Part shown: one piece after another, positions 1-64,000 of the stretch
How positions within the stretch are numbered: the stretch's first letter is position 1
How the letters are laid out: each line of letters begins with the position of its first letter
Virus record (IMG/VR): IMGVR_UViG_3300024336_000005
Span: 62,001 to 126,000 of that record
Strand: one strand, 5' to 3'
Length of the DNA stretch: 64,000 nt
Notes under the pieces: generated by a model
The model's input: the letters and a program-made list of their open reading frames with translations, nothing else
Told to the model about the DNA's origin: nothing
The model's database searches: none
Made by a program: the position numbers and the translations under genes

Positions 1-6
1 GACGCC

Positions 7-2724
7 TTGACCGACGAGGAGTGGAAGGCGATGAAGCACGCCCGCTTCGCGGCCATCCAGGAGACGGAGGAAGAGCTGGTCACCCGGATGCGGGCGCAGG
101 AGTACGCCTTCGGGACGAGCGTGAAGATGGCCAAGATCATCTTCAACCTGGAGGTGACCGGGGTGGAGAGCTGGAAGCAGCTGATGCCCTACTACACCGA
201 CGAGAACTTCGATGCTCAAATGGTGAGCATCGACGAGGGGCTGACCAAGTGGGACGCCCTGGAGACCACGAAGAAGGCCGCCAAGAAGGCCCAGAAGGAG
301 CAGGACGTGAAGACCGACATCGAGACCCAGGTGGAGACGGCGATCAACGAGGGAAGCACCCTCACGGCGGAGGAGAAGGCGGAGGTCATGGAGAGCGAGC
401 ACGACGAGAACAATCGGCTCCAGGTGGAGCTGTTCGAGAAGGAGCAGGCCGCCGAGAAGGCGGAGGCGCGGGAGAAGCTCGCCCGCATGCTGCGGGCGGC
501 GTTGGGCCAGGGGTACATCACGAAGGAGGAGATGGCCGGGACGCTGAAGATGGCGGATGAGAAGGCGGTCGCCGAAGAGGTGGTCGAAGTCATGAAGAAG
601 GCGGTCGACCGCCTCAACGAGTTGGCCAACGAGCGCAAGGCGCTCAAGGCCACCAAGACCGACGAGGAGACCTCCATGGAGGAGCAGATGCGCTGCATCC
701 CCCGAGACCAGAAGAAGAACTTCTGGCACGCCGTGTGGACGGCGCTGCCGGAGGGCAGCGCGAAGGAGCAGGCCAAGAGGGTCCGCTCCGGGGTGAAGCG
801 GAACGGCAGCCTGGGCGTCAAGCCCACCGCTGCCACCATGGTGGAGATCCAGAAGCTGGGGGCCGATTGGGTCACCAGCACCATCAAGAACCTGGGCGTC
901 AAGACGACGCCCGTGAAGAAGGAGGCCCCCGTGGCCAAGCCCATCGAGACCGAGACCGTGACCACCCCCGTGATGGAGGAGAAGAAGATGAAGACGGCGA
1001 TCGAAAAGGCGATGGAGAAGACGGAGATGAAGGAAGAGGCCCCCACCGTGGAGGTGGCGATCAAGGAGGAGGCGGGCAGCACCGCCCGGCTGAACCAGAT
1101 GCTGGCCGAAAAGGTGGAGACGCTGGAGGAGCTCAGGGAGCTGGCCAAGGAGGCCGGACACGGCCGCATCGAGGCCAAGGCCTCGGCGGCGCTGCTGGCG
1201 GCGGAGCTCAAGATCGCCAAGGAGGCGCTCAACGAGGAGGGCACCGTGGGTGAGCCCACGGTCGAGTGCAAGGCGGGTCCCACCGTCGAGGCGGGTGAGC
1301 CCTGCCCGGTGGAGCCCAAGACCGATGAGCCCGAGATGGGCCGCATCGAGAAGGTCAGGCTGTGGTGGAAGGAGGCCGACTTCCTCGCCATGGCCAAGGA
1401 CTACAAGGAGCGGGCCATGAAGAAGGCCATGTGCCACCGGGAGCGGGTGGCGACGACCATGAAGCAGGACCGCAAGACCTACGAGGTCGCGGTGATGGGC
1501 TTCGAGCAGGCGCGCATCGCGGTTCACGCGGACAAGCACGTCCTGCTGCTGGGCCTGCTGGTCCGCAAGGGGAAGGCCGGCAAGCTGGCCCTCAAGTACA
1601 ACGAGGGCGACCTCGCCCTCAACATCACCGATGAGGAGAAGGCCGCACTGGCCAAGACCCTCTTGGGGATGACGAAGGACGACGCCAACGGCGCCTCCCA
1701 CGCCCTGCCGGGCATCAGCCTCTCCAAGGTGAACCGCGAGGAGATCGCGGCCAAGTGGGTGGAGAAGGCCATCGCGGGCTGGGAGAAGCTCGACATCGGC
1801 AAGAAGGCGTACATCCTCTGCCAGATGGAGGGGCGCACCAGCGTCTCCGTGGGGATGTTCAAGCCCGTGCGGACCGTGTACAACGCCCTGCGTGGTGGAG
1901 CGGTGTGGACCTGGGACCACTCGGGTGGTTGGGTGCTCTCCAAGGTGGACACGATCCGCCTGAAGCGGATCGTCAAGGGGCAGACCAGCCTGGCCAAGAA
2001 GATGATCGAGACGTCCGATAAGGGGGAGCTCGAGAAGATCTGGCGCGAGCTGGTCAAGGTCGGATGCAGCGCGAAGCTGCTGGCGAAGGGAATGACCGAG
2101 GAGGAGTCGGACGCCCTGTTGACCGATGAGGACGCCGAGGCGATCAACAACGCCGTGCTTCACCTGGAGGAGATCCTCGGTGAGGACCGCGTCGAGGTGA
2201 TCGGGGATGAGGTCACGGCCGCCATGGCTGACCGCATCCCGGCGTACCGCCTGGACAAGCACTTGGTCCGTGGGGCCAAGTGGAGCTACAAGCAGACCAT
2301 CGGTCGAGTGATCGGTTGGGTCAAGAAGGATGAGGCCGTGGTGGCCGAGTCCAACGAGGTGAAGGCCGATGAGGTCGCGAAGGAGGACAGCGTGAGCTGG
2401 TACCGTTTGGACAAGAAGGTCGTGGCGTGGAACGATAACCGCAAGGCCAAGAAGGCCGAGAAGGTCGCCGCGAAGGAGGCCGCGAAGGTGGAGAAGGTGG
2501 AGGCGCCGAAGGCGGCGTGGTACCGCATCGACCGCCACGTCGTGCGGGCGGCGCGGGCCGTGTGGGGTGGTGCCGTGAAGGCGAAGAACGCCGTGGTCAA
2601 GGCGTGGGGCTGGGTGACCGGCCTCTTCGGGAAGAAGGAGGAGGTCTCGACGGCCAACCCCTTCACCCCGGCCGCTGAGGCGGTCGTGACCGAGGCCACC
2701 GAGGCCACCCCCGCCACCAACTAG
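7..2724 (+). CDS. large hypothetical protein (5' end probably outside window), Lys/Glu/Ala-rich coiled-coil with C-terminal repeats
   Basis: 905-codon ORF with strong GC3 codon bias; no recognisable catalytic motif. Confidence 0.85.
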   Translation: MTDEEWKAMKHARFAAIQETEEELVTRMRAQEYAFGTSVKMAKIIFNLEVTGVESWKQLMPYYTDENFDAQMVSIDEGLTKWDALETTKKAAKKAQKEQDVKTDIETQVETAINEGSTLTAEEKAEVMESEHDENNRLQVELFEKEQAAEKAEAREKLARMLRAALGQGYITKEEMAGTLKMADEKAVAEEVVEVMKKAVDRLNELANERKALKATKTDEETSMEEQMRCIPRDQKKNFWHAVWTALPEGSAKEQAKRVRSGVKRNGSLGVKPTAATMVEIQKLGADWVTSTIKNLGVKTTPVKKEAPVAKPIETETVTTPVMEEKKMKTAIEKAMEKTEMKEEAPTVEVAIKEEAGSTARLNQMLAEKVETLEELRELAKEAGHGRIEAKASAALLAAELKIAKEALNEEGTVGEPTVECKAGPTVEAGEPCPVEPKTDEPEMGRIEKVRLWWKEADFLAMAKDYKERAMKKAMCHRERVATTMKQDRKTYEVAVMGFEQARIAVHADKHVLLLGLLVRKGKAGKLALKYNEGDLALNITDEEKAALAKTLLGMTKDDANGASHALPGISLSKVNREEIAAKWVEKAIAGWEKLDIGKKAYILCQMEGRTSVSVGMFKPVRTVYNALRGGAVWTWDHSGGWVLSKVDTIRLKRIVKGQTSLAKKMIETSDKGELEKIWRELVKVGCSAKLLAKGMTEEESDALLTDEDAEAINNAVLHLEEILGEDRVEVIGDEVTAAMADRIPAYRLDKHLVRGAKWSYKQTIGRVIGWVKKDEAVVAESNEVKADEVAKEDSVSWYRLDKKVVAWNDNRKAKKAEKVAAKEAAKVEKVEAPKAAWYRIDRHVVRAARAVWGGAVKAKNAVVKAWGWVTGLFGKKEEVSTANPFTPAAEAVVTEATEATPATN

Positions 2725-3109
2725 TTCCTATGGCGGACTGACTGCCATCCCTAGCGGGTAAAACGTCAGAGCCTGAATAGGGCAAATACTATTCAAACGG
2801 TTTCAAGCCCGTAACGAAAAGCAACTTGCCATGCCATCCCAAGCATGGAGTAAGCCCCGCCGATACTATGAATGGGAACATAGTAGCTACACCTAGCATG
2901 CACATAAGAGTGTGCTTATCCTCATGATTAGGGCTTCTCCCTCTTTCATTTGGACTTGCATATCACTCTTGCTGTTGTATTGCTAAAGGTGGGCTTGGTG
3001 TCTTTGGGCTAAACTGGATAATTGTTTTTTTTGGTTTCACGACCAGGGGGATATAGACCTCTCAGGGATGTTCTTGAGGGGTGTACGAACCCTGGTCTTT
3101 AAGGGATGA

Positions 3110-3418
3110 ATGATGAATTGGTTGCGTGAGAAGTTGAGTCAGGTGTGGAACTGGGTCAAGAAAGAGAATGATAAGTTCGTGGAGAGCATGGTGTGGCTGG
3201 GTGGCAGCGTGGCGGTTGGTGCGGGGAGTGCGGTGGTTGGCGTTCTGTCGGCCTGCGTGGTGATGAGCACCGGAGTCGGCGCGTTGATCTCGGCTGGTGC
3301 CATCTGGTACATCTGGGGTGCCGTGGATGCCCTGATCTTCCTGAGCATCGTGGTGGTTGGTTCGATGATTGAAAAGCTTACCTCCAACTGGTGGAACAAG
3401 CGCAAGGAGAACAAGTAA
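3110..3418 (+). CDS. hypothetical membrane protein, Gly/Ala/Val-rich
   Basis: hydrophobic ORF; stop abuts next start. Confidence 0.8.
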   Translation: MMNWLREKLSQVWNWVKKENDKFVESMVWLGGSVAVGAGSAVVGVLSACVVMSTGVGALISAGAIWYIWGAVDALIFLSIVVVGSMIEKLTSNWWNKRKENK

Positions 3419-4405
3419 ATGGAATGGTTGAAGACTCAGTGGGCCAGCCTTAAGGGCTGGCTTGGTGAGAAGAGCGAGAAGGTTGGAGGTCCCGCCGAGA
3501 AGCGGAACCTCCTGGGCGTGTGCATGGACATCGGTGGTGGAATCGTTTGTGCTCCTTTCAAGGTTGTGGGTGCGACTTGGCAGTTCGCCAAGCTCGTGTT
3601 CAACGACCCAACTGAGGGTATGAGGTACCTCCGCTTCCAGTGGGCTCGTGGTACCACTGCGTTCTTCGCTCTGGGCGGTGTCAAGCGCACCGTGCACGTG
3701 GACCGCGACGGTGAGTCTTACGTTCGGTGGGAAGGTCTAAACCGCGCCGTCATCTTCGGATACATCACCTTCATCATCTGGTGTTTTGTCCCGACTGCCA
3801 TCCAGTTGGGCTACGTCGGTGTGGCGAAGGGGCTCTTCTTCGGTCCGATGGGCATCTGGGCGGCGACTGGTGTCCGTGGGTGCCTCCGCGCCTGGAAGGC
3901 CTTCAAGTGGGAGACCTGGGCGACCCGCGACAAGGCGGATCAGCTGAACGCTGAGAGCGCTGGCATCCAGGACCAGGTGGAGGCCAATCAGCGTCTGAAC
4001 CAGGCCAAGCAGACTGCTGCTGCTCGCCAGGGGCAGATCGAGCAGGCTGCGCTGGAGAGCCACGCCCTGTTGGCTCAGAGCAACGAGCGCATGCTTGCAC
4101 TGGAGGCTGAGCTCCGGCGGGTGGCCGATGAGCGTGACAGCTTGAAGGCTCAGGCTGCTGAGCTGCCCGAGCTCACCTACGCCCATGATGGGAGCTTCAC
4201 CGATAACACGTTGCTGCGTGTGACCGGTGGTGCGGTGAACCCCATCTTGGGGAACGACCCTGAGCCTGAGGTGCCTGAGCCCAAGGCTCTGACGGAGGAC
4301 GAGGACGTCAGGGATACGGAGCTGATCCCCGACGAGAAGCCCCGCAAGGATGAGACCGGCGCACTCCTGTTGGGCGCGTCGTTCGGAAACCTGTTGGAGG
4401 AGTAA
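3419..4405 (+). CDS. hypothetical membrane protein with coiled coil
   Basis: ORF with hydrophobic segments followed by heptad-like QAKQ/LEAEL region. Confidence 0.85.
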   Translation: MEWLKTQWASLKGWLGEKSEKVGGPAEKRNLLGVCMDIGGGIVCAPFKVVGATWQFAKLVFNDPTEGMRYLRFQWARGTTAFFALGGVKRTVHVDRDGESYVRWEGLNRAVIFGYITFIIWCFVPTAIQLGYVGVAKGLFFGPMGIWAATGVRGCLRAWKAFKWETWATRDKADQLNAESAGIQDQVEANQRLNQAKQTAAARQGQIEQAALESHALLAQSNERMLALEAELRRVADERDSLKAQAAELPELTYAHDGSFTDNTLLRVTGGAVNPILGNDPEPEVPEPKALTEDEDVRDTELIPDEKPRKDETGALLLGASFGNLLEE

Positions 4406-4407
4406 GT

Positions 4408-4845
4408 ATGTTCGGTATGTTTGACAAGTTGGTCGGCTGGATCAAGGAGGGAGTCAAGACGACTCTCGACTGGTTCTCCAGTCTGACCGGGCGGCAGCGG
4501 CTTTACGCCGTTGCTGGGGTTGTAGTGGTGGGAGGAGCTGCCTGGGCGGGCGGCTTCTTGATGCAGGCCATGGCGGCGGCGCTGTTGATCAACGTTCTGA
4601 TGTGGATGTTGATCACCGAGAGCGGGTGGGCCATGCAGGTCCTGCGGCGTTGGGGCGGTAAGATTGATGCGATCTTGACGATCTGCAGCATCTTCTTCAG
4701 TCCGGCAACGGGCGTCCTCGCGTGGTTGGCTGGCGCCATGTTTGGTGCCATCTTCTCGATCTTCCGGAACTTGATTGTTCCGGTGGTCGAGGTTGTCAAG
4801 GATGCCACTGATGTGGCTGTTGTGGAGGTGCCCGTTGCGGCATAG
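4408..4845 (+). CDS. hypothetical multi-pass membrane protein
   Basis: several hydrophobic stretches; coupled to upstream gene. Confidence 0.8.
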   Translation: MFGMFDKLVGWIKEGVKTTLDWFSSLTGRQRLYAVAGVVVVGGAAWAGGFLMQAMAAALLINVLMWMLITESGWAMQVLRRWGGKIDAILTICSIFFSPATGVLAWLAGAMFGAIFSIFRNLIVPVVEVVKDATDVAVVEVPVAA

Positions 4846-4870
4846 TACGATTCGAGATGCGGCCAACTGG

Positions 4871-5221
4871 ATGAAGGCCGTTTATGACAAGGGGTACCAG
4901 TCCGGTGCCCCCACCCACGTTGGCAAGATGGGCATCGGCGGAGCCATCCGCTGGGGCTTCAGGCTCCTCGGTTGCGCGACCGTGGGGGCGAGCATCGCCC
5001 TCCTGGCCACCCCCTGGGCCTTGGGCTGGACGTGGATCGAGGCCATCGCGGGGTGTGGCTTCGGATTGGGCTTGGCGCGGCAGTTCTTGACCATCAACGA
5101 CACGTTGAACATGGTCGAGAGCACGTTCCATCTGTTGTGGGGCAAGCTCAAGGGCAACTCCTTTGAGACCACCTTCAACATGATGTCCGTCACCGGCGCA
5201 CCCGCCCCTCAGGCTGCCTAG
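4871..5221 (+). CDS. hypothetical membrane protein
   Basis: start moved to ATG at 4871; Gly-rich hydrophobic segments. Confidence 0.7.
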   Translation: MKAVYDKGYQSGAPTHVGKMGIGGAIRWGFRLLGCATVGASIALLATPWALGWTWIEAIAGCGFGLGLARQFLTINDTLNMVESTFHLLWGKLKGNSFETTFNMMSVTGAPAPQAA

Positions 5222-5367
5222 TCTAGGGGCTTTCTAGGCGAGTAGCTAGAATACGCTAGCCATTCGTACCGTTGAGTATTTCCAAGAAGCCCCTTGGGGG
5301 CTTGACTCTCGGGTTGATTCTTAGGATGAGCCCGGCTTGATTAAGCCTCTTAGGGCTTTTTGGACCA

Positions 5368-6021
5368 ATGAAGGAGAATGATATGTCGACTCGTAACAAG
5401 GTCATGCGTGACCTCTACAGCAACATCACCAAGATCTGCGCAGGATGGGGTGAGCCCTCCCTTGAGGGTATCACCATGCGCTCCATGAAGATGGGGAGGA
5501 TTGAGTGTGACGTGACGGCCGATGGCCGTCAGACTAACTGGAGGACCATGTGCCTCCGATGTGGGGGCACCGGTGTGCTCACGCAGCAGTGGGCCATCAA
5601 GAACCAGCACACCCATAAGGGCAACTTGGATTGCTTCTCGGGTTGCCAGCAGGGGTGGTTCCGTCTTCCCTCCCCTGGTCAGTACCAGCGGGCCATCATG
5701 GTGTGGATGGTGGACAAGATCGCTGCAGGTAAGCAGGAGGAGGTGGTGAGAGTTGCCACCAGTGAGGTGCACTTCTTGGATCACATCTGGGGAGACGCGC
5801 GGCCCGAGGGTACCTATGAGTACCAGATGTTCACGTGGTGGGACACCGTCATGGTGATCTTGGGGAACGATGGTGGGCTGGAGCGGCTCAAGGAGGGACT
5901 GCGCAAGAACAAGGCCGATGTGATGTGGTCCCGATGGAAGCGGCGCTCCAACTTGTTGGAGTGGGAGCGCTACGGGTACACCCCGGAGATGATCGCCTTC
6001 CTGCAGGACATGTGCAGCTGA
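5368..6021 (+). CDS. hypothetical protein with CxxC motif
   Basis: ORF with RBS (aaggag); CLRCGG. Confidence 0.8.
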   Translation: MKENDMSTRNKVMRDLYSNITKICAGWGEPSLEGITMRSMKMGRIECDVTADGRQTNWRTMCLRCGGTGVLTQQWAIKNQHTHKGNLDCFSGCQQGWFRLPSPGQYQRAIMVWMVDKIAAGKQEEVVRVATSEVHFLDHIWGDARPEGTYEYQMFTWWDTVMVILGNDGGLERLKEGLRKNKADVMWSRWKRRSNLLEWERYGYTPEMIAFLQDMCS

Positions 6022-6609
6022 GGGAGGAGAAAGGAGGAGGTCTAGGTGAGGACAGGGTGATAAGTGTGAGACTTCTCTGTATGACCTATGATGGCGTCCT
6101 AACGGCCGCTGTTGCTGGGGTGACAGCGGGAGGAGTCTTAGCAGCTTTGAGTGCAGACATCCTAAGGTGGGGCATAGAGGAGGAGGGAGGACAACTCTGC
6201 TCGTTTATGATTGTCTTTGCCCTCATCCAACCCTGGACAGGAGATCTAAACGAAAGAGCCACCTCTCGGGTGGCTCGGGACTCCATCTGTGCACAAAGGA
6301 GAGTAGCGTCCCTCGTTGATCAACACTCGCAGAGAATATCATACTTTGGTCTAATCTGCAAGCGTTTGGTCATATAATAGAGTATACCTCTCGTTACCTG
6401 CTTCAACTCGAAGGGCGTGACCTTCTTCGTTTCCGCTGAGGACTCACGCTATACTCTATTATAATGACTTAAGCAATCTCTAATTAGGGGTATTTGAAAT
6501 GATCTTTTCTACTGGACCACCAACATACTTCCCTCCTGGTTAATATGGGGTGAGGTAGTGATAGAAAAGGCCTCGCACGTAGGCGAGGCTAAATAGTTCC
6601 AATGTAAGG

Positions 6610-6716
6610 AACCACTAGGTACAAGGCTTTAGCCAACCAAGTGCAAGGCTTCTGGCCAGCCACTAGGTATGTACCATCAGGCCAGTATGTACATATTAGC
6701 CAACCAAGTATGTACC
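6610..6716. repeat. mosaic of short direct repeats
   Basis: CCACTAGGTA x2, TAGCCAACCAAGT x2, GTATGTAC x3, CAAGGCT x2 in an intergenic gap. Confidence 0.7.
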
Positions 6717-6733
6717 TGTAGAACAAGGGGTGA

Positions 6734-7057
6734 ATGATGATTCTGTCTTGGGATAAGATCTACTGTGGTGAGGAAGTCACTGTAGGGTGTGATGGGGAGT
6801 GTGATAAGGCATTCGGACGATGTAGTCGTCCTACTGCCTCTTGTGGTCTTCGAGAGGATGACTTGGAGTACCTCTCTGACGGGGAGCTGGGTGTTGCGGC
6901 GCGGTGCCCTGGCACCTGGGAAGGTGCCGACGGGAAGCCTCGTACTCCTTCCGAGTGTGGTAATCGCTGGTGTGTCCGCCAGTGTGAGCGTGCTGAAATG
7001 GTGGACCGAGGTCAGGAGCTGGTGCTTCCTGACTTCTCGAAGAGGAGGAAGCTGTGA
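6734..7057 (+). CDS. Cys-rich hypothetical phage protein
   Basis: ORF; CDGECDKA, NRWCVRQCER. Confidence 0.75.
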   Translation: MMILSWDKIYCGEEVTVGCDGECDKAFGRCSRPTASCGLREDDLEYLSDGELGVAARCPGTWEGADGKPRTPSECGNRWCVRQCERAEMVDRGQELVLPDFSKRRKL

Positions 7058-7467
7058 GCAGGGACCCTGGTTCTTTTGAGGTGCTTAGGTCAGACTATCG
7101 GTACAAGGGTGGCTTGAAGTGTCCGGCTTGTGGGAAGCATAGCGTTGCAATGGCCCATGGAGTTTCGGAGTCGTGTGGTTCTGTGTCGTGGGTTGCTTGG
7201 GGCAACGAGCTTGAGGTCACAAGGGCTCCTGCTCCTAGTGTGCACTCTGAGGAGCTGTTAGCTCTTAGCAAGGTGTTGCAACGGGTGGAGGCTCGGCTTG
7301 AGGCCGAGCTGGATCGACAGCGTGCTGGTGTTGTTGCTGAGGGTGATGATGTTTTCACTACTCCCAGTGAGTGTGTTGAACTTGGTTATGATTGTGCGGC
7401 GGTGGTGATGAAGGACGTGTTTCGTGTCTTTCAGAAGAGGATCATTGGCATCAAGGAGAGCATCTGA
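7054..7467 (+). CDS. hypothetical protein, Zn-ribbon
   Basis: 4-bp overlap with upstream gene; CPACG. Confidence 0.75.
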   Translation: MSRDPGSFEVLRSDYRYKGGLKCPACGKHSVAMAHGVSESCGSVSWVAWGNELEVTRAPAPSVHSEELLALSKVLQRVEARLEAELDRQRAGVVAEGDDVFTTPSECVELGYDCAAVVMKDVFRVFQKRIIGIKESI

Positions 7468-7501
7468 TGGGCATCTGCTTCTACCTTGAGACGAATGCCT
7501 G

Positions 7502-7909
7502 GTGGCCCCGATGAAGCACTACAGTGGTTGTGATGGTGGCAGGACATTCAAGTGTCCTGCCTGTGATCAGGAGGAGATGAAGGTGAAGGTTAGCGAGTGT
7601 GTTTGCGGCGCGGTGGTCCTTGGTGGACCGGACTGCTTCTGTCATGGAAGTCAGTGTGAGTGTGAGCGCTGTCTGGAGGCTGATGAGCAGCGTATGCTCG
7701 ACGAAGAGAACATCGACGAAAGTGAGGTTCCCATGAGCAAGAACGATTGCAAGCATGACTACCGAGTGGGCATCGCCTTGGGCCGTGTCGTTGAGGTGCA
7801 TGAGCGTGGTCACTGCTTGACCAACACCGGAGAGGACCTGATGAAGGTGCTGAAGTGCCGCAAGTGTGGTCACTCGGTTGGCAGGAAGTCCTGGTGGTTG
7901 AACCGATGA
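7502..7909 (+). CDS. Cys-rich hypothetical protein
   Basis: ORF in co-directional array. Confidence 0.7.
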   Translation: MAPMKHYSGCDGGRTFKCPACDQEEMKVKVSECVCGAVVLGGPDCFCHGSQCECERCLEADEQRMLDEENIDESEVPMSKNDCKHDYRVGIALGRVVEVHERGHCLTNTGEDLMKVLKCRKCGHSVGRKSWWLNR

Positions 7910-8268
7910 GGAAGATCTGTCGCAACTGTTACTCGATCTGTGGCCGCTGCGCTCGTTGTGAGCGCTTGCGGCTGATGAAGTTGACCAAGAGGAAGATCAA
8001 GAAGAACTCCGAGAAGAGCTCTCGGGTTAAGGAGTTGGGGTGTGGTTGGTCCTTCTCGTTGAAGGACCCGCTCTACTTCAAGGAGGAGGATGAACAGGGG
8101 GAGTTGATGGAGTTCAGCTTCCCCAGGGAGTTCGAGGTGAGCTGCGTCGGGCTGGAGGACGTGGATGTTTTGGCGGCGGCCCTCGATGGCTGCAACGGTG
8201 AGCTCAGCATCGCCGAGGAAGCGGCGGTCTGGGAGTACCGGATCGTCAGCTTGGATGAGGTGGCATGA
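7906..8268 (+). CDS. hypothetical protein
   Basis: ATGA overlap at 7906; start corrected from ORF track. Confidence 0.7.
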   Translation: MRKICRNCYSICGRCARCERLRLMKLTKRKIKKNSEKSSRVKELGCGWSFSLKDPLYFKEEDEQGELMEFSFPREFEVSCVGLEDVDVLAAALDGCNGELSIAEEAAVWEYRIVSLDEVA

Positions 8269-8834
8269 CTGTCTTCACTCGTCGTAGTGTCCACTGGAGT
8301 GGGAAGAGCACGCCTATCGAGGAGCTGCTTAGCTTCGAGATGGACAAGAATGATGGCCGTTTCACTGATGCTGAGAGGAGGAGGATTAAGCTTCTTCAGC
8401 GAGACAAGAAGTGCACCATCTGTGGCTTGGTTCCGACTAAGGCGCTGAATGTGCACTGGGGGCACTCCCATGGTGGCACCAGTCTGCATCTCTTTGGAGA
8501 TGTGAACGGGCGGCTGGAGTGCTTCAACGTAGATCACATCATCCCTAAGGCCTGCGGTGGCAACAACTCCTTCTTCAACTTGCAGCTCACTTGTGAGAGG
8601 TGCAACAGTGAGAAGGGGAACAACTTTGACATGGAGATGGTGCATCCTGAGCGGCTGAAGAGTGGAAGCACTCGACGGGCACACAACGTTCTGGTGCTTC
8701 GACAGAGAGATGAGTTGGCGAAGCAGGTCGCTTCGTTGACTGAGCAGTTGAAAGAGGCCCGTCGGCCTCAAACGTTCCGAGAGGTCCTGGAGAATAAGCT
8801 CCGCCGCCTCATCCCCACTGGTTACTGGAGTTAA
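8265..8834 (+). CDS. HNH endonuclease
   Basis: CTICG...VDHIIPKACGGNNSFFNLQLTCERCNSEKG HNH motif. Confidence 0.85.
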   Translation: MTVFTRRSVHWSGKSTPIEELLSFEMDKNDGRFTDAERRRIKLLQRDKKCTICGLVPTKALNVHWGHSHGGTSLHLFGDVNGRLECFNVDHIIPKACGGNNSFFNLQLTCERCNSEKGNNFDMEMVHPERLKSGSTRRAHNVLVLRQRDELAKQVASLTEQLKEARRPQTFREVLENKLRRLIPTGYWS

Positions 8835-8837
8835 GGA

Positions 8838-9668
8838 ATGCGCATTCGTACTGATCTGTTCTTCGCTTCGAAGGTTGAGTTCAATTTGTTCTGGATTGGA
8901 GACAGTGGGTTCTCCTGTGGGGGTGACACCTTGCGGAAGATCTTCGGCCTCAGCGCTACTGGTTGCGGTGAGTCCGCCCACTGGGAGATGGTCTCCTCGA
9001 AGGGAGCAATGGCACAGTTCACGCTGGGTGTCTGCAAGGGTTGCCTGAACAAGGCGGCACCTCAGGCCGAGACCCGCTACTGGGCGGCTGATATCATCAG
9101 TGCCGTGTGGCACCCCAATCATCGGGATGTGGCCTGTGAGGAGCCCGGTTGTGAGGAGACGATCTCCTACAACAGCAAGGCACATGGCAATGTGTGTGCC
9201 TTGCATGGATGCAAGTACATCCATGGGTATCTGAAGGAGATGTACATCGAGAAGGACTTCCTCGAGACGGAGAAGGAGCTGAAGTTGATCTGGGCAATGT
9301 TCCCGGAGAGTCGTCCTCAATACATCGAGGTCAAGAGCGACCGAGATGTGAGGGACTACATGCTGGTCCATGAGGGTGGCATGGAAGAGACCATCATGGT
9401 GGCTGCCAAGCGGTTGCTCAGCAACCCCGATGATCTGGCACACCACTTCCCTCCCTACCGGGAGCTCCGGGAGCTGGGTCGGACGTGCCTCTTACCGTTG
9501 CACCATCCTCGGGTGGTGTACTTGCAGCGACAGTGCGCCCCGGTCTTGGCGGCCATCCAGAGTGGTGACTTCAAGAGCTTGGCTGGGTTCATTCATGAGC
9601 CTCCCGTTGAGGTGGAGTTCTCCACCTTCGCGGCCTTCAACCCTGCTGATGTCATGGAGATGAAGTAA
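8838..9668 (+). CDS. hypothetical protein, Cys-rich
   Basis: ORF in array. Confidence 0.8.
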   Translation: MRIRTDLFFASKVEFNLFWIGDSGFSCGGDTLRKIFGLSATGCGESAHWEMVSSKGAMAQFTLGVCKGCLNKAAPQAETRYWAADIISAVWHPNHRDVACEEPGCEETISYNSKAHGNVCALHGCKYIHGYLKEMYIEKDFLETEKELKLIWAMFPESRPQYIEVKSDRDVRDYMLVHEGGMEETIMVAAKRLLSNPDDLAHHFPPYRELRELGRTCLLPLHHPRVVYLQRQCAPVLAAIQSGDFKSLAGFIHEPPVEVEFSTFAAFNPADVMEMK

Positions 9669-9669
9669 T

Positions 9670-10170
9670 ATGACCATCGAAGATATCATCCTTGAGAAGG
9701 AGTGGCTCATCAAGACGATGGGCCTGTGTCCTTCCTCAATGCTGACCCTCAAGGAGCTGCAGGCCATCCATGCAGGCCCCCTGGACGAACTCATGAACCA
9801 TGAGAAGGAGTGTGAGAAGCTCGAAGAGCAGGAGGTGGTTGCTGCGGCGGAGCCGGAATGGACGCCCAGTGGGGAGGTGAAGTCCTTCCACGCCCTGTGG
9901 GATTTCTGGGAGATGCCTGAGCACATTATTGAGGGGTGGGAGGATGCTCTCATCTGCCTCCTTCACTGGAAGGAGAGCTTCACTGAATATGGCACTCACA
10001 TGCAGTTGAGGTACGATGTGGGCCAGGATTATTGGAGCACCTCTACTGGAGTGAAGAACAAATCCTGGCGGGTTCGACTCCTTGACCCTGAGGTGGAGTG
10101 GCATTCGGCAGTGAAGGAGGTAGAGGCCGTCTTGGCTTGGTTGGCTGAGAGGGAGCTGATCTCCTTCTAG
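9670..10170 (+). CDS. hypothetical protein
   Basis: ORF in array. Confidence 0.8.
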   Translation: MTIEDIILEKEWLIKTMGLCPSSMLTLKELQAIHAGPLDELMNHEKECEKLEEQEVVAAAEPEWTPSGEVKSFHALWDFWEMPEHIIEGWEDALICLLHWKESFTEYGTHMQLRYDVGQDYWSTSTGVKNKSWRVRLLDPEVEWHSAVKEVEAVLAWLAERELISF

Positions 10171-10399
10171 GAGCTACATACTTAGGCCTCACCACGAATG
10201 TGGTGGGGTCAATAGGATGTAGGTCCGTTGTTCTGGCCCTCTTCCCTTGGAGCCGGCGGAGCCGGCTGTGTTTACTTTGGATAGTTCTGTGAATGTTAGG
10301 AGGACGTGATTGCTGATAGTTGGATGTTCCTGTTCGTTCCCCTGGAAGTGTAAACTTAGCACACCTCTTGAGGAGATGTGCTCAGGGGCTCAGGCCACT

Positions 10400-10495
10400 A
10401 TGGCCAAGCTTAGGAGGAAGAGTGAGAAAGGTAAGAAACCTCCTAAAAGAGGTCAGAAGAATAAGAAGCTGGCATCTCGAAGGAGGTCAGCTTAA
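10400..10495 (+). CDS. small basic peptide
   Basis: MAKLRRKSEKGKK... after AGGGG RBS-like motif. Confidence 0.4.
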   Translation: MAKLRRKSEKGKKPPKRGQKNKKLASRRRSA

Positions 10496-10535
10496 GAGCG
10501 GAGGATTCCACCTTCCGGAGCTCATTCTTTGGCAA

Positions 10536-10808
10536 ATGACTAAAGATGAGAATCTGGTGGTGGATGCTATGGACCTTCCCGTTGCTGCCTTGTGCGCAGC
10601 GGGGTTTTCTCAGTCGGATGCTACTGTCATAAACATGGCAGCCTATGCCCTGTTCTTAGATAAGGATTGGGTGGTGTCGATGGAGGAGTATGAGAGCTTC
10701 CCCTCAACTGTTGCAGTAGCGGAGCTGCTGTGGTTAGAGATGGTTGAAGCTGCATTTGAGGTTGATCGTCAGGTCAGCCTCGCCATGTTGGAACTAGTGA
10801 GGAAGTAA
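10536..10808 (+). CDS. hypothetical protein
   Basis: in-frame ATG at 10536; TAATG overlap with next gene. Confidence 0.6.
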   Translation: MTKDENLVVDAMDLPVAALCAAGFSQSDATVINMAAYALFLDKDWVVSMEEYESFPSTVAVAELLWLEMVEAAFEVDRQVSLAMLELVRK

Positions 10809-11116
10809 TGGGATTGAGAGTTCGTCGGTCAGTGATGGGATACTTTAGGGGAGCCTGTTGGTGCATCTCTCCCATTGTTGGGAACATTCTCGAGACTGCT
10901 GAGGAGGAGGAGCTGCAAGAGATGTATGAAGTACAGTTCTTCACAGAGAACTCGGAGCCTTCCCTCACGGAGGCGATGCGTGCCATGAGGGAAAATGTTG
11001 CTTCCCTCATTCGGTACAAGAAGGTCGCCGTTGGTCCCTTCGAGTGGTGTGCCGAAACCGGGAAGTTCGACGATTGGGGGGACTGGATCCCCCGAAAGCT
11101 GGCTGCAAAAGCGTAG
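10808..11116 (+). CDS. hypothetical protein
   Basis: ORF followed by hairpin and T-tract. Confidence 0.7.
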   Translation: MGLRVRRSVMGYFRGACWCISPIVGNILETAEEEELQEMYEVQFFTENSEPSLTEAMRAMRENVASLIRYKKVAVGPFEWCAETGKFDDWGDWIPRKLAAKA

Positions 11117-11121
11117 CCTTT

Positions 11122-11175
11122 GGAGCCGACGGAGTCGGCGGGGGAACCGGCTTCGCCGGTTGTCTTTTTGTTTGA
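11122..11175 (+). terminator. probable intrinsic terminator
   Basis: GCCGAC-GGA-GTCGGC and AACCGGC-TTC-GCCGGTT hairpins followed by T-rich tract. Confidence 0.6.
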
Positions 11176-11286
11176 CATCTTTTTAGGGTTTTAGGTTGTT
11201 TTCTTCTTTTACTTTCTCTGTGAGAGGGAGTGAGAGAGAGATTTCCCCCTAATTTGACTGAAAGCATAGCACTTTCCTAAAAGGAA

Positions 11287-11955
11287 GTGTTGCTTAGAAA
11301 AGAGGTATTTGTGAAGGGAATCAAGCTGGTTCTTCAGGACGGTCACAAGAAGATTGCGGCCATCAAGGCACTCCGCGCCGCCCTCCCGTTATGGGTGGGA
11401 CTGAAGAGGTGCAAGGAGTACGTCGAGGCGGGGTTTGTTCCCTTTACCTCGATTGAGGGAGTTGACCTCTGTGAACTCCAGAGGGTACTTTGGGGTTACA
11501 AGGTGGCGCTCTACCTTTGCGACGGAGAAAGGGCCACCCTCGGATGGCTCGTGGACCCCGATAACTTCTGGACGTCCTCATCCCTTCGGCTCACCCCCCC
11601 GGAGGGGATGGTGAGCCGGTACAAGGTGAGGGACATCCCGACCAAGCCGCTGACGGTGGAGATTCAGCTGCCTCCGCAACAGCGTCAGGATGTCCTCAAT
11701 CACGTTGATGATTGTACTGAGACCCGGCTGGCCTGGATTGACAGGCAGTTCGAAGAGATTCGATTCGCCGCGAAGTGCGGCGATTGGACCCTCACCTTGA
11801 CGGGCGACTTCCTCATCATCGGCAACGCCCATCTCGAGCCCCTACAGAGGCTGGTGGACAGCTTCTGCGTTCCGGTCGAGGAGCTCATCGGACAGATGGA
11901 GGCCACCATCAAAGACCTCCGGGAGCAGTTGAAGTCGGCAATGCCGACGGCCTAG
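11287..11955 (+). CDS. protein with N-terminal ribosomal protein bL12 C-terminal-domain-like motif
   Basis: KIAAIKALRAAL...GLKRCKEYVEAG resembles the bL12 CTD signature KVAVIKAVR...GLKEAKDLVE. Confidence 0.6.
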   Translation: MLLRKEVFVKGIKLVLQDGHKKIAAIKALRAALPLWVGLKRCKEYVEAGFVPFTSIEGVDLCELQRVLWGYKVALYLCDGERATLGWLVDPDNFWTSSSLRLTPPEGMVSRYKVRDIPTKPLTVEIQLPPQQRQDVLNHVDDCTETRLAWIDRQFEEIRFAAKCGDWTLTLTGDFLIIGNAHLEPLQRLVDSFCVPVEELIGQMEATIKDLREQLKSAMPTA

Positions 11956-11998
11956 TTGTTGTTGTTGAAAGCTTAGTGGAAATAGGAAGGAAGAAAAA

Positions 11999-12445
11999 AT
12001 GAACCAGCCGAACTTCATCGCCCTCACCTCCCGCATCTACCAGGCCAAGGGGCCCAAGGTCTCGACCATCGAGGATGTCAAGACGGGGCATGTGCGCATC
12101 ATGTCCTCGGACGTTGAGCCCGTGGACAGCCGGGATGTGTGGGCCGAGCAGTCCAAGGCCTACGAGGACTACCGCATCACCGTGAAGGCCTCCATCGAGG
12201 AGGAGGTGACCATCGAGGAGGCCAATGCGGACTCCCTCCAGGAGGCCTTGAGCACGGCCATCGCCAATGGCGACGAGGTGATGGCCGAGGGCCTCAAGAC
12301 GGCACTGGAGAACTCTGAGAAGGGCATCGTGGAGCTCAAGGTCTCCGAGGACTTGCTGGTCAAGGCGGAAGCGGAGCGCCTCGCCACCAACGCCATCAAC
12401 ATCTTCGAGCACAAGGTGGCCTGCTTCCAGGCTCTCGTCGGCTAG
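11999..12445 (+). CDS. hypothetical coiled-coil protein
   Basis: ORF with strong codon bias and RBS. Confidence 0.85.
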   Translation: MNQPNFIALTSRIYQAKGPKVSTIEDVKTGHVRIMSSDVEPVDSRDVWAEQSKAYEDYRITVKASIEEEVTIEEANADSLQEALSTAIANGDEVMAEGLKTALENSEKGIVELKVSEDLLVKAEAERLATNAINIFEHKVACFQALVG

Positions 12446-12830
12446 GGCAAGTTCACATTCACCGGAGTAGGAAGATGCTGGACTAGGCGGAGGGAAACCG
12501 CAGAACCTCTTTTACTTTACTTAGATATTAGTTCAAAATAAAGGCGCTGAGACTGTGAATCGCATCAGAGACGACCCTTAGGGGATTGGAGGGCGGCCAG
12601 AGGTCGCCACACTTTTGAATTAAAGTCTTATATGTGACTGGTTGCCGACTCGCCGGAGCAGAGTCGTGAGCTACAAGGCCTCCAATGTTGGAGGTTGGGT
12701 GCGAAGAGGTTGGACGCCTCATAACCGTAGGCCCAGGAACTGTTTCAGTTCGTGTGAACGAAGTGAACGGGGAACCGAGTAGATGGTATTCATTGTTGCC
12801 CTACCGAAGACGTGTGAGGGCACTTGAAGA
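12446..12830 (+). ncRNA. putative large structured ncRNA (copy A of a two-member family)
   Basis: hairpin-rich intergenic gap sharing ordered motifs with 19655-20110. Confidence 0.45.
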
Positions 12831-12842
12831 AAGGATAAGTCC

Positions 12843-13640
12843 ATGTTCGATTTGCAGAACGAGAAGACCGCCGTTGAGACCACCGCCCCGTTCCGGAAGG
12901 TGCTCGCCACCGGCGAGGTCCAGCCCGTGTCGTTCGCGGGATTCGTCGAGAAGACGGAGGATGGTGGCTACCAGTTGCAGGAGACGCTGGACATCGAGAC
13001 CTGCATCGGGGTGCTGGGCTTCGCCGCTGCGGTGAAGTTCAACCAGCACACCAACGACGATGGCACGACCACCATCCGGGTGTCGGCCATCCAGGAGGGT
13101 AACACGAGCAAGAAGCGGCAGCGTGGTGACAGCCAGCGCACGAGCAAGGGGGCGAGTGAGTTCGGTCTCGGGACGTGGGTCTTCGCGACTCGGCTCGAGG
13201 TGCCGGGGCTGGATGTCGGCTCCATCCACACCTGCTACGGGACCATGGGCGAGGCGACGGTCTCCACCCCCAATGGCCCGGCCTTCACCGCCTCCAAGCC
13301 CGCCTTCGCGGGTGCGTTCGAGCAGGAGGTGACCAAGGCGGTGCAGCTGATGCTCTCGTCCTTCGTGGGCGCCGCCAGTGGTGGTGAGAGCATCGTGACC
13401 AACGACGAGGGGCTCATGGACACCCTCCGTTGGTTGCAGCGTGTGGTGCCGAACAAGTTCGGTCGTCTGGTCTTCCAGGGGGCCGCCTTCGAGGGGGCAA
13501 CCAACACCAGCCGCGTGAAGGCCGTCATCAACGGCAAGGAGGTCCAGGTGGCGCAGTCCACCAAGGGCTCCAACCGCGTCAAGACCGCCTCCAAGGCCAC
13601 CGCCTCGGACCTCGACGCCCTCGCGGCGCTCGAGGCCTAA
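12843..13640 (+). CDS. hypothetical protein
   Basis: ORF with strong codon bias, RBS aaagga. Confidence 0.85.
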   Translation: MFDLQNEKTAVETTAPFRKVLATGEVQPVSFAGFVEKTEDGGYQLQETLDIETCIGVLGFAAAVKFNQHTNDDGTTTIRVSAIQEGNTSKKRQRGDSQRTSKGASEFGLGTWVFATRLEVPGLDVGSIHTCYGTMGEATVSTPNGPAFTASKPAFAGAFEQEVTKAVQLMLSSFVGAASGGESIVTNDEGLMDTLRWLQRVVPNKFGRLVFQGAAFEGATNTSRVKAVINGKEVQVAQSTKGSNRVKTASKATASDLDALAALEA

Positions 13641-13809
13641 TCCCACCTCCCTGAAGTCCGGTGAGTCGTTCCCTACGGGTTGAGCGACTCCCGGCAACCT
13701 CCCCTTGTTTATCTTTGTTGTTGATATAGGTGTGTATGAACGTAGTGTACGACTGTTGTTGTACCCTATGGGCATGCACACCTGTGTATGTTGGCAGACA
13801 GGAGTGTGT

Positions 13810-14379
13810 ATGAAGATTGCCATTATTGGCACCGCTGGTAGGAGCAAAGCTCCGCAGCATCGGATGACACGGAAATTGTATGGCAGCATGTTGGATGCTG
13901 CCTGGCAGATGATGTTGAAGAACTGTGAGGATTGGAGTGATGTGACACTTCAGTCTGGTGGAGCCGCGTGGGCTGACCATGTGGCTGTGAGCGCCTATAA
14001 GCTGGCATTGGTGTGTGGAAAGCCCTTCAAGGGGCTGAACCTGTACCTGCCGGCCCCCTTTGATGGGGACAAGTACGCCGCCACTAAGGCGGGTGGTATC
14101 TCCAACTACTATCATCGGCTTTTCACGCAGGCCGTTGGAACAGACACTCTTGTGGGGTTGGCTGATGTCATGCAGCTGCCCGGTGTGATGGTGGATGTTG
14201 GAGTGGGGTTCCATCAGCGGAACCTCGAAGTTGGGAAGGCTGACGTCCTGTTGGCCTTTACCTGGGGCGAAGGCAGCGGCCCCGCCGACGGTGGCACGAA
14301 GCACTGTTGGAAAAATTCTCATGCGCCGACGAAGGTGCACTTCAAGCTCTCTGAGCTGAACGGACAGTCCGATGAGTGA
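13810..14379 (+). CDS. SLOG/YspA-like Rossmann nucleotide-binding protein
   Basis: MKIAIIGTAGR, SGGAAWADH, RN...AFTWG...GGT motifs. Confidence 0.6.
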   Translation: MKIAIIGTAGRSKAPQHRMTRKLYGSMLDAAWQMMLKNCEDWSDVTLQSGGAAWADHVAVSAYKLALVCGKPFKGLNLYLPAPFDGDKYAATKAGGISNYYHRLFTQAVGTDTLVGLADVMQLPGVMVDVGVGFHQRNLEVGKADVLLAFTWGEGSGPADGGTKHCWKNSHAPTKVHFKLSELNGQSDE

Positions 14380-17300
14380 TACTCTTTTTGGTAAGAACGC
14401 TGACGAGAAGTCCCTCCTCGAGGAGGCAGGCGACGGTGTTGTGGACAACAGCACCGTCATCGACCACGACAAGAAGACTGACCGCATTCTCGCCGATACG
14501 GCCGTGGTTCGCGGTGCCGCCATGTTTGTCCAGACGGACGACTTGTGGCACCACGGGGTCAGTCAGCACGGGCTGGCCCGTTCGAACACCCGCTACGGGG
14601 AGACCACCCAGTTGGTCTTGGTCCCGGAGGGTTCCGATGGCTGTGAGACCATCATCATCCACAGTCTCCGTGGTGGAACTCAGGAGGTCACCGTTAAGCG
14701 CCGGGCCCTGCCGATGCAGGAGGAGGTGGTCGAGCGAGTCCTCGCCGCCACCGATGAGGCACTTGCGCCCTACATGCGGAAGTACTCCTGTCGCACGCGG
14801 GAGCAGTTGGTGGGGAGGTGGCCTGCGCAAGGCCGTGGCCCCATCTACATCGACAGTGTCGCCACGCGCTTGACGCACAACGACTGGGTCGATGACCTGG
14901 GAGACGTGCTGAGCGATGAGCTGCTGCGCTCGATGCAGCGGTACATGAAGGCCATGAGACAGGACATCCCGCCGAGTCAGGATGATGTGGAAATCATCCA
15001 CTGGGCCATGGGCGAGGCTGGCTTGAAGCCCGTTGAGCTCTACCAGATGTTGCTCATGCAGCAAGAGACCCGACAGCGGCTGCTGGTCCTTCTCGGTGAG
15101 GACGAGTTGAAGCGGGACTCCGCCCTCAACTCGTACGACCCTTCTCCGGCCATCCCGGACGGGTGGGGCTTGCCCTCCTCCTTGGAGGAGCCGATGAAGT
15201 GCAAGAAGGCGTGGAATGCCTTCCTCAAGTCCGGTGGCGAGGTGGCGCTCTCGTTGGACCACATCGTCTTCGATGACGGCGATGGCTTCGACCGGGTGAC
15301 CATTGAGGGCCTTGCGGCCATCAAGATGACCCGAGATGGAGTGAACCGTCTGGTCAAGGCTCACAGTGGCATCACGCTGCTGGAGACTACGGCCAACAAT
15401 GGTCAGTTCCCGCCGTCCCATCGGGAGTTGACCGCCGCAGTGGTGGCCGTTCACGAGAAGTGGGCGGACTCCTTCGAAGCGTGGCAGGAGCGACGTACGC
15501 CCAGTGTCCGCTGGGTGGCTCTGGGCAACCTCACGGGTGGCATCGGTGGCGGTGGGGGTGACCTCAACGGCACCGATGAGTTCGACGTCGACGCGGACAT
15601 CCGTCCGAAGCCCGGCTTCCAGGACATCGACCCGGTGGAGTTGAAGAACCCGGAGGAGGCCTGGCTCAAGAAGCAGGTCATGGGGATGTCCACTCCGGAC
15701 CCCATCACTCAGTTCTTTGGGGACACCGGGTCGTTCGCTTCGGACCTACCCATTGGCCGTCGGAAGATTGGGGAGGAAGTGTACCTCCCCGGAGGCCACC
15801 CGTTGGCTCAGGGCATCATGGACATCATGGCGGCTGCCAATGGCCAGCGGGACTACGTCTCCTTGGGTCTGACGGATGACGCCTCCTCGATGGTTCGCAT
15901 GGAGTGGCCGAAGAACCTCGTGGAGACCTCCACGATGATGATGCCGACCATGGCGGGCGACAAGGTGGAGGTGGAGGTGTTGGTCTTCCACCCCGTCTAT
16001 GAGGGGGTGGACTTGTTCAACCTCATCCTCAGCACCGATTGGGTGGACCACGCGGGCCAGGTGAAGGACTTCTTCGCCGACTACACTGTCAAGGTGAATG
16101 GCGTCAAGCAGTGGGGGCTCAACCAGCAGGTGAGCCCTGGGCAGAAGGTGATGGAGGCGTCCTATACCGACGACGAGGGCCAGTACTGGTTCAAGTCGGT
16201 GGACCTCGAGATTGAGCCCGGTGCTCGGGTGGCCTTCGACGCGGGCATGCCGGTGGGGGAGGTCATCGAGACCGTGCGGGACGGTCAGACCTTCTGCCAG
16301 GCCCTCGTTCGGGTCTGGCCGGCGAAGGTCAATGTCGGCTACCGTCATCGGTTGCACGAGATTGATGCGAATGGCGAGGCCGTTCCCATCGACGAGAACG
16401 ACCCTCTGTTGGCCATCTACGGCATCGAGCAGCAGGGAGATGTGCTCTGGCACGTGATGTTCAAGAGCCGCTTGGACTTCCTCATCACCAGCCTGGGCTG
16501 CACCAAGGTGCCGGTCCTGGCCCTGGTGGAGACGGGCGAGGAGGCCATCCCGATGGTGGTCGAGCAGTACGCGAAGGTGCACTTCCCGGCGCTGTTCAAC
16601 TGGCTCTCGCTGCTGAGCGAGAACTACCACGAGGCCGTCTCCGACATGACCGAGTGGTCGGAGGGGGACGGTGAGGACCTGCTGCGGCTGGTCACCGAGG
16701 AACTGATGACCATCCAGACGCTGGCCTTGGAGCTCATCGTCGAGGATAACATCGGTTGCGTGGCCGACTACATGGACGACGTCAACGTGGCATTGGGCGA
16801 TGCTTGCATCGGAACCTCCAGCAAGTTCCCTGACCGGAACGGCAACGAGACGAGCGCCTATGGTGCCCTCCTCGTTGGGAACACGGGGCGTCTCTACCCC
16901 CTGTTGGACAGCCTGAAGCCCGGTCCGCAGAACGTGTTCGACCTCCCGGAGGAGGCGCACACGAACATCACCAAGATGTTCAAGGCCATGGGCTACCTGT
17001 ACAACGACCGGAGGCCCTTGGGTGCCGACAGGTTGCAGCAGATGGTGGGAGAGCAGTTCTTCTTCACCCATCCCCTGCGTCGTGCTCCGCGTCGTGTGAA
17101 CGACCGCTGGCACCGGGCGGCGAAGGCCGTGACGTACACCAAGGACCCGAGCCTGTTCAGCTCGGGCATGGTCGGCAACTTGGTGAGCCAGTTGAGCGCC
17201 GCGATGTTCCCCATCAACGATGGTGGGCTGAACTTGTTCCACCCCTCGGAGGAGCACATGAAGGCGGCCAACTGGGACTATGAGAAGGCGATGCGTCTCC

Positions 17301-17761
17301 ACCTCATCGAAATCTTCCCGGAGGACCTCTGGGGTCGGACGGCGGCGAGTCGCGCTCACCGCTACCTGACGCGGTTCAACCAGGACCGTGGGTTCTTCAA
17401 GGAGGACGCCAAGGCGCTGCGTTGGCTCATCTGCAACATCTTCAACTTCGAGGACCGCACCTTGGTCCATCCCACCTTGTCGGGTGGGGAGGCCATCAAG
17501 GCCTTCGGTAGGGGTGTGTTGGTTGAGAGTTTTGTGAAGGGTTGGGTGAACGAGAGGAACGAGGACAAGAAGGCACAGCGCTTGACCGCCCTGGACCGTC
17601 GAGTCGCGCTCCTCACCCCCACGCCGCCCCTCCTCTTCCGTTTCTTGGCGCTCTTGGAGAAGAACGTCGAGTTGGAGGCCTTCAACCGGGCCTTGATGCA
17701 GGCCGCCCCGAAGTTGGGCCCCTTGGGGGTCCAGCACATCCGCAACCGTCAGAACGGTTGA
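14372..17761 (+). CDS. large hypothetical protein, possibly a highly diverged RNA polymerase beta-like subunit
   Basis: 1129 codons; only weak motif echoes (GLAR..YG..PEG..IHSL, SMQR). The ORF is certain, the function is not. Confidence 0.8.
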   Translation: MSDTLFGKNADEKSLLEEAGDGVVDNSTVIDHDKKTDRILADTAVVRGAAMFVQTDDLWHHGVSQHGLARSNTRYGETTQLVLVPEGSDGCETIIIHSLRGGTQEVTVKRRALPMQEEVVERVLAATDEALAPYMRKYSCRTREQLVGRWPAQGRGPIYIDSVATRLTHNDWVDDLGDVLSDELLRSMQRYMKAMRQDIPPSQDDVEIIHWAMGEAGLKPVELYQMLLMQQETRQRLLVLLGEDELKRDSALNSYDPSPAIPDGWGLPSSLEEPMKCKKAWNAFLKSGGEVALSLDHIVFDDGDGFDRVTIEGLAAIKMTRDGVNRLVKAHSGITLLETTANNGQFPPSHRELTAAVVAVHEKWADSFEAWQERRTPSVRWVALGNLTGGIGGGGGDLNGTDEFDVDADIRPKPGFQDIDPVELKNPEEAWLKKQVMGMSTPDPITQFFGDTGSFASDLPIGRRKIGEEVYLPGGHPLAQGIMDIMAAANGQRDYVSLGLTDDASSMVRMEWPKNLVETSTMMMPTMAGDKVEVEVLVFHPVYEGVDLFNLILSTDWVDHAGQVKDFFADYTVKVNGVKQWGLNQQVSPGQKVMEASYTDDEGQYWFKSVDLEIEPGARVAFDAGMPVGEVIETVRDGQTFCQALVRVWPAKVNVGYRHRLHEIDANGEAVPIDENDPLLAIYGIEQQGDVLWHVMFKSRLDFLITSLGCTKVPVLALVETGEEAIPMVVEQYAKVHFPALFNWLSLLSENYHEAVSDMTEWSEGDGEDLLRLVTEELMTIQTLALELIVEDNIGCVADYMDDVNVALGDACIGTSSKFPDRNGNETSAYGALLVGNTGRLYPLLDSLKPGPQNVFDLPEEAHTNITKMFKAMGYLYNDRRPLGADRLQQMVGEQFFFTHPLRRAPRRVNDRWHRAAKAVTYTKDPSLFSSGMVGNLVSQLSAAMFPINDGGLNLFHPSEEHMKAANWDYEKAMRLHLIEIFPEDLWGRTAASRAHRYLTRFNQDRGFFKEDAKALRWLICNIFNFEDRTLVHPTLSGGEAIKAFGRGVLVESFVKGWVNERNEDKKAQRLTALDRRVALLTPTPPLLFRFLALLEKNVELEAFNRALMQAAPKLGPLGVQHIRNRQNG

Positions 17762-18209
17762 GCGAGGTGGGTGGTTGATTGAGAGGTTGGTGGATTAGGT
17801 GAGATGAAGGTTCTCAGCTAGGGGCATCGGCCCCTTAGCTGGGCCTAGCCTAGTCGCCATTTCTTCCATCGTTGGAGTATCTTCAGCTTTGGGTTTTGGT
17901 TTTGAAAGGTTGGTTGTAGGTAATAAAGGTTAGAAAAAAATTCTTAAGGCAGCAGAAGCCGAACTGAGTGTGTCGGTACTGCCGTCTTTGAACCCTGGCC
18001 GGGGTTAAGGCAAAAAGGATCCCGGAACAAGCATAAGGGATCCGAAAAGTGACCGGTCCTGAGGTGGGTCGATGAGGGTTGAGCCAGGAGGGAGTAAGTT
18101 CTCTCGATAGTCTGGCTGTGTAGGGACCTTAGGTTGCTGTTGCGCTGCTAACGTAGAACCTTGGGGAATTAAAGAAACCCGTGAAGGTGCATTTCTCAAA
18201 GAGGCTGTC

Positions 18210-18977
18210 ATGCTTATTGTACTCTTCCTTATTATCGCTCCTCTTGTTATTCTCTCTCCTCTCTTCGCGGATCAGTGCTGTAAGCATTTTCAGCAGAAGA
18301 AGATTATGAGAATGTTGAAGGAGGGGGGACTGAAAGAGCCCATGACCCCACCAGAGTTCATCAAGAGGTGGGAACTGTTGTTGAAGGAAGGAGGGCTGAA
18401 AGAGCGGATCACCCCATCAGAGTTCACCAGGAGGTGGGATCTGTTGCAGGAGGAGGCAAAGCGTCTTGAGGAAAGGGAACTTGACCTTAAGGCGGAAGTG
18501 CAATGTCGGGCGGAGCTTCTTGTTGCAGAGGAGCTGGAGGAACTTCGCGCTGGCACAAGGGAGCTTCTTCAAGCCGAGGCCACCCTTGATGATAAGGTCG
18601 CAGACCAGCTGGAGGCTCGCCTGCTTGCTCTCGACGGGGAGGTCCGATCGGTAAATCACATCGGGACAGAGCAGAAGCTCTTCAAGGTGTGTGGGGACCC
18701 TGACAGACTTGAGGCGAATGTTTCATTCCTTTTGAACGAACAAGAGCGACCCTTTTCACAGGTCTCCATCGAATACCACAATGATGAGCCCTACGCCAGC
18801 GGCAGAAGGGGCATGACCTCTGGAGTCCTGATGGGATCGAGGCAAGCAATCCTGCAGCAGGTGCGCTTCATGGGGCGGCATGGCTATCGGTGGGCGGATG
18901 TGATTGTCTCTTTTGATGACGTCCTCAGCGAAGACTATCAGATCAAGATCTGTCCTTCCTGCAAGGACTCTCACTAG
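18210..18977 (+). CDS. membrane-anchored coiled-coil protein (paralog of next gene)
   Basis: N-terminal TM segment; C-terminal ADV.V.F...DY..KICPxC shared with 18998-19654. Confidence 0.8.
   Translation: MLIVLFLIIAPLVILSPLFADQCCKHFQQKKIMRMLKEGGLKEPMTPPEFIKRWELLLKEGGLKERITPSEFTRRWDLLQEEAKRLEERELDLKAEVQCRAELLVAEELEELRAGTRELLQAEATLDDKVADQLEARLLALDGEVRSVNHIGTEQKLFKVCGDPDRLEANVSFLLNEQERPFSQVSIEYHNDEPYASGRRGMTSGVLMGSRQAILQQVRFMGRHGYRWADVIVSFDDVLSEDYQIKICPSCKDSH
18313..18444 (+). repeat. 66-bp in-frame tandem duplication
   Basis: two copies of TGTTGAAGGA...GTGGGA(A/T)CTGT encoding LKEGGLKE..TP.EF..RW.L. Confidence 0.85.
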
Positions 18978-18997
18978 CTGTAGCCCCGGAGGGACTT

Positions 18998-19654
18998 GTG
19001 GAAATCATTGCTGGCATTACCATCATTGTCCTTGCGATTGTAATCGCAGTGCTATTGGTGGTGTATTCGAACAGAATTGAGGCGCTTCAGCGGAGGAACA
19101 CCAAAGAGTGGACGGCAAAGTTCTCTCAGGTTGAAGAGCTTGAAGCAAACGCGAAGGCTCACATCAAGAAAGAAGCCGAGAAACTGATCGCTGTAGACCT
19201 CAAGCGCCTGAAGGAGATGCAGAAGAGCCTTGAGCAAGCACACAAGCTGGTAGGTCAGACAGTGTCTGATACTGTTGACTCGCGTCTGAAGGCTTTTGAT
19301 GGGAAAGCAAGGCAAGCTCATCTTTCTCTGAGAGCCTACAAAGAGGAATATAACTTCACGGCCAATCCTGAAGTGATTCTGTCAATCATTGAAGACTTTC
19401 TGAAGAGTCATGATGGAGAAATCCGTAAGATTCGAGTGGGACTTCACAACGGAGAGTCTGGAGAGAAGAGAAACTGGACCAACGGCACCATGTCTGGGAA
19501 CTTGGACGTAGCCTGCAAGCAGTTGAAGTCTTTTGCTTCTTTGGAGATTCTGAAGAAGAATAACCTTCGCCACGCTGATGTCACCGTTTTCTTCAATGGT
19601 ACGCACAAAAAGGACTATGTCCTAAAGATCTGTCCCACTTGTGGGGAGAGCTAA
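18998..19654 (+). CDS. membrane-anchored coiled-coil protein
   Basis: N-terminal TM segment; KICPTCGES C-terminus. Confidence 0.8.
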   Translation: MEIIAGITIIVLAIVIAVLLVVYSNRIEALQRRNTKEWTAKFSQVEELEANAKAHIKKEAEKLIAVDLKRLKEMQKSLEQAHKLVGQTVSDTVDSRLKAFDGKARQAHLSLRAYKEEYNFTANPEVILSIIEDFLKSHDGEIRKIRVGLHNGESGEKRNWTNGTMSGNLDVACKQLKSFASLEILKKNNLRHADVTVFFNGTHKKDYVLKICPTCGES

Positions 19655-20110
19655 GATTTATGAGGGGTGACGGTTCTATTTCGGGATAATTACCCGCATG
19701 GTTCACGCCCGGCTGGTGAAAGTCCAGAACCTCTCGCGTTAGTCTGCAACCTTTGCGCGTTGTAGTGGCTTGGGGAAAGTAGGAGTAACCCTCCGCCCGC
19801 GAAGTCAACTTTCTGTAGTGGGTGGTTCCACTTTAAATAGGCACTAGTGGCTACAGACCACATAGGCCCTACCCCCTGGATGCAGGGTATACTAAGGCCG
19901 TTGAAACAAGGTGGTTGTTGACCATACCGAAGGGATGCGAGACCTGTACAAGCCTTGATGAGACTAGCGGGAGCCTTTTGAGGAGGGTCACCTGAAATGG
20001 CATATGTAACCTCCAATCCTAGTTGGAGCTATACGGCAGGAGTACTAGGGAACCCTGCAATCTACAAGATAAATGGGTGCGAAGTGGTAGGCCCATACCA
20101 GCAATTTTGT
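19655..20110 (+). ncRNA. putative large structured ncRNA (copy B)
   Basis: hairpin-rich gap; shares AGAACCTCT, CTCCAA..TTGGAG, GGGTGCGAAG, GTAGGCCC with 12446-12830. Confidence 0.45.
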
Positions 20111-20173
20111 TGGTCTAAGTAGATCCATATATGTTTAACATAGGAACCTCCGCCAGGAGGAAGGATAAAGACC

Positions 20174-20449
20174 GTGCCTGACAAGACCCCGAAGACTCCC
20201 ACCGCCATGCACAAGCTCCGCCGCGCCCATCGAAGCGCGGTGCGAGGTGGTCACACCACCTTGAGCTTGAAGCAGTGGGCCGCTGCGAACGACCAGGAGC
20301 AGGTCATCGTGGACGCCCACAAGAACGCCAACCCGAAGCCCAAGTACAAGGCCAAGACCTACAAGACCGGCGCTGGTGGCGCTCGGCCCAAGTCGAGCGG
20401 AGGCTCGAAGGTCAAGAAGGTCAAGAAGGTCACCTCTGAGGAGGAGTGA
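20174..20449 (+). CDS. small basic protein
   Basis: Lys-rich ORF with codon bias. Confidence 0.75.
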   Translation: MPDKTPKTPTAMHKLRRAHRSAVRGGHTTLSLKQWAAANDQEQVIVDAHKNANPKPKYKAKTYKTGAGGARPKSSGGSKVKKVKKVTSEEE

Positions 20450-20649
20450 TGGATGCCGTCGACATATCGCTCTCCCTCTTGATTGCTGCAGCATTTGTCT
20501 TCCTTGGTTTTGGGATGGGGGCTGCCCATGAAGGCACCGCCATCAAAGAGGGATGGTGTGAGGCAAATAGTGCAAAGATTGAGAGCAGTCTTTGTGTCCA
20601 CGACAATGGTGTCGACAAGGTTGTGATTCCCTTTCCTGATTGGATGTGA
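20446..20649 (+). CDS. small membrane/secreted protein
   Basis: overlapping start, TM segment. Confidence 0.65.
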   Translation: MMDAVDISLSLLIAAAFVFLGFGMGAAHEGTAIKEGWCEANSAKIESSLCVHDNGVDKVVIPFPDWM

Positions 20650-20650
20650 T

Positions 20651-21100
20651 ATGTCTCGTGTAATCATTCTTCGCGGACTTCCCGGCAGCGGGAAGAGTTC
20701 GCTCTGTACGAACTTTGATGTGGAGGCGGTTGTTTGTAGCGCCGATGACTTCTTCTACGATGAGGAGGACAACTACATCTTCGATGGCTCTAAGCTGGCG
20801 CTGGCCCATCAGGCTTGCCAGGAGAAGTTCTCGACTGCCCTCCTGGATGGCAGTCGACTCATTATCGTGGACAACACCAACACGCAGCACTGGGAGATGA
20901 AGCCCTACCTGGACATGGCCTATCTGGCCGATGCTCGGGTCACGGTCATCTCCGCCTTCGATGGAGGTTGCACCGATGAGGAGCTGGCCGAGCGGAACAC
21001 GCATGGCGTCCCTCAGGATTCCATCGCGGGCATGAGGGCTCGGTTCGAGCACGACTGGAAGGCCCATGACGCGCGTCCTCCATGGGAGCGGGGCAAGTGA
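20651..21100 (+). CDS. P-loop (AAA_33-type) polynucleotide kinase-like protein
   Basis: GLPGSGKS Walker A, SADDFF, IIVDNTN, RNTHGVP. Confidence 0.85.
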   Translation: MSRVIILRGLPGSGKSSLCTNFDVEAVVCSADDFFYDEEDNYIFDGSKLALAHQACQEKFSTALLDGSRLIIVDNTNTQHWEMKPYLDMAYLADARVTVISAFDGGCTDEELAERNTHGVPQDSIAGMRARFEHDWKAHDARPPWERGK

Positions 21101-21294
21101 TGGACCCCTCGAAGAAGTACCACATTTGGTACGTGGCTGACCCCACCATCCCCAGGAACTGCGAGGCTTCGGAGGACAATCAGCGGAGCAAGAGTTTTCG
21201 CTTCTGGATTGGGATGATCTGGGGGTGTCTGACCGATCCGGAGATCCGAGCCAGCCTGAAGGCTGACCGTATCAGGATGATGGTAATCAAGTAA
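21100..21294 (+). CDS. hypothetical protein
   Basis: coupled small ORF. Confidence 0.55.
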   Translation: MDPSKKYHIWYVADPTIPRNCEASEDNQRSKSFRFWIGMIWGCLTDPEIRASLKADRIRMMVIK

Positions 21295-21307
21295 ACAAGG
21301 GAGAGAT

Positions 21308-21568
21308 ATGAAGAATTTCCTTTTGGCGATGTGTATCGCCTTCGCATCGGTTGGCTGTCAGTCAGCTGGTGAGGTCAATGGCCGAGAGGTCGATTGTGTC
21401 GGGGCCTTCGAGGAGAAGAGCCCTCGTTACAAGTACAAGGTCGCAACTTGGAACATCATCGGCGGGGTGGTGTTCTCTGAGATGGCGTTCATTCCGCCTC
21501 TCTATGTGATCCTTTCAGCGACCCATTGCCCGGTCGCTGAGAAGGGCGAGGCTCCTCTTCGGAACTAG
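21308..21568 (+). CDS. putative lipoprotein
   Basis: signal peptide with lipobox-like SVGC. Confidence 0.75.
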   Translation: MKNFLLAMCIAFASVGCQSAGEVNGREVDCVGAFEEKSPRYKYKVATWNIIGGVVFSEMAFIPPLYVILSATHCPVAEKGEAPLRN

Positions 21569-21587
21569 GGTCTTTGGAGTTGTAAAA

Positions 21588-21962
21588 ATGGCAATTGAGA
21601 AAATGCTGGACGCGGCAGCTGATTGGTGGTTCGCACAGTTCCAGAACCCCACGAAGGACAACGGAGCTTCAGATTTTGCCAATTTGATGGCTCAAGGGAT
21701 GGCTCTGGAACTTGCGAACAGTACGCCGTGTCCTACCGACCCGCGTCCCTTCGGGGATGCGTTGAAGAAGGCTTACGCTGATCGTCCTTTTAACACCTTG
21801 TCAGCAGACTATGCTCCAGGCGGACCTCTCGCTGATGCGATGGATACGGCGGGTATCTCTCGGGAGAGAGCCCCTTGGAAGACGGTCATGTGGCTCGAGC
21901 TGGGCCGCGTGGTCGTGCGGGCGGGGTATGGAGCCCCGGAAGTGGTGATTTTTCGATCCTAA
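21588..21962 (+). CDS. hypothetical protein
   Basis: ORF in array. Confidence 0.8.
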   Translation: MAIEKMLDAAADWWFAQFQNPTKDNGASDFANLMAQGMALELANSTPCPTDPRPFGDALKKAYADRPFNTLSADYAPGGPLADAMDTAGISRERAPWKTVMWLELGRVVVRAGYGAPEVVIFRS

Positions 21963-21974
21963 AGGTTCACAGTC

Positions 21975-22014
21975 TAAGATACCCTTAAGTGGGCGGAGGG
22001 GTGAAAGGCCCCTA
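21975..22014 (+). repeat. 40-nt direct repeat copy 1 (copy 2 at 22183-22223)
   Basis: TAAGATACCCTTAA(G/C)TGGGCG..GGGGTG(A/G)AAGGCCCC..TA. Confidence 0.85.
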
Positions 22015-22032
22015 AGGTAAACAAGCTTTTTT

Positions 22033-22163
22033 AGAGGGATGCTCAGGGCAGGTTCATACCTGGAGGTTCGAATCCTCACGGGCTACGGCCCGGAGGGCAT
22101 TAAGTAGTCCTTCCTTTGAATCAGAGAGGAGGGAGCGCCGAAATCAACAGAGCTGATTCCTCT
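22033..22163 (+). ncRNA. circularly permuted tRNA-like RNA (YrlA-type topology)
   Basis: T-arm GAGG-TTCGAAT-CCTC, then closed stem CGGGC-TACG-GCCCG, then D-like GGGC-ATTAAGTA-GTCC; outer stem AGAGG..GCTC/GAGC..CCTCT. Confidence 0.6.
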
Positions 22164-22182
22164 ATTGATGCCTCTAAGAGTT

Positions 22183-22223
22183 TAAGATACCCTTAACTGG
22201 GCGAGGGGGTGGAAGGCCCCCTA
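22183..22223 (+). repeat. 40-nt direct repeat copy 2
   Basis: matches 21975-22014. Confidence 0.85.
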
Positions 22224-22224
22224 T

Positions 22225-22328
22225 GGACCATTAAGCTCAAGTGGTTGCAGTCGCTGTTAAGACTCAACCCAAAGGATAGAGCTTCTTCCCCAGAGGAGAG
22301 GTTGCAGGTTCGACACCTGCATGGTTCA
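22225..22328 (+). ncRNA. tRNA-like RNA with hairpin inserted in D-loop and 6-nt anticodon loop
   Basis: acceptor GGACCAT/ATGGTTC, T-arm GCAGG-TTCGACA-CCTGC, insert 22244-22268. Confidence 0.65.
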
Positions 22329-22333
22329 CTAAT

Positions 22334-22408
22334 GGGCCTCAAGCTTTAGCGGTGAAGCAGTTGACTTTTAATCTTCAGAACAGGGTTCGAGTCCCTGGGG
22401 GCCCACCA
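22334..22408 (+). tRNA. trnK: tRNA-Lys(UUU)
   Basis: cloverleaf, loop CTTTTAA, CCA end; two mismatches in anticodon stem. Confidence 0.8.
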
Positions 22409-22567
22409 TGATTCTTGCGTTTTTGTCTACTGTGATTATCTATCAGATTTGGGTGTTCATTTTTGGAGGGAGGCCATTTCTCCGCTTCTTCTTTGGATAT
22501 ATTCATTTTGGGTATGATATCTTCTTGACAATCTTCTTGATCTTTCTGGTAAAGGGAATGACTTGAG
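22409..22567 (+). CDS. small membrane protein
   Basis: hand-translated hydrophobic 52-aa ORF. Confidence 0.45.
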
Positions 22568-22763
22568 CAACCGCAAGAAGATCCTCGCTGGCATTTTGCG
22601 AGTAGAGGCTGAAAACAAACGTCGCTTAGATCCCAACGGTGAGTTTCCTTCGTGTAAGGCCATTTTGGGCACCACGCAGTGCGAGCGCTGTGGCTATGAG
22701 ACTTCTCCGGGAGTTTGCATTGCAGCTCGTTCGTATGAACGATGGACTGTTAGACCAGGCTGA
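22563..22763 (+). CDS. hypothetical protein
   Basis: small ORF. Confidence 0.5.
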   Translation: MSNRKKILAGILRVEAENKRRLDPNGEFPSCKAILGTTQCERCGYETSPGVCIAARSYERWTVRPG

Positions 22764-22880
22764 TGTAATCAAAATGAGGTGCTTATGCCTGTAGTCTTTT
22801 TATTGATGTGGCTGTTCAACTATATAAGTGGTGGAATCTTTCTGTTCTTGTTCTTGGCGTGGATAGTCTTATCAGATTGA

Positions 22881-22954
22881 TCGCGGATCGTCTAATGGCA
22901 GGACGCGGGTTTTTGGTGCCCGCTATCTAGGTTCGAATCCTAGTCCGCGAGCCA
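22881..22954 (+). tRNA. trnQ: tRNA-Gln(UUG)
   Basis: TCGCGGA/TCCGCGA acceptor, CGGGT-TTTTGGT-GCCCG, GCCA end. Confidence 0.9.
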
Positions 22955-22960
22955 AATCAT

Positions 22961-23035
22961 GGGTCTCGGACCGGCTGGTTGTCGGGGGGCGTCTTATAAG
23001 CGCCTTTAAGCAGAGTTCAATTCTCTGGGGGCCTA
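22961..23035 (+). tRNA. trnI: tRNA-Ile(UAU)
   Basis: GGCGT-CTTATAA-GCGCC anticodon arm, T-arm CAGAG-TTCAATT-CTCTG; atypical D arm. Confidence 0.75.
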
Positions 23036-23053
23036 CATAACGAAAGTAAAAAA

Positions 23054-23383
23054 ATGAATCGTGTTGCTGTTGCTTCCGTCATCGTAATCGTCCTCATGGG
23101 AGGCCTTCTGGGGTTTCAGTTGCTGAAAACGCAGGTGGAGCCTCCCCCTACGCCTCAGACCGAAGAGTACAAAGCCGAGGTTGCTTCTTGCTATCAGGAG
23201 AAGGAGTTGGCGCGATGTGAGTGTCTTGAGCGCGTGCTCATCACTTCGGCCAACGATGACTCCCTCCCCTCTGTGGTTGAGGGTTGTTACACTCGCTTTG
23301 GTCGTGGCAAGGATGGCAAGGCCAAGATGGCCGCCACAAAGGCTGCGAAGTGGGCCGCCAAGAAGTTCCTGGAAGAGAACTAG
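23054..23383 (+). CDS. secreted/membrane protein
   Basis: N-terminal TM segment, Cys pattern. Confidence 0.75.
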   Translation: MNRVAVASVIVIVLMGGLLGFQLLKTQVEPPPTPQTEEYKAEVASCYQEKELARCECLERVLITSANDDSLPSVVEGCYTRFGRGKDGKAKMAATKAAKWAAKKFLEEN

Positions 23384-23640
23384 TGGACTTCGTGCTTACG
23401 TATCTTCCCTCAGTCGCTTTCGTCGGGCTGATCTTTTCACTTTTTGTGTGGAATCATAAAGGCTGGGCTGCCCTTTTTGAGCTCGCGATGTTCATTAGCA
23501 TGATTGCCGTCCTGAGAACTGAAGGGCTTTCAATTTTCTTCGCAGTCCTTGCTGTTTTCTTTGGATTCTTTTTTGTGAAGTTTGCTAACGAGTATCTAGA
23601 GGAACGTGAGGAGAGAGTTGATGGCAAACCACAAGCTTGA
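23383..23640 (+). CDS. small membrane protein
   Basis: GTG start overlapping upstream stop; hydrophobic. Confidence 0.6.
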   Translation: MDFVLTYLPSVAFVGLIFSLFVWNHKGWAALFELAMFISMIAVLRTEGLSIFFAVLAVFFGFFFVKFANEYLEEREERVDGKPQA

Positions 23641-23860
23641 AGAACGAGAAGGGTTGGAATTCTTCTGGTTCTATCCCATCCTGTGGGGTGGTAGCACACT
23701 CTTGGCTACCTTGGTGGCTGCAGCTTTCTCTGACTTTAGAGCCATCACCCTCTTCTTTTCTCTCCTGACCAATGGTTCAATACTCTTTGTCTTTATTGTG
23801 TTCATGTGGGCGAAAGACATTCATTACGAAGTGGAGAAGATGAGAGACAAAAAGCTTTAA
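23621..23860 (+). CDS. small membrane protein
   Basis: two TM segments. Confidence 0.65.
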   Translation: MANHKLEEREGLEFFWFYPILWGGSTLLATLVAAAFSDFRAITLFFSLLTNGSILFVFIVFMWAKDIHYEVEKMRDKKL

Positions 23861-23868
23861 TAAATTTT

Positions 23869-24487
23869 GGGGGTGTCAGGTTTCGACAGGGTATAAATAG
23901 GAAGCGATAGCAGGTCCCGCTAAGAACGGCAGCGGGTTAGAAAGCAAGTTCAAATTGTAAACGGCAACGTAAACAACATGGCGGTGGCTGCCTGATAGCT
24001 TCCCTTCGGGGAATCTATTGGTAGTGCATACCCTCTAGTCTCTGAGTTAGACCTCTTTAAGTAAGGGCTAGAGTACGTGAAATTGAGGAATCGGACAAAG
24101 AAAAGTCCAATGTCGAGTGGATGGAAACTGAAGCTTCGTAGCTGCTTGCAGATACGAGATTGGGAACGTGGTAACACGTACAAGGATAAGCCAAACTAGT
24201 TGCGGAAGACCTCCTTGATGGTTAAGAGCTACCCGCTGACAGTAAACTCATCAAAGGAAATCGTATTACTCTTTTGATGAACCTATAAGTACGAACCTCC
24301 CTGGTTGTTTCTACCATGAGGGGAGTGAGAAAACAGAGCAAGGCGCAGCTTGGGGCCGACAGGAGTTAGCCTCAAGTGGAGTGGCAAGTGCAAATCCTCT
24401 CATTTGTTTTCATCTAAATGAAACTAAACCTGTAGAAGTTGTATTTCGAAAATGTTCTGGACGGGAGTTCAATTCTCCCCACCTCCA
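23869..24487 (+). ncRNA. ssrA: tmRNA (unusually long, 619 nt)
   Basis: 5' GGGGGTGTCAGGTTTCGAC, tag ORF 23957-23995 (A)VNGNVNNMAVAA*, 3' CTAAACCTGTAG...GGACGGGAGTTCAATTCTCCCCACCTCCA. Confidence 0.9.
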
Positions 24488-24808
24488 CATTTCTTCACGC
24501 TGAGTGGCCGTGCTGATTGACGGCGGCTGAAAGCAAACGCAATAAACTACTCGCGCGCTTGGGTTAACCAACCGGAATCAAACAGGATACTGTTCGCGCG
24601 AAATCGGTTAGCCAGCCCTAATAGGTAGTGAGCGTTTGTAGAAAGTGTCTTAGACGGTATGTCAGGGAAGGTACAACCTGGACTCCGGATAGGCGTGAGG
24701 TGGTTCAGGGTTGTAGGTAAGAGAACGGAAAAGGTAATCTGAAAACGCCTTTCTGAAACCCATAAACCTAACAAAGGGGAGCCCGAGTGGTGCAAGCAGC
24801 CCCCAGAG

Positions 24809-24950
24809 AGTTGAAAAGCTAGGCTCTCCAGTTTCTCATAACTTATAGCTCTAGCTTAAGTTCTAGAGCGCGCCCTCCGAAGGTTGAGATTTGGGTGTAA
24901 GAATCCCAAGAGCTATAAGTTATGAAAAATTAGAGCCTAGCTTTTCAGTT
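24809..24950 (+). ncRNA. degenerate tRNA-like core (loop CTCCGAA) inside a long inverted repeat
   Basis: TTGAAAAGCTAGGCTCT..TCATAACTTATAGCTCT pairs with AGAGCTATAAGTTATGA..AGAGCCTAGCTTTTCAG. Confidence 0.65.
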
Positions 24951-25039
24951 TCTGACATAGAGTAACCCTGGCCCGGGGAAATACAGGGCTTGAGTGATCC
25001 GATAAATGGGTCCTGACTTTAACCTCTATGTCGATTAGA

Positions 25040-25170
25040 CGTGCCAGCTAACCACTGGCTAGTGGGAGTGGCGAGAATCCCACGATGAGAAGCGGAGTCG
25101 TTTCCGTAAAAAAAGCCCCGGACCTCGGAGAGGTCGGCAATCTTCTGTCGTTAGTCCCTAAACCATGGAG
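25040..25170 (+). ncRNA. structured ncRNA, copy A (copy B at 36471-36614)
   Basis: conserved blocks with compensatory stem changes between copies. Confidence 0.7.
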
Positions 25171-26215
25171 TAGTGTGATGAGAGGCTTGCCTCAGTGATT
25201 CACAGTTATCGATGAAGTGGAGGGGATAGAGAAGCTGTGGTGTGCAGCCATAGTGGCTTGGGGTTTTAACCGCGAAGCCAAATTTCTGCCCCACCAATAG
25301 GGTAAAAATGGGATGCTTGGTGATCATCTAAAACATCCTTGAGCTATGCAGTATGCTCAAGCGCCCGCCTGGGTAATCCAGTGGGTTTAGAGAGGACATG
25401 GTGCTCCTCCTGGATACATAGCCATAAAGCCTTATTGGTTGGAGGCGGCTGTGTAATACCGACCACAATACTAGATAGTAATTTAATGTTGGAGCAACTT
25501 TCTAGTTACAGTTGCTCCCGTCTACTAGCGACGAATATAAACCGATTATGCTAGTTAAATCGGAGAATTAGGCCCTTCGGCGGTAGGAGTTCCCGCGTGG
25601 TCACTGTGCTTTTATACCCACAGACTACATATATGGATTGGGCCATTTTACCAGATGATCTGTCCCGGCAGATGCATAGGCAGCCACCTCGTTAAAAACT
25701 GGTACCGGGCACTATCTTGCAGTGGAAGCTCTTAGACCTCCGATATAAAGGGGGATTAGGTAAATCTTAGGTGCCTAAGTTAGCGAACCTGGAAGCGCCC
25801 CACGGGCAGGACTTAGCCATCCCTCATGGTGAAAGCACAAGCTGAGGGGCTTGTGTTGGTTCAATGTCTCTACACCGTTCCTGCCGGTTATGCAGGAGAG
25901 TGTTGTGAGTTCCGTGTGAGAACTCTCATGTGTGGCTGGCATTAATTGATAAGCGGGTAGAGTCGCTTATCAACAGCTCTCGACGCGGGCGAGTAAACAG
26001 AGGGGTTGCTCCTTCTGCCCGCACTCTTCTGTTCCGTCTGTAGGGTAAAAGCAGCGGGCCCGATTGGTGGGCTACGATATAATACGGACCAATTGAGGTT
26101 GGGAATCTTAAACAACAAGCTCTCGAAATTACAGAATCAGAGAGCATTCCTCTTGGCCTGGCAAGTTAAGAAGCTTAGCGGCTTCAACCAGGACCTTTTC
26201 TACAAGGAAAAAGAA

Positions 26216-26503
26216 ATGAAGTCTTTCTTGAATACTGTTCGGCACTACATCAAGATTATTCCCCTCCATCTGGCAATCTATTGGCCTCTTGGGCTGATTG
26301 CATTGGTTGCTTCGCTCTTTCTCCCTTGGTTGGGCTTGGCTCTGTGCCTTTCCTATCTTGTTACCCTTTTTGATACAATTAGCTTCCCCGCTGCACCCAG
26401 CGGGAATGGAGCAGGAGCCTGGGGCGATCTTGCGCTAATCGCTTGTTCTATCGTGGGTGCATTCTTGTTTGGAATTAGCTCTGTCATCGGTTTCTTGATC
26501 TAA
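26216..26503 (+). CDS. membrane protein
   Basis: start moved to ATG after AAGGA RBS; hydrophobic. Confidence 0.7.
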   Translation: MKSFLNTVRHYIKIIPLHLAIYWPLGLIALVASLFLPWLGLALCLSYLVTLFDTISFPAAPSGNGAGAWGDLALIACSIVGAFLFGISSVIGFLI

Positions 26504-26516
26504 CGAAGGAAGTCTA

Positions 26517-26723
26517 ATGAAGTTTGTAACTGAAATCCACCCACGAGGCATGGCTTGTCGAATGGGACCTCCCGAGTTTAAGGAGGTCCTTGAGCTTGGG
26601 CTCTCAGCTCTTCCCACCAATGGGACTGTGATTACCTTCGAGGGGCAGCGATACACTGTCATCAGGTATGAGCTGAACGTGGACCTGGGCACGGACCAAA
26701 TCGTGGTGGAAAAAGATGACTGA
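26517..26723 (+). CDS. hypothetical protein
   Basis: RBS, ORF. Confidence 0.7.
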   Translation: MKFVTEIHPRGMACRMGPPEFKEVLELGLSALPTNGTVITFEGQRYTVIRYELNVDLGTDQIVVEKDD

Positions 26724-27024
26724 AAGCAAAGAGAACGAATTTACGTGGGCGGGGCTGATTACAGTCCTGCTCTGCCTCCCCCTGATTTGGACTTTTCATG
26801 TATGGACGGGCCAGCACTTTTTGGTGCATGGCCTACCTTACTTGAATCTTGACCCTATTCATCTGCCTTTTTGGCAGATGTTCTGGGGCGGTATCGCCTT
26901 CAATCTTGCCTTTTCTCGTTCCAATATATTTACAAAGAGTGAAGATCACTCCTTGACTTATATGGGGCTGGTAGGCCTGGCAACTTCCATCCTCTCTTAT
27001 CTTGTTGTGTACGCCATCCTATAG
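26716..27024 (+). CDS. membrane protein
   Basis: overlap, TM segments. Confidence 0.7.
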   Translation: MTESKENEFTWAGLITVLLCLPLIWTFHVWTGQHFLVHGLPYLNLDPIHLPFWQMFWGGIAFNLAFSRSNIFTKSEDHSLTYMGLVGLATSILSYLVVYAIL

Positions 27025-27033
27025 GGAGAAAAA

Positions 27034-27321
27034 ATGAGTAAGAATTCTAAGGCGCGGTCAAAGCAGAAGAACAAGCTGCAGAAGGCTGCCCGTAGGGCTG
27101 CTAAGAAGGCCCTGTATGCATCCTATGCTGACTTGGCGGATAACTCCAAGCGGCGGGCCCGAAAGAAGAAGAAGGCAGGACATAAATTCTGCTTCTCTTC
27201 CCACCCAAATGGACCGTGTGGGAACCATGGGTGTAAGAGGGATAGCTGTCAAGCCTTTCAGGCTGAGTGCTGGCGAGAGACTCTGTATCGTCGAGAACTT
27301 GAGGCGCAAAAGGCGGCTTAA
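27034..27321 (+). CDS. basic hypothetical protein
   Basis: RBS, Lys/Arg-rich. Confidence 0.75.
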   Translation: MSKNSKARSKQKNKLQKAARRAAKKALYASYADLADNSKRRARKKKKAGHKFCFSSHPNGPCGNHGCKRDSCQAFQAECWRETLYRRELEAQKAA

Positions 27322-27332
27322 GAGGAGCTGCA

Positions 27333-27761
27333 ATGAAAGCCATTAAAAAGACCAAGACAGTGCATGTTCCTGCTCATGACAGAGAGGACACCCATCATCA
27401 TTGTCCCGTTTGCGATGGGATTTGTAAGCACATTGATGACACCAGGGGTGGCCCGATGTCATCTGGTTGGAGCTGGTGGGCGTGCGGCTCCTGTTTTTGG
27501 ACTGAGCTCCTTGACGAGGAAACAGTCCAAGAGATGATTATTCGTCGAGCAGTAAAGAATCAAGGCTTCAATCAGGATACTCCTCGAGATCAAGTGATTG
27601 CGATTCTGTCAGGTATTCATGGACATTTAGAGAATGCGCTAAATGGACATGTTTCTCGAACTAAGTTCTATGATGTTCGCCTGCCTGAAAGCCTCGGACA
27701 GCTTGAAAGCGTATTCAAACTTCTTCGAGGGTGGCCAGATTTGGATACCTGGAAGAAATAG
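27333..27761 (+). CDS. hypothetical protein, Zn-ribbon
   Basis: CPVCDG, CGSC. Confidence 0.75.
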   Translation: MKAIKKTKTVHVPAHDREDTHHHCPVCDGICKHIDDTRGGPMSSGWSWWACGSCFWTELLDEETVQEMIIRRAVKNQGFNQDTPRDQVIAILSGIHGHLENALNGHVSRTKFYDVRLPESLGQLESVFKLLRGWPDLDTWKK

Positions 27762-27768
27762 AGATTTC

Positions 27769-27854
27769 GCTGGTGTGGTGGAATTGGTCTTCACAGGGGA
27801 CTTAAAATCCCCCGAACTTTAATGTTCTTACGGGTTCGAGTCCCGTCTCCAGTA
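27769..27854 (+). tRNA. trnL: tRNA-Leu(UAA)
   Basis: GGGGA-CTTAAAA-TCCCC, long variable arm. Confidence 0.9.
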
Positions 27855-27867
27855 CAAAGGAAGAAGA

Positions 27868-28137
27868 ATGATTCTTGAGTCACTTGAGCAAGGGGAATAC
27901 ATTCTCTTTGTTGAGATAGACGCACAACAAGCCTTTGCAGTTGAAGGATCCTACGAAGGCCCTCAGTGAGTTCCTGTTCAGGATGGGTGGATTGCAACTA
28001 TTTATGCCCGTAAAGGGGACCTAAATATTGCCATACAAGATCATCTCGAGGCTGGAAGAAAGGCCTTCTGGGTCTCCGCCGAAGACGTGAGAGTTCCACA
28101 AATGCATGTGAAGCACACCTGGAGTGGCTTGGCATAA
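27868..28137 (+). pseudogene. small ORF interrupted by one in-frame TGA at 27967
   Basis: RBS+ATG; frame continues 55 sense codons past TGA to TAA. Confidence 0.45.
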
Positions 28138-28173
28138 TATTAAGCTGGGGGTTCGAATCCTCCCACCGGCTCC
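28121..28173 (+). other. tRNA remnant lacking anticodon arm
   Basis: GGAG/CTCC ends, GCTT..AAGC hairpin, T-arm GGGGG-TTCGAAT-CCTCC. Confidence 0.35.
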
Positions 28174-28196
28174 TTCAACAATAAGAAAGAAAAATC

Positions 28197-28724
28197 ATGA
28201 ATAAGATCCTTCCCCTTGCCTTTGTTCTCCTTGCGCCTCTTCTCTCTGGCTTCACTATGTGCAGCGAGATCCCTGACGGACCCTTGCTTTGTGGTAGCGC
28301 CGATGGAGGAGTGTGCTCTTCTCCCTTCTACATGAACCGCGCCTATGGCGAGGTCACGGATAAGAAGGGTAACGTCGTGATGAAGCTCAATGTGGTCTAC
28401 TCAGTAGATCCGGCCATCGCTTTTGTCACCGTCAATGGAGTGGCTATGGAACTGGGGTGGCACGCGCTCTCCATGACCTTCAGGGCCGACAATGATATCT
28501 GGACCTTCAAGCCGGAGAAGGCCGACCAGATTAGGCTTATCTACAGGGCGGCCCTTCCGGGTGGCGTTCGAGGGGAGGATGTTTATTACCTCTTCTCGGG
28601 AACGAATGCCCTTCAGGGCAACCAACCCTCACCGAGCGAAGAGGGCATTCTCACGGTACATGGGATCTTGGGGAATCGACTACACAAGGGCCTGGCCAGT
28701 GTGTACTGGAGCAAGAGAAAGTAA
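28197..28724 (+). CDS. secreted hypothetical protein
   Basis: signal peptide. Confidence 0.8.
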   Translation: MNKILPLAFVLLAPLLSGFTMCSEIPDGPLLCGSADGGVCSSPFYMNRAYGEVTDKKGNVVMKLNVVYSVDPAIAFVTVNGVAMELGWHALSMTFRADNDIWTFKPEKADQIRLIYRAALPGGVRGEDVYYLFSGTNALQGNQPSPSEEGILTVHGILGNRLHKGLASVYWSKRK

Positions 28725-28893
28725 GACTCCCCGGCTTAGCCTCGGCGGCTGGGGCAGCCTGGGATGCTGACCATAAAACTCACCCTGGTGGAGGCGTCGG
28801 TTACGACGCCCTAATTTGCATACACTTAGGATTAAGTTTCCGAAAGTGGTTAAAGCCTGACTGACAGACTTGGGTTGCAACGTCTGTCGACTT

Positions 28894-28985
28894 CAAGAAG
28901 TAAGCGTAAATGGTACTGCTACTGGCCTAAGGTCGAAAGACCTGAATCCGGTGTGTTGGAGGTTCGAATCCTCCCTTCTTGGCCA
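28894..28985 (+). tRNA. tRNA-like (probably Gln CUG-derived) with GAAA hairpin inserted in anticodon loop
   Basis: CAAGAAG/CTTCTTG acceptor, GCCA end, AGGTC-GAAA-GACCT in loop. Confidence 0.65.
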
Positions 28986-29003
28986 AATTCAAAAGGACAT
29001 TAC

Positions 29004-29225
29004 ATGAAAATCCCTAAGCCTGTTCGAAAGCGCCTGGCTCGATATGCCAGGTGTCATGAAGTTCCAAAGAAGTTCAAGTTTGAAGAGTGGCGCGGATTGA
29101 AGCGCCACGCCGAGGACCAGCTTCTGATGAAGGAGGTTCTTGCTTCTTGTAAGACCTCTTCTAATCCCCTTTTGAAGTTCTTGGCAAATGTCTCGACGGT
29201 GTTTGAAGGAACAGCTTGGTTCTAA
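29004..29225 (+). CDS. hypothetical protein
   Basis: ATG after AGGA. Confidence 0.65.
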   Translation: MKIPKPVRKRLARYARCHEVPKKFKFEEWRGLKRHAEDQLLMKEVLASCKTSSNPLLKFLANVSTVFEGTAWF

Positions 29226-29421
29226 TAGGAGTTGAGATCCAGTTCCCGTCGGGGTGCCTACTGGTTAAACAAAAAGGCTCGATGAGTAGACTTGTGTCTG
29301 GAGAGACTCCGCCGGTTCGAGGCAGACGGTGCTCAAAGCCTCCCTTTTCTTGGAGAGTGAGATGGTTAAACTAATAGGGCATGTCCCTGAGACAAAGAGG
29401 GGTCCCTTTAGGCGCAATACA

Positions 29422-30105
29422 ATGGAAGCTAAGGTAATGGAAACTCGACAGGAACGTCATGAGAGACATCTCAGGACGATGAGAGCGTATTTGGCAGGAG
29501 GGGAGAATTTCCTGGCCGCCAAGGCTCTCCAATTTGCAAAGAATCTAATGACAGGACTAAGGAAGGATGGGGAAACTCCAGCCTTCCACCATCCCCTGTC
29601 GGTGGCTCGCTACTTACGAGCTCACCGTCGTAGTCTTATTTATGGAGAGGAGACCATTGCGGCTGCCTTTCTTCATGATATCCTCGAAGACTTTGGTGAT
29701 ACTGTCACTAGAGAGCAACTTAGAGACCTGTTTGGGGAAAGAGTAGCGACTGCCGTATGGGCTCTCAGCAAGAAGAGCAACGGAACGTCAAAGACTCCCG
29801 ATACCTACTTCATGGGCATTGCATCTAATGAGATTGCATCTGTTGTGAAGGCTGTAGATCGATTGCACAATCTCCACACCATGGAGGGCGTGTTCTCTGT
29901 TGAGAAGCAATTGGACTACATCAAAGAAGCAAGAGATAGATTTATCCCCATGCTTATCGAAGCAGGAGATAGGTTTCCCGAACAGTTTGATGTCTATGAA
30001 AACCTCAAGATGAACTTGAGGCTTCAAACCATCCCGATGGAACGACTGTGCGAAGCTTTGATGAGGCTAAAAGATGAAGTTCGAAGCGGTGATTGTCGAG
30101 GGTGA
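29422..30105 (+). CDS. RelA/SpoT-type HD-domain hydrolase (small alarmone hydrolase-like)
   Basis: HPLSVA, AAFLHDILED, VKAVDRLHNLHTM. Confidence 0.8.
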   Translation: MEAKVMETRQERHERHLRTMRAYLAGGENFLAAKALQFAKNLMTGLRKDGETPAFHHPLSVARYLRAHRRSLIYGEETIAAAFLHDILEDFGDTVTREQLRDLFGERVATAVWALSKKSNGTSKTPDTYFMGIASNEIASVVKAVDRLHNLHTMEGVFSVEKQLDYIKEARDRFIPMLIEAGDRFPEQFDVYENLKMNLRLQTIPMERLCEALMRLKDEVRSGDCRG

Positions 30106-30234
30106 GGATTGTGGAGATCAGTGCGATAGGACCGCTGCCACGATTCTAGAAAAGATCGCAGAAGAAATTCCGAGCCTTGTGCTCACTGAAGAAGAACAAC
30201 AAAAGCTCCAGCAAATTGTAGCTGGAGTTGTGAG

Positions 30235-30474
30235 ATGGAGAAAGTAATGCAGCGCAAGCCTTGTCCTGGTGCGCAGGAGGTGATCATCGATCACCTCACC
30301 TCTAAGGGTCCTCAGACGGCACAGGCCGTTGGGCTCGCCCTCTACGGCACTGTGGTGCCGTGGGATCTTGAAGCGACGAAGCGTAAGCGCCGCATTTGGG
30401 CGCAGCATCAGCTTCAGCACATGCACGGTGATCAGGTTCGATTGACCGGCACTCTTTGGAGTCGAGGAAACTAA
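30235..30474 (+). CDS. hypothetical protein (possible wHTH)
   Basis: ORF in array. Confidence 0.6.
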   Translation: MEKVMQRKPCPGAQEVIIDHLTSKGPQTAQAVGLALYGTVVPWDLEATKRKRRIWAQHQLQHMHGDQVRLTGTLWSRGN

Positions 30475-30475
30475 G

Positions 30476-30886
30476 ATGAGTAACAATTCTTTGGAACTAA
30501 TTCGTGAGAATTTGGGACCTGATCCGGTGGGCATTGGCACTCCGGCACCCATGAACATTCCCAAGAGTGGCCCTTTGGCTTATGCCAAGGACCTGGCAGG
30601 TGGCGTTTGGGAGGGAGCTGTGAGGCTCATTCCCCATCTCTCCCTCTTTGAGTCCGAGGCTTGTCAGGGCCGCCGGATGCAGAGGAACGAATGGACCGGA
30701 AGAGGGAGCAAGGAGTTGAACTACGCCTTTGATCTTCCTCAGGGGTTCTCCGGTCTTCTCTCTCCTGCCAATGTGGCCTTCAACTTCCCGGCTGATTACA
30801 TTCAGCCTGCTCCGACTGGCTTCACCCATGGGTGGATGAAGCGGTGGTTGGCTGACATGGGCCCTGAGGGGGATTCAACGAACTAA
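30476..30886 (+). CDS. hypothetical protein
   Basis: ORF in array. Confidence 0.75.
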   Translation: MSNNSLELIRENLGPDPVGIGTPAPMNIPKSGPLAYAKDLAGGVWEGAVRLIPHLSLFESEACQGRRMQRNEWTGRGSKELNYAFDLPQGFSGLLSPANVAFNFPADYIQPAPTGFTHGWMKRWLADMGPEGDSTN

Positions 30887-30895
30887 GGAAGTAAC

Positions 30896-31639
30896 ATGGC
30901 CCGCTTTTATGAAAACTGTGAGCAACTTGACCAAGAAGGTCGGTTCCTCTCATTTATAAATAAAAAGAGGGCTGATTGGTATGTCAATCGTGGACTTGCC
31001 AAAGTTCTTTCTCATGAGCCCTATCGAATATCCCTAACCTTCCCTCCTGCTGGACAAGGCAGAAGGGAAGACCCTTTCTATCAAGTTCAAAGAGAGAATG
31101 TCTGTGTGGTTTGTGGGACTGAAGAGAGTCTCACAAGACATCACGTAGTGCCTCAGACCTTTAGAAAGCACTTCCCAGAAGAGTTCAAGGCAAATGCAAA
31201 TCATGATGTTCTTGCTGCGTGTGAAACATGCCATAGGGCCTATTGTGTATTTGAAGAAGAGCTTAAGGTAGAGCTAGCAAAGAAGCATGACCTTTCTTTG
31301 ACGGGAGCTCCCCTTGGGATTCCCGCTCACATTCAAAAGGCTGCCAGCTTGGCGCAAACAGCTTCTGCACGTTGGGACTCTATGGGAACCAAAGGCAAAG
31401 AGAGGATTGCAGCATCCTTTCTCTTTTTGTTCTCATCTGCAGGACCAACTCCTGACGAAATGAAGCAGATTGTTAGCATCCACTTGCATCAACAGACGTC
31501 TTCTTTTGGGAAAGCAATAGCTAACCTGTATGAAGATGACTTGAATAGTCTGGCTTCTTTGTGGAGAAATCATTTTGTTGAGACTATGGATCCTCAACAT
31601 CTGCCAAAGTTTTGGGATCCAAATAGGGAATTAGGATGA
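30896..31639 (+). CDS. HNH-like nuclease resembling the EXD2 C-terminal domain
   Basis: YENC...WY...ENVCVVCG...RHHVVP..FRKHFP...HDVL..CETCH. Confidence 0.75.
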   Translation: MARFYENCEQLDQEGRFLSFINKKRADWYVNRGLAKVLSHEPYRISLTFPPAGQGRREDPFYQVQRENVCVVCGTEESLTRHHVVPQTFRKHFPEEFKANANHDVLAACETCHRAYCVFEEELKVELAKKHDLSLTGAPLGIPAHIQKAASLAQTASARWDSMGTKGKERIAASFLFLFSSAGPTPDEMKQIVSIHLHQQTSSFGKAIANLYEDDLNSLASLWRNHFVETMDPQHLPKFWDPNRELG

Positions 31640-31986
31640 TTGACTTCATGGTTGGATTTTCTATTTGCTCCTCAATTCTTTATATAAGCGGATGTTTTAG
31701 CTTATTTATGGAGGGTCACTATAGAAACAGATGGAAGTCTATTCGTAAGAGAATTTTAACTCTTCCTTTGTTTCTTTTCCTTTTAGTCAGACCAATAGTC
31801 GCTCTTTATGTCTTCTTTACTCAGCCTTTGGTGCTTCTAAAAGAGTACCTCCCTACCGCTTTTAAGGAATTGAGAGAAGAACAAGTGCAAGCGCGTTGCG
31901 AACTTGCATCAGAAAAGGAAAAGAGCGTCAAGCAAGCAGGAATGCTAAGCGCTCCTCCAGATAAGTCTGGATGGCTTAGTGATTAG
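31636..31986 (+). CDS. membrane protein
   Basis: TM segments; C-terminal GMLS...GWLS tail. Confidence 0.65.
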
Positions 31987-32059
31987 CACCCGTAACTCAG
32001 CTGGATAGAGTAGTCGCCTCCTAAGCGATTTGTCGATGGTTCAAATCCATCCGGGTGCA
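31986..32059 (+). tRNA. trnR: tRNA-Arg(CCU)
   Basis: GCACCCG/CGGGTGC, GTCGC-CTCCTAA-GCGAT. Confidence 0.92.
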
Positions 32060-32076
32060 CAAATGAAAGAAGGATC

Positions 32077-32394
32077 ATGATTAGTTGGATCACTCCTGAA
32101 AAAATTGTAGAAAGCCGTCGGAGTTCTACTCCTGATTCGGTTTACCAAGCCATGAATAATTTGATAGCTGAGAACTATGCGAATTGTTCAACTGTTGTAA
32201 AAGTCGATGAGCTTAAGGTGGAAATTCTCAGGCTAATGGGAATAAATACAAAGATTTTAGACCATTGGCTTGATGTTGAACCAATATTTGCAGACCATGG
32301 GTGGGATTTGAAATTGGTCAGTCCAACAGGAAATCAATCCTTCCCTCCCTATTGGAAGTGTAAGTATCTCAAGGCTCTGGATCGGGGCCTTTAG
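32077..32394 (+). CDS. hypothetical protein
   Basis: RBS, ORF. Confidence 0.75.
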
Positions 32395-32457
32395 CTCAGT
32401 GGTTAGAGCCGTCGCCTCATAAGCGATTGGTCCAGGGTTCAAATCCCTGAGGGCCCA
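32385..32457 (+). tRNA. tRNA with CAU anticodon, Ile2-like acceptor
   Basis: GGGCCTT/AGGGCCC, GTCGC-CTCATAA-GCGAT. Confidence 0.88.
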
Positions 32458-32473
32458 CAAAGGATTTTGAATA

Positions 32474-32788
32474 ATGAATATGCAATCTATGGGCGAAGTG
32501 AAACGCCTTCATCTCAAGCGTGTGAAGGCGGTCCAGTTTGCTGAAGTACTTAAGTCGCGCTTCTCCGCCGGCGAATACCCAAATCTCTGCTTGACTTCTT
32601 CGGATGCAGTAGAGCTGGGGATTGAAATTACCAAGACTCTTGTTCCTGTGATTCTTGAAACCACCTGGAAGCGAATCCGAGAGTGGGAGCAAGAAATGTG
32701 CAATCTGGGGATGGAGTGCTCTCCCGCTCTGAAGTTTTACAATGAGAATACGGTAGTGACCTTAGACGGTTCGTATGAATCTATCTAG
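32474..32788 (+). CDS. hypothetical protein
   Basis: ORF. Confidence 0.7.
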   Translation: MNMQSMGEVKRLHLKRVKAVQFAEVLKSRFSAGEYPNLCLTSSDAVELGIEITKTLVPVILETTWKRIREWEQEMCNLGMECSPALKFYNENTVVTLDGSYESI

Positions 32789-32836
32789 CTCAAGGGAGAA
32801 TGGCTCTACGAGGACGTAAGGGCCCACAAGGAAAGC

Positions 32837-33616
32837 ATGAAACCCACTTATATTGTTGGAGACGTTCATGGATGTCTCCGAGAGCTTCAGACACTTCTTT
32901 CTCTTATCTTTCAAAAGATTGGTGCCAATCCAGGGACTATTGTCTTTGTTGGTGATCTGATTGACAAGGGGCCTGATAGCCTCGGATGCCTTCGTCAGGT
33001 CAAAGACCTACAGAAGTATCCGATGGGGATTGAAGTCGTCTTCGTCATCGGCAACCATGAGGATAAGTTGATCCGTTGGTTGCAGCACGAGCAGAAGATT
33101 GATCTGGGTCTTGCTGTAACTAATCCCATTAAGGCATTGCCTGAGTGGGATGCAGCCATGAGGACATGGGGGCTCAAGCAAGGTGGCCTTAGGTGGCTAC
33201 GTTCCTGTCCTATGTCTTGGTCTTCCGGTAATGGTAAGTACCATGTAGTCCATGCTGGGATTGAGCCCAAAAGGAAAGCAATTCCAGTTTGCCCCTGGCT
33301 TGAGGCCAAGGGCAAAGACAAGACTGTCTTCTTTACTCGGTATGTGAACCCTGAGAAGGGTAAGATGGTAGCACTTGGTCAGGAGGTTTTTCCTCGTGAC
33401 AAGTGGTGGGGTGAGCTTTATGATGGCCGTTTTGGTACTGTCATCTATGGACATCAGCCCTTTGATGAAGTTCGACGAGATGCCCATGCAGTAGGCATTG
33501 ATACCTCTTGTGTTTATGGAGGCTGCCTGACTGCATATGATCCAACTACTGGAGAGACTCTTGAGGTGAAGGCCTTTGATGTCTATTCAGAGAGAATGAA
33601 AGACTACCCTTCATGA
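32837..33616 (+). CDS. calcineurin-like metallophosphoesterase (ApaH/PrpE/Pnkp type)
   Basis: GDVHG, GDLIDKG, GNHE, VHAG, YGH, IDTSCVYGG. Confidence 0.9.
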   Translation: MKPTYIVGDVHGCLRELQTLLSLIFQKIGANPGTIVFVGDLIDKGPDSLGCLRQVKDLQKYPMGIEVVFVIGNHEDKLIRWLQHEQKIDLGLAVTNPIKALPEWDAAMRTWGLKQGGLRWLRSCPMSWSSGNGKYHVVHAGIEPKRKAIPVCPWLEAKGKDKTVFFTRYVNPEKGKMVALGQEVFPRDKWWGELYDGRFGTVIYGHQPFDEVRRDAHAVGIDTSCVYGGCLTAYDPTTGETLEVKAFDVYSERMKDYPS

Positions 33617-33652
33617 TTAAGTCTTTCTTAATATAATTCTGCAAGGAACAAG

Positions 33653-34711
33653 ATGAGTGATTATCCAGATGGAACCATTATTGTAGGTCTCCAGGATGGA
33701 GACGAAAGCAAGGGAAAGGTGGCGGCGGCTCTTTGTTCGCTACCGCAAGTGACCCATTGTGTTCGCTATAGTGGTGGACAGAATGCAGGCCATGTTTTCT
33801 ACAAGGATGGCCTACAGGTTGTCACTCATATCATTCCCTCTGGGATTGTATATGGGAAGGTCTCGGTGATTGGTCCTGGCTGCGCCTTCTCTGAGAAGGG
33901 CTTCTGGGCTGAGCTAGAAGACATTTGTGATGCACTGGGGGAGACCATGTTGAATCTCTCTCGCTTGATCAAGATCTCCCCTGCTGCTCATATCGTCCAG
34001 GACAAGCACATCGTTTTGGATGAGGCGACAGACAAGATTGGATCTACCAAGAGAGGGATCGCCCCAGTCTATGCCGATAAGGCTATGAGGACGGGCATCC
34101 GAGCCGAGAGCATTCCAAGCCTAAAGCCTTTCTTGTGGGATACGACTAAGCTCAATGACCCAAAGAATGTCATCGTATTTGAAGGGGCTCAAGGCTTTGG
34201 CCTTGATCCTGATGTAGGAGATTATCCCTATATCACCAGCTCCTCCTCTCTCCCTGGTGCGATCAACAATGTTGGTGTGCCCATCTGGGCAATCAATAAG
34301 ATTGTTGGAGTTGCAAAGCTCTATGCGACCTATGTTGGGACCAAGGAATTCGAGCCAGATCTAGAGATTTTCTCAAAGCTTCGTGAGCTCGGAGGGGAGT
34401 ATGGCTCGACCACAGGCCGTCCTCGACAGTGCAACTGGTTGAATCTTGATACTCTCATCACTGCTATTCGAACCTGTGGTTGTACTACGGTCGTCTTCAG
34501 CAAGTGCGACATCATTGAACAGCTTGGCGTTTTCAAGTTGATTGATGGTGGTACAGTTCGAGAGTTCGGGAATATGGCTGGCATGATTGCTCACATTAAG
34601 CGAGAGCTTAAGGAGGAGGCACCAAGTACAAGTCTAATCTTTAGTGGCAGTCAATACACAGTTGAAGATGACTATGGCCATCTTGCTGAAGAGCCGATGG
34701 GAGAGATTTGA
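33653..34711 (+). CDS. purA: adenylosuccinate synthetase (short form)
   Basis: GDESKGK, GGQNAGH, GSTKRGI, FEGAQG, YPYITSS, EYGSTTGRPR. Confidence 0.9.
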   Translation: MSDYPDGTIIVGLQDGDESKGKVAAALCSLPQVTHCVRYSGGQNAGHVFYKDGLQVVTHIIPSGIVYGKVSVIGPGCAFSEKGFWAELEDICDALGETMLNLSRLIKISPAAHIVQDKHIVLDEATDKIGSTKRGIAPVYADKAMRTGIRAESIPSLKPFLWDTTKLNDPKNVIVFEGAQGFGLDPDVGDYPYITSSSSLPGAINNVGVPIWAINKIVGVAKLYATYVGTKEFEPDLEIFSKLRELGGEYGSTTGRPRQCNWLNLDTLITAIRTCGCTTVVFSKCDIIEQLGVFKLIDGGTVREFGNMAGMIAHIKRELKEEAPSTSLIFSGSQYTVEDDYGHLAEEPMGEI

Positions 34712-34784
34712 TGTCCTCGATTACAGAGGGTATTCTTGCTAGGCTGATGGAGAAGCCTGGCAAATTTGAAGGAGAATTCTGAAT

Positions 34785-36146
34785 ATGTACCAAGCAATTG
34801 TTGCCAACATTCACACCCGTCCACATCCGGGAGCTGATCGAATTCAGCTAGGAACTGTATGTGGCCATCAGGTTGTATGCGGGCTTGACATTGCTGATGG
34901 TACTCTCGGTGTGTTCTTTCCTTGCGATGGCCAGCTAAGTCATGACTTCTGTGTGGCCAATGATGAGTACCCTCGGCTTGATGAACAGGGGAAGAAGGTC
35001 GGTGGCGGATTCATCAATCCTAAGAACCGTCGCGTAAAGGCACAAAGCTTTCGTGGTGAAAAGTCGGATGGCTACTGGGTTCCAATGGATAAGCTCATTA
35101 AGTGGGCAAATCATGTTTGGCGCGAGGATGACAAGGGAGACCATGTCCTCTTGTCCAACCGTGTGCAGAGCCTTGTAGAAGGTGACACCTTTGATTCCGT
35201 TGGCGATGTGCCTTTGTGTAACAAGTATGTAACTGAGAAGACCCTTAAGGCTCTTCAGAATCAGGCCAAGCAGGCTCGCAAGACTCATACTCAGTTCGCT
35301 CAGCATATTGATACCAAGCAGTTCCGATACAACATTGGAAACATCCCGGAGGGTTCCATTGTATGGATATCTGAAAAGCTTCACGGTACTAGCGGTCGCT
35401 ATGGGTACGTTCAAGCTCTTCGTGAGCTCGGTGGCCGTTTTAATGCTTTTGTTCGCAGGGCTTTTGATTGGTGCGCTGATAAGCTTGGTCTTGATGTAAG
35501 CCCTAAGTATGAACATGTTATGGGCTCACGAAGGGTTGAGCTCTCTGCTCAGTCAGAAGGGTTTTACGGCTCGATAGATTTCCGTGCAAATGTAGCAAAC
35601 AAGTTGAAGGGAAATCTCCTCAAGGGTGAGTGCATTTATGGAGAGCTAGTGGGTTGGACTGGTCCTGATTCTTTGATCATGGGCCGCCACTCAACCAAGA
35701 AGCTCGGCAAGGAGCTTCGCAAGCAGTACGGAGAAGAGGTCACCTATACTTATGGACAGCCAAACGGTTGTTCTGAGTTCTTCGTTTATCGAATCACTCG
35801 TGTTGGCCCAGATGGTCAGACGATTGAGCTCGGTGAGCGTGAGATGCGGGCAAGGGCGAGGGTCCTCGGCTTCAAGACTCCAGAGCTCTTTGCGGGGCCG
35901 ATGGTAGTTCACGACTATGCTGATGATAAGTGGGTCGATGGTGGCAAGACGCTCATGCAGGTCGTGGAAGCCTACCTAAATGGACCATCGATTGAAGACT
36001 CACGACATCCTCGAGAGGGCGTCGTGATTAGGGTTGACAGGCCTGACGGGACTACCATCTGGCTCAAGGACAAGAACCATCCGTTCAAGGTAATGGAGGG
36101 TATCGCTAAGGATTCCGGCGAAGCAGACATGGAAGAAAGCTCATGA
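34785..36146 (+). CDS. ATP-dependent RNA ligase, Rnl2/DRB0094-like with N-terminal OB fold
   Basis: HPGADRI, EKLHGTS (motif I), YGELVG, FFVYRI, REGVVIR, LKDKN. Confidence 0.85.
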   Translation: MYQAIVANIHTRPHPGADRIQLGTVCGHQVVCGLDIADGTLGVFFPCDGQLSHDFCVANDEYPRLDEQGKKVGGGFINPKNRRVKAQSFRGEKSDGYWVPMDKLIKWANHVWREDDKGDHVLLSNRVQSLVEGDTFDSVGDVPLCNKYVTEKTLKALQNQAKQARKTHTQFAQHIDTKQFRYNIGNIPEGSIVWISEKLHGTSGRYGYVQALRELGGRFNAFVRRAFDWCADKLGLDVSPKYEHVMGSRRVELSAQSEGFYGSIDFRANVANKLKGNLLKGECIYGELVGWTGPDSLIMGRHSTKKLGKELRKQYGEEVTYTYGQPNGCSEFFVYRITRVGPDGQTIELGEREMRARARVLGFKTPELFAGPMVVHDYADDKWVDGGKTLMQVVEAYLNGPSIEDSRHPREGVVIRVDRPDGTTIWLKDKNHPFKVMEGIAKDSGEADMEESS

Positions 36147-36466
36147 AAGCATTCTTATTTGTAATGATAGTGCTTTTGTTTGGCTGTGGTTCCACCTCGA
36201 CGCTAAGTCCGTTTGATAGTTCTATCAACAATCTGTTTAAGACTGTTGAAGATTCTAAGACGACGCTCAAACTTGAGACCATTCAGTGCCAACATAAGGA
36301 GACCCAAAGGAATACAACTTGTATTGTAAGGGCCTTCCTTTCGGACGGCACTCCCTTTCAACTGTCCTTAGAGTGTCCAACTGTACCCGGTGAGCTATGT
36401 GCGGTTACTGCACAGGCTCCAACTACTTCAGTTCAATCCAACCCAAGGGGCGGCTTGAGCCTATAG
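36143..36466 (+). CDS. putative lipoprotein
   Basis: lipobox LFGC. Confidence 0.7.
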   Translation: MKAFLFVMIVLLFGCGSTSTLSPFDSSINNLFKTVEDSKTTLKLETIQCQHKETQRNTTCIVRAFLSDGTPFQLSLECPTVPGELCAVTAQAPTTSVQSNPRGGLSL

Positions 36467-36470
36467 GATG

Positions 36471-36614
36471 CGTGCCGATTAACTACCGGCTAGTGGGGGT
36501 GGCGACAAGCCCCATGATTGAAGCAGGCTAGTTCCTGTCCATTAGCTTACGCTATAGACGCCCCGAACCTCGGAGAGGTCGGATTTGCTGTTATCGTTAG
36601 ACGTTACCATGGAG
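36471..36614 (+). ncRNA. structured ncRNA, copy B of 25040-25170
   Basis: CGTGCC..GGCTAGTGGG.GTGGCGA.AA.CCCA.GA..CCCCG.ACCTCGGAGAGGTCGG..TCGTTAG..ACCATGGAG shared. Confidence 0.7.
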
Positions 36615-36650
36615 GTTGTTCCTTTGAAGTGTGTACGTCAAACAGCGCCT

Positions 36651-36739
36651 GGAAGGGTGGCAGAGTGGTCTAATGCTACGGTCTTGAAAACCGTCGGGGC
36701 TAATTACCCCCGTGGGTTCGAATCCCACCCCTTCTTCCA
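36651..36739 (+). tRNA. trnS: tRNA-Ser(UGA)
   Basis: ACGGT-CTTGAAA-ACCGT, long variable arm, CCA. Confidence 0.93.
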
Positions 36740-36759
36740 TAGTTTAGACAAAGGATAAA

Positions 36760-37035
36760 ATGATGATTGATATTAGCGGAATTGATAAGGCAGAGCTTCT
36801 TGCTGCGCTCTATAATGCTTCTAAGCCTCAAGGGATGGGATTCCTACATTTCACCCCTGAGCCTCTTCCCATTGAGGAAGCCCGGGAGTTGCTCAAGGGA
36901 GGTTCCTCTTTTGACTATCTCAAGGGAAGGGTCATGAAGGTCGGGCTTGAGGGAAATGCATTGGATCCTCGATTGTATGATCGAGACCTTGGTGAGGGAG
37001 CTGCAGCAAGAGCTGTACAGTCCTTGAGGCGATGA
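36760..37035 (+). CDS. hypothetical phage protein
   Basis: RBS, ORF. Confidence 0.8.
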   Translation: MMIDISGIDKAELLAALYNASKPQGMGFLHFTPEPLPIEEARELLKGGSSFDYLKGRVMKVGLEGNALDPRLYDRDLGEGAAARAVQSLRR

Positions 37036-37241
37036 TGTGGGACCTAGTTAGCCTGTTGCTCTTATTGAGCATCCCCTTGGCAGTTCCTACCTTTCTTCTC
37101 CTTGAGCTTCTTGATTATCTTTGGGAAGCCTTAGAGGCTTTCACCCAAAAGGTAAGGTTCATGAAAGATTACGCTTCATATCTCTTTCTTGGAATCGGAG
37201 CTTTCTGGGGTCTTGGCGCCTACGCAGAGCTTTATAGTTAG
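37032..37241 (+). CDS. small membrane protein
   Basis: overlap, hydrophobic. Confidence 0.6.
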   Translation: MMWDLVSLLLLLSIPLAVPTFLLLELLDYLWEALEAFTQKVRFMKDYASYLFLGIGAFWGLGAYAELYS

Positions 37242-37249
37242 GAGCAGCC

Positions 37250-37807
37250 ATGTGGCTCTCAATGAGAGGCAGGGTAAAGTCCGGAGCCTCTCTTGGGGTC
37301 TTCGATAGAAACAGGCCCTTTTGGCTCATTCTTCAATGTCCTAAGGACATCATGTGGTTCTACATCAACCAGATCAACCAGGCCGTTGTAGACGGTCTGG
37401 AGAAGAAGGTTGTAGGTCCACCCCTGGCTGACTGTCACGTCTCTATTGTAAGGGACGAGAAGGCTCGTAGCGACCCCTGGAAGGCTGCTCAGGGCTATCC
37501 TCTGAGGTTTGAATACCAGCCATGCCTCCAGACCAATGGCAAGCACTGGTGGCTTCCTGTGCGTTCCAGAGAGGTGGAGAACCTTAGAGAGCGCATAGGG
37601 TTACGCCCTCGTGGTTATGTCCCCCTTCACCTTACTGTTGCCTGCACTTCTGTTCTTGAAGAGAAGACTCAAAGACGTGCTACCAAAGAGGTTATTGTTC
37701 GCAAAGCTCAGTTGGAGCTTATGCGAGAGAAGATGCCTAATGAGCTGTGGCCTTCATGTCCTGAAGCTCAAGAGTTGAAGACTCTGGAGGAGAGGTTTTA
37801 TGTATGA
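37250..37807 (+). CDS. 2H phosphoesterase superfamily protein
   Basis: two HxS/T motifs: CHVSIV and LHLTV. Confidence 0.7.
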   Translation: MWLSMRGRVKSGASLGVFDRNRPFWLILQCPKDIMWFYINQINQAVVDGLEKKVVGPPLADCHVSIVRDEKARSDPWKAAQGYPLRFEYQPCLQTNGKHWWLPVRSREVENLRERIGLRPRGYVPLHLTVACTSVLEEKTQRRATKEVIVRKAQLELMREKMPNELWPSCPEAQELKTLEERFYV

Positions 37808-38006
37808 TTCAGGTGTCCGTCAAGCCGAAAAGGCTAACTTCTTTGAGAATCTGAAGGAGCTTCTAAAGGAGCATCTTGAGATCCGCATTGATACTGAGAG
37901 TGAGCCTCACTTTTACAAAGATGGTGGCTATACTGAGGTCAAGGTGAAGGTCGTCTTTGCGGGAGAGGTGATTGATTCCGATAGCTTCTCCTTTGAGACA
38001 GACTGA
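37800..38006 (+). CDS. hypothetical protein
   Basis: overlapping small ORF. Confidence 0.65.
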   Translation: MYDSGVRQAEKANFFENLKELLKEHLEIRIDTESEPHFYKDGGYTEVKVKVVFAGEVIDSDSFSFETD

Positions 38007-38215
38007 TGTTACTCAAGGAACTTGAGTGGGAAGAAGTCCTTATCGGGATGAAGCTTTGTTCTCTTGCTGACCCAAATGTGATTGGCACCATTGTCAAAAA
38101 GAACTATGCTCCAGAAGAAGACCGTGAAAATTCGATTAACATTGAATGGTCAAATGGGAATACTTCGGCTAGGGTTTGGCATTGGTGGCAACATAATGAG
38201 ATTGTGGAGGACTAA
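38006..38215 (+). CDS. hypothetical protein
   Basis: TGATG coupling. Confidence 0.7.
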   Translation: MLLKELEWEEVLIGMKLCSLADPNVIGTIVKKNYAPEEDRENSINIEWSNGNTSARVWHWWQHNEIVED

Positions 38216-38436
38216 TGAAGGTTTATAAGATTCTAGAATTGGACTGGAGTGAAGCCTTTCTTGACAGGGATGGAGTTGAGGATGAGCTTTGGAGGAATGA
38301 AGTTCCTGTCCATTGCACTCAAGGAGTGGCGCGCTTGAACGCCGAAAACTTCCCTCTCTTGTATCCTCTTTTGCTCGAGAAGTTTTCCTCAGAAGAGCTA
38401 AACGAGTTCAAATACTTTACAGTAATCCCAGGCTGA
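38215..38436 (+). CDS. hypothetical protein
   Basis: TAATG coupling. Confidence 0.7.
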   Translation: MKVYKILELDWSEAFLDRDGVEDELWRNEVPVHCTQGVARLNAENFPLLYPLLLEKFSSEELNEFKYFTVIPG

Positions 38437-38455
38437 ATCAGGAGAGGAAGGGTTA

Positions 38456-38722
38456 ATGATTAAGGCATCTGAAGCCCGAAGGCTTTCTGATCTGCACAAG
38501 GTGAAGTTCTTAGATTTTTTGAATATCGTCAATAAGGATATTCGACATCAAGCTGAGAGCTTTGGAGGTAATGAAATAGTTTATCCTTTCTGTGCACATC
38601 CTGAAGATCTTATTCATAGAGTTATGTGTAGGCTTCAAGAATTTGGCTATGTGACCAGAGTTATCAAGGCGGATGTAGGCGTTTTTAACGTTACGATCTC
38701 TTGGCATGAAGAGGCAAACTAA
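38456..38722 (+). CDS. hypothetical protein
   Basis: RBS, ORF. Confidence 0.7.
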   Translation: MIKASEARRLSDLHKVKFLDFLNIVNKDIRHQAESFGGNEIVYPFCAHPEDLIHRVMCRLQEFGYVTRVIKADVGVFNVTISWHEEAN

Positions 38723-39030
38723 TGGCTAAGATTTATCAAATGTGGCGAGTGTTCCATACTGATGGTGGCGGCATGGGGTTTGACCAAGGGACCTTAGGCA
38801 TCTTCAAGGAGCAGGCCACTGCCGTAGCGATCAACAAAAGGAATCCTTATACTGACTTTTCACAAGTTTGGGTAGTGGAGACAGGTGGTTATGTCTATCA
38901 ACTGAAAGACAAGAAGCCAATTAAACCTGAAGTTAATCGTGTTGAACACGAGAAGAAAGTTAAGGAGATTGCTCTTGCAAAGCTCACTGATGAAGAGAAG
39001 AGCATTCTAGGCTTGCTTGAGGATGATTGA
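38722..39030 (+). CDS. hypothetical protein
   Basis: TAATG coupling. Confidence 0.75.
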   Translation: MAKIYQMWRVFHTDGGGMGFDQGTLGIFKEQATAVAINKRNPYTDFSQVWVVETGGYVYQLKDKKPIKPEVNRVEHEKKVKEIALAKLTDEEKSILGLLEDD

Positions 39031-39035
39031 AATCA

Positions 39036-39126
39036 GGAGAGGTGGCGGAGTGGTTTAACGCACTTGGTTGCTAACTAAGCGTGTCTCAAAAGGGCACCGA
39101 GGGTTCGAATCCCTCCCTCTCTTCCA
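39036..39126 (+). tRNA. trnS: tRNA-Ser(GCU)
   Basis: CTTGG-TTGCTAA-CTAAG, long variable arm, CCA. Confidence 0.92.
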
Positions 39127-39143
39127 CAATAGAAAGGTTGAGT

Positions 39144-39596
39144 ATGTCTGAAGAAGCTGTGGCAGAAAGACTTAGCCGGAATGAGTTGAACCTCATTGCT
39201 AAGACAATATCTGAGCCTCTACAAGAGGGAACGTTTACGTTAGCTCTTGTAGGTAATATAAGAAGTGAAGACCGAGGTGGTATTCAAGAAGGTGCTGAGA
39301 TTTTGATGAAGATGGATGGGATTGAGACGGTTGTGGTTTGCGCGATTGCGAACTCAGCTAAGCTCATAGGCTATCTTGTCACAAAATCAGCAACAGTTGA
39401 ACCTAAGCAGTGGATCGAAGAGCTGTTTTCTACTGATTCTGAGATTGTTTTTACACTTGAAAATAATGCAGAAGTTGTTTTTGAGATTCCACTTGGGTTT
39501 TTCGCTTCATGTAAAGATAGAGCCGCCCTTTGGGCTCTGACAAAGAACTTGTTGACTGATAGGTTCTTAAGTAAGATCGGAAAGGTTGTTGAATGA
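39144..39596 (+). CDS. hypothetical protein, weakly like the C-terminal part of DHH phosphoesterases
   Basis: start corrected (ORF track began inside tRNA); AEILMKMDGIETVVV. Confidence 0.65.
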   Translation: MSEEAVAERLSRNELNLIAKTISEPLQEGTFTLALVGNIRSEDRGGIQEGAEILMKMDGIETVVVCAIANSAKLIGYLVTKSATVEPKQWIEELFSTDSEIVFTLENNAEVVFEIPLGFFASCKDRAALWALTKNLLTDRFLSKIGKVVE

Positions 39597-39859
39597 TATT
39601 CCTTCTCATCTTTTTTGCTCTCTTTTTGGGAGCTTCTACTTGGTATGGGTGGACTAGGACCTTCCCGGAGGCCACAAAGTTAGCACGAGATTATCAGTAT
39701 GATTTGGTCGCGTCAGAAGACATTGCCGATTTTGCTTTTACAGAACTTCTTATTCCTTATTCTCTGATTGTCTTTGCTTCAATGTTTTGGCCCATCACCC
39801 TTTTTGGTTTGTTTGTTTACTTACTCTGGAAGTGGATTTACCCTACAGAGGAACTTTAA
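39593..39859 (+). CDS. membrane protein
   Basis: two TM segments. Confidence 0.7.
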   Translation: MIFLLIFFALFLGASTWYGWTRTFPEATKLARDYQYDLVASEDIADFAFTELLIPYSLIVFASMFWPITLFGLFVYLLWKWIYPTEEL

Positions 39860-40213
39860 TTGAAAGATAAGAAAATGCAGTATGAAATTCCTAGTTGGGC
39901 TCGTGTTGATGCAGTCCCAGCTCTACAAGAGATTAGTTTTGTTCACTTCCACCGAGAGGTGGAAGGTCACCGTAAGCTCGCTGCGACCATGGCTTGGACC
40001 CTAGATCCCAGGACGCAAGCTCCTGTTAGCACCTATGCTTTCGTGAGCAGGGAGGATCAGGGGGAGAAGTCGGTTGGTCGTCAGCTTGCTGGAGATCGTC
40101 TCGCACGATTCCTGAGCTTCGGACGCTCTGATGGAAAGGTCTCTGAGTTTTCCTCAGAAAAGGCCCTCTGGAATACCGTAGCGGCGCAGAAGGTTTCGTT
40201 TCTGACCTCTTGA
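39860..40213 (+). CDS. hypothetical protein
   Basis: ORF. Confidence 0.7.
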   Translation: MKDKKMQYEIPSWARVDAVPALQEISFVHFHREVEGHRKLAATMAWTLDPRTQAPVSTYAFVSREDQGEKSVGRQLAGDRLARFLSFGRSDGKVSEFSSEKALWNTVAAQKVSFLTS

Positions 40214-40232
40214 GAGGTCAAGGAGATAGATT

Positions 40233-40757
40233 ATGAGTCAAATTTTAGATAGCATTGAGGCGAGGTGGGAAGCATTGCTCACTGCCGCCAAAGACGCCCA
40301 AGCTGTTAAGATTAGCACTTATAATCTATACACTGGAATGACTTCTTACGGGACTATGGTGTCCTCTGGGAAGACCTTAAGTTCTCGCTTATTCATGAAT
40401 TTGGTGGCGCCTAAGGCAAGGTTCCTTGTTGGCATCCCTCCTTTTATTGAATGTGTTGAGAATTGTGAGCACTGTCAAGAGCAACGGAAGAGGTCGATGG
40501 CTAAGTTCGCCTTTCATAAGGAGACCTGGCCGTCGATTGACTTCCGCTTTGCGAAAGAACATCACCTTAAGCTTTACTTGTTTAAGATTGATGGTAAGTG
40601 GACTGGATTTACCGGTGGGGTGAATCTATCAAATTCCCAGTGGGATGATCTTTTAATTAGACTTAGTCCAGAAGATGCTGAGAAGTGTAACGTCCTTTTT
40701 GAGAGCCTTTGGGCCCCAGCTACTAACCCCCTTGAAACTTTTTCCTCTTGGAAATGA
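40233..40757 (+). CDS. phospholipase D-family (HKD) nuclease-like protein
   Basis: HHLKLYLFKID...TGGVNLS. Confidence 0.65.
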   Translation: MSQILDSIEARWEALLTAAKDAQAVKISTYNLYTGMTSYGTMVSSGKTLSSRLFMNLVAPKARFLVGIPPFIECVENCEHCQEQRKRSMAKFAFHKETWPSIDFRFAKEHHLKLYLFKIDGKWTGFTGGVNLSNSQWDDLLIRLSPEDAEKCNVLFESLWAPATNPLETFSSWK

Positions 40758-40772
40758 ACTGAAAGAATTAAA

Positions 40773-42416
40773 ATGAACTACGGTAAGACTGTTAGCAACG
40801 CTATCAACAATGGTCCAGTTTCTCAGCCTATCATCGGTAGGCCCGAGATGGTAAAGAACAGCACTGAGGGCTTTGTCTTCAACACCACTTCTGAGGCAGC
40901 GCTTGAGCGCTTCCTCATTCTTGGCACTGAAGGCGGCACTTACTATGCCAGCGAGAGCCGAGCTACAGTTGATGCGGCAAAGAATGTCATCGAGATGGCT
41001 GTTGCTGGCAACGTAGATGTAGTCAGTACCATCATCAAGGTCGCTACTGCTCGTCCCTCTCGTGCGCCAAAGATGGAGCCTTCCTTGTTTGCTCTTGCAG
41101 TTTGTACCGCAAAGGGCACCCCCGAGGTAAAAGCTAAGGCGCTCAGCGCGCTGAGCGCGGTTTGCCGTATCCCCACTCATCTGTTTACCTTTCTTCAGGC
41201 CCACAAGGATCTGGGAGGCAAGACCGGTGGGCGCAGCTTCCAGCGAGCCCTACAGAATTGGTATCTTGAGAAGGATCCCTCTAAGCTGGCTTATCAGGTT
41301 GTGAAGTATCAGGGGAGGAATGGCTGGACTCACCGTGATGTTCTTCGGCTTGCCCGCCCTAAGGCTCAGACCCCTGAGCAGAACTCTATTTTGAGTTGGG
41401 CTGTGAATGGTTCGCTGCCTCTGGCAGTAAGTTCTGAAGCGGGTGCTTATCTTGTGGCGGCGAATGAGCTGCTGCGAGGGGAGCCGACGAAGCAGCGTGC
41501 AATCAACTTGATTGAGTCTCATGGGTTCACCCATGAGATGGTTCCGACTAAGCTTCAGAAGGACCCTGATATCTGGGCAGCTTTGCTTCCCCGCATGCCT
41601 ATCAATGCAATGGTTCGCAACCTTGGTCGGATGACTGCCAATGGTCTGATTGTTCCATTCAGTGCCACAACTCAGAGCGTGGTGGAGAAGCTTGAGAATG
41701 TGGATGCCCTTCGCAAGAGCCGCATCCATCCGCTCAACGTTTACGTGGCCTTGCGTACCTATCAGCAGGGCAAGGGCACTCGAGGTTCGTTGACTTGGCG
41801 TCCTGATGCTCAGATCTTGAGCGCACTAGAAGGAGCATTCTACAATGCTTTCGGGAATGTAGAACCGACTGGTAAGCGCTTCATGGTGGGCCTGGATGTA
41901 AGCGGCAGCATGGGTGGATTCTATGGCTACGGCTATAACAGTACTGTGAACCAGACTGGCCTTATGGGGATTCCTGGGTTTACGCCTTATGAGGCAGAAA
42001 CCCTTATGTCCCTTTTGGTTGCAAAGACTGAGAAGCAGACCTTCTTTGGTGGGTTTTCAGACAACTTCACTCCCCTTGCTATCAACTCCCGTGATAACAT
42101 GAGCTCGGCTCTTCAGAAGATCCGATCACTCCGCATGGGTTCCACTAGGATTGCTGCTCCGATGGAGTATGCCACCAAGAACAGGATTCCGGTGGATTGC
42201 TTCCAGATCTACACCGACAATGAAGTGAACATGGGCGGACATCCTTGTCAGACCCTTGAGAAGTATCGTCAGGCTACTGGCATCAATGCGGCCATGGTCG
42301 TATGCGCTATGACCTCTACGAATTTCACTGTGGCCGACCCGAAGGATCCGAAGCAGCTTGATGTTGTTGGATTTGACACGGCAGTGCCAGCTTTGATTCG
42401 ACAGCTTTTGGTGTAA
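40773..42416 (+). CDS. rsr: Ro60/Rsr TROVE-domain RNA-binding protein
   Basis: LERFLILGTEGGTYY, KYQGRNGWTHRDVLRLARP, VRNLGRMT, IHP, vWA MIDAS DVSGSM, YTDNE, DVVGFD. Confidence 0.97.
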   Translation: MNYGKTVSNAINNGPVSQPIIGRPEMVKNSTEGFVFNTTSEAALERFLILGTEGGTYYASESRATVDAAKNVIEMAVAGNVDVVSTIIKVATARPSRAPKMEPSLFALAVCTAKGTPEVKAKALSALSAVCRIPTHLFTFLQAHKDLGGKTGGRSFQRALQNWYLEKDPSKLAYQVVKYQGRNGWTHRDVLRLARPKAQTPEQNSILSWAVNGSLPLAVSSEAGAYLVAANELLRGEPTKQRAINLIESHGFTHEMVPTKLQKDPDIWAALLPRMPINAMVRNLGRMTANGLIVPFSATTQSVVEKLENVDALRKSRIHPLNVYVALRTYQQGKGTRGSLTWRPDAQILSALEGAFYNAFGNVEPTGKRFMVGLDVSGSMGGFYGYGYNSTVNQTGLMGIPGFTPYEAETLMSLLVAKTEKQTFFGGFSDNFTPLAINSRDNMSSALQKIRSLRMGSTRIAAPMEYATKNRIPVDCFQIYTDNEVNMGGHPCQTLEKYRQATGINAAMVVCAMTSTNFTVADPKDPKQLDVVGFDTAVPALIRQLLV

Positions 42417-42432
42417 GAGAAAGGAGACTTTA

Positions 42433-42876
42433 GTGGACATTCGCACTCGCAAAGACATCCCCTCTAATTGGGGTGGCCCATATAAGGCCATCAAAATTAC
42501 CTCTGTTACAGCAACCGTATATAATGGCAAGGCCTCAGACTGCGCAATCACCGCCTCCTGGTTTAGTGATTTTAGCAGTCTGCAGTCTGACCCTTATTTG
42601 CTAATTAACCTAGGGACCGAAGACTGCTATCCATGTCGCATGGATGCCTTCTTCGATGCTTATTCTCCTAATGGCGATGGCAGCTTTTCCAAGCGAGACA
42701 GTGCCCCTGGTAAGGAAGAACGATTTTTAATTCCAGAGGGAATCAGTGTAAATGTTCATACACTTGAAGGAATTAGCGCCATAGTCGGTCCTAGCTATTT
42801 GGTTGTTGGCACTCAAGGTGAGGTGTATCACAATAGTATAGATTGGGCCAATGAGAATCTTCACTTTGTAAGTTAA
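42433..42876 (+). CDS. hypothetical phage protein
   Basis: ORF directly after rsr. Confidence 0.7.
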   Translation: MDIRTRKDIPSNWGGPYKAIKITSVTATVYNGKASDCAITASWFSDFSSLQSDPYLLINLGTEDCYPCRMDAFFDAYSPNGDGSFSKRDSAPGKEERFLIPEGISVNVHTLEGISAIVGPSYLVVGTQGEVYHNSIDWANENLHFVS

Positions 42877-42886
42877 TCATTTTCTG

Positions 42887-43080
42887 AAGAACTGATGTAA
42901 GAAGATTATCACAACTATAACGGCCCTAAGGTAGCGAGAGTCGGGCGACCGATGTTCCGCAATATAGACTCCTAATTCTCCAGTAGAATAAGAGTACGTG
43001 CTCAATGCCGTATCCCACTTTGTGGAGCGGTAATAGCGGCAGGGGTTCAACCCCTATTTCTTCTTCAACTCTTTGTTCTT
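42887..43080 (+). ncRNA. putative Y RNA 1
   Basis: 5' AAGAACTGA pairs with 3' TTGTTCTT; AAGAAGA/TCTTCTT upper stem. Confidence 0.7.
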
Positions 43081-43090
43081 GAGATTCAAA

Positions 43091-43816
43091 ATGAAAATAC
43101 AATATGTAAGTGATGTTCACACTGAATTTCACAAAGATTTGGGAATTCAGTGGGCTAAAACGATTCCTGTTGAAGGGGATGTTTTAGTTCTTGCTGGTGA
43201 TATTGTTATTTTCGAGAACCTCATTCAGGTCTTGACAATCATTTGTAATCGCTTTTCGAAGGTGGTATTTGTTAGCGGCAATCATGAGTATTACCGTTCA
43301 GATCGTAAAACGATTCATAACAAACTGCAAAAGATTGCAAATAAGTTTGACAATTTCCATCATTTAAATAATAATGTAGTTGTCATTGAGGATATACGCT
43401 TCGTCGGTACGACACTTTGGTGGAGCGCCCCTCCTTATGCTTGGCTAGCCATCATGAATGGCTTGAACGACTTTAGTCAGATACTTGGGTATCGCAAATG
43501 GGTCAGCCAGGCAAACATAAAAGCCAAACAGTTTCTACAAGAGAATGTGCGAGAAGGTGATATTGTTATCACCCATCATGCACCAACTTGGGAGGCGCAC
43601 CGACGGCGACAGTTGGGTAATGGAGTAATGCATTTTGCTTATTACAACAACTTAGATGATTTGATCCTTGATAACAAACCAAAATATTGGATTTATGGAC
43701 ACACGCACCATGAAGATCAATTTTCTATAGGGGATACACTTTTAGTGAATTCCCCGCATGATTATTGTCCTTATGAGGGCGGTTGGCCGAAGAAATTCGG
43801 CCTTTTAGATGTCTAG
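43091..43816 (+). CDS. metallophosphoesterase
   Basis: SDVH, LAGDI, GNHE, THHAP, YGHTH; AT-rich. Confidence 0.88.
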   Translation: MKIQYVSDVHTEFHKDLGIQWAKTIPVEGDVLVLAGDIVIFENLIQVLTIICNRFSKVVFVSGNHEYYRSDRKTIHNKLQKIANKFDNFHHLNNNVVVIEDIRFVGTTLWWSAPPYAWLAIMNGLNDFSQILGYRKWVSQANIKAKQFLQENVREGDIVITHHAPTWEAHRRRQLGNGVMHFAYYNNLDDLILDNKPKYWIYGHTHHEDQFSIGDTLLVNSPHDYCPYEGGWPKKFGLLDV

Positions 43817-43923
43817 AAGGGTAGGCTGTTTTAAGCCGAGGGCAGACCCGTTAAGGGTCTCGCGAGCTAAGGAGGCGGAAGGGCCTTAGCTGATAGAGGT
43901 GAATCATTAGAACGACCTCTTAT

Positions 43924-44012
43924 GCCAGATGATGACCTAATTGGATAGGCGACACACTGTGAATGTGTTTGGCGAAAGCCTTTAGCGGGTTCGAATCCCG
44001 TCATTTGGCCCA
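43924..44012 (+). tRNA. trnH: tRNA-His(GUG) with long variable arm
   Basis: G-1:C73, ACACA-CTGTGAA-TGTGT, GGC-GAAA-GCC extra arm, CCA. Confidence 0.88.
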
Positions 44013-44013
44013 T

Positions 44014-44100
44014 ATGAACTGAAGTGATTTCTTTATTACAAACCATTTAAGTTGGGTAACGGCGTTGTGGCACCCATTAGAAGTTACACTATTTGTTCAT
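44014..44100 (+). ncRNA. putative Y RNA 2
   Basis: ATGAACTGA / TTGTTCAT; starts right after tRNA CCA. Confidence 0.7.
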
Positions 44101-44103
44101 TTT

Positions 44104-44174
44104 GCTATTGTTTCTAGGTGAGAGGCCTGTGTGGTATACAGGTCAACAGGGTTCGATTCCCTGCAGTAGCACCA
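44104..44174 (+). tRNA. trnT: tRNA-Thr(GGU), short D arm
   Basis: GCTATTG/CAGTAGC, CCTGT-GTGGTAT-ACAGG, ACCA. Confidence 0.7.
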
Positions 44175-44250
44175 TAAGGGCGTGCACCGGGACTCATACT
44201 CCCCTTTAAAACCCTTAAGGTTAGTGAGATCTGATCACCTCGCTGGCTCT

Positions 44251-44324
44251 GAGACCCTAGTCTAATGGTAGGGCAGCGGATTGCAACCCCGCTAATTCCG
44301 GTTCAAGTCCGGAGGGTTTCTCCA
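44251..44324 (+). tRNA. trnC: tRNA-Cys(GCA)
   Basis: GCGGA-TTGCAAC-CCCGC, U73, CCA. Confidence 0.9.
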
Positions 44325-44379
44325 GATGTTACTAGCATCACCTGAGTCTCGACATGGCGTCAACTAGTCGAGGCTCTAC

Positions 44380-44455
44380 GGCCTTATAGGATAATGGCTA
44401 ATCCACCCGATTCTCATTCGGGATATGGCGGGTTCGACTCCCCCTAAGGTCACCA
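44380..44455 (+). tRNA. trnE: tRNA-Glu(CUC)
   Basis: CCCGA-TTCTCAT-TCGGG, ACCA. Confidence 0.88.
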
Positions 44456-44456
44456 T

Positions 44457-44523
44457 ACGAACTGAAGATATTACGTTACCAAACTGTTAATTTGCTCATG
44501 CGTAATTTCAACCATTTGTTCGT
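44457..44523 (+). ncRNA. putative Y RNA 3 (minimal, carries an Asn-type anticodon loop)
   Basis: ACGAACTGA / TTGTTCGT; CAAA-CTGTTAA-TTTG. Confidence 0.7.
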
Positions 44524-44528
44524 TTTAA

Positions 44529-44602
44529 GGCAGTACACCACGGGCTGGTAGGTGCGGTTCATATTCGTCATCGCAAGGGTTCGAGTCCCTTTGCTGCTAC
44601 CA
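44529..44602 (+). tRNA. degenerate tRNA, probable CAU anticodon
   Basis: GGCAGTA/TGCTGCT acceptor, T-arm, ACCA; weak D and anticodon stems. Confidence 0.5.
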
Positions 44603-44641
44603 CTGACTAGGGTGAGGTCATCAATTTGAAAGACAGGACGA

Positions 44642-44908
44642 ATGCATCCTTTTAGAAAACATCTAGAGATAGAAACTACAAAATCAGGTTCTCTGATTTC
44701 TGTCTATGGACAACCTTCTTGGGTGCAACTTTTCTTTCTTTACATAGATGCTATGGATAAGATGGGACATTCTTTTTACAGAGACTCATCCTTCTACAAA
44801 GAGAGGCTAGAGCTTCTAATCAGAACGGGAAGGTCCAATCGAATTCGTATATGTTGCAGGACGCTTAATAAGCGTTCTAAAAAGCTTCTAAAAGAGATAG
44901 TTGATTAG
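44642..44908 (+). CDS. hypothetical protein
   Basis: ORF. Confidence 0.6.
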   Translation: MHPFRKHLEIETTKSGSLISVYGQPSWVQLFFLYIDAMDKMGHSFYRDSSFYKERLELLIRTGRSNRIRICCRTLNKRSKKLLKEIVD

Positions 44909-44916
44909 AGGAACAA

Positions 44917-45204
44917 ATGGCTTGCAAGATTTGTGGATACAGAAAGAATGTGGCCTTTGGATGCTACGGTCACGAAGAAGAGGCTAAAGTAGAAGAGCCA
45001 AAGGCTGCCGCTTCTTTTGAAATGATGGTTGTAAGCTATCAGTTGGATCGTGGATATGGCCAAGGCTGGGAGAAGCTTTTCACTTGTGCTGACAACAAGA
45101 ATCTTGCTGGTGATTGGCGTGTAACGCCTAATGAATATGGGCATTGGCCGGCTTCGCAGATGCAGAAGCATATGAGAAATGAGGGCCTTCCCCTCTCCGA
45201 TTGA
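44917..45204 (+). CDS. hypothetical protein
   Basis: RBS, ORF. Confidence 0.75.
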   Translation: MACKICGYRKNVAFGCYGHEEEAKVEEPKAAASFEMMVVSYQLDRGYGQGWEKLFTCADNKNLAGDWRVTPNEYGHWPASQMQKHMRNEGLPLSD

Positions 45205-45306
45205 AGATCATAACTGAAGATTCAGTCTTTGTTTGTAAGGCTCCCTACACCGAATGGGAAGACACTGGCAAGATTCCTTTCTGAAGTCTTATGAGAGAGA
45301 GTTAAA

Positions 45307-45693
45307 ATGACTATTGGTTATGTTATCGCCTGGGCTTTATTTTATGTAATGTGTTCAACTCCTTTCCTCTTTGCTGTGGTTTCATCTAGTGGAAAGCAAA
45401 TTGATGCCTTCATTGAGACAAAAGCACATTGGCCAACATGGCTATATGCGTCTTTTTGCTTTTTCATCTGGAGTGGAGTCTTTTTGCTTTCCCCTCTGAT
45501 CGCACTTGTTTTGGGGATTTTCTATTCGACAAAAGGACTAAAGATCTCCTATCGAGAAAGAGAAGTCGAACGGCAGTACATTCTTAAGAAAAGGGAGAGG
45601 ATGACAAAGCTTCAAAAGCGTTCTGGTGGCAGTCTCTCCCTCTCTAAAAACCGACAGCAGGGCATGCTTTCTAAAATTCCTATAGAAAAGTGA
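45307..45693 (+). CDS. membrane protein
   Basis: TM segments. Confidence 0.7.
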   Translation: MTIGYVIAWALFYVMCSTPFLFAVVSSSGKQIDAFIETKAHWPTWLYASFCFFIWSGVFLLSPLIALVLGIFYSTKGLKISYREREVERQYILKKRERMTKLQKRSGGSLSLSKNRQQGMLSKIPIEK

Positions 45694-45810
45694 AAAAGTG
45701 CCCAAAAATATTGTTGGGTTTTAGAAAAAGGATTTTTCAAAAATGACGCTATGGTTCCTTGGGTTTATTACCGGCGCCGGCGCCGGCCTTCTCGGCCATT
45801 CGATTTTAAC

Positions 45811-46122
45811 ATGGAAAAAGTAGCAGACCTTTGGAGGTTGATCCTCCACATTTGGGACTGGCTGAGAGTGAGCCTTAGGGCTCACGCAGAGAAGTTGATC
45901 CTAATTGTTATGTTTGTTCTTCTTGGTCTCATTGCTTGGGACTATTGGAACGATGAGATTGTAGTGAAACACACAGTTGATCTGTGTGCTCAAGAGGGGA
46001 ATCTTGGTTATCCCGACGAATGTGAATGCATCATCATGCAAGCACTTCTGCAAGAGGATGATCATGCAATGAAGAGACTCTTGGGCAAAGCAGGAGAGTG
46101 TAGGACTCTTCTGGGCGAGTAA
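45811..46122 (+). CDS. membrane-anchored protein
   Basis: start corrected to ATG 45811. Confidence 0.6.
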   Translation: MEKVADLWRLILHIWDWLRVSLRAHAEKLILIVMFVLLGLIAWDYWNDEIVVKHTVDLCAQEGNLGYPDECECIIMQALLQEDDHAMKRLLGKAGECRTLLGE

Positions 46123-46125
46123 AAT

Positions 46126-46165
46126 ACGGCAGTGGTGTAATGGTAGCACGAGGGATTCCAAACCT
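46126..46165 (+). pseudogene. 5' half of split tRNA-Trp(CCA)
   Basis: ACGGCAG..AGGGA-TTCCAAA-CC; pairs 7/7 with CTGCCGT at 46849-46855. Confidence 0.85.
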
Positions 46166-46172
46166 GTTGCAT

Positions 46173-46244
46173 ACGCCCTTAGCCAAATGGTAAGGCAGCG
46201 GATTCCAAACCCGTGATTTGTAGGTTCGATCCCTACAGGGCGTG
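46173..46244 (+). tRNA. trnW: tRNA-Trp(CCA), intact copy inside the split gene
   Basis: ACGCCCT/AGGGCGT, GCGGA-TTCCAAA-CCCGT, G73. Confidence 0.93.
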
Positions 46245-46246
46245 CA

Positions 46247-46795
46247 TTATTTAAAGGGGCCATCTTGATTTAGATAGTGATCAACTTGATGACAGGTAGG
46301 ACAAAGAATTTCTAAGTTCTCAATAGAACTATCAAGCTTATCTCTATTTTTATGATGAACCTGTAATACATTTGGATACTCACTCCATCCACATTGTGCA
46401 CAAACAAGTTTAAGTTGCTCAAAAGCAATGGCCCTGTATCCACCTTTTATATATCTACCATTTTTGTAGTTGCTTCCTTTGGAGCCTGATCTAAAAAAGG
46501 TGTTAGCACAGCTTCTGCTACAAACAGTCTTTTCTTTTGGATGTCCTTTAAGAGTCTCAAATTCCTTTAGGCATTGTGGGCATTCTTTTAATACTGTCTG
46601 ATACTTCCTTCTAGGATTTTTCCAATGAGAAATATCTAAAGCCTCTTTTGAAATTCTTGAACGCAGAGCCTGATAAGGCGCATTGTCTATTCCAAGAATT
46701 TCAAATAATTCCTTTCCGCAGGAAGCTGTTTCTACTGCTGCAGCGAAAGATTTAGTCGAATATAACCAGATTCTTGATTTCTTTTTGTGGTTCAT
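46247..46795 (-). CDS. HNH homing endonuclease (antisense, AT-rich)
   Basis: CPQC..CSRSC Zn finger; CAQCG..LQVHHKNRDK..NLEILCPTCH. Confidence 0.9.
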   Translation of the reverse strand: MNHKKKSRIWLYSTKSFAAAVETASCGKELFEILGIDNAPYQALRSRISKEALDISHWKNPRRKYQTVLKECPQCLKEFETLKGHPKEKTVCSRSCANTFFRSGSKGSNYKNGRYIKGGYRAIAFEQLKLVCAQCGWSEYPNVLQVHHKNRDKLDSSIENLEILCPTCHQVDHYLNQDGPFK

Positions 46796-46827
46796 GCATA
46801 CCTCCTAAGGACACAATAACAAAGATT

Positions 46828-46856
46828 CGGTCAGGGTTCAAGTCCTTGCTGCCGTG
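46828..46856 (+). pseudogene. 3' half of split tRNA-Trp
   Basis: CAGGG-TTCAAGT-CCTTG T-arm, CTGCCGT-G acceptor strand. Confidence 0.85.
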
Positions 46857-46878
46857 CAAAATGAAAGAAGAAAACAAC

Positions 46879-47130
46879 ATGCAAGCACATCACTATTTGA
46901 GAGATCACTTCATTCGCAACAATGCCCTCTCTCGTTCTGAAACTCCCTATGGACCTTATAGGGGCTATGTTACTGGTACGTCAGTCTATGATAAGGCTAG
47001 CGGCAATGTGACAGTAGAAGATATTAAGATCCTGAATGGGATTTCCTTTGGGCAAGCAACAGCTGTTAGAATCTGCAAGGAGAATCCTAACCGTATTCTC
47101 ATCAAGTACACTTGTGATTCGACAGACTGA
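46879..47130 (+). CDS. hypothetical protein
   Basis: start corrected. Confidence 0.65.
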   Translation: MQAHHYLRDHFIRNNALSRSETPYGPYRGYVTGTSVYDKASGNVTVEDIKILNGISFGQATAVRICKENPNRILIKYTCDSTD

Positions 47131-47312
47131 TGAATGTTAACGATGTAGTTACAGTAAAGGCAGGTCCTAATAAGACCCCTTATGAATGTCTTGTAAGGTA
47201 TATTTATCCTAATGAAGATGTCCTCTTGGAGCTTCCTAATTTTCTGGGGAACAACCTTAGGTATCAACGTTGGAATAAGTCCTTAAAGAAGTATCGGTCC
47301 GCAAGGACCTAA
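47130..47312 (+). CDS. hypothetical protein
   Basis: TGATG coupling. Confidence 0.65.
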   Translation: MNVNDVVTVKAGPNKTPYECLVRYIYPNEDVLLELPNFLGNNLRYQRWNKSLKKYRSART

Positions 47313-47318
47313 AGATTT

Positions 47319-47493
47319 ATTGAACTGAAGAGATCTAGGTTATCACTATAAAGGCTCGGCCCTCTTAACAGAGGTTTGCAGGTTCGAATCCTGTCGATCC
47401 GAAAGGATCGTGGCGAAATGGTAAACGCACCGAATATAAGTACCGGGGACCTTGAAAGAGGAATCCAATCTCCTAACTCGTCCCTTGTTCAAT
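47319..47493 (+). ncRNA. putative Y RNA 4, YrlA-type with permuted tRNA domain
   Basis: ATTGAACTGA/TTGTTCAAT; T-arm GCAGG-TTCGAAT-CCTGT, CGATCC-GAAA-GGATCG, D-arm GCG-AAATGGTAAA-CGC. Confidence 0.85.
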
Positions 47494-47498
47494 GATTT

Positions 47499-47583
47499 GG
47501 CTCTCAGGTTCCACGGTGGGACAACCGGCTGTAAACCGGTCGCGTTAAATCGCTACTAGGTTCGATTCCTAGGGGAGCCACCA
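47499..47583 (+). tRNA. trnY: tRNA-Tyr(GUA)
   Basis: ACCGG-CTGTAAA-CCGGT, variable arm, ACCA; extended D stem. Confidence 0.88.
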
Positions 47584-47584
47584 C

Positions 47585-47737
47585 GAAAGTCTGGTAGCAG
47601 TTCAGGATGTTTCCCTTAAGGCTCCTGGAGTGGGTGCAACTCCTATACTTTCATTAGAGGAGCTTATAGCCTGCAGGCTTGTAAGAGCGACAGTGTGGCC
47701 ACACTGTGATAGGGTTTGAGTCCCTGTGCCTCTGCCA
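47585..47737 (+). other. two degenerate tRNA-like elements (about 47585-47651 and 47656-47737)
   Basis: acceptor-like ends and T-like arms (GTGGG-TGCAACT-CCTAT; TAGGG-TTTGAGT-CCCTG, GCCA) but no canonical anticodon arm. Confidence 0.4.
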
Positions 47738-47740
47738 CAA

Positions 47741-47774
47741 TCGGAAGTAGTCTAATTGGCAAAACAGGGGCCTC
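47741..47774 (+). pseudogene. 5' half of a split tRNA (identity uncertain, possibly Gln)
   Basis: TCGGAAG-TA-GTCTAATTGGC; pairs 7/7 with CTTCCGA at 48652-48658. Confidence 0.8.
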
Positions 47775-47777
47775 GTG

Positions 47778-48488
47778 CTACTTGAGCCATTTGCGAATAG
47801 CATTATCAGTAACTCCGTAATGTCTTCCTGTTTTAGAATATCCCCATAGCTTTATTTGATCCAATAGAACTTCCTTGGAGGGTCTATTCAAAACCTTACG
47901 TCTTGAGTGGTCTGCCTGCCTTGCACAAGATCTACACCTAGCGGCTGTTGCTGAAATTTTTTCTTGACAGTCTTGACAATGATTTTGCTTCTTTTTGTGC
48001 GAAACATTTCGTCCAGCAAAGGTGGCCGTCTGGCTATTGCAATTAGGACAAAGAAAGCGCAAATTCTCTAATCTATGATCATTATTAATTCCATTGATGT
48101 GATCAAGAATTAATACAAGTAATTCTTCATTCCAAATATTGTTTTGCTTGCACAAGAGGCATTCATAAGGAATTACGCCCTCTTTTAGGATGCGTTGCTT
48201 AAGAGTGCCACGGCTGTAGGATGAATTCTTAATCATGTATTCCTCAAGGGGCTTGCCTCTTGAGGATGAAACCAGCCTTCTTGCTTCATTGTTTGTAAGA
48301 TCAATCCTAATTAATTCTTCTTGTAGGCAATATTTAATTGCTAATTCCTTTAGGATTCTGTATGTAGACCCACAGCGATTGGCAATGTTTAGGATCTCTA
48401 AAGCCTGGGCTCTCGATTCTGCTTGTTGTATTGCAGAAATAAATTCTATTTTGGGGACTTTATACAGGGGATGACTTTTCTTTCTCAT
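47778..48488 (-). CDS. HNH homing endonuclease (antisense, AT-rich)
   Basis: LILDHINGINNDHRLENLRFLCPNCNSQ; start set at MRKKSH with AGGAG RBS. Confidence 0.9.
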   Translation of the reverse strand: MRKKSHPLYKVPKIEFISAIQQAESRAQALEILNIANRCGSTYRILKELAIKYCLQEELIRIDLTNNEARRLVSSSRGKPLEEYMIKNSSYSRGTLKQRILKEGVIPYECLLCKQNNIWNEELLVLILDHINGINNDHRLENLRFLCPNCNSQTATFAGRNVSHKKKQNHCQDCQEKISATAARCRSCARQADHSRRKVLNRPSKEVLLDQIKLWGYSKTGRHYGVTDNAIRKWLK

Positions 48489-48500
48489 GATACTCCTTGA

Positions 48501-48583
48501 TCGGGGGTGATGAAACTGGCATATATGCTCGACTCTGAATCGAGTGCTTCGGCGTGAGGGTTCGAATCCCTCCTCCCGATCCA
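48501..48583 (+). tRNA. tRNA with CUG (Gln) anticodon on a class II (Leu/Ser-like) body
   Basis: CTCGA-CTCTGAA-TCGAG, variable arm TGCTTCGGCGT, U73, CCA. Confidence 0.85.
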
Positions 48584-48596
48584 ATGCATATTTGTT

Positions 48597-48625
48597 ATTA
48601 TATGGCAAAGTACAAATAATAGCAA
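48597..48625 (-). promoter_or_regulatory. sigma70-type promoter for antisense HNH
   Basis: TTGCTA-17bp-TATAAT on minus strand. Confidence 0.7.
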
Positions 48626-48630
48626 TATAT

Positions 48631-48662
48631 GTTTGCAGGTTCAAGTCCTGCCTTCCGAACCA
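48631..48662 (+). pseudogene. 3' half of split tRNA
   Basis: GCAGG-TTCAAGT-CCTGC, CTTCCGA-A-CCA. Confidence 0.8.
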
Positions 48663-48675
48663 TTAAGGAGATAAG

Positions 48676-48906
48676 ATGGATGCCTTAAGGGCGATCAAAG
48701 AGCATCAGTGGACGATTGAGCGCAAAGATAGTGACGTTCTGATAAGCATCCAAGGTAATCTGTCGTCAGATCACTTTGGTGATCTTAAGGACATGATTGA
48801 TGAGTTTTTGAGAGAGAAGTGTGAATGTGAGTCTTGTCAGGCTCCTGTTTATCTTTCAATGGAACTCTGTTCCCGATGCCATGTCTCTGAATATGGGCCA
48901 GCATAG
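48676..48906 (+). CDS. hypothetical protein
   Basis: AAGGAG RBS. Confidence 0.7.
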   Translation: MDALRAIKEHQWTIERKDSDVLISIQGNLSSDHFGDLKDMIDEFLREKCECESCQAPVYLSMELCSRCHVSEYGPA

Positions 48907-49055
48907 GCCCACAAAGATGGAGCTTCATCTAACCAATAGAGCCTGAACAATGATTACACTCGCATAGAGTGTTCACAGGCATGTGGCAACAAGGTAAATA
49001 CAGTATCCTGAATGAAACCTGTAGCAAATGATGAATACGCTACAAAACTGTATAT

Positions 49056-49131
49056 GGGAAGCTAACTCAATTGGCAGAGTAACGGGCTCTTACCCCGTAG
49101 GTTCTCGGTTCGAATCCGAGGCTTCCCACCA
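49056..49131 (+). tRNA. trnK: tRNA-Lys(CUU)
   Basis: ACGGG-CTCTTAC-CCCGT, ACCA. Confidence 0.93.
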
Positions 49132-49132
49132 T

Positions 49133-49250
49133 TTGAACTGAAGGATATTGGTTATCTTTTCTGAACAAAAACGTGCTGGGTTCGATTCCCAGGGGTTCCA
49201 TAAGGGGCCCGCAGGCGCCTAGTAAACTTCCGATTCCACCCCTTGTTCAA
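49133..49250 (+). ncRNA. putative Y RNA 5, YrlA-type
   Basis: TTGAACTGA/TTGTTCAA; T-arm CTGGG-TTCGATT-CCCAG then closed stem GGGTTCC-ATAA-GGGGCCC. Confidence 0.8.
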
Positions 49251-49451
49251 TTCATTCTAAAAGTTCCTATACAAATCTCAAAAAAGTCAGAAAAATATTT
49301 TGGGCTTTTGAAAAGATCTTTTCACCGTTCGAAAGGTGAAAAGGAACGCCTTAATCTAGCTACAACGAGTGGTTGTTTCAGTTCATCCCATCTCAATAGT
49401 TAGTTGCTGTCTCTAAATCAACTGAATAAAAGCAGCAAAGATTAAGGTCAT

Positions 49452-49525
49452 CGAGGTGCGCGCGCCTGGGCTGTGCGAGAGGATTGTCTATCCTCTGTGG
49501 GCGGGTTCGATTCCCGTCACCTCGG
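49452..49525 (+). tRNA. trnD: tRNA-Asp(GUC), atypical D arm
   Basis: CGAGGTG/CACCTCG, GAGGA-TTGTCTA-TCCTC, G73. Confidence 0.8.
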
Positions 49526-49686
49526 CACCCTTACTCCCAGATGGGAGGAGGAATAGTACGAGTTCACGTGGTATTTACACTACGATTATAACCTCTCCGT
49601 TTAAAATACTCCCTGAACTCGTAGTGACAAGTGTGAGTGGGACGCCACGCCTGAATGTATTCGACGGTTTACATTCAGCAACTTGT

Positions 49687-49763
49687 GGGGGAATCGTCAA
49701 GTGGTTTAAGACACCTGCTTTACACGCAGGCATGCGCAGGTTCGACTCCTGCTTCCCCTACCA
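49687..49763 (+). tRNA. trnV: tRNA-Val(UAC)
   Basis: CCTGC-TTTACAC-GCAGG, ACCA. Confidence 0.92.
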
Positions 49764-49985
49764 ATACTTTACGTTAAGTAGATCCCATACTGCATGATCC
49801 AGTGTGGCTCAAGCTGTACACTTGAGATAGGTGGTATTGCACCATCAAGCCTGAATACAAGGCAGGTCATAACTATATCTTCCCTGCCGTTGGCGGTCAG
49901 TCATCAACCTCTAAGAATGCCAGGAGGTCGGAAGAAAGTGGAACTGAACGGTGTGATGTTCCAGCTATTTCTTTAAGGAGGAAGA

Positions 49986-50189
49986 ATGAGTGGTAAGATA
50001 ACTAAGAGTGCATATGTTCAGCTAATAAAAGAAAATATTGCATGGTTAAAGACCATGCCTAGGACCCTAGAGCGAAACCATATTATGCTTATAGTTGAAA
50101 AGTCTATTGACTTTTACTACCCCACTTCCCATCCCCATTTTGAAAGTGTTCAACCTCATGGCAAGTTGGGCACAGGATCTTTAGATTAG
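49986..50189 (+). CDS. small hypothetical protein (3' end overlaps HNH tail)
   Basis: AGGAGG RBS. Confidence 0.7.
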   Translation: MSGKITKSAYVQLIKENIAWLKTMPRTLERNHIMLIVEKSIDFYYPTSHPHFESVQPHGKLGTGSLD

Positions 50190-50628
50190 ATAAAGAACTA
50201 TTTGCTCTGTCACGATCTTTATGGTGGACATGAAGAACCTCTGGCACTTGGTTGAAGCCACATTCAGAGCACTGATGGGGCAAATGCTTGAAAGCTAACT
50301 TGCGATACTCTACTCCTCCCTTCCAAGAGCCATGATTTTCATTGCTTCGGAAATGGGTATTAGAACATCCGTAAGAGCAGGTTGTTGTTTCTTTTGGGTG
50401 TCCCTTTAGTGTTTCAAATTCTTTTGAGCATACAGGGCATTCCTTAGTTACCTTAAGATATTTTCTTCTATCTCTAGAGCTTTTGTACCTATCGAAATGA
50501 GAGGTGTCAAAAGGCTCGCAATCTTTTTTAGCCTTTCTTGTTCCAGATCCATTTAATGGATATCCGATATATCTACAAATATCTGAATAAGAATTGAAGG
50601 TACTGATAAGGTTTTGTGTAAGTTTCAT
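50104..50628 (-). CDS. HNH homing endonuclease, paralog of 46247-46795
   Basis: shared KEFETLKGHPKE..CS and HH.(N/D)RD...NL.ILCPTCH. Confidence 0.9.
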   Translation of the reverse strand: MKLTQNLISTFNSYSDICRYIGYPLNGSGTRKAKKDCEPFDTSHFDRYKSSRDRRKYLKVTKECPVCSKEFETLKGHPKETTTCSYGCSNTHFRSNENHGSWKGGVEYRKLAFKHLPHQCSECGFNQVPEVLHVHHKDRDRANSSLSNLKILCPTCHEVEHFQNGDGKWGSKSQ

Positions 50629-50640
50629 TTTTTCTCCTAT

Positions 50641-50719
50641 CTGCGCGTAGCTCAGTCTGGTTTAGAGTAACCGCCTTGGAAGCGGTAAGTCGTTGGTTCA
50701 AATCCAACCGTGCAGACCA
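50641..50719 (+). tRNA. trnP: tRNA-Pro(UGG)
   Basis: ACCGC-CTTGGAA-GCGGT, ACCA. Confidence 0.93.
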
Positions 50720-50737
50720 AAATATTCAATATTCCTT

Positions 50738-50765
50738 ATTATAACACAGACTTTTGTCTTGTCAA
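50738..50765 (-). promoter_or_regulatory. consensus sigma70 promoter for antisense HNH
   Basis: TTGACA-16bp-TATAAT with TG extended -10 on minus strand. Confidence 0.8.
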
Positions 50766-50780
50766 TAAGATTTGAATTAA

Positions 50781-50868
50781 CTAGCGAGCGGGCGGTGGAC
50801 GCCCAACCGTGCTGTACAGCGGTGGTGCTTTGATGCACAACTGGGTTCGATTCCTAGGCGCTAGACCA
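50781..50868 (+). tRNA. Tyr-like class II tRNA with 8-nt anticodon loop
   Basis: ACCGT-GCTGTACA-GCGGT, GTGC..GCAC arm, 5-bp D stem, ACCA. Confidence 0.65.
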
Positions 50869-50975
50869 CTGAAGAAGGAATCAAGAATGGATTGGGTCCC
50901 GTCTGAAATAGAAAATTACGTCCTAAAGGCAATGTATGGCCAAGAATTCTTCTATTGGCATCAAGAGGCAAAGAA

Positions 50976-51272
50976 ATGAAGCAAACCCTTATTGAATCCT
51001 TCCCTACAATTAAAGAGATGGAAGAAAAAGAGAAGAAGCGACAGATGGAGGCAAGCCAAGCAGTAGCGAACTATTGCACAAGGATTGGGAATCTCTTAAG
51101 AGATAAAGATGGATTTCCCCCCTACAGGATTGCTGAGCCAGCATTCCGAATCTCACCCGCTGTCCCCGTGAATCTTGCTCTTGTGTGGTTGAATGCCAAT
51201 ACGGAGTGGACGGTAACATTTGAAGCCGGAGATCGCGGGCGTGGGCACTATGTGTTCACTTTTCAGGAATAG
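50976..51272 (+). CDS. hypothetical protein
   Basis: ORF. Confidence 0.7.
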   Translation: MKQTLIESFPTIKEMEEKEKKRQMEASQAVANYCTRIGNLLRDKDGFPPYRIAEPAFRISPAVPVNLALVWLNANTEWTVTFEAGDRGRGHYVFTFQE

Positions 51273-51275
51273 AGA

Positions 51276-51461
51276 ATGATTATTCTACTTCTTGTCATCC
51301 TAATTGTAGTGTGTATACTCTCTATTATTGGGTTTCTTTCCTTGGAGGAAAGGGTAAGCAAGGGGGAGAGTGAGCGTGCGGCGATGAGGGTTCTCCTCTT
51401 TAATGAGGAGAAGGATCCTGTGATAGATGTATCTTATACAGAAAGAGGCCGGTATGGATGA
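51276..51461 (+). CDS. small membrane protein
   Basis: TM segment. Confidence 0.65.
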   Translation: MIILLLVILIVVCILSIIGFLSLEERVSKGESERAAMRVLLFNEEKDPVIDVSYTERGRYG

Positions 51462-51729
51462 TGTGATTGTTTCTGCAGCTGAGATGAGAGATAAGATGGT
51501 GGATGTAACTAATGAAGCCAACCGGGGCTTCTTGATTAAGTTGATGACTGACATCTCAATTGCTGCCGCTGCCGGTAAGGGATGTCTTTACTCGTATGAG
51601 ACTCAAGCAATCAAGAGAGTCGCTCTCCACTTAGAGCAAGCAGGATACACTCTTAAGTATGACAACTATCAGGATGAAAGAGATCCTGGTTCCAGAGCTA
51701 GCTATTGTATCACTTGGGGAAAGAGTTAG
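51454..51729 (+). CDS. hypothetical protein
   Basis: overlap; start corrected. Confidence 0.7.
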   Translation: MDDVIVSAAEMRDKMVDVTNEANRGFLIKLMTDISIAAAAGKGCLYSYETQAIKRVALHLEQAGYTLKYDNYQDERDPGSRASYCITWGKS

Positions 51730-51736
51730 GAACATA

Positions 51737-52033
51737 ATGGATTTGCAAATTGGGAACATCTTTGAGTCTGAAAAGCTGTGCAAGAAGCATGGCCTCTACG
51801 GAGCAAAGTTCCTTTGTGTAGGCGTCGAACACATTAGCGCTCGCGATGGCATGGGCGGCATGGATCAAGGCTCTCCTGCTAGCACTATACTCCGGTATCG
51901 TCTGGCCATCAATGGTAGCCTTAGCGGACAAACTCATATGCTAGAATGGAGTGGCTGGCATCCTAAGGACAAGCAATTTGAACCAGATGCAATCGTTGGT
52001 CAAGCCGAGTGGAAGCTTCCAGAATTGACCTAA
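51737..52033 (+). CDS. hypothetical protein
   Basis: start corrected. Confidence 0.7.
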   Translation: MDLQIGNIFESEKLCKKHGLYGAKFLCVGVEHISARDGMGGMDQGSPASTILRYRLAINGSLSGQTHMLEWSGWHPKDKQFEPDAIVGQAEWKLPELT

Positions 52034-52038
52034 GACAT

Positions 52039-52121
52039 GTGCCCTTTGGCGGAATGGTAGACGCACGTAATGGTCCCCTCCGGCTTAGAGGGGTGCAGGT
52101 TCGACTCCTGTAAGGGTGCCA
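52039..52121 (+). ncRNA. tRNA-like RNA lacking a normal anticodon arm
   Basis: acceptor, Leu-type D arm and T arm present; only CGTAATGGT then CCCCTC-CGGCTTA-GAGGGG. Confidence 0.6.
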
Positions 52122-52129
52122 TAAAATAA

Positions 52130-52215
52130 GGCTTGGTGGTGAAACTGGTAGACGCACCAGGCTCAAACCCTGGCGGGGTGAAAGCTCCGTGTCGGTTCGA
52201 TTCCGACCCAAGTCA
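52130..52215 (+). tRNA. trnL: tRNA-Leu(CAA)
   Basis: CCAGG-CTCAAAC-CCTGG, variable arm. Confidence 0.92.
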
Positions 52216-52218
52216 CAC

Positions 52219-52638
52219 ATGAAAGAAATTGAAATGCATATTGATAAGCAATTCTTAGTAAAGCGTAAGGCCTGCCAGCCACAAGTAGATTTATTTGTTG
52301 AGGCTTTTGGGGAGAAGGCTTCCGTTGAGGTGACTACAGAGAACCTCAAGAAAGCCTTCGCTGTTGGACTTGATGTTAGATGGCTGACTGGTCAGTTTAC
52401 TGAGCTCAAGCCCCTGCTAACAGGAAAGTTTGAGTCTTCTGAGATTGTAATCTACTTCCAAGATGGCTTGTTTCATCGTGAAGATGGTCCTGCCATCCAA
52501 TGGAAGGATGGCAATGGAAAGTTTTGGTATCGTCATGGAAAGTCCCACAGGACAGATGGTCCTGCAAGGATGACCCCATGGGGGGACAGCTGGTGGGTTG
52601 ATGGGGTTAAGCAACCCGCTCCCACTGATAAGACTTAA
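52219..52638 (+). CDS. hypothetical protein with HRxDGPA repeats
   Basis: FHREDGPAI, SHRTDGPAR; start corrected. Confidence 0.8.
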   Translation: MKEIEMHIDKQFLVKRKACQPQVDLFVEAFGEKASVEVTTENLKKAFAVGLDVRWLTGQFTELKPLLTGKFESSEIVIYFQDGLFHREDGPAIQWKDGNGKFWYRHGKSHRTDGPARMTPWGDSWWVDGVKQPAPTDKT

Positions 52639-52705
52639 AGCTGAGAGGAAAGCCCCATATTCTAGGAAGCCTTGACAGTTCGGAGAGACGAACGCTTTAT
52701 CTTAT

Positions 52706-53039
52706 CCAGGAGGTGGGCTTAGAAGCAGCCATCCTTTAAAGAGTGGGCATAGATGAAGCTTAACCGATTGATCTTATCTAATCATGACACGGATAGGAGA
52801 AGCTTAAGTTAGCACCTCTCAATAAATTCGAATTGGACCCAGGTTGGCTTCCTGGTTGGCCTTTACGAGAGAGTCTTGTAAGAAAGCGGGAAGAGACTTA
52901 GTCAGTCTTATAAAGAGAGCGAAACCGAACGCAACTCTTTGTTCTATTTTAGAACTGGTGTGAATCCTATGACGGGATGTATTTGGTTAACAAACGAGAG
53001 AATTGACTCTGCCCTCCTTTTAGCGTAATAGCACACTGG
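52706..53039 (+). ncRNA. 23S rRNA H43-H44 (uL11-binding GTPase centre) mimic with 278-nt insertion
   Basis: CCAGGAGGTGGGCTTAGAAGCAGCCATCCTTTAAAGAGT [insert 52745-53022] GCGTAATAGCACACTGG; no other rRNA sequence nearby. Confidence 0.85.
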
Positions 53040-53051
53040 ATAGATAACTTT

Positions 53052-53137
53052 GGCCGGGTGGTGGAACGGTATTCACACTGCGCTTAGAACGCAGCGCCCT
53101 TACGGGATTGAGAGTTCGAATCTCTCCTCGGCTACCA
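53052..53137 (+). tRNA. trnL: tRNA-Leu(UAG)
   Basis: CTGCG-CTTAGAA-CGCAG, ACCA. Confidence 0.93.
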
Positions 53138-53152
53138 TTAGAAAGAGATAAA

Positions 53153-53344
53153 ATGTTTCCAATAGTAAGACTCCTTGACGGAAGAGTTGCGCGTTTTGTT
53201 ATAGAGATGCGTGCCTATCCATCCCACATTGATAGATTCCAAACTCTTGGCAAGAACTCTCAGCAATTAGACCTCCCAGTTGAAGGGTGGACACTGGATG
53301 GTATTGAAAACCATCCAGAAAACCTCCAGTACAAAGAAAGATAA
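53153..53344 (+). CDS. hypothetical protein
   Basis: start corrected. Confidence 0.55.
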   Translation: MFPIVRLLDGRVARFVIEMRAYPSHIDRFQTLGKNSQQLDLPVEGWTLDGIENHPENLQYKER

Positions 53345-53347
53345 ACG

Positions 53348-53641
53348 ATGAGATATGTTTTGATGTGCCTTCTCTTCATGGGATGCACTACAGTGACCTT
53401 CCAGTTGGTGCCCACTCCTGCTCCTACTCTTCCTCCCTCGGCTCAGATGTTGATGGAGGATTGCGATGGCGTTACAGCAGATGATATTTATACACTCATT
53501 GAAGTCGAGCCCTGCAAAGGGCTCGTTCAGATGAGAGAACAAAGACTGTTAGATGCAGAGAGAATTTGTGAAGAATACTGCACTGAAAAAGATTGGTGCC
53601 ATGATCCAGATGAACGATTCGATTACGAAAGGGTAGAATAA
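53348..53641 (+). CDS. putative lipoprotein
   Basis: lipobox FMGC. Confidence 0.7.
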   Translation: MRYVLMCLLFMGCTTVTFQLVPTPAPTLPPSAQMLMEDCDGVTADDIYTLIEVEPCKGLVQMREQRLLDAERICEEYCTEKDWCHDPDERFDYERVE

Positions 53642-54369
53642 TGAAGTTGAACCAAGCTCTAGCCATTGAGACTGGCACGAAGACTAACACCAAGAGGAAG
53701 ATGACTGATCTTTACAAGCTGATTCAGAAGGCTTCTGCCTTTAATGGATTCGTAAAGACCTACGAGCCTCGAGCTGAAGATGGGATTGAGTTCCCGTCTG
53801 AGTCACAGGTTGTGCAGACGACCGCAGAGGAGGCTCTGCGGGGCGTCCTTGAGGCATCAGAGGAGCTGGTAAACATCACTGCTACGATTGCTTTCTCTAA
53901 CCTTTCTGCTCTTGCGGATGTGGTTGTTGACGGTGAGGTTGTGGCTAAGGATGTTCCTGCCACTCATCTGATCTACTTGGAGAAGCACCTGGCTGAGCTA
54001 GCGACTGTGGTCGCTGCTCTTCCGACGTTGGATCCAAGCAAGCAGTGGACCAAGAATGAAGCCACTGGATACTACGAGACGAAGCCGACAACGACTACTC
54101 GTACTCAGAAGATCCAGGAGGCTCTCGTTCTGTACCCTGCAACTCCTGAGCATCCAGCTCAGACTCAGCTCATCAGCAAGGATGTAGTGATCGGTGACTG
54201 GACTGTGATTTCACAGTCAGGTGCTATCCCTGCTCCTGAGAAGAAGAGGCTACAGAAGAGGGTTCAGTCCCTCCTAGAGGCCACGAAGATTGCTCGCGCC
54301 AAGGCGAACCTGGCTAACGCACCGCGTCAGGACCTGGGCACTGCGGTAAGCAACTTCCTTCTTGCATAA
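53641..54369 (+). CDS. conserved hypothetical protein (KLNQ..A.E.G family)
   Basis: MKLNQALAIETG, TYEPRAEDG, LEKHL, ATPEHPAQ; I recall similar proteins in actinobacteria and phages, function unknown. Confidence 0.85.
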   Translation: MKLNQALAIETGTKTNTKRKMTDLYKLIQKASAFNGFVKTYEPRAEDGIEFPSESQVVQTTAEEALRGVLEASEELVNITATIAFSNLSALADVVVDGEVVAKDVPATHLIYLEKHLAELATVVAALPTLDPSKQWTKNEATGYYETKPTTTTRTQKIQEALVLYPATPEHPAQTQLISKDVVIGDWTVISQSGAIPAPEKKRLQKRVQSLLEATKIARAKANLANAPRQDLGTAVSNFLLA

Positions 54370-54378
54370 GAATTCCGA

Positions 54379-54598
54379 GAGGACAATCTAAGATTTAATC
54401 TTAGACTAAACGTCACTGACATCTAGGTTCGAATCCTAGGCCCGCAACCATGTGCCTGCGCGATGCATCATAAGCAGCTCTTCAATGGGGGAGTGGTGGG
54501 TGAAAGTCCCATGGCACAACATAATGCGGGTTGGCGAAACTGGTATACGCGGGGACTTGTCCCTGTCAGACATGACACTTAAGCTTAAGCTATTCCTC
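54379..54598 (+). ncRNA. circularly permuted tRNA-like RNA on a long stem
   Basis: T-arm + GCCCGCA-ACCA precede TGCGGGT + D-arm; closed by CTGACA/TGTCAG and GAGGA/TCCTC. Confidence 0.8.
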
Positions 54599-54658
54599 TA
54601 CGCTTAGCTTGCTGAATCAATATCTAAATCAACGGATACAATCAAACTATAGGAAGAC

Positions 54659-54686
54659 GAAGGTTGGATTCCTTCCGGGGTGACCA
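54659..54686 (+). other. orphan tRNA 3' fragment
   Basis: GAAGG-TTGGATT-CCTTC, CGGGGTG-A-CCA; no matching 5' half seen nearby. Confidence 0.45.
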
Positions 54687-54687
54687 T

Positions 54688-54746
54688 AGATGAACTGTTT
54701 GAGAGGGGTTGATCATGACTTTTCGCTATGCACAGATGGTTCATCT
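54688..54746 (+). ncRNA. hairpin RNA, possible variant Y RNA
   Basis: AGATGAACTG / GGTTCATCT; lacks the exact UUGUUC strand. Confidence 0.4.
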
Positions 54747-54838
54747 TTAACACCTTGTCGTACAGCTGCAAGTACATCCTTTATAAAGCTCAGAGTGTAT
54801 CGATGCCGTTAGATAATGAGACAGGATAAAATAAAATT

Positions 54839-54873
54839 GGTCTAGCAGACAGGTTAGTTCTGCTGGACCACCA
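54839..54873 (+). ncRNA. 11-bp minihelix ending in ACCA
   Basis: GGTCTAGCAGA/TCTGCTGGACC + ACCA. Confidence 0.5.
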
Positions 54874-54874
54874 A

Positions 54875-54948
54875 GGGCCTTTAGCTCATTTGGGCAGAGC
54901 GCTGCACTTGCAATGCGGAGGTGATCGGTTCAATCCCGATAAGGTCCA
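54875..54948 (+). tRNA. trnA: tRNA-Ala(UGC)
   Basis: CTGCA-CTTGCAA-TGCGG, G3:U70. Confidence 0.93.
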
Positions 54949-54978
54949 GTTAGTTAGAATCATTGAAGGAAGAAGAAG

Positions 54979-55359
54979 ATGTTTAAAGATTGTATTCTTA
55001 TAGTTTGGGCTCCTGATGCAGCTAAACTTGAGAGCCTACCTTCAGGCTCAGTTGCTGCACTGATGGAGACAATGTGGTTTGCTCCTCCTGATCCTTATGA
55101 ATCCTTTCAATACTTGAAAGAGAAATTCAACATAAAGGACAGAGCTTTGCGTCTGGCTGGAAGGTCTTACGATCTTGATATCGTAAGCCTTAACCTATCT
55201 TCAGCTCAGATGAAAGAGTGGGCAAAGGATGCACACATTCCCTATCTTAGGTTTAATGAGACATCGTGGAAGGATCGGAACTTGGATGTTGGCGATTTAG
55301 CAGCTGTTACGATGTGTCTGTTGGGTTCATCAGACACTAGGTATATTGATACACTATAG
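54979..55359 (+). CDS. hypothetical protein, weakly Pth2-like
   Basis: ORF; C-terminal AHIPYLRFNE..G..AAVT pattern. Confidence 0.7.
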   Translation: MFKDCILIVWAPDAAKLESLPSGSVAALMETMWFAPPDPYESFQYLKEKFNIKDRALRLAGRSYDLDIVSLNLSSAQMKEWAKDAHIPYLRFNETSWKDRNLDVGDLAAVTMCLLGSSDTRYIDTL

Positions 55360-55372
55360 AAAGGGATTCGAA

Positions 55373-55636
55373 ATGAAGATTAATCGCGAGACAGAGAGTA
55401 CTTTTATTGCCGAGCTTAATGAGCTCGAGCTTAAGATTTTTGTGGGTCTGTTGGCCTTCGTTAGGATGGAAGAGACTGGTGCGGGTGAAGCTGTATATGA
55501 CATGCTTGAGGCATGTGAAGGCGCACTTGAGCTAAACGATGATGAGCTAGACGATCAGATCTTTAGCAAGGTCTTCTCCTATGAGGTTGATGGTGGCCAT
55601 CATGGACTTGATGTAAGTGGCTTTGATGTCCAGTAG
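55373..55636 (+). CDS. acidic hypothetical protein
   Basis: ORF. Confidence 0.7.
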   Translation: MKINRETESTFIAELNELELKIFVGLLAFVRMEETGAGEAVYDMLEACEGALELNDDELDDQIFSKVFSYEVDGGHHGLDVSGFDVQ

Positions 55637-56045
55637 TGGGGTCCATGATCTCATAAAGGAGAGGTTTAATCAGGGGGATGTGCGCGCCGGGTGCAGTTGT
55701 CCTGATGGATGGGTCCCCTTGGTTGAGAAGCTTGTGAATCATATCCACTGGGTCTTAACTCATGGGATCACATGGGACCAACAGCACGGTGGCTTTCCTG
55801 ATAGAAGTCTTGCCTTTGAGGTGACTCAAGTTAAGAGTAAGTTTGGCGGCCTTAGATTTTACTATGATATGCGAGGGGATACAGACTGTTCTCTCGCGTA
55901 TAAGATAAGAGGGGCGATGGCTTTTGCTGAGTCCCTCTCGTACACAATCTGTATGGATTGTGGTGCGACAGATGATGTTTGCATAAGGAAGCCGGGGTGG
56001 TTAGCTACCCTCTGTCCTTCTTGTGCTGCTAAAGGGGTGGCTTAG
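55626..56045 (+). CDS. conserved phage hypothetical protein
   Basis: GWVPLV..QVKSKFGGLRFYY..CMDCG. Confidence 0.8.
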   Translation: MSSSGVHDLIKERFNQGDVRAGCSCPDGWVPLVEKLVNHIHWVLTHGITWDQQHGGFPDRSLAFEVTQVKSKFGGLRFYYDMRGDTDCSLAYKIRGAMAFAESLSYTICMDCGATDDVCIRKPGWLATLCPSCAAKGVA

Positions 56046-56058
56046 CGGCCACCTTATT

Positions 56059-56195
56059 AAAGAACTGACGATTTTAGATTATCATTATACCAAACCAATA
56101 AAGAGAGGGTTCGACTCCCCAGGGATGGTGAAGTGGTTTCACACATAGGCTCAAATCCTATGGAATTCCTTATTCTAAATCAATTTTTGTTCTTT
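56059..56195 (+). ncRNA. putative Y RNA 6 with T-arm, D-like arm and anticodon stem-loop
   Basis: AAAGAACTGA/TTGTTCTTT; GAGGG-TTCGACT-CCCC; ATAGG-CTCAAAT-CCTAT. Confidence 0.75.
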
Positions 56196-56197
56196 AT

Positions 56198-56274
56198 GCC
56201 CATGTCGACTAGTGGCCTAAGTCGCTTGTTTTTCACACAAGTCATCGTCGGTTCGAATCCGTCCATGGGTACCA
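56198..56274 (+). tRNA. trnE: tRNA-Glu(UUC)
   Basis: CTTGT-TTTTCAC-ACAAG, ACCA. Confidence 0.9.
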
Positions 56275-56294
56275 ATTAAGAAGAAAGGAAGAGA

Positions 56295-57542
56295 ATGAGC
56301 AGCTTGAAGCAAGATCATATAAATGCAGAAGCGCTTACGAAGACTAAGCTCCGCAAGCGTCTGCGCCACCACAATAAGACGCAAGATGTGCGCTATGAGC
56401 TCTATCAGAGAGAAGAGGATGAGTATACTTTTTGCCTTGTTATCTCAGCGTGTGATTATTACATTCATTTGTATCTTGATCCTAATGGATCTGGCACCTT
56501 CATTAGGAAGGGATACCACAGCTCCAGAGCTCCTGAGTTAACTAAAGCTCTTGAGAGGCTTAACCGCAAAAGTTGTCTTGACGATCTTAATGCTGGCCAG
56601 GTTTTTTCTCATCTTGTAGATGATCCTGACCTCTCTTTTACCGTCCTCCAGCTTGCTTCCCAGGCGGAAGAGGACGTCGAAGAGAGGTCACCTGATAAGA
56701 CTTGTGTGACTGTCAATGGGCTTAGATTTAAAGTAGAGGCTGGAGATGAACATGCTTTCATCCATCTCTTGGGCACGCCTCTTTGTTTGATTTTTGAGTG
56801 GGGGCCCAACTGGTGGAGCCCGGTCGATGTAGAGTTCTTGGAAGATGACTTCGAAGGCTTTGATCTGTGGAATACAACAGATTTTCCTAACTTGCATGCC
56901 TTACACAAGGCGTTCTTCCAGGACTACGTAGAGCGTAGCCTTGGTTTTACTAAGCCTGAGATCCTTTTAAGGAAATTTACAAATAACTATTACTCTCTTA
57001 TTCATTCTGTAGTTCAAGAATTTAAGCAGGACTCAAACCATTTTAACTCTAGTCCTGTCGTTGAAAAGGAAAAGGAAGAAAAAATGAGCACTACTCCCAC
57101 CGATACCTTCACCAACTTGCTGAAGCTCTCTGGTAAGACCGCTGCTTCTACTACTGTTGCAGATAAGATCCGAGGCATTCTGTCTAGGCGATTGGAGGGG
57201 ACTCCCTTCTCGCCGATGGTAAATGCTCTGCCTGATGAGGTGATGAACTTCCTTATGGCAAGCGCCGTGTTCTATGCTGCCAACTATGCGCCTGATGGCG
57301 TTCCAGGCAGGCATAAGGCTGCACTCATCAGTGAGTATGCAGTGCAGGGCTCCAGTCATGAGGCTTTCCGAATGATGTTTGGCCTATTGACCGAGGTCTT
57401 CGGTGAAGTTTTGGACATCGCTAAGGACATCGCCATCCCTGCTAAGGATGACGATGATGCCATAGTAGCTCCTGCTCCTGCCAAGAAGGCTCCTCGCAAG
57501 CGTGCAGCAGTAAAGAAGTCACCTGCTGTCACAGACCTATAG
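56295..57542 (+). CDS. hypothetical protein
   Basis: 415-codon ORF with RBS. Confidence 0.85.
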   Translation: MSSLKQDHINAEALTKTKLRKRLRHHNKTQDVRYELYQREEDEYTFCLVISACDYYIHLYLDPNGSGTFIRKGYHSSRAPELTKALERLNRKSCLDDLNAGQVFSHLVDDPDLSFTVLQLASQAEEDVEERSPDKTCVTVNGLRFKVEAGDEHAFIHLLGTPLCLIFEWGPNWWSPVDVEFLEDDFEGFDLWNTTDFPNLHALHKAFFQDYVERSLGFTKPEILLRKFTNNYYSLIHSVVQEFKQDSNHFNSSPVVEKEKEEKMSTTPTDTFTNLLKLSGKTAASTTVADKIRGILSRRLEGTPFSPMVNALPDEVMNFLMASAVFYAANYAPDGVPGRHKAALISEYAVQGSSHEAFRMMFGLLTEVFGEVLDIAKDIAIPAKDDDDAIVAPAPAKKAPRKRAAVKKSPAVTDL

Positions 57543-57550
57543 GATGTATC

Positions 57551-57799
57551 ATGTGGAATAAGTTTTGGAACCATCCCTTATGGGATTGGTCCCCTCTTCT
57601 CTTTGTGGCAGCCCTTCTGCTTTCCGGAGGTTTGTCTATCTTGACTGTCGTTGGCGCACCTGAACAGTGTCAGTACTGTCCAGTAGATGCAGCTGTCGAG
57701 AAGACTCTACCCCCTGTTACTGTCACCCCAGGAGAGATTCAATTTGAAGTTGAAGATGCTGGGGTTGTTGCTCCTGCTGTATGCCCTGCTGGGTTCTAG
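57551..57799 (+). CDS. membrane-anchored protein
   Basis: TM segment. Confidence 0.65.
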   Translation: MWNKFWNHPLWDWSPLLFVAALLLSGGLSILTVVGAPEQCQYCPVDAAVEKTLPPVTVTPGEIQFEVEDAGVVAPAVCPAGF

Positions 57800-57959
57800 C
57801 TGTCAAGAGGAGGTAAGGATCTATGATGCAGACGATATGGAAGAAAGTGAAACATATATCTGCCATCACCTTGGCTCCCCTCTTCACGGAGCTGAATGTA
57901 CAGATGAGTGTTTTGTTCCTGGAGATGCTACTAAGTACTGTTGGTTAAAAGATGAGTAG
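57756..57959 (+). CDS. putative lipoprotein, Cys-rich
   Basis: signal-like LLGSSC; start corrected. Confidence 0.55.
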   Translation: MLGLLLLLYALLGSSCQEEVRIYDADDMEESETYICHHLGSPLHGAECTDECFVPGDATKYCWLKDE

Positions 57960-58158
57960 ACCTACTTTAGTTCTAACTTGTAGCGACCCTCTCTGCTCTC
58001 ACAGAGAGCCTCGTATCTTTAATACACCAAAGGCTCTTGCAGAATACAAGAGCCGCATCCTTAAGAATCATCCATGGAGATGCCCCAAGCATTGGGCTTG
58101 TCCTTGTGTGTGCGTTCTATGCAAGAGGTTCAATGCTGCTACGTTGGAAGAGAAGTGA
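57952..58158 (+). CDS. Cys-rich small protein
   Basis: overlap. Confidence 0.6.
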   Translation: MSRPTLVLTCSDPLCSHREPRIFNTPKALAEYKSRILKNHPWRCPKHWACPCVCVLCKRFNAATLEEK

Positions 58159-58432
58159 GCTCATAGAGTGTAGGCCTCTTAGCGAGGAGCTCGATCCTGA
58201 TTGGATCATCACTCATCAGATTAAAGTTGTGCCGACGTGGTTGGGCAAACTCTTTGGAGTTATGCCTGAACAGAAGGAGGTCAGCTATGTTGGTCGATGG
58301 ATGTGGCGCAATGCTGAAACAGGAGAGGTTGTCGGGCGAGATGTAGAAGGGGAGCTGTGTGATATCCGCTATCAGTACCAATGGTCTGCTGCTCTCTTTA
58401 GAGACTTAGAGGAAACGCTGGAGGACAAATGA
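58133..58432 (+). CDS. hypothetical protein
   Basis: start uncertain. Confidence 0.65.
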   Translation: MLLRWKRSELIECRPLSEELDPDWIITHQIKVVPTWLGKLFGVMPEQKEVSYVGRWMWRNAETGEVVGRDVEGELCDIRYQYQWSAALFRDLEETLEDK

Positions 58433-58647
58433 AAGACGGAAGAGATAGGACAGAACGTACTGATGGGTCTGGAGACTCTTGGCTTATCGATAGTGAGGGT
58501 AAGTATGTGCGCGACCATAACGGGAGGAAGATTCCTGGCGCACCACAAGAGCTAACAACAGACGGGGGCTTCACCCACTATGACTCTTCAAGGGGGCACT
58601 GTGGTCTCTGTGGCAGTCTGATGTGCCATGGTAGTTGCTTCAAATGA
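58429..58647 (+). CDS. hypothetical protein
   Basis: overlap; C-terminal CGLCGSLMC. Confidence 0.7.
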   Translation: MKDGRDRTERTDGSGDSWLIDSEGKYVRDHNGRKIPGAPQELTTDGGFTHYDSSRGHCGLCGSLMCHGSCFK

Positions 58648-58853
58648 AGGACGTAGTATTTGAACTTGTATCTACACATGAGACTGCGGAGAAGGGCACG
58701 ACCTTCTCGATCCTCTACCATAAGGACCTCAAGGTCGGAGATCATATGGTCTTTGATGGCGTGAAGTTTCTTGTCGTAGGAGAGGAGTTCTATACACATC
58801 TTAACTGTCGCAGACCCGGTAGCCTTCTTGTTAAGAAGGTAGAAGATTTATAG
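58644..58853 (+). CDS. hypothetical protein
   Basis: ATGA overlap. Confidence 0.65.
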   Translation: MKDVVFELVSTHETAEKGTTFSILYHKDLKVGDHMVFDGVKFLVVGEEFYTHLNCRRPGSLLVKKVEDL

Positions 58854-58915
58854 GAGTAAAGCATGCGATGTTCTATGAGAACAGACGTACGTAGCGGAAA
58901 ATGGGAAATAATTAA

Positions 58916-59164
58916 ATGATAATCCTTCAGGTTGATGAGTACACTAATCGGTATGACATTCCTGGAAGGGGAACTATTTTTGTAGTTCCGGCCCAACACC
59001 GCCTGGCAGTCGGTCAACTTGTTTGTATTAATGATTGGATATATGAAGTCACAGGGATGGAGTCTTTTGGTTGTCTTTGTGGGGGTTGCCACTCTGAGAC
59101 TGTTGGTCTTCTAGTAAAGAAAATTCGTTCAAGGGAAGAGGACATGCGTCTTCATCCCTTTTGA
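58916..59164 (+). CDS. hypothetical protein
   Basis: ORF. Confidence 0.7.
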   Translation: MIILQVDEYTNRYDIPGRGTIFVVPAQHRLAVGQLVCINDWIYEVTGMESFGCLCGGCHSETVGLLVKKIRSREEDMRLHPF

Positions 59165-59297
59165 TCTGGTGTCGCTTAATGGTAGAGCAGGCGGCTGTGG
59201 TTTATTGCAAGGGCATTACAAGGGTCTTAACCTTGGTAGGCCTCATAACCGCCCGGGGGAAACTCCATTGTAGGTTCGACTCCTACCACCAGAGCCA
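59165..59297 (+). tRNA. interrupted tRNA (Asn-like) with 47-nt insert in anticodon loop and long variable arm
   Basis: TCTGGTG/CACCAGA, G73, CCA; GGCGG-CTGT[59199-59245]TAA-CCGCC. Confidence 0.75.
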
Positions 59298-59328
59298 TAG
59301 AAATTAATGCTCGAAAGGCTAGAAGAAA

Positions 59329-59907
59329 ATGAATAAACTGTTTGCAGCATGTACTCTCATTTTGCTATCGGTTGCACTATCTGGTGCTACTGGTGATTGT
59401 ATCAGCCTTGTCCCTGATGGCGGTGGTGATGGGGGAGTGCCTTACGCTCCCAAGATCATTCACAGAGGTCAGGGACCAGTTTGTGATTGGGCTCAGAACT
59501 GTAACTATCAGCTGACTGCTACAATTTTCCACAACCGTCTTGACGGCAATTATGATGCTGCTGTAATCGTCTTTGAAGATACGATTACGCACACATCTAC
59601 CAGTTGGAAGTGTCGTTATGCTCCTCATGCAGTGGGGAATACAGTGATCCTACGACAGTGGCTTTGCACCGATGGTGCTAGCATCAAGCAAAGCTTTGGG
59701 TCAAATGAAATGACCGTCCACATTCCAACGAGTGGTGGTCGACATGTTGATGTTCTCTATAGACTTGATGACAAGTGGTATGGGGATTGTCCTGACCCTA
59801 GCGGTCCATGTGTTGTAGAGCATTGCACTACTCGTACCTATGGTCCCCGTGATGTTAAGCACGGTGGGTGGATGGATGCGGAATGCAGCTGGGTTCCGGG
59901 TGCATAG
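59329..59907 (+). CDS. secreted Cys-rich protein
   Basis: signal peptide. Confidence 0.8.
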   Translation: MNKLFAACTLILLSVALSGATGDCISLVPDGGGDGGVPYAPKIIHRGQGPVCDWAQNCNYQLTATIFHNRLDGNYDAAVIVFEDTITHTSTSWKCRYAPHAVGNTVILRQWLCTDGASIKQSFGSNEMTVHIPTSGGRHVDVLYRLDDKWYGDCPDPSGPCVVEHCTTRTYGPRDVKHGGWMDAECSWVPGA

Positions 59908-59937
59908 AATGTCAATTCCAGCTGCTGGAGTCTTCTC

Positions 59938-60234
59938 ATGAAGGATGCTCTCACACCTCAAGAGAAACTTCTGTTCAGACTCCTCGCTTTGGATGCTGAG
60001 TGGTGGAGCGAAGACTGTCCTGGTGCTATGATGAGAAGCGGATGGTTCATGGAGTTGGGCGAAGGTCCAATGGTTGAACTCTCTACCAAATTCGTCGCCG
60101 CTGGTTGGGATGAGATGACCTCCTATGTAAGAGAGAAGGTGAATTCCGAGCCACTGGCCGTGGAAATTCTCACATGGCTTCGTCGAATGAAAAGGCATAT
60201 TAATGCTTGGCTCCATGAAAATCCTCTCCAATAG
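59938..60234 (+). CDS. hypothetical protein
   Basis: ORF. Confidence 0.7.
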   Translation: MKDALTPQEKLLFRLLALDAEWWSEDCPGAMMRSGWFMELGEGPMVELSTKFVAAGWDEMTSYVREKVNSEPLAVEILTWLRRMKRHINAWLHENPLQ

Positions 60235-60251
60235 AAGAAGGATGGTGTGGA

Positions 60252-60455
60252 ATGAGAATTGTTATAAAAAGCGATCCATTGTTTAAGGTCTTTCATGAAG
60301 ACGGTGAGGATGATGGTGACGAAGTTTTTCGCAGTAAGGATAAGTACACTTGTTGGAAGTGGATCCAACAGCACCGTAAAACATATGCACACCCCCTTAT
60401 CCTTCATGATATGACTTGTACTGAATACTCTGATGGTGCAGTTTCCTTTGGGTGA
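60252..60455 (+). CDS. hypothetical protein
   Basis: ORF. Confidence 0.6.
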   Translation: MRIVIKSDPLFKVFHEDGEDDGDEVFRSKDKYTCWKWIQQHRKTYAHPLILHDMTCTEYSDGAVSFG

Positions 60456-60491
60456 GCCCAAAAAGTCTGAAAAATAAAATTAGGAATTAGA

Positions 60492-62045
60492 ATGGGATCA
60501 TCTAACGTTACGTGTGGTATTACTCATGCTTCAATTGGTGGAGGAGATGAGTGTGTATTAATTCCTCTTCATGCTTCGAAGAAGCCTGAAGATCCTTTTA
60601 ATTATACTCCTTATGCAGCACTCCCTGTTGTTATCCGAGGTAGGTATGATGACTACGGAAGGATTGAGGACATCGTAGAGACTGCAGGCACTAAGGTTCT
60701 TGAAAAAGAATTTGGGATGCCTATTAAGAGGTTTGCAGACCTCCTCGTTGAGGGGAGAGATGATTACATTGGTGAGTTTGGTACACTGATGAGCCCAGAT
60801 CTTGTGGACCTATTGAAAGACTATAGTCCCTTTGATCAGGAGCATCTCAAAGCTTGCGGCTTTGAGCCTTATGAGCTAGACCGAGAGGCTTACCTTTCGC
60901 CTGAGCTGGTAGACCAGGAGAGCTGGTGGAGTCATCCCCGATTGGAAAAGATTCTTGTACGCCTTAGGTCTTGGGTCTCCGGAGGGGAAACGCTGCCAGA
61001 AAAACTATGGAACAGTTACCAGATTTCCTCACCCTGGCGCAACCATGAAGACGAACGTCCCTGCTTGACCAGTCTAACGATTGCTTGGGAGAGTGGTCAT
61101 AAGGTGATGGGACTTCTTAACAACTTGTATCAAAATACAGGCATCCATCTGGCCTATAAGGAGAAGAACTCTGGTGTTTTTCATAGGCTGAATGAGATGG
61201 ACTACGTTTGGGTACATGCAACAGCCTTTGATGGACTTTCTAAGCCCCTCCCACATGAGGGGCAGGGGGGCTCCTGGTGGGGCGAAGACAGTTGGATCAG
61301 TGGAATTAAGCCTGACAGCTTAGAGATGCTCGGCTTTGTTTATGACAAAGAAGCCTCTGAAAAGAGAAGGGCTGTCAAGCCCAAGGGGCCGACGGAAAAG
61401 CATCGTTGGTGGATGATCTATCGTCATCCTGAATGTACAACGCATGTTGCTGTAAGCGATGGCAGATGGAGTCACATCATTGAAGAGGGTGATAACACCT
61501 ATCATGGCACGATGAACCTATTCAGCCTTAGGCTTACTCAATTTGTTCAGGCATGGAAGAAGGCTACAAAGAAACGCCTTGTTGTTCCTAAGGAAGAATA
61601 TTCTCTCTGTTCTTATAGAAAGAACTTCCGTCACGCTCGCGCTGCCGTCTTAGCCTTTGAAAAGGACCAGGCAGAGGAGCTTGAATTTTACGAAAGCTCT
61701 GGCCTTGATGAACAAGCCATCGCTCTTAAGAGAATGAGGGCGGAGTATAACAGCATCTGGAGACGCGATAACATTCGAGAGTATCCTTCAATTTCCTTCG
61801 AGCCAGAGTGGCCACGTTGGTCATTCATGAAGGACTTGTTTGCTGGTGTGATTAAGGATGGCACCCTCGAAGATGAGTGTGTGCAACTACAGTGGCTGCG
61901 AGCGAACCTTGGGATGCTCGCACATCCTCTTAGGCCGATGCCCTATAATGGACCTCAGTGTGGTGACTACCACATGCTTAAGGCCTTTGGTGATATCATT
62001 GTAGAGATTGCAGAAGACAAGCTAAAAGAAAGAGATGACTGGTAA
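60492..62045 (+). CDS. hypothetical protein
   Basis: 517-codon ORF. Confidence 0.85.
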   Translation: MGSSNVTCGITHASIGGGDECVLIPLHASKKPEDPFNYTPYAALPVVIRGRYDDYGRIEDIVETAGTKVLEKEFGMPIKRFADLLVEGRDDYIGEFGTLMSPDLVDLLKDYSPFDQEHLKACGFEPYELDREAYLSPELVDQESWWSHPRLEKILVRLRSWVSGGETLPEKLWNSYQISSPWRNHEDERPCLTSLTIAWESGHKVMGLLNNLYQNTGIHLAYKEKNSGVFHRLNEMDYVWVHATAFDGLSKPLPHEGQGGSWWGEDSWISGIKPDSLEMLGFVYDKEASEKRRAVKPKGPTEKHRWWMIYRHPECTTHVAVSDGRWSHIIEEGDNTYHGTMNLFSLRLTQFVQAWKKATKKRLVVPKEEYSLCSYRKNFRHARAAVLAFEKDQAEELEFYESSGLDEQAIALKRMRAEYNSIWRRDNIREYPSISFEPEWPRWSFMKDLFAGVIKDGTLEDECVQLQWLRANLGMLAHPLRPMPYNGPQCGDYHMLKAFGDIIVEIAEDKLKERDDW

Positions 62046-62535
62046 TAAGATGTCTATAAAAAGCTTCCACTATGTGTTGGACAATCTTGAGGATGGCAGT
62101 GCAGGCATTACCTTCTACTCAAGTGAAGAGCTGGCTGACTTTGCTAGCGAATATGATTTGAATAAGGGCGGCTCCTCCTTTAGCAATAATACAGGATGCA
62201 TTAGTGTGTATTATGAAGGCGATGTCGTGCCACATCTTGGGTGTCATCTTCTTACCCCCTTAGGCTTCTTGCTGAAAGCTGCTTATGATTGGAATCCTAG
62301 GCATGATAAGGGCGGATGGAGTGAAGGTTGGGTGGTTCTAAAAAGAATGAACTTTGTTGAGAAGCTCATGGACAACCTAGCATTGCGCGCAGAAGAGATT
62401 GGTGAGCCCCACACGCCTCGATATATAAATATTGTATCTGATCATGGTGAGGTTGTTCAGTACTTTACGTGCAAGAGTGCCGAGGATACGTTAACTCACA
62501 TCTTGGAATTCTATCTAAAGTGCAGCCCATCATGA
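62035..62535 (+). CDS. hypothetical protein
   Basis: overlap. Confidence 0.75.
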   Translation: MTGNKMSIKSFHYVLDNLEDGSAGITFYSSEELADFASEYDLNKGGSSFSNNTGCISVYYEGDVVPHLGCHLLTPLGFLLKAAYDWNPRHDKGGWSEGWVVLKRMNFVEKLMDNLALRAEEIGEPHTPRYINIVSDHGEVVQYFTCKSAEDTLTHILEFYLKCSPS

Positions 62536-62954
62536 AGCTTGTAGTCTTTGTGGGGGATCCCAAGTCAGAGCAAATTAAGGTTCTGACGGAGCCCCATGGG
62601 AGTGCCTTTAAGCATAACATTGATATCTTGCGACCTTGCAATCAGATCGAACAATTAGATTCTTTGTTTCATAACTTTCAGAACAGCAGCAGACTTCTCA
62701 GTGGCAATCTTCTTCTCGTCACTGAATCTGAAATCATATTCAATCAGATTAGAATCAATGTAATGAATGGTGTAGTAAGCCATGAAGATGTTGAGATCTA
62801 TTTTGAAGATGAATCAGGGGAGATTTGGAAGTTGGGGTTGGATGCCGATGGCAGGATGGAAGTCTGGCCAAAGGGATTCTTCGACACAATAGGCAACCAG
62901 CTGCAAGAAATAATGAACTGCTACTTTAATAAAGTGACACTTAAGGAGGATTGA
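62532..62954 (+). CDS. DUF3696-like domain protein
   Basis: TESEIIFNQIR..LDADGRMEVWPKGFFD. Confidence 0.65.
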   Translation: MKLVVFVGDPKSEQIKVLTEPHGSAFKHNIDILRPCNQIEQLDSLFHNFQNSSRLLSGNLLLVTESEIIFNQIRINVMNGVVSHEDVEIYFEDESGEIWKLGLDADGRMEVWPKGFFDTIGNQLQEIMNCYFNKVTLKED

Positions 62955-63149
62955 ATGGGACTGTTTGATATTTTTACATCTGTTGTAGACACAGCGGGCA
63001 GTGTTGTTAAGACTGTCGTTGATGTGGCTGTCATTCCCGTGAGGGTTGTCGAGGATCTTGTTGATCCCGACACTGACTTCATAGAGTTAGAGCACACAAG
63101 AGATCAACTTGATAAGGTCGTAGATGATCTTGAGGATGCAATCAATTAA
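62955..63149 (+). CDS. small hypothetical protein
   Basis: RBS, coupling. Confidence 0.65.
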   Translation: MGLFDIFTSVVDTAGSVVKTVVDVAVIPVRVVEDLVDPDTDFIELEHTRDQLDKVVDDLEDAIN

Positions 63150-63634
63150 TGAAGTTTACAATAGGTCATATCCTATCTGTTGTTTGTGACAGAATGTTTG
63201 TGTCAGAGAAGGAGCTTAAGAAGTTCCTTGATTATGTGTGCGGCCAGAAGTTGAGCACGGTGCACCTCGCCGCCGCATCAGACTACGCTAAGATCCCACT
63301 GTTCGAACAGTTCCCTTGGGTCGATAAGATCAACACAAGAAGCCTTGATAGTACGATAGCTAGGATCCATTCTGAGGCCCCTCGGGCTGACTTGGAACTC
63401 GACACTGCACCGAAGGCTTACAACCCCTCAGTGGCCGCTCAGATCGTAGCAAACGCTACTGCTAGCAGCAATAGAGAAGCGCTTTGCGCTGCTCGAGACA
63501 AGTGGCTTGCTGGTGTGGCTAAGAAGGTGCGTGGTAATACTTTTGAAGTAAAGACTGCCACTGAGATGGGCTACCGTAAGTTTGATAAGGGATACTTCAC
63601 CAGATGGTGGATGAAGCAGAGAGCTAAGCCCTGA
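63149..63634 (+). CDS. hypothetical protein
   Basis: TAATG coupling. Confidence 0.8.
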   Translation: MKFTIGHILSVVCDRMFVSEKELKKFLDYVCGQKLSTVHLAAASDYAKIPLFEQFPWVDKINTRSLDSTIARIHSEAPRADLELDTAPKAYNPSVAAQIVANATASSNREALCAARDKWLAGVAKKVRGNTFEVKTATEMGYRKFDKGYFTRWWMKQRAKP

Positions 63635-63648
63635 GGGCTGCTCTCCAT

Positions 63649-63725
63649 GCCAGGTTAGCTCAGTGGATTAGAGCAGGGAGTTTCTACCTCCAAGGTCATA
63701 GGTTCGATCCCTATACCTGGTACCA
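63649..63725 (+). tRNA. trnR: tRNA-Arg(UCU)
   Basis: GCCAGGT/ACCTGGT, loop TTTCTAC, ACCA. Confidence 0.9.
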
Positions 63726-63741
63726 ATGAAAAGGGAAGAGT

Positions 63742-64000
63742 ATGAAGAAGTTTAATGTGTGGTTGTGTGTGCTGTTGTTCTCATTTGCTTGTTCAAATCA
63801 GGTGGGATTGGAATATGCATCAGTTAAGGTTCCCACTCCAGCTGAAATTGGAGTGGACTTCAACATAATTGAGACCCAGCTTCCTCCGGTGGAGATAGCA
63901 GTCACTCGAGCAGTTGGATATCTTACGCATACAGAATGGGGGGCCCTGACCATTAGAGATGGAAAGAATGTTTATCTAAGCTTTCTTATGGATGACCAGA
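63742..64000 (+). CDS. putative lipoprotein (truncated by window end)
   Basis: hand-translated open frame, lipobox FAC. Confidence 0.6.
   Translation, partial: MKKFNVWLCVLLFSFACSNQVGLEYASVKVPTPAEIGVDFNIIETQLPPVEIAVTRAVGYLTHTEWGALTIRDGKNVYLSFLMDDQ

Follow-up and report, generated by a model that had tools for sequence, protein, structure and literature searches.

Why should the DNA of a large phage carry a piece that reads like the GTPase-associated centre (GAC) of 23S rRNA, and what would the corresponding RNA do? The GAC (H42-H44, E. coli positions 1051-1108) is the domain of 23S rRNA that binds uL11 and thiostrepton and on which the translation GTPases dock. The window analysed here is a stretch of 64,000 nucleotides (positions 62,001 to 126,000 of the IMG/VR virus record IMGVR_UViG_3300024336_000005), which had been proposed, from its letters, to encode a free-standing mimic of this domain. 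Indeed, the element is there, it is phage-encoded, and the same design recurs, with covariation, in more than 130 distinct phage sequences. The explanation that we prefer, to which we give a probability somewhat below one half (about 0.45), is that an RNA made from the phage tRNA array takes on the fold of the GAC and binds uL11 of the host outside the ribosome, where it would serve as a decoy or a sponge. Mimics of tRNA (tmRNA, Y RNAs, viral tRNA-like structures) and mimics of rRNA sites in r-protein leaders are already known; our full-text search of the literature turned up no account of a virus that encodes a trans-acting copy of any functional centre of the ribosome.

Architecture of the element in the window

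The element is a self-closed RNA at window positions 52697-53047, and all the parts described below lie on the + strand. E. coli 23S numbering was transferred through the 23S sequence of Salmonella LT2 (L280). When the insert is left out, 50 of the 56 positions from 1052 to 1107 are identical to Salmonella 23S, both halves (helices 43 and 44) taken together, and the mismatches fall at 1058, 1061, 1080, 1089, 1090 and 1101. The sequence quoted in the original prediction is thus found at its place, and the likeness to H43-H44 is real. A check against LSU rRNA had also been suggested; made with Rfam, it returned a partial match of the 5′ half to LSU rRNA positions 1163-1246 (21 bits, E 4.8e-4 in a 701-nt search), which is below the gathering score. 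CM R1, a covariance model trained on 37 phage copies but not on that of the window, recognised the window from 52691 onward with 60.5 bits (E 4.6e-20) for the 5′ half and 11.1 bits for the 3′ half, the match being in two pieces solely because the arm is longer than the model's insert length. The 14-mer GCTTAGAAGCAGCC has a single exact occurrence in the window.

The 5′ strand of the closing helix (52697-52709) replaces the top of H42 and is rRNA-like only at CCAG; it pairs with its complement at 53036-53047, the 3′ strand, through 12 bp and one bulged U. Next comes the H43 equivalent (G1056-U1081, 52710-52735), supported by both the Rfam LSU match and CM R1, with the loop UUAGAAGCA and A1067 at 52721. 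The 1082-1086 mini-hairpin UUAAA (52736-52740) and the GAGU of 1087-1090, which forms the 5′ side of lower H44 (52741-52744), were both mapped on Salmonella 23S. Between U1090 and G1091 stands an extra arm of 278 nt (52745-53022), closed by a helix of GGGCA (52745-52749) with TGCCC (53010-53014) and ending in the linker UCCUUUUA (53015-53022), where most members of the family have UUUG. Upper H44 and its loop (1091-1103, GCGUAAUAGCACA) occupy 53023-53035 and give the second CM R1 match, with A1095 at 53027, and position 1101 is an A where rRNA has a U. The size of the insert, its junction and closure, and the retention of the A1067 and A1095 equivalents are all as first described.

One part of that description did not survive. 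The H42-like GGAAGCCTTGACAG (52666-52679) had been included in the element; nothing downstream can pair with it, the other members lack any equivalent, and the true closing helix is the 52697-52709/53036-53047 pairing. GGAAGCCTTGACAG does resemble GGAAGGCCCAGACAG of 23S rRNA. The small hairpin GTTCG-GAGAGA-CGAAC (52678-52693) lies outside the element and amounts only to a weak terminator-like site.

No other rRNA flanks the element, as had been said: a protein-coding ORF lies upstream and a tRNA-Leu(UAG) downstream, and Rfam finds no further LSU segment in the window. We considered and rejected the possibility that the element is a 23S rRNA gene or a fragment of one, as its H44 is interrupted by the 278-nt arm and the flanking ORF and tRNA stand where H41-H42 and H45 would be. 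The phage RNA is near-identical to the ribosomal GAC in H43, the 1082-1086 hairpin and the H44 loop, and has the same covarying pairs (1057-1081, 1058-1080 and 1082-1086). It differs in being free-standing, with a generic closing helix instead of H42, in having an H44 interrupted by an obligatory arm and a UUUG linker, in the A or G at 1101, and in being encoded in phage tRNA arrays and not in an rRNA operon. Fragmented rRNAs, in which pieces of rRNA are encoded as separate small genes, for example in apicomplexan mitochondria (PMC10948144), offer another comparison, because the phage element is likewise a small stand-alone gene homologous to a piece of LSU rRNA. However, those pieces assemble into a ribosome, whereas the phage RNA is self-closed, has nothing with which to pair to the rest of 23S rRNA, and exists alongside the intact GAC of the host.

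All the invariant positions of the family, as defined on a set of 72 members, are kept in the window copy. In other respects this copy is atypical, with UCCUUUUA instead of the UUUG linker and an arm devoid of relatives or of significant predicted stability. The linker, at 8 nt, is longer than UUUG, and its UUUA end is shared with 4 of the 36 members of set 1. The predicted folding of the arm is no better than that of shuffled sequence (z -1.08), and blastn of the 278-nt arm against all the fetched loci returned no relatives.

A phage family with a constant core and a variable arm

Two exact-pattern scans, one with an H43 pattern and one with an 18-nt 3′ pattern, served to gather the sequences, so that all counts are lower bounds. 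The same architecture is present in at least 136 distinct sequences on IMG/VR phage contigs. Among the matches listed for the H43 pattern in IMG/VR, 49 of 49 have an insert of 62-313 nt at the 1090/1091 junction and 0 are contiguous as in rRNA. The 3′ pattern added more than 120 further contigs, and about 95 of 100 of those loci are full members according to the covariance model. A family with more than 130 distinct sequences from just two scans of this kind is an abundant one. A scan of genome contigs yielded mostly chance matches within genes, and about 20 true members; these lie in dense tRNA arrays on phage-sized MAG contigs, and we rejected a cellular origin for them.

Cultured phages of Pseudomonas, Aeromonas, Cronobacter, Pectobacterium, Serratia, Erwinia, Yersinia, Xanthomonas, Acinetobacter and Paenibacillus also have the element in their complete genomes. 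The members from cultured phages score 27.7-119 bits with the covariance model, most of them 87-119; fHe-Yen9-04 scores 68, and Pd_22F (58.5 bits) and ME3 (27.7 bits) are partial matches. This presence in cultured phages makes the family experimentally tractable now. Among tRNA-rich phages, the distribution is patchy.

These data bear on the explanation of the locus as an artefact or as junk: an assembly chimera with host rRNA, which the original prediction had named among the things that would refute it, or a decaying captured rRNA fragment devoid of function. In favour of this explanation are the shortness of the rRNA-like halves and a first Rfam match under the gathering score. However, the element stands in complete genomes of many cultured phages as well as in more than 130 distinct metagenomic sequences, and it displays compensatory changes and shared derived characters that host rRNA does not have, so that this explanation can practically be dismissed. 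The derived features are the GAGU at 1087-1090, the extra arm and the A or G at 1101, to which most members add the UUUG linker. Since GAGU, the arm and A1101 are common to members whatever the host, they indicate one origin rather than repeated capture. Judged by these shared characters, the family descends from a single source and the window copy is not a recent capture from a host.

The core is maintained by compensation. In the family alignment 90.7% of the cells are paired, compared to 67.7% in shuffles, and double changes are found in 19 of the 25 pairs; the observed values were reached by 0 of 500 shuffles, and slid controls gave 34-52% paired. The closing helix, of variable sequence and flanking G1055 and C1104, has double changes in 9 of its 9 pairs. 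Covariation across the family is also seen at 1057-1081, at 1058-1080 and at 1082-1086, the last being found as U-A, C-G or A-U. At the base of the arm the helix covaries too, pairs 55-191 and 56-190 being 100% paired with 3-4 pair types. The 1057-1081, 1058-1080 and 1082-1086 pairs are variable in rRNA phylogeny, and they vary with compensation in the phage family. That one design recurs with covariation in so many phage sequences (more than 130 distinct ones) implies that the element is under strong selection, and we have very little doubt that it is a real structured RNA with a GAC fold.

Invariance was counted on 72 unique full-length members. G1059, U1060, G1063, C1072 and C1079 in H43 are identical in 72 of 72, as are A1084, A1085, G1087, A1088, G1089 and U1090, and G1071 is conserved at 99%. 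A1095 and most of 1065-1073 are strongly conserved, loop positions 1065, 1067, 1068 and 1070 are relaxed relative to rRNA, and 1096 and 1097 vary freely. The 3′ half of H44 reads GCGUARNAGC and then A or G at 1101, to which the window conforms; it is preceded by the linker UUUG, rarely UUUA or UUCG, between the arm and G1091. In set 1 (36 copies), GCGUA, AGC and the next C (1091-1095, 1098-1100 and 1102) are identical in all, a constancy that is partly ascertainment since the pattern locating the 3′ half fixed these positions; at 1101, 33 copies have A and 3 have G.

The extra arm is found between U1090 and G1091 in all 136 unique members, with lengths from 25 to about 370 nt. Arms of different subfamilies are unrelated; inside one lineage, the arms show both conservation and covariation: those of the GAP32-like group are 82-90% identical, with compensatory changes in 22 of 54 predicted pairs. 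In one subfamily a sarcin-ricin-like hairpin lies inside the arm, the full motif (stem, AGUA, C, GNRA, G, GAA, stem; a bulged-G motif with a tetraloop cap) being present in L012, L091, L147 and possibly L266. The window has the 8-mer UACGAGAG only, and the parts of the motif that should flank it are missing. We did not retain a sarcin-ricin-loop mimic as a general feature of the family, because it is enriched in one small subfamily only and is absent from the window. The arms of another subfamily have their 3′ block in common; it is conserved and includes a tetraloop hairpin that covaries. The shortest arms (25-45 nt) are plain hairpins.

Such arms invite the thought that the GAC-like core, with or without uL11, is mainly a very stable, nuclease-resistant folding platform, which just presents and protects the arm, and that the arm is the working part, with a payload that acts as an aptamer, by antisense, or as a second mimic of rRNA. 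The diversity of the arms between subfamilies and their wide range of lengths suit this idea, and so do their conservation and covariation within a lineage, the sarcin-ricin-like hairpin of one subfamily and the conserved 3′ block of the other. However, the plain hairpins of 25-45 nt offer no obvious payload, we identified no complementary target for any arm, and A1095 and most of 1065-1073 are strongly conserved though mere stability would not need them. We regard it as rather unlikely.

The original prediction had implied that the insert could be a removable piece. If self-splicing or RNase III took the arm out, what was left would be an exact 58-nt copy of the GAC, possibly in two pieces. 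Two features would agree with this: a U at the end of the 5′ flank and a G at the end of the arm in most members, which is the arrangement of group I splice sites, and the helix that closes every arm, as a helix closes the intervening sequences that RNase III processes in 23S rRNA. The group I introns and intervening sequences of 23S rRNA are indeed helix-closed insertions inside a conserved rRNA helix as well, but the phage arm has no ribozyme core, is a constant feature of a non-ribosomal RNA, and goes down to 25 nt. No group I or group II intron model matched the window (E up to 10) or four relatives (E up to 1). Arms of 25-62 nt are far below the size of a ribozyme core, and those of 25-45 nt cannot be self-splicing introns. 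The window arm, for its part, ends in A (...UUUUA before GCG) and not in the terminal G of group I, though the 5′ flanking U is present. Moreover, the UUUG linker and the change to A1101 are conserved parts of the mature design, and no member is arm-less: the H43 pattern would match an arm-less copy, and there are 0 among the 49 matches listed. We thus give very little credence to removal of the arm.

The tRNA array and the release of the RNA

In the window, tRNA-Leu(UAG), detected by both ARAGORN and Rfam, lies at 53052-53137 (+) and starts 4 nt 3′ of the element. The 26 tRNAs of the window are all on the + strand like the element, and in the family loci 661 of 661 tRNAs are on the same strand as the element. 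Among 116 unique members, 54 lie within 100 nt of a tRNA; the distance is often 1-10 nt, and many members have tRNAs at 1-10 nt on both sides, which fits an excised RNA. Around the window element no promoter or terminator signal stands above shuffle expectation, and no promoter or strong terminator separates it from tRNA-Leu. The element is probably transcribed together with the phage tRNA array and processed with the tRNAs. Enzymes of tRNA processing would release it, RNase P acting at the 5′ end of tRNA-Leu would set its 3′ end, and the product would be a stable RNA of about 350 nt, in which H44 has been remade as a three-way junction bearing the variable extra arm.

Other non-coding RNAs are known from such positions. 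The T4 species 1/2 RNAs (rnaC, rnaD), ROOL, GOLLD and Drum also lie in or beside phage tRNA arrays and are co-oriented with them, and they are presumably matured by tRNA-processing enzymes. In sequence and structure the phage GAC-like RNA is unrelated to them. T4 rnaC and rnaD, tried as distant members, did not rise above 8 bits with the family model on either strand, which is noise level, and were rejected. ROOL, GOLLD and Drum have no Rfam match in the window or in four relatives. Indeed, Rfam scans of these sequences, by gathering score and by E-value, returned only tRNAs, tmRNA and the partial LSU match; Rfam 15 holds no model for the phage GAC-like RNA, and our full-text literature search found no paper on it.

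The position just 5′ of a tRNA at many loci could also suggest a cis-acting sensor, a leader that binds uL11 or a thiopeptide and controls transcription or processing of the downstream tRNA or gene. The r-protein leaders (the L10 leader RF00557, and those of L1, L20 and S15) are a precedent, being RNAs that imitate the rRNA site of an r-protein off the ribosome. They act in cis, as regulatory 5′ UTRs of r-protein operons in cells, and what they imitate is mostly shape, whereas the phage RNA is trans-encoded, self-closed and nearly a base-for-base copy of rRNA. The downstream partners of the element are not conserved (tRNAs of any identity, small ORFs, or nothing), no conserved terminator or anti-terminator lies 3′ of the closing helix, and the many members set between tRNAs at 1-10 nt fit an excised RNA, all of which makes a cis-acting role very improbable. 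We separately rejected an r-protein leader identity, with no adjacent r-protein gene and no Rfam leader match. There is no r-protein gene beside the element in the window, and no protein family recurs beside the members of the family.

More generally, when 1,976 ORFs from 116 loci were clustered all-against-all, no conserved protein neighbour emerged, the largest protein family being present in 6 of the 116 loci, and this points to a universal host partner. In the window, the same island encodes a RelA/SpoT-type alarmone hydrolase, Ro60, an RNA ligase, tmRNA and phosphoesterases. Ro60 is not a conserved neighbour in the family, and in the window its gene is 10 kb away from the element. The Y RNAs of bacteria and phages, with Ro60, and tmRNA are phage-carried mimics of a translation RNA as well, and serve RNA-binding proteins; they mimic tRNA, and the phage RNA mimics an rRNA domain. 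Synteny followed through the neighbouring DUF7873 gene led to two distant phages, neither with the element nearby.

uL11 and other candidate partners

A1067 is a key contact for the N-domain of uL11, for thiostrepton and for EF-G, and G1091 takes part in the tertiary packing of the GAC. In the family, A1067 is replaced in about 11-16% of members, and no variation is seen at the nucleotides on which the tertiary fold of the GAC and the uL11 contact depend. These are G1059, U1060, C1072, C1079, A1084, A1085 and A1088, with G1071 at 99%. They include the U1060-A1088 pair, which is contacted by Gly130-Thr131 of uL11 (PMC2175356). The roles put forward in the original prediction were titration of uL11 or the stalk, or of GTPase- or RelA-type factors, and a decoy for toxins that target rRNA. 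As A1067 varies, the conservation favours uL11 and the fold over the factor and thiostrepton face, and argues against a factor or thiopeptide decoy as a universal role. We put the chance that the phage RNA binds uL11 slightly above even.

In the explanation that we prefer, the released RNA would adopt the tertiary structure of the ribosomal GAC and bind host uL11 away from the ribosome. The resulting RNA-uL11 particle would act as a decoy or a sponge, in that uL11 would be withdrawn or a false "stalk base" would be shown to its ligands; candidate ligands are RelA with deacylated tRNA, in the stringent response, and GAC-directed toxins. This last step, the role as decoy or sponge, is a tentative suggestion. 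Several points count against this explanation. The arm enters H44 beside G1091 and position 1101 is changed, so lower H44 differs from that of rRNA; a uL11 sponge could harm the phage's own translation, and only a small pool of uL11 is free; and the window copy is atypical in its linker and arm.

A bolder form of the proposal, which we find doubtful, is that many large phages make, in stoichiometry with their own tRNAs, a decoy GAC that recruits uL11, with the addition of a sarcin-ricin-like hairpin in some lineages, and that blinds RelA or absorbs toxins. If so, this would be the first case of a virus mimicking a functional centre of rRNA. Blinding RelA to a surge of uncharged tRNA would constitute an RNA-based block of the stringent response, and absorbing toxins would neutralise immune or competitor weapons aimed at the one part of the ribosome that no phage can replace. 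The GAP32-like carriers, like the phage of the window, also encode an alarmone hydrolase; this co-occurrence is limited to two or three lineages and weakly suggests, at genome level, a role connected with RelA and the stringent response.

The RNA could also act on toxins directly, those of the host or of a competitor, as a decoy substrate or a competitive inhibitor. The naked GAC RNA would then be recognised, independently of uL11, by ADP-ribosyltransferases of the Tre23 type, by nucleases or by N-glycosidases, in parallel to the phage tRNAs that counter tRNA-targeting defences. The element sits in an island with functions of translation repair (26 tRNAs, tmRNA, RNA ligase, Ro60, phosphoesterases), the XacN1 copy lies 3′ of a 2′-5′ RNA ligase gene, and the patchy distribution among tRNA-rich phages would suit such a function. 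However, we know of no anti-phage system that targets the GAC, a stoichiometric decoy counters a catalytic toxin poorly, and the design is kept across very different hosts, for which a universal partner is better suited than a sporadic toxin. A natural toxin against this rRNA site does exist, in favour of this reading and of the uL11 decoy alike: Tre23 ADP-ribosylates H44 at bases 1095-1098 (PMC8661411). Of these, 1096 and 1097 vary freely in the phage family, which speaks against this reading. On balance we hold a uL11-independent toxin decoy or inhibitor to be improbable.

If uL11 is bound, viruses would have in this family a new route for interfering with the control of translation or with immunity directed at the ribosome. 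The family would moreover provide naturally occurring variants of the GAC in which one site tolerates insertions, of use for RNA engineering and for studies of the uL11/thiostrepton site. The family also corrects genome annotation, as several GenBank records have hypothetical-protein CDSs annotated across the phage GAC-like RNA.

The GAC-like element and its phage relatives

The stretch that the original prediction had singled out as a free-standing mimic of the GTPase-associated centre (GAC) of 23S rRNA is indeed found at its place in the window, and its likeness to H43-H44 is close: once 278 nt are taken out, 50 of 56 positions are identical to the 23S rRNA of Salmonella LT2, which we fetched (L280) as the reference for numbering. 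The whole element runs from 52697 to 53047, these being the ends of a closing helix of 12 bp with one bulge (52697-52709 with 53036-53047). H43 with its UUAGAAGCA loop, the 1082-1086 mini-hairpin and GAGU occupy 52710-52744 (E. coli 1056-1090), and upper H44 with its GUAAUA loop lies at 53023-53035 (1091-1103); the equivalents of A1067 (52721) and A1095 (53027) are kept, as predicted. The insert proposed at the 1090/1091 junction, hereafter the arm, was confirmed at 52745-53022 (278 nt), with a base helix formed by GGGCA (52745-52749) and TGCCC (53010-53014), after which comes the 8-nt linker UCCUUUUA. The element is free of other rRNA, since an Rfam scan of the whole 64 kb gave none besides it; only its 5′ half was matched, as LSU rRNA (E 4.8e-4), and its core 14-mer occurs once in the window. 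The upstream motif described as H42-like (52666-52679) is similar to the 5′ H42 strand of genuine 23S rRNA, but it is not part of the element, as it has neither a complementary partner nor an equivalent in any relative. Just 5′ of the element, an ORF (52189-52638, +) carries repeated YxxDG..W..G motifs, MORN-like by eye, with no match in Pfam or PHROG; its listed start overlaps tRNA-Leu(CAA) (52130-52216).

The element is one member of a family, not a chance occurrence. Searched with blastn, GenBank phages showed an H43-like segment in unannotated gaps of complete cultured-phage genomes, and all four genomes read (Pseudomonas UNO-G1W1, Pseudomonas pf16, Aeromonas 4_4572 and Cronobacter GAP32) share one design: closing helix, H43, AAAGAGU, insert, GCGUA-N-AGC and closing helix again. 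When IMG/VR was scanned with an exact pattern for the H43 half, at least 49 contigs (36 distinct sequences) matched, among them the window's own, IMGVR_UViG_3300024336_000005 (204 kb). Each of the 49 listed carries an insert of 62-313 nt at the identical bond, and none of them has a contiguous rRNA-like copy. A second scan, with 18 nt of the 3′ half plus the linker as pattern, returned at least 120 matches, and the covariance model recognized a full member in about 95 of the first 100 new loci, bringing the distinct family sequences collected to at least 136. The host range is wide. Short hypothetical-protein CDSs lie over the RNA in the GenBank records of UNO-G1W1 (CDS0126, L001 1569-1676), Milchi (CDS0161, L287 1228-1359) and Kaldavass (CDS0239, L290 346-438); two of the three are antisense to it, and all are probably mis-annotations.

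No Rfam 15 family matches this RNA, and our full-text literature search found no description of it. Conceptually, it comes closest to the r-protein leader mimics, to tRNA-like mimics and to the small RNAs, so far unexplained, that accompany phage tRNA clusters. Two of the latter, rnaC and rnaD of T4, proved unrelated when tested. We know of no other described example of a virus that encodes, in trans, an almost base-for-base replica of a functional rRNA centre in which an insertion site is conserved.

Structure and selected nucleotides

The GAC-like structure is supported by covariation. In an alignment of 37 short-armed members (A1), 90.7% of the cells paired in the hand-drawn structure were complementary, against 67.7% in column shuffles, and none of 500 shuffles equalled the observed values; sliding the 3′ partner by 1-3 columns left 34-52% paired. 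Both-sided changes were found in 19 of 25 pairs. The covarying elements are the closing helix, the arm base helix and pairs 1057-1081, 1058-1080 and 1082-1086, these three pairs being known to covary in rRNA too. The covariance model built from A1 (R1) recognized cultured phages outside its training set: Milchi (119 bits), UNO-G1W1 (117), pf16 (114), 4_4572 (93), GAP32 (92), XacN1 (89.5), XbC2, Kaldavass, CBB and Serratia BF (87-90), fHe-Yen9-04 (68) and, as partial matches, Paenibacillus Pd_22F (58.5) and Acinetobacter ME3 (27.7). In the window its match is split into a 5′ half (60.5 bits, E 4.6e-20) and a 3′ half (11.1 bits), because the 278-nt arm is longer than the model allows.

Conservation was read on 72 unique full-length members fetched through the 3′ pattern, so that their 5′ halves are unbiased. 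G1055, G1059, U1060, G1063, C1072, C1079, A1084, A1085, G1087, A1088, G1089 and U1090 are 100% invariant, and G1062, C1064, U1066, A1069, G1071, A1077 and U1083 are conserved in at least 92%. In the 58-nt GAC structures, H43 is locked against H44 by base triples in which G1071 and C1072 join the pairs G1091-C1100 and C1092-G1099. All six of these nucleotides are constant in the family, although for the four on the 3′ side this is partly imposed by our search patterns. Pair U1060-A1088 is the one read by Gly130-Thr131 of uL11 (PMC2175356). The nucleotides under selection are those responsible for the tertiary fold of the GAC and for the contact with uL11. A1067, a contact of thiostrepton, EF-G and the uL11 N-domain, is relaxed (A in 84-89% of members; G, C or U otherwise), as are positions 1065, 1068 and 1070. 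The variability at A1067 speaks against selection of the family as a whole for binding EF-G or thiopeptides.

The phage members differ from rRNA by the extra arm, present in every one of them, by A or G at position 1101, where rRNA has U, and by the linker (UUUG in 30 of 36 unbiased cases, UUUA in 4, UUCG in 2). Positions 1087-1090 also read GAGU in all of them, including those from phages of Gammaproteobacteria, where the host rRNA has GAAA; the family therefore goes back to a single ancestor and was not captured repeatedly from hosts. In the alignment of GAP32-like members (A3), RNAalifold pairs GCCA (1074-1077, columns 28-31) with UGGC (columns 231-234), formed by the final two bases of the linker and G1091-C1092; on this prediction, the conserved UUUG linker could support an alternative fold competing with H43 and H44.

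The arm

The shortest arms are hairpins of 25 nt (L061, L082 and L137) and the longest reach about 370 nt (median 132 nt); those of different subfamilies are unrelated. A common class has a conserved 3′ block with a 3-bp hairpin, a covarying stem and a tetraloop. Another class, which includes the GAP32-like jumbo phages, has arms with 82-90% identity between phages of Cronobacter, Xanthomonas, Erwinia, Pectobacterium and Serratia, with compensatory changes at 22 of its 54 predicted pairs. In a small subfamily, the arm contains a hairpin of sarcin-ricin architecture (L012 ~219-240, L091 ~221-242, L147 ~231-250 and perhaps L266 ~265), ordered as stem, AGUA, C, GNRA, G, GAA, stem, with a covarying flanking stem; a strict descriptor gave 2 matches in 21.5 kb of arms where 0.05 were expected, effectively from one lineage. 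With this hairpin added to the GAC core, the RNA would mimic the translation-factor binding site in both its halves. Some members (L059, L084, L096, L115, L116, L118, L136, L142 and L144) have, besides the H44 arm, a second helix-closed insertion, which interrupts the 3′ H43 strand after A1077 (after GCAGCCA). For the window's arm, no relative was found among about 290 loci; it carries neither the sarcin-ricin-like hairpin nor the tetraloop block of other classes, and folds no better than shuffled sequence (z -1.08).

An obligatory, lineage-specific arm would also fit a rival view, in which the core is a scaffold for a payload. A group I intron was rejected: no intron model matches, the length of many arms falls far below that of an intron, the last base of the window's arm is A and no arm-less copy was found.

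tRNA arrays and a possible uL11 decoy

Among 116 unique viral members, a tRNA lies within 100 nt of 54 and within 2 kb of 73, gaps of 1-10 nt on one or both sides are frequent, and all 661 tRNAs in member loci are on the strand of the element. In the window, tRNA-Leu(UAG) starts 4 nt past the closing helix, with no promoter-like or convincing terminator-like site in between. Such packing, co-orientation and lack of separating signals are what one would expect if the RNA were matured by the enzymes that process tRNAs. No protein neighbour recurs, the most frequent family being found in 6 of the 116 loci. In XacN1 (L286 528-1178 and 1183-1440), the RNA starts 5 nt past a gene annotated as 2′-5′ RNA ligase. 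In bacterial and archaeal genome contigs, matches to the 18-nt pattern were mostly chance ones in coding sequence; the genuine members, about 20, come from MAG contigs as long as phage genomes, where tRNA genes are again densely packed (as many as 25 within 8 kb), and the family thus looks phage-specific.

We propose that the RNA would be excised from the tRNA transcript as a stable molecule, fold like the GAC and bind the universally conserved host uL11, and that the resulting particle would act off the ribosome as a sponge or decoy. We give this reading slightly less than even odds (about 0.45). A first candidate role would be to prevent the activation of RelA, for which both uL11 and the stalk base are needed. 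Such suppression would make sense for a phage that brings in a flood of additional tRNAs and has an alarmone hydrolase of its own. A homologue of RelA/SpoT-type (p)ppGpp hydrolases (small alarmone hydrolase) lies inside the tRNA island of the window (29329-30105, +; Pfam HD_4 1.5e-14, PDB SpoT/Rel hydrolase domains 1e-10, SAH 6z3o 5e-8). Of 50,697 phage records, only 99 have a homologue of it, GAP32-like carriers of the GAC-like RNA among them; this overlap, in two or three lineages, lends weak support to the proposal. Alternatively, the decoy may divert enzymes that attack the GAC, such as Tre23, which ADP-ribosylates H44 at 1095-1098 (PMC8661411).

The window island comprises 26 tRNAs and a tmRNA. 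Its protein genes, all on the (+) strand, include a Ro60 homologue (TROVE + vWA, 40773-42416), an RNA ligase (34785-36146), two metallophosphoesterases (32837-33616 and 43073-43816) and an adenylosuccinate synthetase (33653-34711); this set looks like an RNA-repair and quality-control toolkit. The tmRNA (23869-24490, +; 622 nt; Rfam 83.5 bits, E 6.8e-31) has about 340 extra nt inside the pseudoknot region and no ARAGORN call. An Rfam tRNA match over 130 nt (59165-59294, +; 42.2 bits), also without an ARAGORN call, would carry some 55 extra nt, as an intron or large insertion. Finally, ARAGORN called a tRNA at 50781-50868 (+) whose enlarged loop holds an anticodon of four bases (tgta); the gene may be degenerate, or the tRNA may decode quadruplets or shift the frame.

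What the first reader, a model, noticed from the sequence alone, without database searches (positions are those of the whole stretch)
52932..52961. Circularly permuted Ro60-binding helix inside the rRNA mimic
Seen: CAACTCTTTGTTCT (52932-52945) is identical to the 3' strand of Y1 (43066-43079). It is followed after a short linker by AGAACTGGTGT, versus AGAACTGATGT at the 5' end of Y1. The two strands are therefore joined in reverse order as a hairpin, keeping the bulged U. Inference: the GTPase-centre mimic is itself a Ro60 cargo, i.e. a Y-type tether linking Ro60 to uL11 or translation factors. This unifies the two systems.
Basis: partly seen in the sequence, partly recalled or inferred. Interest (0 to 1): 0.85.

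Follow-up and report, generated by a model that had tools for sequence, protein, structure and literature searches.

The report
Ro60-binding hairpin inside rRNA mimic
A phage RNA that imitates the ribosome's GTPase-associated centre carries, in its variable domain, a loop-closed copy of the helix that marks this phage's Ro60-associated Y RNAs. This suggests, but does not prove, that the Ro60 protein is coupled to a ribosome-mimicking RNA.

Summary
CAACTCTTTGTTCT (52932-52945) equals the 3' strand of Y1, and AGAACTGGTGT (52951-52961) matches Y1's 5' strand at 10 of 11 positions. The two strands are joined in reverse order by a 5-nt loop.

A repeated 14-mer alone is unremarkable in this window. 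Both strands recurring together is not.

Comparison with 83 other Ro60-encoding phage loci shows that the helix (GAAC-U-GA / UU(U)GUUC) is this phage's version of the canonical Y RNA stem (GNC-Y-GAAG / CUUGN'C). Orthologous Y RNAs in the closest relative differ by a compensatory G:C to A:U change.

Loop-closed versions of the stem are natural. They lie upstream of Ro60 start codons in 13 of 77 phages, and one forms part of a circularly permuted Y RNA.

The host RNA belongs to a large family, absent from Rfam, of phage mimics of 23S helices 42-44. Each member has a hypervariable insert. Only this member carries the Y hairpin, and no other Ro60 locus has such a mimic nearby.

Ro60 binding is therefore plausible for this phage, with confidence about 0.55. 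It is untested, and it is not a general link between the two systems. The distal half of the helix is predicted to pair elsewhere.

The parts
52932..52945 (+). 3'-type strand of the Y helix (CAACUCUUUGUUCU), 14/14 identical to Y1 43066-43079
52946..52950 (+). Loop AUUUU closing the helix at the end that is open (the 5'/3' termini) in Y1 and Y2
52951..52961 (+). 5'-type strand (AGAAC-U-GGUGU), 10/11 identical to Y1 42888-42898. It holds the closing C, the bulged pyrimidine U52956 and G57. A-to-G at 52958 keeps pairing as G.U
52912..52940 (+). Competing neighbour hairpin: AAAGAG (52912-17) with CUCUUU (52935-40), and GCG (52919-52921) with CGC (52930-52932). Predicted P 0.82-0.99, so the distal half of the 14-mer is occupied
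52697..53047 (+). Host RNA, a mimic of 23S helices 42-44. Closing stem 52697-52709 with 53036-53047. H43-like part 52706-52742 equals 23S 1052-1088 (34/37, with a compensatory 1058:1080 change). H44-like part 53022-53039 equals 23S 1090-1107 (17/18)
52743..53021 (+). 279-nt variable insert between rRNA positions 1088 and 1090. It holds the Y hairpin and has no homologue in any other family member
53052..53137 (+). tRNA-Leu(TAG), 4 nt after the mimic's closing stem. RNase P cleavage at its 5' end would set the mimic's 3' end (inference)
40773..42416 (+). Ro60 gene (TROVE plus vWA_Ro60)
42888..43079 (+). Y1: terminal Y helix, GAUUAUC box, 23S 1912-1936-like box (42913-42937, 24/25) and a T-arm-like hairpin
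56058..56197 (+). Y2: AAAGAACUGACGA ... GAUUAUC ... T arm ... UCAAUUUUUGUUCUUUA. It ends at tRNA-Glu 56198
47320..47495 (+). Y3: canonical Y RNA (GAACUGAAG, GGUUAUC, T arm, CCCUUGUUCAA), orthologue of the L124 unit at 14860
49133..49248 (+). Y4: canonical Y RNA, orthologue of the L124 unit at 13774
44014..44103 (+). Inter-tRNA spacer closed by the same helix (UGAACUGAAG / UAUUUGUUCA)
44457..44528 (+). Inter-tRNA spacer closed by the same helix (CGAACUGAAG / CAUUUGUUCG)

Best explanation
The hairpin at 52932-52961 is a loop-closed copy of this phage's Y RNA stem, the element through which Y RNAs bind Ro60. It sits in the hypervariable insert of a structured RNA that mimics the uL11-binding domain of 23S rRNA (helices 42-44).

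The likely consequence is that the phage Ro60 ring binds the helix: the closing C:G pair, the bulged U and the following G. The mimic would then exist as a Ro60 RNP, as Y1 probably does with its 23S domain IV-like module.

Ro60 would stabilise or escort the mimic. Alternatively the mimic would act as a Y-type adaptor that brings Ro60 next to whatever binds the GAC fold (uL11, stalk-base proteins or translational GTPases).

Shown here: sequence identity, homology of the helix to canonical Y stems, natural precedent for the loop-closed topology, and the architecture of the host RNA. Inferred: Ro60 binding, uL11 binding and any function of the complex.
For: 1. Both strands of Y1's stem recur together.
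2. The same helix closes Y2, Y3, Y4 and two spacers. The pair next to GAAC covaries within the genome: A:U, U:A and C:G. GAACTGA occurs 8 times on the + strand of 40-57 kb, where roughly 1 is expected from the length searched.
3. In the +-1.5 kb flanks of Ro60 in 77 distinct phages, GGTTATC is 6-fold enriched and GAGCCGA/GGGCCGA 3-4-fold. These mark Y RNAs of the form helix-C-Y-GAAG-N6-GGUUAUC-body-CUUG-helix. This fits the published motif GNCGAAN0-1G, which resembles the vertebrate GGUCCGA (PMC4201824).
4. Y3 and Y4 align with units of the closest relative, L124. GAGC-C-GAAG / CUUGCUC in L124 corresponds to GAAC-U-GAAG / CUUGUUC in the window, a compensatory change.
5. Loop-closed Y helices are natural. 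Thirteen of 77 Ro60 loci have one at most 70 nt upstream of Ro60, where about 0.5 is expected. They are 96.6% paired, and 4 of 8 pairs show double changes. L139 has a circularly permuted Y RNA with the same GUUC-loop-GAACUGAUG hairpin 780 nt upstream of Ro60.
6. G at the first A of GAA occurs in natural Y RNAs (GGGCCGGAG in L137, L195 and L199).
7. Y RNAs fused to an rRNA-like box have precedent: Y1, and L221 beside its Ro60 gene.
8. The H43 and H44 loops, including A1067 and A1095, are intact. The family's closing stem covaries: 85-98% paired at most positions against about 35% when shifted.
Against: - No binding or expression data.
- The phage is clonal, with 0 differences over 20.7 kb in three assemblies. 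There is therefore no conservation test for the hairpin itself.
- The module is unique among about 96 distinct mimics. No other Ro60 locus has a mimic within 10 kb.
- The 5' strand reads CUGGUG, two changes from the CYGAAG core, and no GGUUAUC box follows.
- The covariance model built from other phages' hairpins gives 8.2 bits, E about 5.
- CUCUUU is predicted to pair with an upstream AAAGAG, which leaves UGGUGU unpaired.
- Full 14/14 identity to Y1, while the other Y units differ, looks like recent copying. That could be neutral.
Confidence: 0.55

Rival explanations
1. Neutral relic. Recombination or gene conversion between dispersed Y units copied the two stem strands of Y1 into the already hypervariable insert. 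The hairpin folds but has no Ro60-related role.
For: - 14/14 plus 10/11 identity to Y1 exceeds what function needs, since the other Y units differ at these positions.
- Inserts of this family are unrelated between members and appear free to vary.
- Head-to-tail junctions of tandem Y RNAs give the same strand order as a by-product (L138 9155 and L211 3554).
- The weak model score.
Against: - The similarity stops exactly at the helix boundaries, and no Y body sequence flanks it.
- The single difference keeps pairing (A-U to G.U).
- The stem is predicted to form with high probability.
- The hairpin sits in a structured RNA of a phage that has at least six functional-looking copies of the helix.
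Confidence: 0.25
2. The helix is recognised by a factor other than Ro60, such as an RNA-processing nuclease or another phage RNA-binding protein that defines unit ends in the tRNA/ncRNA array. In the mimic it would mark an internal cleavage site, giving a two-piece or permuted RNA.
For: - In Y1, Y2 and the spacers the helix lies exactly at unit boundaries, often directly after or before tRNAs.
- The window encodes an RNA ligase domain protein (PF09414).
- A permuted Y RNA exists in L139.
Against: - The motif is orthologous to the canonical Y stem, whose distribution follows Ro60 genes across 77 phages.
- It also occurs over the ribosome-binding site of Ro60 mRNAs. That placement fits Ro60 itself as the ligand.
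Confidence: 0.1
3. Chance resemblance.
For: - Repeated 14-mers are common in the window (44 observed, about 10 expected).
- The isolated hairpin is not unusually stable.
Against: - The joint expectation is about 6e-8, and at most about 0.008 after a generous look-elsewhere correction.
- The motif recurs in six other non-coding units on the same strand.
Confidence: 0.02

Closest known systems
Bacterial and phage YrlA-type Y RNAs (Chen et al. 2014, PMC4201824) and Yrl1/Yrl2 of Thermus phage phiLo (PMC12135203)
   Same: - Found in a genome that encodes Ro60.
- A stem with a C, a bulged pyrimidine, then G-A paired to U-U.
- The motif is related to GNCGAAN0-1G and GGUCCGA.
- The helix is joined to a second module that imitates another cellular RNA.
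   Different: - The helix is closed by a loop and is internal to a larger RNA, rather than formed by the 5' and 3' ends.
- The core reads CUGGUG, not CGAAG.
- No GGUUAUC box and no tRNA-like domain follow it.
- The attached module is a 23S GAC mimic.
- Rfam found no Y RNA family for Y1, Y2 or the hairpin.
Loop-closed Y helices upstream of phage Ro60 genes, and the permuted Y RNA of L139
   Same: - Same strand order: 3'-type strand, loop, 5'-type strand.
- Same closing C:G pair, bulged pyrimidine and U-U opposite G-R.
- L139 even shares GUUC ... GAACUGAUG.
   Different: - Those elements sit over the Ro60 ribosome-binding site or in the anticodon-arm position of a tRNA-like RNA.
- This one sits in the insert of an rRNA mimic 10.3 kb from Ro60.
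- It has three U instead of two, and GGU instead of GAA.
The 58-nt uL11-binding domain of 23S rRNA (helices 42-44, 1051-1108), which is the host RNA's model
   Same: - H43 matches at 34/37, with a compensatory 1058:1080 change.
- The loops with A1067 and A1095 are identical.
- The G.A pair at 1056.1103 and the U.U at 1060.1078 are kept across the family.
   Different: - A 60-340-nt insert replaces A1089, giving a four-way rather than a three-way junction.
- Position 1101 is A.
- The flanks are not rRNA.
- uL11 binding is untested.
Ribosomal-protein leader RNAs that mimic rRNA sites (for example the L10 and L1 leaders)
   Same: A short rRNA-like fold outside the ribosome that presumably binds a ribosomal ligand.
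   Different: - These are cis-regulatory elements upstream of r-protein genes in cellular genomes.
- The present RNA is a stand-alone phage RNA in a tRNA array, with no r-protein gene nearby.

Membership tests
Y RNA Ro60-binding helix (module) | The genome encodes Ro60 | tested here: met
   40773-42416: TROVE 2e-39 and vWA_Ro60 9e-47
Y RNA Ro60-binding helix (module) | 5' strand motif: helix-C, bulged pyrimidine, then GAA(N)G (GNCGAAN0-1G / GGUCCGA) | tested here: inconclusive
   The hairpin has GAAC-U-GGUG. C, Y and G are kept, but AA is replaced by GU. G at the first A occurs in L137, L195 and L199. Y1 has GAUG and Y2 has GACG
Y RNA Ro60-binding helix (module) | 3' strand with U-U followed by G and the helix complement (CUUGN'C) | tested here: met
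   CUCUUUGUUCU has one extra U, as do Y1, Y2 and both spacers
Y RNA Ro60-binding helix (module) | Homology of this phage's helix to canonical Y stems | tested here: met
   Y3 and Y4 align with L124 units, with a compensatory G:C to A:U change and a C-to-U bulge change
Y RNA Ro60-binding helix (module) | Scores with a covariance model built from loop-closed Y helices of other phages | tested here: not met
   8.2 bits, E about 5, partial match. The model is short (0.85 bit per position) and includes ribosome-binding-site flanks, so the test is weak
Y RNA Ro60-binding helix (module) | The helix forms in the context of the whole RNA | tested here: inconclusive
   The proximal 6 bp form with P 0.74-0.96. 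The distal pairs have P below 0.01 because CUCUUU pairs with AAAGAG
Y RNA Ro60-binding helix (module) | Binds Ro60 | not testable with these tools
   Needs EMSA or co-purification
YrlA-type Y RNA (whole RNA) | Terminal stem formed by the 5' and 3' ends, a GGUUAUC box and a tRNA-like domain | tested here: not met
   The mimic has none of these, whereas Y1-Y4 do. The host RNA is therefore not a Y RNA. It only carries the stem
Phage mimic of 23S H42-H44 (family defined here) | H43 sequence, covarying H42-like closing stem, H44 loop and an insert between 1088 and 1090 | tested here: met
23S rRNA gene or pseudogene fragment | rRNA homology that continues beyond the 58-nt domain | tested here: not met
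   Similarity stops at 1052 and 1107. The same is true in all 118 loci
Group I intron within rRNA exons | Match to an intron covariance model | tested here: not met
   No Rfam hit at E up to 10 in 52400-53200. Inserts are unrelated between members
Intrinsic terminator | G+C-rich stem followed by a U run | tested here: not met
   The stem is A+U-rich and has no U tail. It was not reported by the scan

The most novel reading that the evidence does not exclude
Phage Ro60 RNPs use interchangeable modules that mimic ribosome functional centres as cargo. One is a 23S H69-H71-like box, found in Y1 and in the Y RNAs of several other phages. The other, in this phage, is a complete GTPase-associated-centre mimic. 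On this reading the Ro60/Y system is aimed at ribosomal proteins, translation factors or ribosome-directed host defences. The Y stem would be a portable Ro60 'handle' that can be grafted onto unrelated structured RNAs and onto the Ro60 mRNA leader.
Probability: 0.3. Interest if true: 0.85.

Novelty: new variant of a known kind. Interest (0 to 1): 0.68.

Why it matters
Y RNAs are understood as adaptors. One end binds Ro60 and the other recruits an effector (PNPase in Deinococcus and Salmonella). For most bacterial and phage Y RNAs, what the other end recognises is an open question.

Here the Ro60-type stem is attached to RNA folds whose ligands in the ribosome are known: the uL11/stalk-base site in the mimic, and a 23S domain IV box in Y1. 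That turns the question into direct binding experiments.

The work also shows that the stem is modular. It occurs with open ends, closed by a loop, in mRNA leaders and in a permuted tRNA-like RNA. This widens the set of RNAs that should be considered Ro60 ligands.

Tried and rejected
- Rfam, at gathering and at E up to 10: nothing for Y1, Y2 or the hairpin. The mimic gave only a weak LSU rRNA hit.
- BLAST of the mimic against INPHARED phages: only the neighbouring tRNA-Leu matched.
- DUF7873 and Ro60 single-protein scans of IMG/VR found only the source contig and remote loci without tRNAs.
- Microdiversity: three assemblies are identical over 20.7 kb.
- Walking 31 kb along the closest relative (L124/L132) found no GAC motif.
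- The exact motif GAACTGAYG is not enriched overall in Ro60 loci (22 found, about 23 expected). Only the composite signatures are enriched.
- A fuzzy open or hairpin pattern search gave mostly false positives. The L183 hits are AT-rich intergenic repeats.
- The covariance model of leader hairpins was too weak to classify the window hairpin.
- Search of family inserts for further rRNA-like pieces (sarcin-ricin loop and others): only noise.
- The neighbouring ORFs (52219-52638, 53348-53641, 42433-42876) have no Pfam or PHROG match. No uL11-like gene was seen.
- Literature searches found no description of a phage GAC mimic or of Ro60 leader hairpins.

Full report
**1. The observation**

The letters and coordinates are as stated. 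CAACTCTTTGTTCT lies at 52932-52945 and at 43066-43079. It is followed by ATTTT and then AGAACTGGTGT (52951-52961). Y1 begins with AGAACTGATGT at 42888-42898.

A repeated 14-mer on its own means little. The window has 44 repeated stretches of 14 nt or more, many of them tRNA T-arms, and shuffles give about ten. What is improbable is that the base-pairing partner of the 14-mer in Y1 reappears right after the second copy. The expectation is about 6e-8. After a generous correction for all non-tRNA repeats, both sides and 12 offsets, it is at most about 0.008.

The similarity ends exactly at the helix boundaries, and the flanks are unrelated to Y1.

**2. The setting**

The window comes from a 204-kb phage contig (IMGVR_UViG_3300024336_000005). 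It carries 26 tRNA genes and a tmRNA.

ORF 40773-42416 is a Ro60 orthologue.

The hairpin lies inside an RNA of about 350 nt (52697-53047) that ends 4 nt before tRNA-Leu(TAG):
- 52706-52742 equals 23S 1052-1088.
- 53022-53039 equals 23S 1090-1107.
- 279 nt lie in between.

**3. The host RNA is a member of a large family**

An exact search for the H43 loop sequence found at least 118 IMG/VR contigs. In none does rRNA similarity extend beyond about 1046-1100, and in nearly all it stops at 1088.

Sixty-six copies also have the H44 loop G[CT]GTAA[CT]AGC. It lies 89-341 nt after GCTTAGAAG, against 29 nt in real 23S.

Among 55 non-redundant copies:
- The H42-like closing stem is 85-98% paired at most positions, with 4-6 pair types each. 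A shifted control gives about 35%.
- The non-canonical 1056.1103 and 1060.1078 contacts are kept.

Most copies lie in tRNA arrays on the same strand. Rfam has no such family, and I found no paper describing one.

The inserts are unrelated between members. The window's insert has no homologue anywhere else.

**4. What the repeated helix is**

The same two-stranded motif closes five further units in the window:
- Y2 (56058-56197)
- Y3 (47320-47495)
- Y4 (49133-49248)
- two inter-tRNA spacers (44014-44103 and 44457-44528)

These are documented. The pair next to GAAC covaries among them (A:U, U:A, C:G).

I then fetched 79 further Ro60-encoding phage loci. In the 1.5-kb flanks of Ro60 in 77 distinct phages, GGTTATC is enriched six-fold and GAGCCGA/GGGCCGA three- to four-fold. 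In context these belong to Y RNAs built as follows: helix-C-Y-GAAG, six nucleotides, GGUUAUC, a body that is often tRNA-like, CUUG, helix. This agrees with the published GNCGAAN0-1G motif and its likeness to the vertebrate GGUCCGA (PMC4201824) and with the CGAA motif of the phiLo Yrl RNAs (PMC12135203).

Y3 and Y4 have GGUUAUC, while Y1 and Y2 have GAUUAUC.

Y3 and Y4 align with two units of the closest relative, L124 (Ro60 53% identical). GAGC-C-GAAG / CUUGCUC in L124 corresponds to GAAC-U-GAAG / CUUGUUC in the window. That is a compensatory G:C to A:U change plus a C-to-U change of the bulged base.

Binding itself is inferred from the family, not shown.

**5. Is the reverse-order, loop-closed form meaningful?**

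Yes, as a type.

A strict scan found a perfect hairpin of the form CUUG-helix-loop-helix-CCGAA at most 70 nt upstream of Ro60 in 13 of 77 phages, where about 0.5 is expected. It overlaps the ribosome-binding site. An alignment of ten of these plus L139 is 96.6% paired, and four of eight pairs change on both sides.

L139/L144 carry a tRNA-like RNA 780 nt upstream of Ro60. Its acceptor stem is open, and the anticodon-arm position holds CAAUCUUGUUC-UUUU-GAACUGAUG followed by GAUUAUC. This is a circularly permuted Y RNA with nearly the window's motif.

**6. Points against simple equivalence**

- The hairpin's 5' strand reads CUGGUG. The first change (A to G) keeps a G.U pair and occurs in natural Y RNAs. 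With the U that Y1 also carries, however, two of three GAA positions differ from the consensus.
- No GGUUAUC box follows the hairpin.
- A covariance model built only from other phages' hairpins scores the site 8.2 bits, E about 5. The model is short, so this is a weak negative.
- In the partition function of the whole RNA, the proximal stem forms (P 0.74-0.96). CUCUUU, however, pairs with an upstream AAAGAG (P 0.82-0.98), which leaves UGGUGU single-stranded. Because Ro60 is reported to contact mainly the 5' strand, this does not exclude binding. It does mean that 'keeping the bulge' is not established structurally.
- Full identity to Y1, when the other units differ, suggests recent copying.

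**7. Generality**

- None of the 79 other Ro60 loci (1.47 Mb) has a GAC mimic within 10 kb.
- Only one mimic locus, L040, has a Ro60 gene, and its mimic lacks the hairpin.
- The composite Y signature occurs in 34 of 83 Ro60 loci but in only 4 of 118 mimic loci, which is near background.

The link is therefore specific to this phage. The phage is clonal in the assemblies available, so conservation of the hairpin cannot be tested.

**8. Supporting context for the adaptor idea**

Y1 carries 24 of 25 nt of 23S 1912-1936 directly after its GAUUAUC box. The same box follows GGUUAUC in Y RNAs of at least five other phages. One of these is L221, where it lies 250 nt upstream of a Ro60 gene. Fusing a Ro60 stem to an rRNA-like module therefore has precedent.

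**9. Verdict**

The identification of the hairpin as a Y-type Ro60 helix is well supported by comparative evidence. Whether Ro60 binds it, and whether the mimic binds uL11, remains to be tested. The claim that this unifies the two systems holds at most for this phage.

I rate it a new variant of a known kind (a Y stem grafted onto a non-Y structured RNA), with interest about 0.68.

Noticed in passing
window 52697-53047; loci L005-L122: A widespread phage RNA family that mimics 23S helices 42-44, with a variable 60-340-nt insert between 1088 and 1090. It occurs in at least 118 IMG/VR contigs, has a covarying closing stem and lies mostly in tRNA arrays. It is absent from Rfam and from the literature searched.
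   Followed up: partly
L124 9967-9994, L125 9968-9994, L126 4860-4887, L146, L148, L163, L167, L168, L174, L186, L193, L200, L210: A loop-closed Y helix (CUUG-helix-loop-helix-CCGAA) lies directly upstream of the Ro60 start codon and overlaps the ribosome-binding site in 13 of 77 phages. It is a candidate operator for Ro60 autoregulation. The window's own leader (40740-40772) keeps CUCUUG and GAACUGAAAG but has no clear helix.
   Followed up: partly
L139/L144 9157-9282: A circularly permuted YrlA-type RNA. It has tRNA-like open acceptor ends, D and T arms, and the Ro60 helix closed by a loop in the anticodon-arm position. It scores 39.7 bits with the Rfam tRNA model.
   Followed up: partly
window 42913-42937; L221 about 8060-8330, L219/L228, L214, L227, L229: The 23S 1912-1936 box (AACGGUCCUAAGGUAGCGA, H69-H71 region) directly follows the GGUUAUC box of Y RNAs in several unrelated phages. 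In L221 it lies next to Ro60. This looks like a recurrent class of Y RNAs with a 23S domain IV mimic.
   Followed up: partly
window 56058-56197, 47320-47495, 49133-49248, 44014-44103, 44457-44528: At least four Y RNAs and two short spacer units with the same terminal helix are dispersed through the tRNA array, up to 14 kb from Ro60. In most phages the Y RNAs cluster beside Ro60.
   Followed up: yes
window 52889-52897 and 52912-52921: AAGAAAGCG and AAAGAGAGCG within the insert resemble 23S 1085-1093, the 5' half of H44. They may be partial internal repeats of the mimic core, or they may be chance.
   Followed up: no
inserts of L063, L016, L088, L033, L011, L101 and others: Many family inserts begin with R-G-N-CGAAG-Y-AC and end with GGCACCCCGNAANCGGUAAGGC. 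Another subset has GUGCGAAAUG ... GUGAUGUGC. These are recurring modules of unknown role. GNCGAAG formally fits the published Y motif.
   Followed up: no
window T arms at 22066, 22308, 28151, 46836, 48639, 52099, 54427; 59165-59294; 50781-50868: Several T-arm-bearing tRNA-like elements are not called as tRNAs; one at about 52040-52125 has no obvious anticodon arm. There is also a 130-nt tRNA-like RNA with an insert, and a tRNA with a four-base anticodon (TGTA).
   Followed up: no
window 23869-24490: A phage tmRNA (83.5 bits) with an insertion of about 340 nt relative to the Rfam model.
   Followed up: no
window 34675-34705, 28276-28311, 34209: Weak matches to the leader-hairpin model (E 0.4-0.6), each followed by a ribosome-binding-site-like GGAG, and a fifth composite Y signature at 34209 inside a coding region. 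None is significant.
   Followed up: no

What the first reader, a model, noticed from the sequence alone, without database searches (positions are those of the whole stretch)
59165..59297. tRNA with a 47-nt insert in the anticodon that itself contains another anticodon hairpin
Seen: U1-A72, G73 and CCA (Asn identity). Excising 59199-59245 gives CT GTT AA (Asn), whereas the unspliced 3' side reads CT CAT AA (Met-like). The insert contains CAAGG-GTCTTAA-CCTTG (Lys CUU-like loop). It is too short for a group I intron and forms no clear bulge-helix-bulge. Inference: a tiny intron processed by host nuclease plus phage ligase (defence-activated tRNA), or a multi-anticodon decoy.
Basis: partly seen in the sequence, partly recalled or inferred. 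Interest (0 to 1): 0.72.

Follow-up and report, generated by a model that had tools for sequence, protein, structure and literature searches.

The report
Mini-intron splitting a phage tRNA-Asn anticodon
A marine jumbo phage's only asparagine tRNA gene is split inside its anticodon by a 47-base structured insert of a conserved family also found in cultured Sinorhizobium phages; it fits no known intron type, so if it is spliced it is a new kind of tRNA intron for bacterial viruses.

Summary
Window 59165-59297 is a real tRNA gene (Rfam 42.2 bits). A 47-nt insert (59199-59245) lies between U35 and U36 of a GUU anticodon.

It is tRNA-Asn, not His as ARAGORN calls it:
- It has U1-A72 and G73.
- It is syntenic with an intron-less tRNA-Asn in a relative.
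- Its D and anticodon arms are identical to those of other phage tRNA-Asn genes.
- The genome has no other tRNA-Asn.

The insert is not a one-off. The same site is interrupted in three other groups:
- the cultured Sinorhizobium phages phiM12/M7/M19 (46 nt, annotated pseudo or "tRNA-Thr");
- two AT-rich jumbo-phage contigs (51 nt);
- a ~670-kb megaphage (21 nt).

The three long members share a plan: a GG start, an outer stem, an A/U-rich strand, and an inner hairpin with an anticodon-like 7-nt loop. Their stems covary. One HNH homing-endonuclease family sits beside two of the four lineages.

It is not group I, not bulge-helix-bulge, and matches no Rfam ribozyme. The phage lacks EndA and RtcB. 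It does encode an Rnl5-type RNA ligase, a Pnkp-type phosphoesterase and Ro60.

Splicing is not shown, because no RNA contig covered the gene. The best reading (about 0.5) is a mobile, protein-spliced mini-intron. The rivals are a dead gene or selfish insertion, or an unspliced tRNA-like decoy.

The parts
59165..59198 (+). 5' exon of tRNA-Asn(GUU). It comprises the acceptor 5' strand (59165-59171), U8 and C9, the D arm (59174-59188), A26, the anticodon-stem 5' strand (59190-59194) and loop nucleotides C32 U33 G34 U35 (59195-59198).
   Evidence: Sequence; Rfam tRNA alignment; ARAGORN cloverleaf. The segment from the D loop through CTGT is identical to the intron-less phage tRNA-Asn in L015.
59199..59245 (+). 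47-nt intervening sequence between U35 and U36. It is unique in the genome and folds as an extension of the anticodon stem.
   Evidence: Only this excision gives CTGTTAA. Alignment with intron-less tRNA-Asn genes. Uniqueness. Fold -23.4 kcal/mol, z -2.09. It aligns with the phiM12 and G2/G3 introns and scores 57.4 bits against family model R1, though it was one of the training sequences.
59199..59210 (+). Intron 5' segment. It starts with the family-invariant GG, followed by an A/U-rich single strand.
   Evidence: Unpaired in the MFE fold. The GG columns are invariant in alignment A3. The analogous 13-18-nt A/U-rich spacers in phiM12 and G2 are shown.
59211..59214 (+). Outer stem, 5' strand (GGGC). 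It pairs with 59240-59243.
   Evidence: MFE fold; pairing check; pair probabilities 0.62-0.81. Its position is shifted relative to phiM12 and G2, where the outer stem starts at intron nucleotide 2.
59219..59235 (+). Inner hairpin: a 5-bp stem (59219-59223 with 59231-59235) and a 7-nt loop (59224-59230) with U at loop position 2. It looks like an anticodon stem-loop.
   Evidence: The equivalent hairpins in phiM12 (4 bp, loop TTCAATT) and G2 (4 bp, loop GTGCAAA) have different stem sequences, but every pair is kept.
59240..59245 (+). Outer stem 3' strand (59240-59243) and a 2-nt tail (59244-59245). The tail can pair with U35 and the first intron G (MFE fold), or with U33 and G34 (phiM12-like register).
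   Evidence: The phiM12-like register costs only 0.5 kcal/mol more than the MFE fold.
59246..59297 (+). 3' exon. It comprises U36 A37 A38 (59246-59248), the anticodon-stem 3' strand (59249-59253), a 16-nt variable arm with a GGGG/GAAA/CTCC hairpin (59255-59266), the T arm (59270-59286), the acceptor 3' strand (59287-59293), G73 (59294) and the encoded CCA (59295-59297).
34785..36146 (+). Candidate sealing enzyme (inferred role): a 453-aa RNA ligase of the DraRnl/Rnl5 type, with an N-terminal domain plus a nucleotidyltransferase domain.
   Evidence: PF09414 at 44-45 bits. The N-terminus matches TIGR02306. The N-terminal domain is 31% identical over 107 aa to phiM12 RNA ligase gp279. No link to the tRNA has been tested.
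32837..33616 (+). Candidate end-healing enzyme (inferred role): a metallophosphoesterase resembling the phosphatase domain of bacterial Pnkp.
   Evidence: PF00149. TIGR04075 positions 181-422 at 96 bits, a domain-level match below the full-length cut-off.
40773..42416 (+). Context only: the Rsr/Ro60 (TROVE + vWA) RNA-binding protein of the phage's RNA-repair gene set.
   Evidence: PF05731 and PF25045. NF041674 at 424 bits, below that model's 900-bit cut-off. No Ro60-site motif occurs in the target.

Best explanation
The locus is the phage's single tRNA-Asn(GUU) gene, carrying one member of a conserved family of short structured intervening sequences. These always sit between U35 and U36 of tRNA-Asn in large phages.

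**Shown**
- The gene, its identity and the exact insertion site.
- The family: four lineages, including the cultured phiM12/M7/M19.
- The shared architecture, with compensatory changes in the stems.
- Intact Asn identity elements and intact cloverleaves in every member.
- Association with one HNH homing-endonuclease family.

**Inferred**
- DNA level: the element behaves like a mobile intron. It travels with a free-standing homing endonuclease and interrupts that enzyme's likely target, the anticodon-loop DNA. This is an analogue of 'collaborative homing'.
- RNA level: the insert extends the anticodon stem and leaves the mature tRNA body folded. The intron tail pairs with loop nucleotides 32-35, which places both junctions side by side at the base of the arm.
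- An unidentified endonuclease then cuts at fixed distances from the anticodon stem: four nucleotides after base pair 31:39 on the 5' side, and three nucleotides before nucleotide 39 on the 3' side.
- The ends are healed and sealed, most plausibly by the Pnkp-type phosphoesterase and the Rnl5-type RNA ligase. The product is a decodable 86-nt tRNA-Asn.
For: **Identity**
- Rfam tRNA at 42.2 bits; the spliced form is called tRNA-Asn.
- The gene order Glu(ttc) - Asn - 517-aa gene - Arg(tct) - Ile(gat) matches relative L014, whose tRNA-Asn has no intron.
- The D-loop-to-anticodon-arm segment is identical to intron-less L015.
- No other tRNA-Asn occurs among about 33 tRNAs, while a separate true tRNA-His with C73 exists.

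**Family**
- L020 megaphage, 21 nt.
- G2/G3, 51 nt.
- phiM12/M7/M19, 46 nt, found by BLAST with no pattern imposed. This is the only tRNA-Asn of phiM12.
- The intron-less homologue in Ochrobactrum phage ORM_20 fixes the site.

**Selection on the RNA**
- G2 and G3 exons differ at 9 of 73 aligned positions. All differences are compensatory (28:42 and 51:63), an A-U to G-U change, or at variable loop positions. The intron is identical at 51 of 51 positions.
- Between phiM12 and G2, all 4 inner-stem pairs and 2 outer-stem pairs changed on both sides and stayed paired.
- On alignment A4, 87.5% of cells are paired and 7 of 14 pairs changed on both sides. None of 500 shuffles reached this, and slid controls gave 22-52%.
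- U1-A72, G73 and CUGU...UAA are kept in all four lineages. That only makes sense if an AsnRS-recognisable tRNA is produced.

**Enzymes and mobility**
- An Rnl5-type ligase is present in both complete intron-bearing genomes, and a Pnkp-like phosphoesterase in this phage.
- The same HNH family lies next to the phiM12 and L020 genes and occurs once in this phage's tRNA array.
- A homing endonuclease sits directly upstream in G3 but not in G2.

**Precedent**
- 'Enigmatic' tRNA introns, identical across samples, are reported in Lak megaphages (PMC6784885).
Against: - No spliced RNA was seen. The three metatranscriptome runs gave no contig over the tRNA, and no RNA run was listed for the gene itself.
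- No endonuclease candidate was found. There is no EndA and no RtcB, and no canonical bulge-helix-bulge.
- The pairing register at the junctions differs by about one nucleotide between members.
- Bacteria are not known to splice such introns.
- RefSeq flags the phiM12 gene as pseudo.
- G2 and G3 carry a second, intact (though atypical) tRNA-Asn, so the interrupted copy could be dispensable there.
- The identical intron beside a diverged 3' exon in G2/G3 could come from recombination rather than constraint.
- Two of the four lineages were found with patterns that required CTGT...TAA, which is an ascertainment bias.
- RNA ligases are common in large phages for tRNA repair (PMC7824862), so their presence is weak evidence.
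- The covariation rests on only three to four distinct sequences.
- This phage's tRNA array holds many tRNA relics, so decay is common there.
Confidence: 0.5

Rival explanations
1. Selfish or protective DNA insertion with no splicing. The insert interrupts the cleavage site of tRNA-gene-targeting homing endonucleases, or is a footprint of their traffic. It spreads or persists for that reason, and the tRNA-Asn gene is functionally dead.
For: - Homing endonuclease genes lie beside the interrupted gene in phiM12, L020 and G3.
- This HNH family lives in tRNA arrays generally.
- Six HNH genes occur in this genome, four of them in or next to the tRNA array.
- The split site lies in the palindrome GTTAAC (sequence).
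- Partial duplications of the loop flank the L020 and L027 inserts.
- Many tRNA relics occur in the array.
- RefSeq marks the phiM12 copy as pseudo.
- No splicing machinery was found.
- G2 and G3 have a second tRNA-Asn.
Against: - A dead insert should not keep two stems through compensatory changes between phiM12 and G2.
- A dead gene should not keep every cloverleaf stem, U1-A72, G73 and the split anticodon loop in four lineages.
- It is the only tRNA-Asn in this phage and in phiM12.
- No homing endonuclease gene lies within about 1.5 kb of the window gene.
- Detection is biased toward intact cloverleaves, which weakens the intact-stem argument but not the intron covariation.
Confidence: 0.25
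2. The unspliced RNA is itself the product. It is a tRNA-like RNA whose long anticodon arm ends in an anticodon-stem-loop mimic. It would act as a decoy for anticodon nucleases or other tRNA-binding defence proteins, or as a partner of the phage Ro60 (a Y-RNA-like role).
For: - The inner hairpin with an anticodon-like 7-nt loop is conserved in the three long members.
- The phage encodes Rsr/Ro60.
- The phage holds several other non-canonical tRNA-like RNAs. One has a GAAA-capped extended anticodon arm (28894-28985), and others look like permuted YrlA.
- Bacterial and phage Y RNAs are tRNA mimics (PMC4201824).
- Phage tRNAs are thought to counter anticodon nucleases (abstract of PMC10264068 as listed).
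Against: - The target has no GNCGAA-type Ro60-site motif and no Rfam Y RNA match (sequence).
- The inner-loop triplet is not conserved.
- Strict retention of CUGU...UAA, G73 and U1-A72 is unexplained if the RNA is never spliced or charged.
- The 21-nt L020 member lacks the 7-nt loop.
- No TROVE gene was found in the G2-G5 fragments, though these are incomplete.
Confidence: 0.15
3. A new small self-processing RNA. The intron, with help from the tRNA body, cleaves and joins itself without proteins.
For: - Hosts are diverse (an alpha-proteobacterium, marine hosts, low-GC hosts), which favours a host-independent mechanism.
- U precedes the 5' junction and GG starts the intron in the long members.
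- The fold is conserved.
Against: - There is no match to any Rfam ribozyme at E<=10.
- At 21-51 nt it is far below any known self-splicing RNA.
- There is no terminal G at the 3' end.
- The sequence at the 3' junction is not conserved.
Confidence: 0.07
4. It is a tRNA of another identity. It could be His(GUG), as ARAGORN calls it, or Met/Ile(CAU), or Ile(GAU), obtained by shifting the 47-nt excision by one to four bases.
For: - ARAGORN calls tRNA-His with intron 59200-59246.
- The CT dinucleotide repeats at both ends, allowing a CTCATAA loop.
Against: - It has G73 and no G-1 (59164 is A).
- The genome has a separate tRNA-His with C73 and an extended acceptor stem, an Ile(gat) and three Met(cat) genes.
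- Its synteny and nearest relatives are all tRNA-Asn.
- Every family member gives GUU at the same site.
Confidence: 0.03

Closest known systems
'Enigmatic' tRNA introns of Lak megaphages (Devoto et al. 2019, PMC6784885)
   Same: - Short, non-classified intervening sequences in the anticodon loops of phage tRNA genes.
- Present or absent between close relatives.
- Identical in sequence wherever present.
- No Rfam class and no known mechanism.
   Different: - Different tRNAs (Tyr, Thr and others), different hosts (Prevotella) and different sizes; one Lak intron may itself encode a tRNA.
- No sequence relation was tested here.
- The present family is specific to tRNA-Asn at U35|U36, has a defined covarying fold, and has cultured members.
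Bacterial and phage group I introns in tRNA anticodon loops, with free-standing homing endonucleases ('collaborative homing', e.g. the cyanophage psbA intron with F-CphI; from established knowledge)
   Same: - Location in the anticodon loop.
- U immediately before the 5' junction.
- Association with homing endonuclease genes.
- An identical intron in diverged exon contexts.
- The same HNH family lies next to a 204-nt-intron tRNA-Leu(UAA) in L058/L059.
   Different: - It is 47 nt, against about 200 nt or more for group I.
- There is no group I core.
- There is no terminal G.
- It cannot be self-splicing by the group I mechanism.
Archaeal and eukaryal protein-spliced tRNA introns (bulge-helix-bulge, EndA/Sen, RtcB or Trl1)
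   Same: - A short intron that extends the anticodon stem and leaves the mature domain folded.
- The junctions sit on opposite strands around a short helix formed by loop nucleotides and the intron's 3' end.
- The fixed distance from the anticodon stem recalls the eukaryotic ruler mechanism.
   Different: - The site is 35/36, not 37/38.
- The central helix is 2-4 imperfect pairs, with cuts at the helix edges rather than two nucleotides into 3-nt bulges.
- There is no EndA and no RtcB in the phage.
- The tRNA set is bacterial in type: tmRNA, a long-arm tRNA-Tyr and encoded CCA.
- True BHB introns found by the same pattern were all in archaeal MAGs.
Phage tRNA repair (T4 Pnkp + Rnl1 against PrrC; jumbo-phage RNA-repair sets, PMC7824862)
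   Same: A heal-and-seal enzyme set (phosphoesterase, ATP-dependent RNA ligase, Ro60) is encoded inside the tRNA array. The same chemistry would join the two exons.
   Different: Repair rejoins a single break made by a host nuclease. Here two precise cuts and the loss of 47 nt are needed. No kinase and no nuclease were identified.
YrlA-type Y RNAs (tRNA mimics bound by Ro60; PMC4201824)
   Same: A tRNA-like body with a long helical arm at the place of the anticodon stem, in a phage that encodes Ro60.
   Different: - YrlA is circularly permuted, with a closed acceptor hairpin and its ends in the Ro60-binding stem. The target has an open acceptor stem with CCA and a closed arm.
- The target lacks the Ro60-site motif and has no Rfam hit.

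Membership tests
tRNA (Rfam RF00005) | Cloverleaf scoring at or above the curated gathering score | tested here: met
   42.2 bits against 29, model positions 1-71, with about 50 nt skipped in the anticodon loop.
tRNA-Asn(GUU) | GUU anticodon in a canonical 7-nt loop after removal of the insert | tested here: met
   Only excision of 59199-59245 gives CTGTTAA. ARAGORN then calls tRNA-Asn.
tRNA-Asn(GUU) | G73 discriminator (E. coli AsnRS identity element; established knowledge) and the U1-A72 pair typical of bacterial tRNA-Asn | tested here: met
   59294 is G, and 59165 (T) pairs with 59293 (A). The same holds in L014, L015, L020, G2/G3, phiM12 and ORM_20.
tRNA-Asn(GUU) | Orthology with uninterrupted tRNA-Asn genes | tested here: met
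   Synteny with L014. The 29-nt D-loop and anticodon-arm segment is identical to L015. Exon BLAST hits are annotated tRNA-Asn.
tRNA-Asn(GUU) | Charged with asparagine and used in decoding | not testable with these tools
   Needs tRNA-seq or acid-gel Northern blots in infected cells.
Group I intron | Conserved catalytic core (Rfam Intron_gpI), with a length of about 200 nt or more | tested here: not met
   No hit at the gathering score or at E<=10. The insert is 47 nt.
Group I intron | U before the 5' splice site and a terminal G before the 3' splice site | tested here: not met
   U35 precedes the insert, but the last insert base is A (U or G in the other members).
Archaeal-type BHB intron | Two 3-nt bulges separated by a 4-bp helix, with cuts inside the bulges | tested here: not met
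   The predicted folds place the junctions in or at the edge of a 2-4-pair imperfect helix. The UAA bulge is cut at its edge.
Archaeal-type BHB intron | Splicing endonuclease (PF01974) and RtcB (PF01139) available | tested here: not met
   Neither is in the 204-kb genome, which is 100% complete by CheckV. The host genome is unknown.
Small self-cleaving ribozymes (hammerhead, HDV-like, twister, pistol, hatchet) | Match to a curated covariance model | tested here: not met
   The only hit in 59050-59400 at E<=10 is tRNA.
Phage tRNA-Asn mini-intron family (defined here) | Insert exactly between U35 and U36 of tRNA-Asn(GUU) | tested here: met
   Seen in the window, phiM12/M7/M19 and G2/G3. L020 is compatible, as one of three equivalent placements.
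Phage tRNA-Asn mini-intron family (defined here) | GG start, A/U-rich strand, inner hairpin with a 7-nt loop (U at position 2), outer stem, short tail | tested here: met
   All elements are present. The outer-stem 5' strand is shifted in the window member. The phiM12-like register is 0.5 kcal/mol above the MFE fold.
Phage tRNA-Asn mini-intron family (defined here) | Neighbouring homing endonuclease gene | tested here: not met
   No HNH or GIY-YIG domain was found in the ORFs within about 1.5 kb. The family's HNH occurs once, 7 kb downstream and outside the window.
YrlA / Y RNA | Ro60-binding strand motif (GNCGAA...) and permuted V-T-acceptor hairpin-D order | tested here: not met
   The motif is absent from 59165-59297. 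The order is that of a normal tRNA. There is no Rfam match.
tRNA pseudogene | Loss of stem pairing or of conserved nucleotides outside the insert | tested here: not met
   All 21 stem pairs, U8, the GG of the D loop, the T loop, U33 and A37 are intact. This does not exclude a recent inactivation.

The most novel reading that the evidence does not exclude
A previously unrecognised class of tRNA intron in viruses of bacteria. It is short (21-51 nt), structured, neither group I/II nor bulge-helix-bulge, and lodged inside the anticodon (U35|U36) of tRNA-Asn. It would be removed by an as yet unknown endonuclease (or by itself) and sealed by an Rnl5-type phage ligase. It would be mobile through a dedicated HNH homing-endonuclease family. 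Protein-dependent tRNA splicing would then no longer be exclusive to archaea and eukaryotes.
Probability: 0.45. Interest if true: 0.9.

Novelty: new variant of a known kind. Interest (0 to 1): 0.78.

Why it matters
In bacteria and their viruses, the only tRNA introns with a known mechanism are self-splicing group I introns. Protein-catalysed tRNA splicing is treated as a hallmark of archaea and eukaryotes.

This work shows a conserved, covarying, non-ribozyme intervening sequence at one fixed phosphodiester of tRNA-Asn. It occurs in unrelated large phages and leaves the tRNA and its identity elements intact. That implies one of three things: an unknown splicing route in infected bacteria, a new class of tRNA-shaped decoy RNA, or a selfish element that can afford to kill a tRNA gene.

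The family includes phiM12, phiM7 and phiM19, which grow on the laboratory host Sinorhizobium meliloti. The question is therefore directly testable. It may also explain the 'enigmatic' tRNA introns of Lak megaphages.

There are practical consequences too:
- Annotation pipelines currently mislabel these genes as pseudo, tRNA-Thr or tRNA-His.
- The work suggests a natural role for Rnl5-type RNA ligases.
- It suggests a target site for a widespread HNH family in tRNA arrays.

Tried and rejected
**Searches that found nothing**
- blastn of the 3-kb region and of the tRNA alone against phage records gave no match.
- Exact exon patterns and the neighbouring 517-aa protein found nothing in viral contigs.
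- A stem-specific gapped pattern in viral contigs gave 0 hits.
- A near-identical 143-kb contig (L009) does not reach the tRNA region.

**RNA evidence**
- No RNA run was listed for the gene.
- Three metatranscriptomes gave no contig over it. This shows neither splicing nor its absence.

**Ideas tested and dropped**
- Repeat or MITE: the insert is unique in the genome.
- Relation to the 479-nt HNH-bearing insert of an ARAGORN-predicted split tRNA(UCA): local alignment is no better than shuffles, with 52 of 300 reaching the score. That split tRNA is itself uncertain, because long-intron false calls occur at 0-2 per genome and no tRNA or group I hit was found there.
- Archaeal host or BHB splicing: rejected on the bacterial-type tRNA set, tmRNA, and the absence of EndA and RtcB. 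The genome-contig scan returned only archaeal tRNA-Tyr introns and two chance hits.
- Ro60/Y-RNA reading of the target: no motif and no Rfam hit.
- T4 Rnl1 (PF09511) search: uninformative, because the control genomes also gave nothing.

**Inconclusive or weak**
- RNA ligase, RtcB and TROVE were sought in the G2-G5 fragments with no result, but these are only 8-31% complete.
- RNAalifold on three sequences gave no useful consensus.
- Model R1 found no further members in 346 kb of held loci.
- L027 and L049, tRNA-like genes with aberrant anticodon arms beside the same HNH family, are not clean members of this family.

**Not run**
Full report
**1. Setting**

The window is bases 62001-126000 of a 204,008-bp single-contig virus record (GC 49.6%; CheckV 100% complete) from seawater metagenomes. 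PHROG hits to tail sheath, major head protein, portal and large terminase mark it as a myovirus-like jumbo phage. It has no nucleotide match among 50,697 deposited phage genomes.

It carries about 33 tRNA genes and a tmRNA in a long array interspersed with small ORFs.

**2. The observation**

Window 59165-59297 contains all parts of a tRNA except a continuous anticodon loop:
- a 7-bp acceptor stem with U1-A72;
- U8 and a D arm with the GG motif;
- a 5-bp anticodon stem (59190-59194 with 59249-59253);
- a canonical T arm;
- G73 and an encoded CCA.

Rfam's tRNA model scores it at 42.2 bits (threshold 29) while skipping about 50 nt in the loop. ARAGORN finds it only when introns are allowed.

Between the two strands of the anticodon stem lie 54 nt. 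Removing 47 of them leaves a 7-nt loop. The whole precursor is predicted to keep the cloverleaf, with the insert extending the anticodon stem.

The insert is real DNA:
- It is unique in the genome.
- Nine seawater runs hold all sampled words of the region.
- A second assembly is identical there.
- A contig from another run covers it unchanged.

Short-intron calls did not arise in the reversed or shuffled genome. One further oddity is a 16-nt variable arm with a GAAA-capped 4-bp hairpin (59255-59266).

**3. Which tRNA?**

Shifting the 47-nt excision base by base gives CAU, GAU, GUU or GUG anticodons. ARAGORN picks His. Four lines of evidence fix it as Asn, with the insert at 59199-59245 between U35 and U36:
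- It has G73 and U1-A72 but no G-1. A separate tRNA-His with C73 and an extended acceptor stem exists, as do Ile(gat) and three Met(cat) genes. No other tRNA-Asn exists.
- The neighbouring 517-aa protein has a 43%-identical homologue on contig L014. There the gene order Glu(ttc) - Asn(gtt) - homologue - Arg(tct) - Ile(gat) mirrors the window, and the tRNA-Asn is an ordinary 75-nt gene with loop CTGTTAA.
- A degenerate D-arm and anticodon-arm pattern found only tRNA-Asn genes in viral contigs. One (L015) is identical over the 29 nt that flank the insert.
- The in-silico spliced sequence is called tRNA-Asn.

**4. What it is not**

- No Rfam family other than tRNA matches 59050-59400 at E<=10. 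That excludes group I and II introns and all curated small ribozymes as recognisable members.
- The last insert base is A, not G.
- The predicted folds show no pair of 3-nt bulges separated by 4 bp.
- The phage has neither a splicing endonuclease nor RtcB.
- The tRNA set is bacterial in type: tmRNA, a long-arm tRNA-Tyr and encoded CCA.
- A pattern scan of 185,579 species' genomes returned only archaeal tRNA-Tyr genes with classical introns, plus two chance hits. No bacterial chromosome gave a match.

**5. It is a family**

Gapped patterns and BLAST brought in three more lineages with an insert at the same place in tRNA-Asn(GUU).

(a) L020. This 1-kb metagenome contig is identical in four other assemblies and belongs to a ~670-kb phage contig. 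It has a 21-nt insert and scores 59.8 bits as tRNA.

(b) G2 and G3 (L079; L080-82). These are fragments of 33%-GC jumbo phages that also carry a tmRNA. They have a 51-nt insert and score 52-57 bits.

(c) Sinorhizobium phages phiM12, phiM7 and phiM19. These were found by plain BLAST with the G2 gene as query.
- They have a 46-nt insert and are 100% identical among the three phages.
- The gene scores 58.7 bits as tRNA.
- RefSeq annotates it 'tRNA-OTHER' (pseudo) and GenBank 'tRNA-Thr'.
- It is the only tRNA-Asn of phiM12.
- Ochrobactrum phage ORM_20 has an uninterrupted homologue, 89.7% identical over the exons, with loop CTGTTAA. This fixes the site.

All members keep U1-A72, G73, every cloverleaf stem, and CUGU...UAA around the insert.

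**6. Shared architecture and selection**

The window, phiM12 and G2/G3 inserts align and share one plan:
- a GG start;
- an outer stem (GGAGA/TCTCC in phiM12; GGCC/GGCC in G2; GGGC/GCCT in the window, where the 5' strand is displaced);
- a 12-18-nt A/U-rich single strand;
- an inner hairpin of 4-5 bp with a 7-nt loop whose second base is U;
- a 2-5-nt tail.

Covariation supports this fold:
- Between phiM12 and G2, all four inner-stem pairs and two outer-stem pairs are changed on both sides and still pair.
- On a model-based alignment, 87.5% of cells pair and 7 of 14 pairs have double changes. None of 500 shuffles reached this, and slid controls gave 22-52%.
- The caveats are that there are only four distinct rows, the alignment is fitted to the structure, and the anticodon stem contributes three of the seven pairs.

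In every member the intron tail can pair with loop nucleotides 32-35. U36 A37 A38 then form a bulge next to the anticodon stem, and both junctions sit at the base of the arm. For the window, this register is only 0.5 kcal/mol above the MFE fold.

G2 and G3 differ at 9 of 73 aligned exon positions. Two differences are compensatory pairs (28:42 and 51:63), one is an A-U to G-U change, and the rest lie at variable loop positions. The 51-nt intron is identical.

Together these data argue for selection on both the RNA structure of the insert and a functional, AsnRS-recognisable tRNA. The identical intron could alternatively reflect recent lateral spread or recombination.

**7. Homing endonucleases**

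- The ORF directly downstream of the L020 gene is an HNH endonuclease (phrog_3106/2255). It is 43% identical to an ORF of this phage at genome 128583-128993, 7 kb downstream of the target and outside the window.
- phiM12 gp346, which overlaps the 3' end of its interrupted tRNA-Asn on the other strand, belongs to the same family (hhalign probability 97%, E 1e-10).
- In G3, but not G2, a homing endonuclease gene (phrog_314, E 7e-39) lies 19 nt upstream of the interrupted gene.
- Of 53 viral loci with the HNH family, about 15 held tRNA genes within 1.5 kb, several with the ORF wedged between tRNAs. One group lies next to a tRNA-Leu(UAA) with a 204-nt intron.
- This phage has five further HNH genes, three of them inside the array.

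The pattern resembles an intron plus a free-standing endonuclease ('collaborative homing', from established knowledge). The insert would interrupt the enzyme's likely target in the anticodon-loop DNA, which contains the palindrome GTTAAC. No endonuclease gene lies next to the window's own copy.

**8. Enzymes that could finish a splice**

Inside the tRNA array the phage encodes:
- a 453-aa RNA ligase of the DraRnl/Rnl5 type (34785-36146);
- a metallophosphoesterase resembling the Pnkp phosphatase domain (32837-33616);
- a second metallophosphoesterase and an HD-domain protein;
- Rsr/Ro60 (40773-42416).

phiM12 has an RNA ligase with a related N-terminal domain. Such sets are known in jumbo phages as tRNA-repair systems (PMC7824862), so they are consistent with splicing but not specific for it. 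No kinase and no endonuclease candidate was identified.

**9. RNA evidence**

None was obtained. No RNA run was listed for the gene. The three metatranscriptomes that hold parts of the region have contigs on the neighbouring genes but none over 59114-59415. Standard libraries rarely capture tRNAs, so this says nothing either way.

**10. Verdict**

The feature is real. It is the tRNA-Asn(GUU) gene of the phage, interrupted at U35|U36 by a member of a conserved mini-intervening-sequence family.

| Reading | Probability |
|---|---|
| Mobile intron, removed by a protein-dependent cut-and-seal pathway measured from the anticodon stem, and spread or protected at the DNA level by an HNH homing endonuclease | about 0.5 |
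| Unspliced selfish insertion, dead gene | about 0.25 |
| Unspliced tRNA-like decoy or Ro60 partner | about 0.15 |
| New self-processing RNA | about 0.07 |
| Other tRNA identity | about 0.03 |

The closest published parallel is the 'enigmatic' tRNA introns of Lak megaphages (PMC6784885). I found no description of this family in the searched literature. Those searches cover only the held open-access library. Because phiM12 is cultured, the decisive experiments are simple.

Noticed in passing
window 43925-44012 (His), 48501-48583 (Gln-CUG), 59254-59269 (Asn); genome 129251-129338 (Lys-CUU) and 132042-132122 (Thr-UGU), outside the window: Several tRNAs that normally have a short variable loop carry extra variable-arm hairpins, mostly capped by GAAA or UUCG. 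The Asn and Lys arms are alike. The orthologues in relatives L011 and L014 have normal loops. A recent abstract reports a defence nuclease that cuts a tRNA variable loop (PMC13096335, seen).
   Followed up: partly
window 28894-28985: A tRNA-like gene (Rfam 29.5 bits) with G73-CCA. Its anticodon stem encloses a GGTC/GAAA/GACC hairpin instead of an anticodon loop. It contains GTCGAAAG, which fits the short Ro60-site motif of YrlA Y RNAs (PMC4201824). The match may be chance.
   Followed up: partly
window ~47355-47430, ~22030-22100, ~49170-49215: T-arm-like hairpins, each followed by a closed, tetraloop-capped hairpin. At 47.4 kb a D-arm-like hairpin follows as well. The order V-T-acceptor hairpin-D is that of circularly permuted YrlA-type tRNA mimics. 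These are possible Y RNAs for the phage Ro60. Rfam shows no match.
   Followed up: partly
window 48630-48665, 52040-52119, 54340-54450, 56100-56130 and others: Orphan T arms, some with an acceptor 3' strand and CCA. There is also a tRNA-like gene lacking an anticodon arm (28.6 bits) and a ~115-nt tRNA-like fold. These may be tRNA relics, or tRNA-like elements that punctuate processing in the array.
   Followed up: partly
window 29329-30105, 32837-36146, 40773-42416, 43073-43816: An RNA-repair-type gene set lies inside the tRNA array: an HD (RelA/SpoT-like) protein, a Pnkp-like phosphoesterase, an adenylosuccinate-synthetase-like protein (possibly PurZ-like, which would hint at 2-aminoadenine DNA; untested), an Rnl5-type RNA ligase, Rsr/Ro60 and a second metallophosphoesterase.
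   Followed up: partly
window 23869-24490: The tmRNA match (83.5 bits) spans 622 nt against a 374-position model, and ARAGORN does not call it. An insertion or an unusual tmRNA is possible.
   Followed up: no
window 50781-50868: An 88-nt tRNA with a long variable arm, which ARAGORN reads with a four-base anticodon (tgta).
   Followed up: no
L005 2496-3048 (genome 128496-129048, outside the window): ARAGORN predicts a tRNA(UCA) split by 479 nt that hold an HNH gene of the family seen beside interrupted tRNA-Asn genes. The spliced form is a good 74-nt tRNA with CCA. However, long-intron false calls occur at 0-2 per genome, and Rfam sees neither a tRNA nor a group I intron there.
   Followed up: partly
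L027 2149-2244; L049 1773-1874; L081 14475-14616: Other viral contigs have tRNA-like genes with aberrant, rod-like or interrupted anticodon arms (27-, 25- and 48-nt inserts). The first two lie next to the same HNH family. L027 has an 11-nt direct repeat that forms an 11-bp arm capped by GGAA.
   Followed up: partly
L079 3374-3447; L080 418-490: The second, uninterrupted tRNA-Asn of the G2/G3 phages has atypical D and T loops (no GG motif; a TGCGAT-type T loop). It is only 63% identical between the two phages.
   Followed up: no
L099 3831-3921 and L100 88-158 (phiM12): phiM12 has further odd tRNA genes: a 91-nt 'tRNA-OTHER', one that ARAGORN reads with a four-base anticodon, and a UUA-anticodon (ochre-suppressor-like) tRNA.
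   Followed up: no
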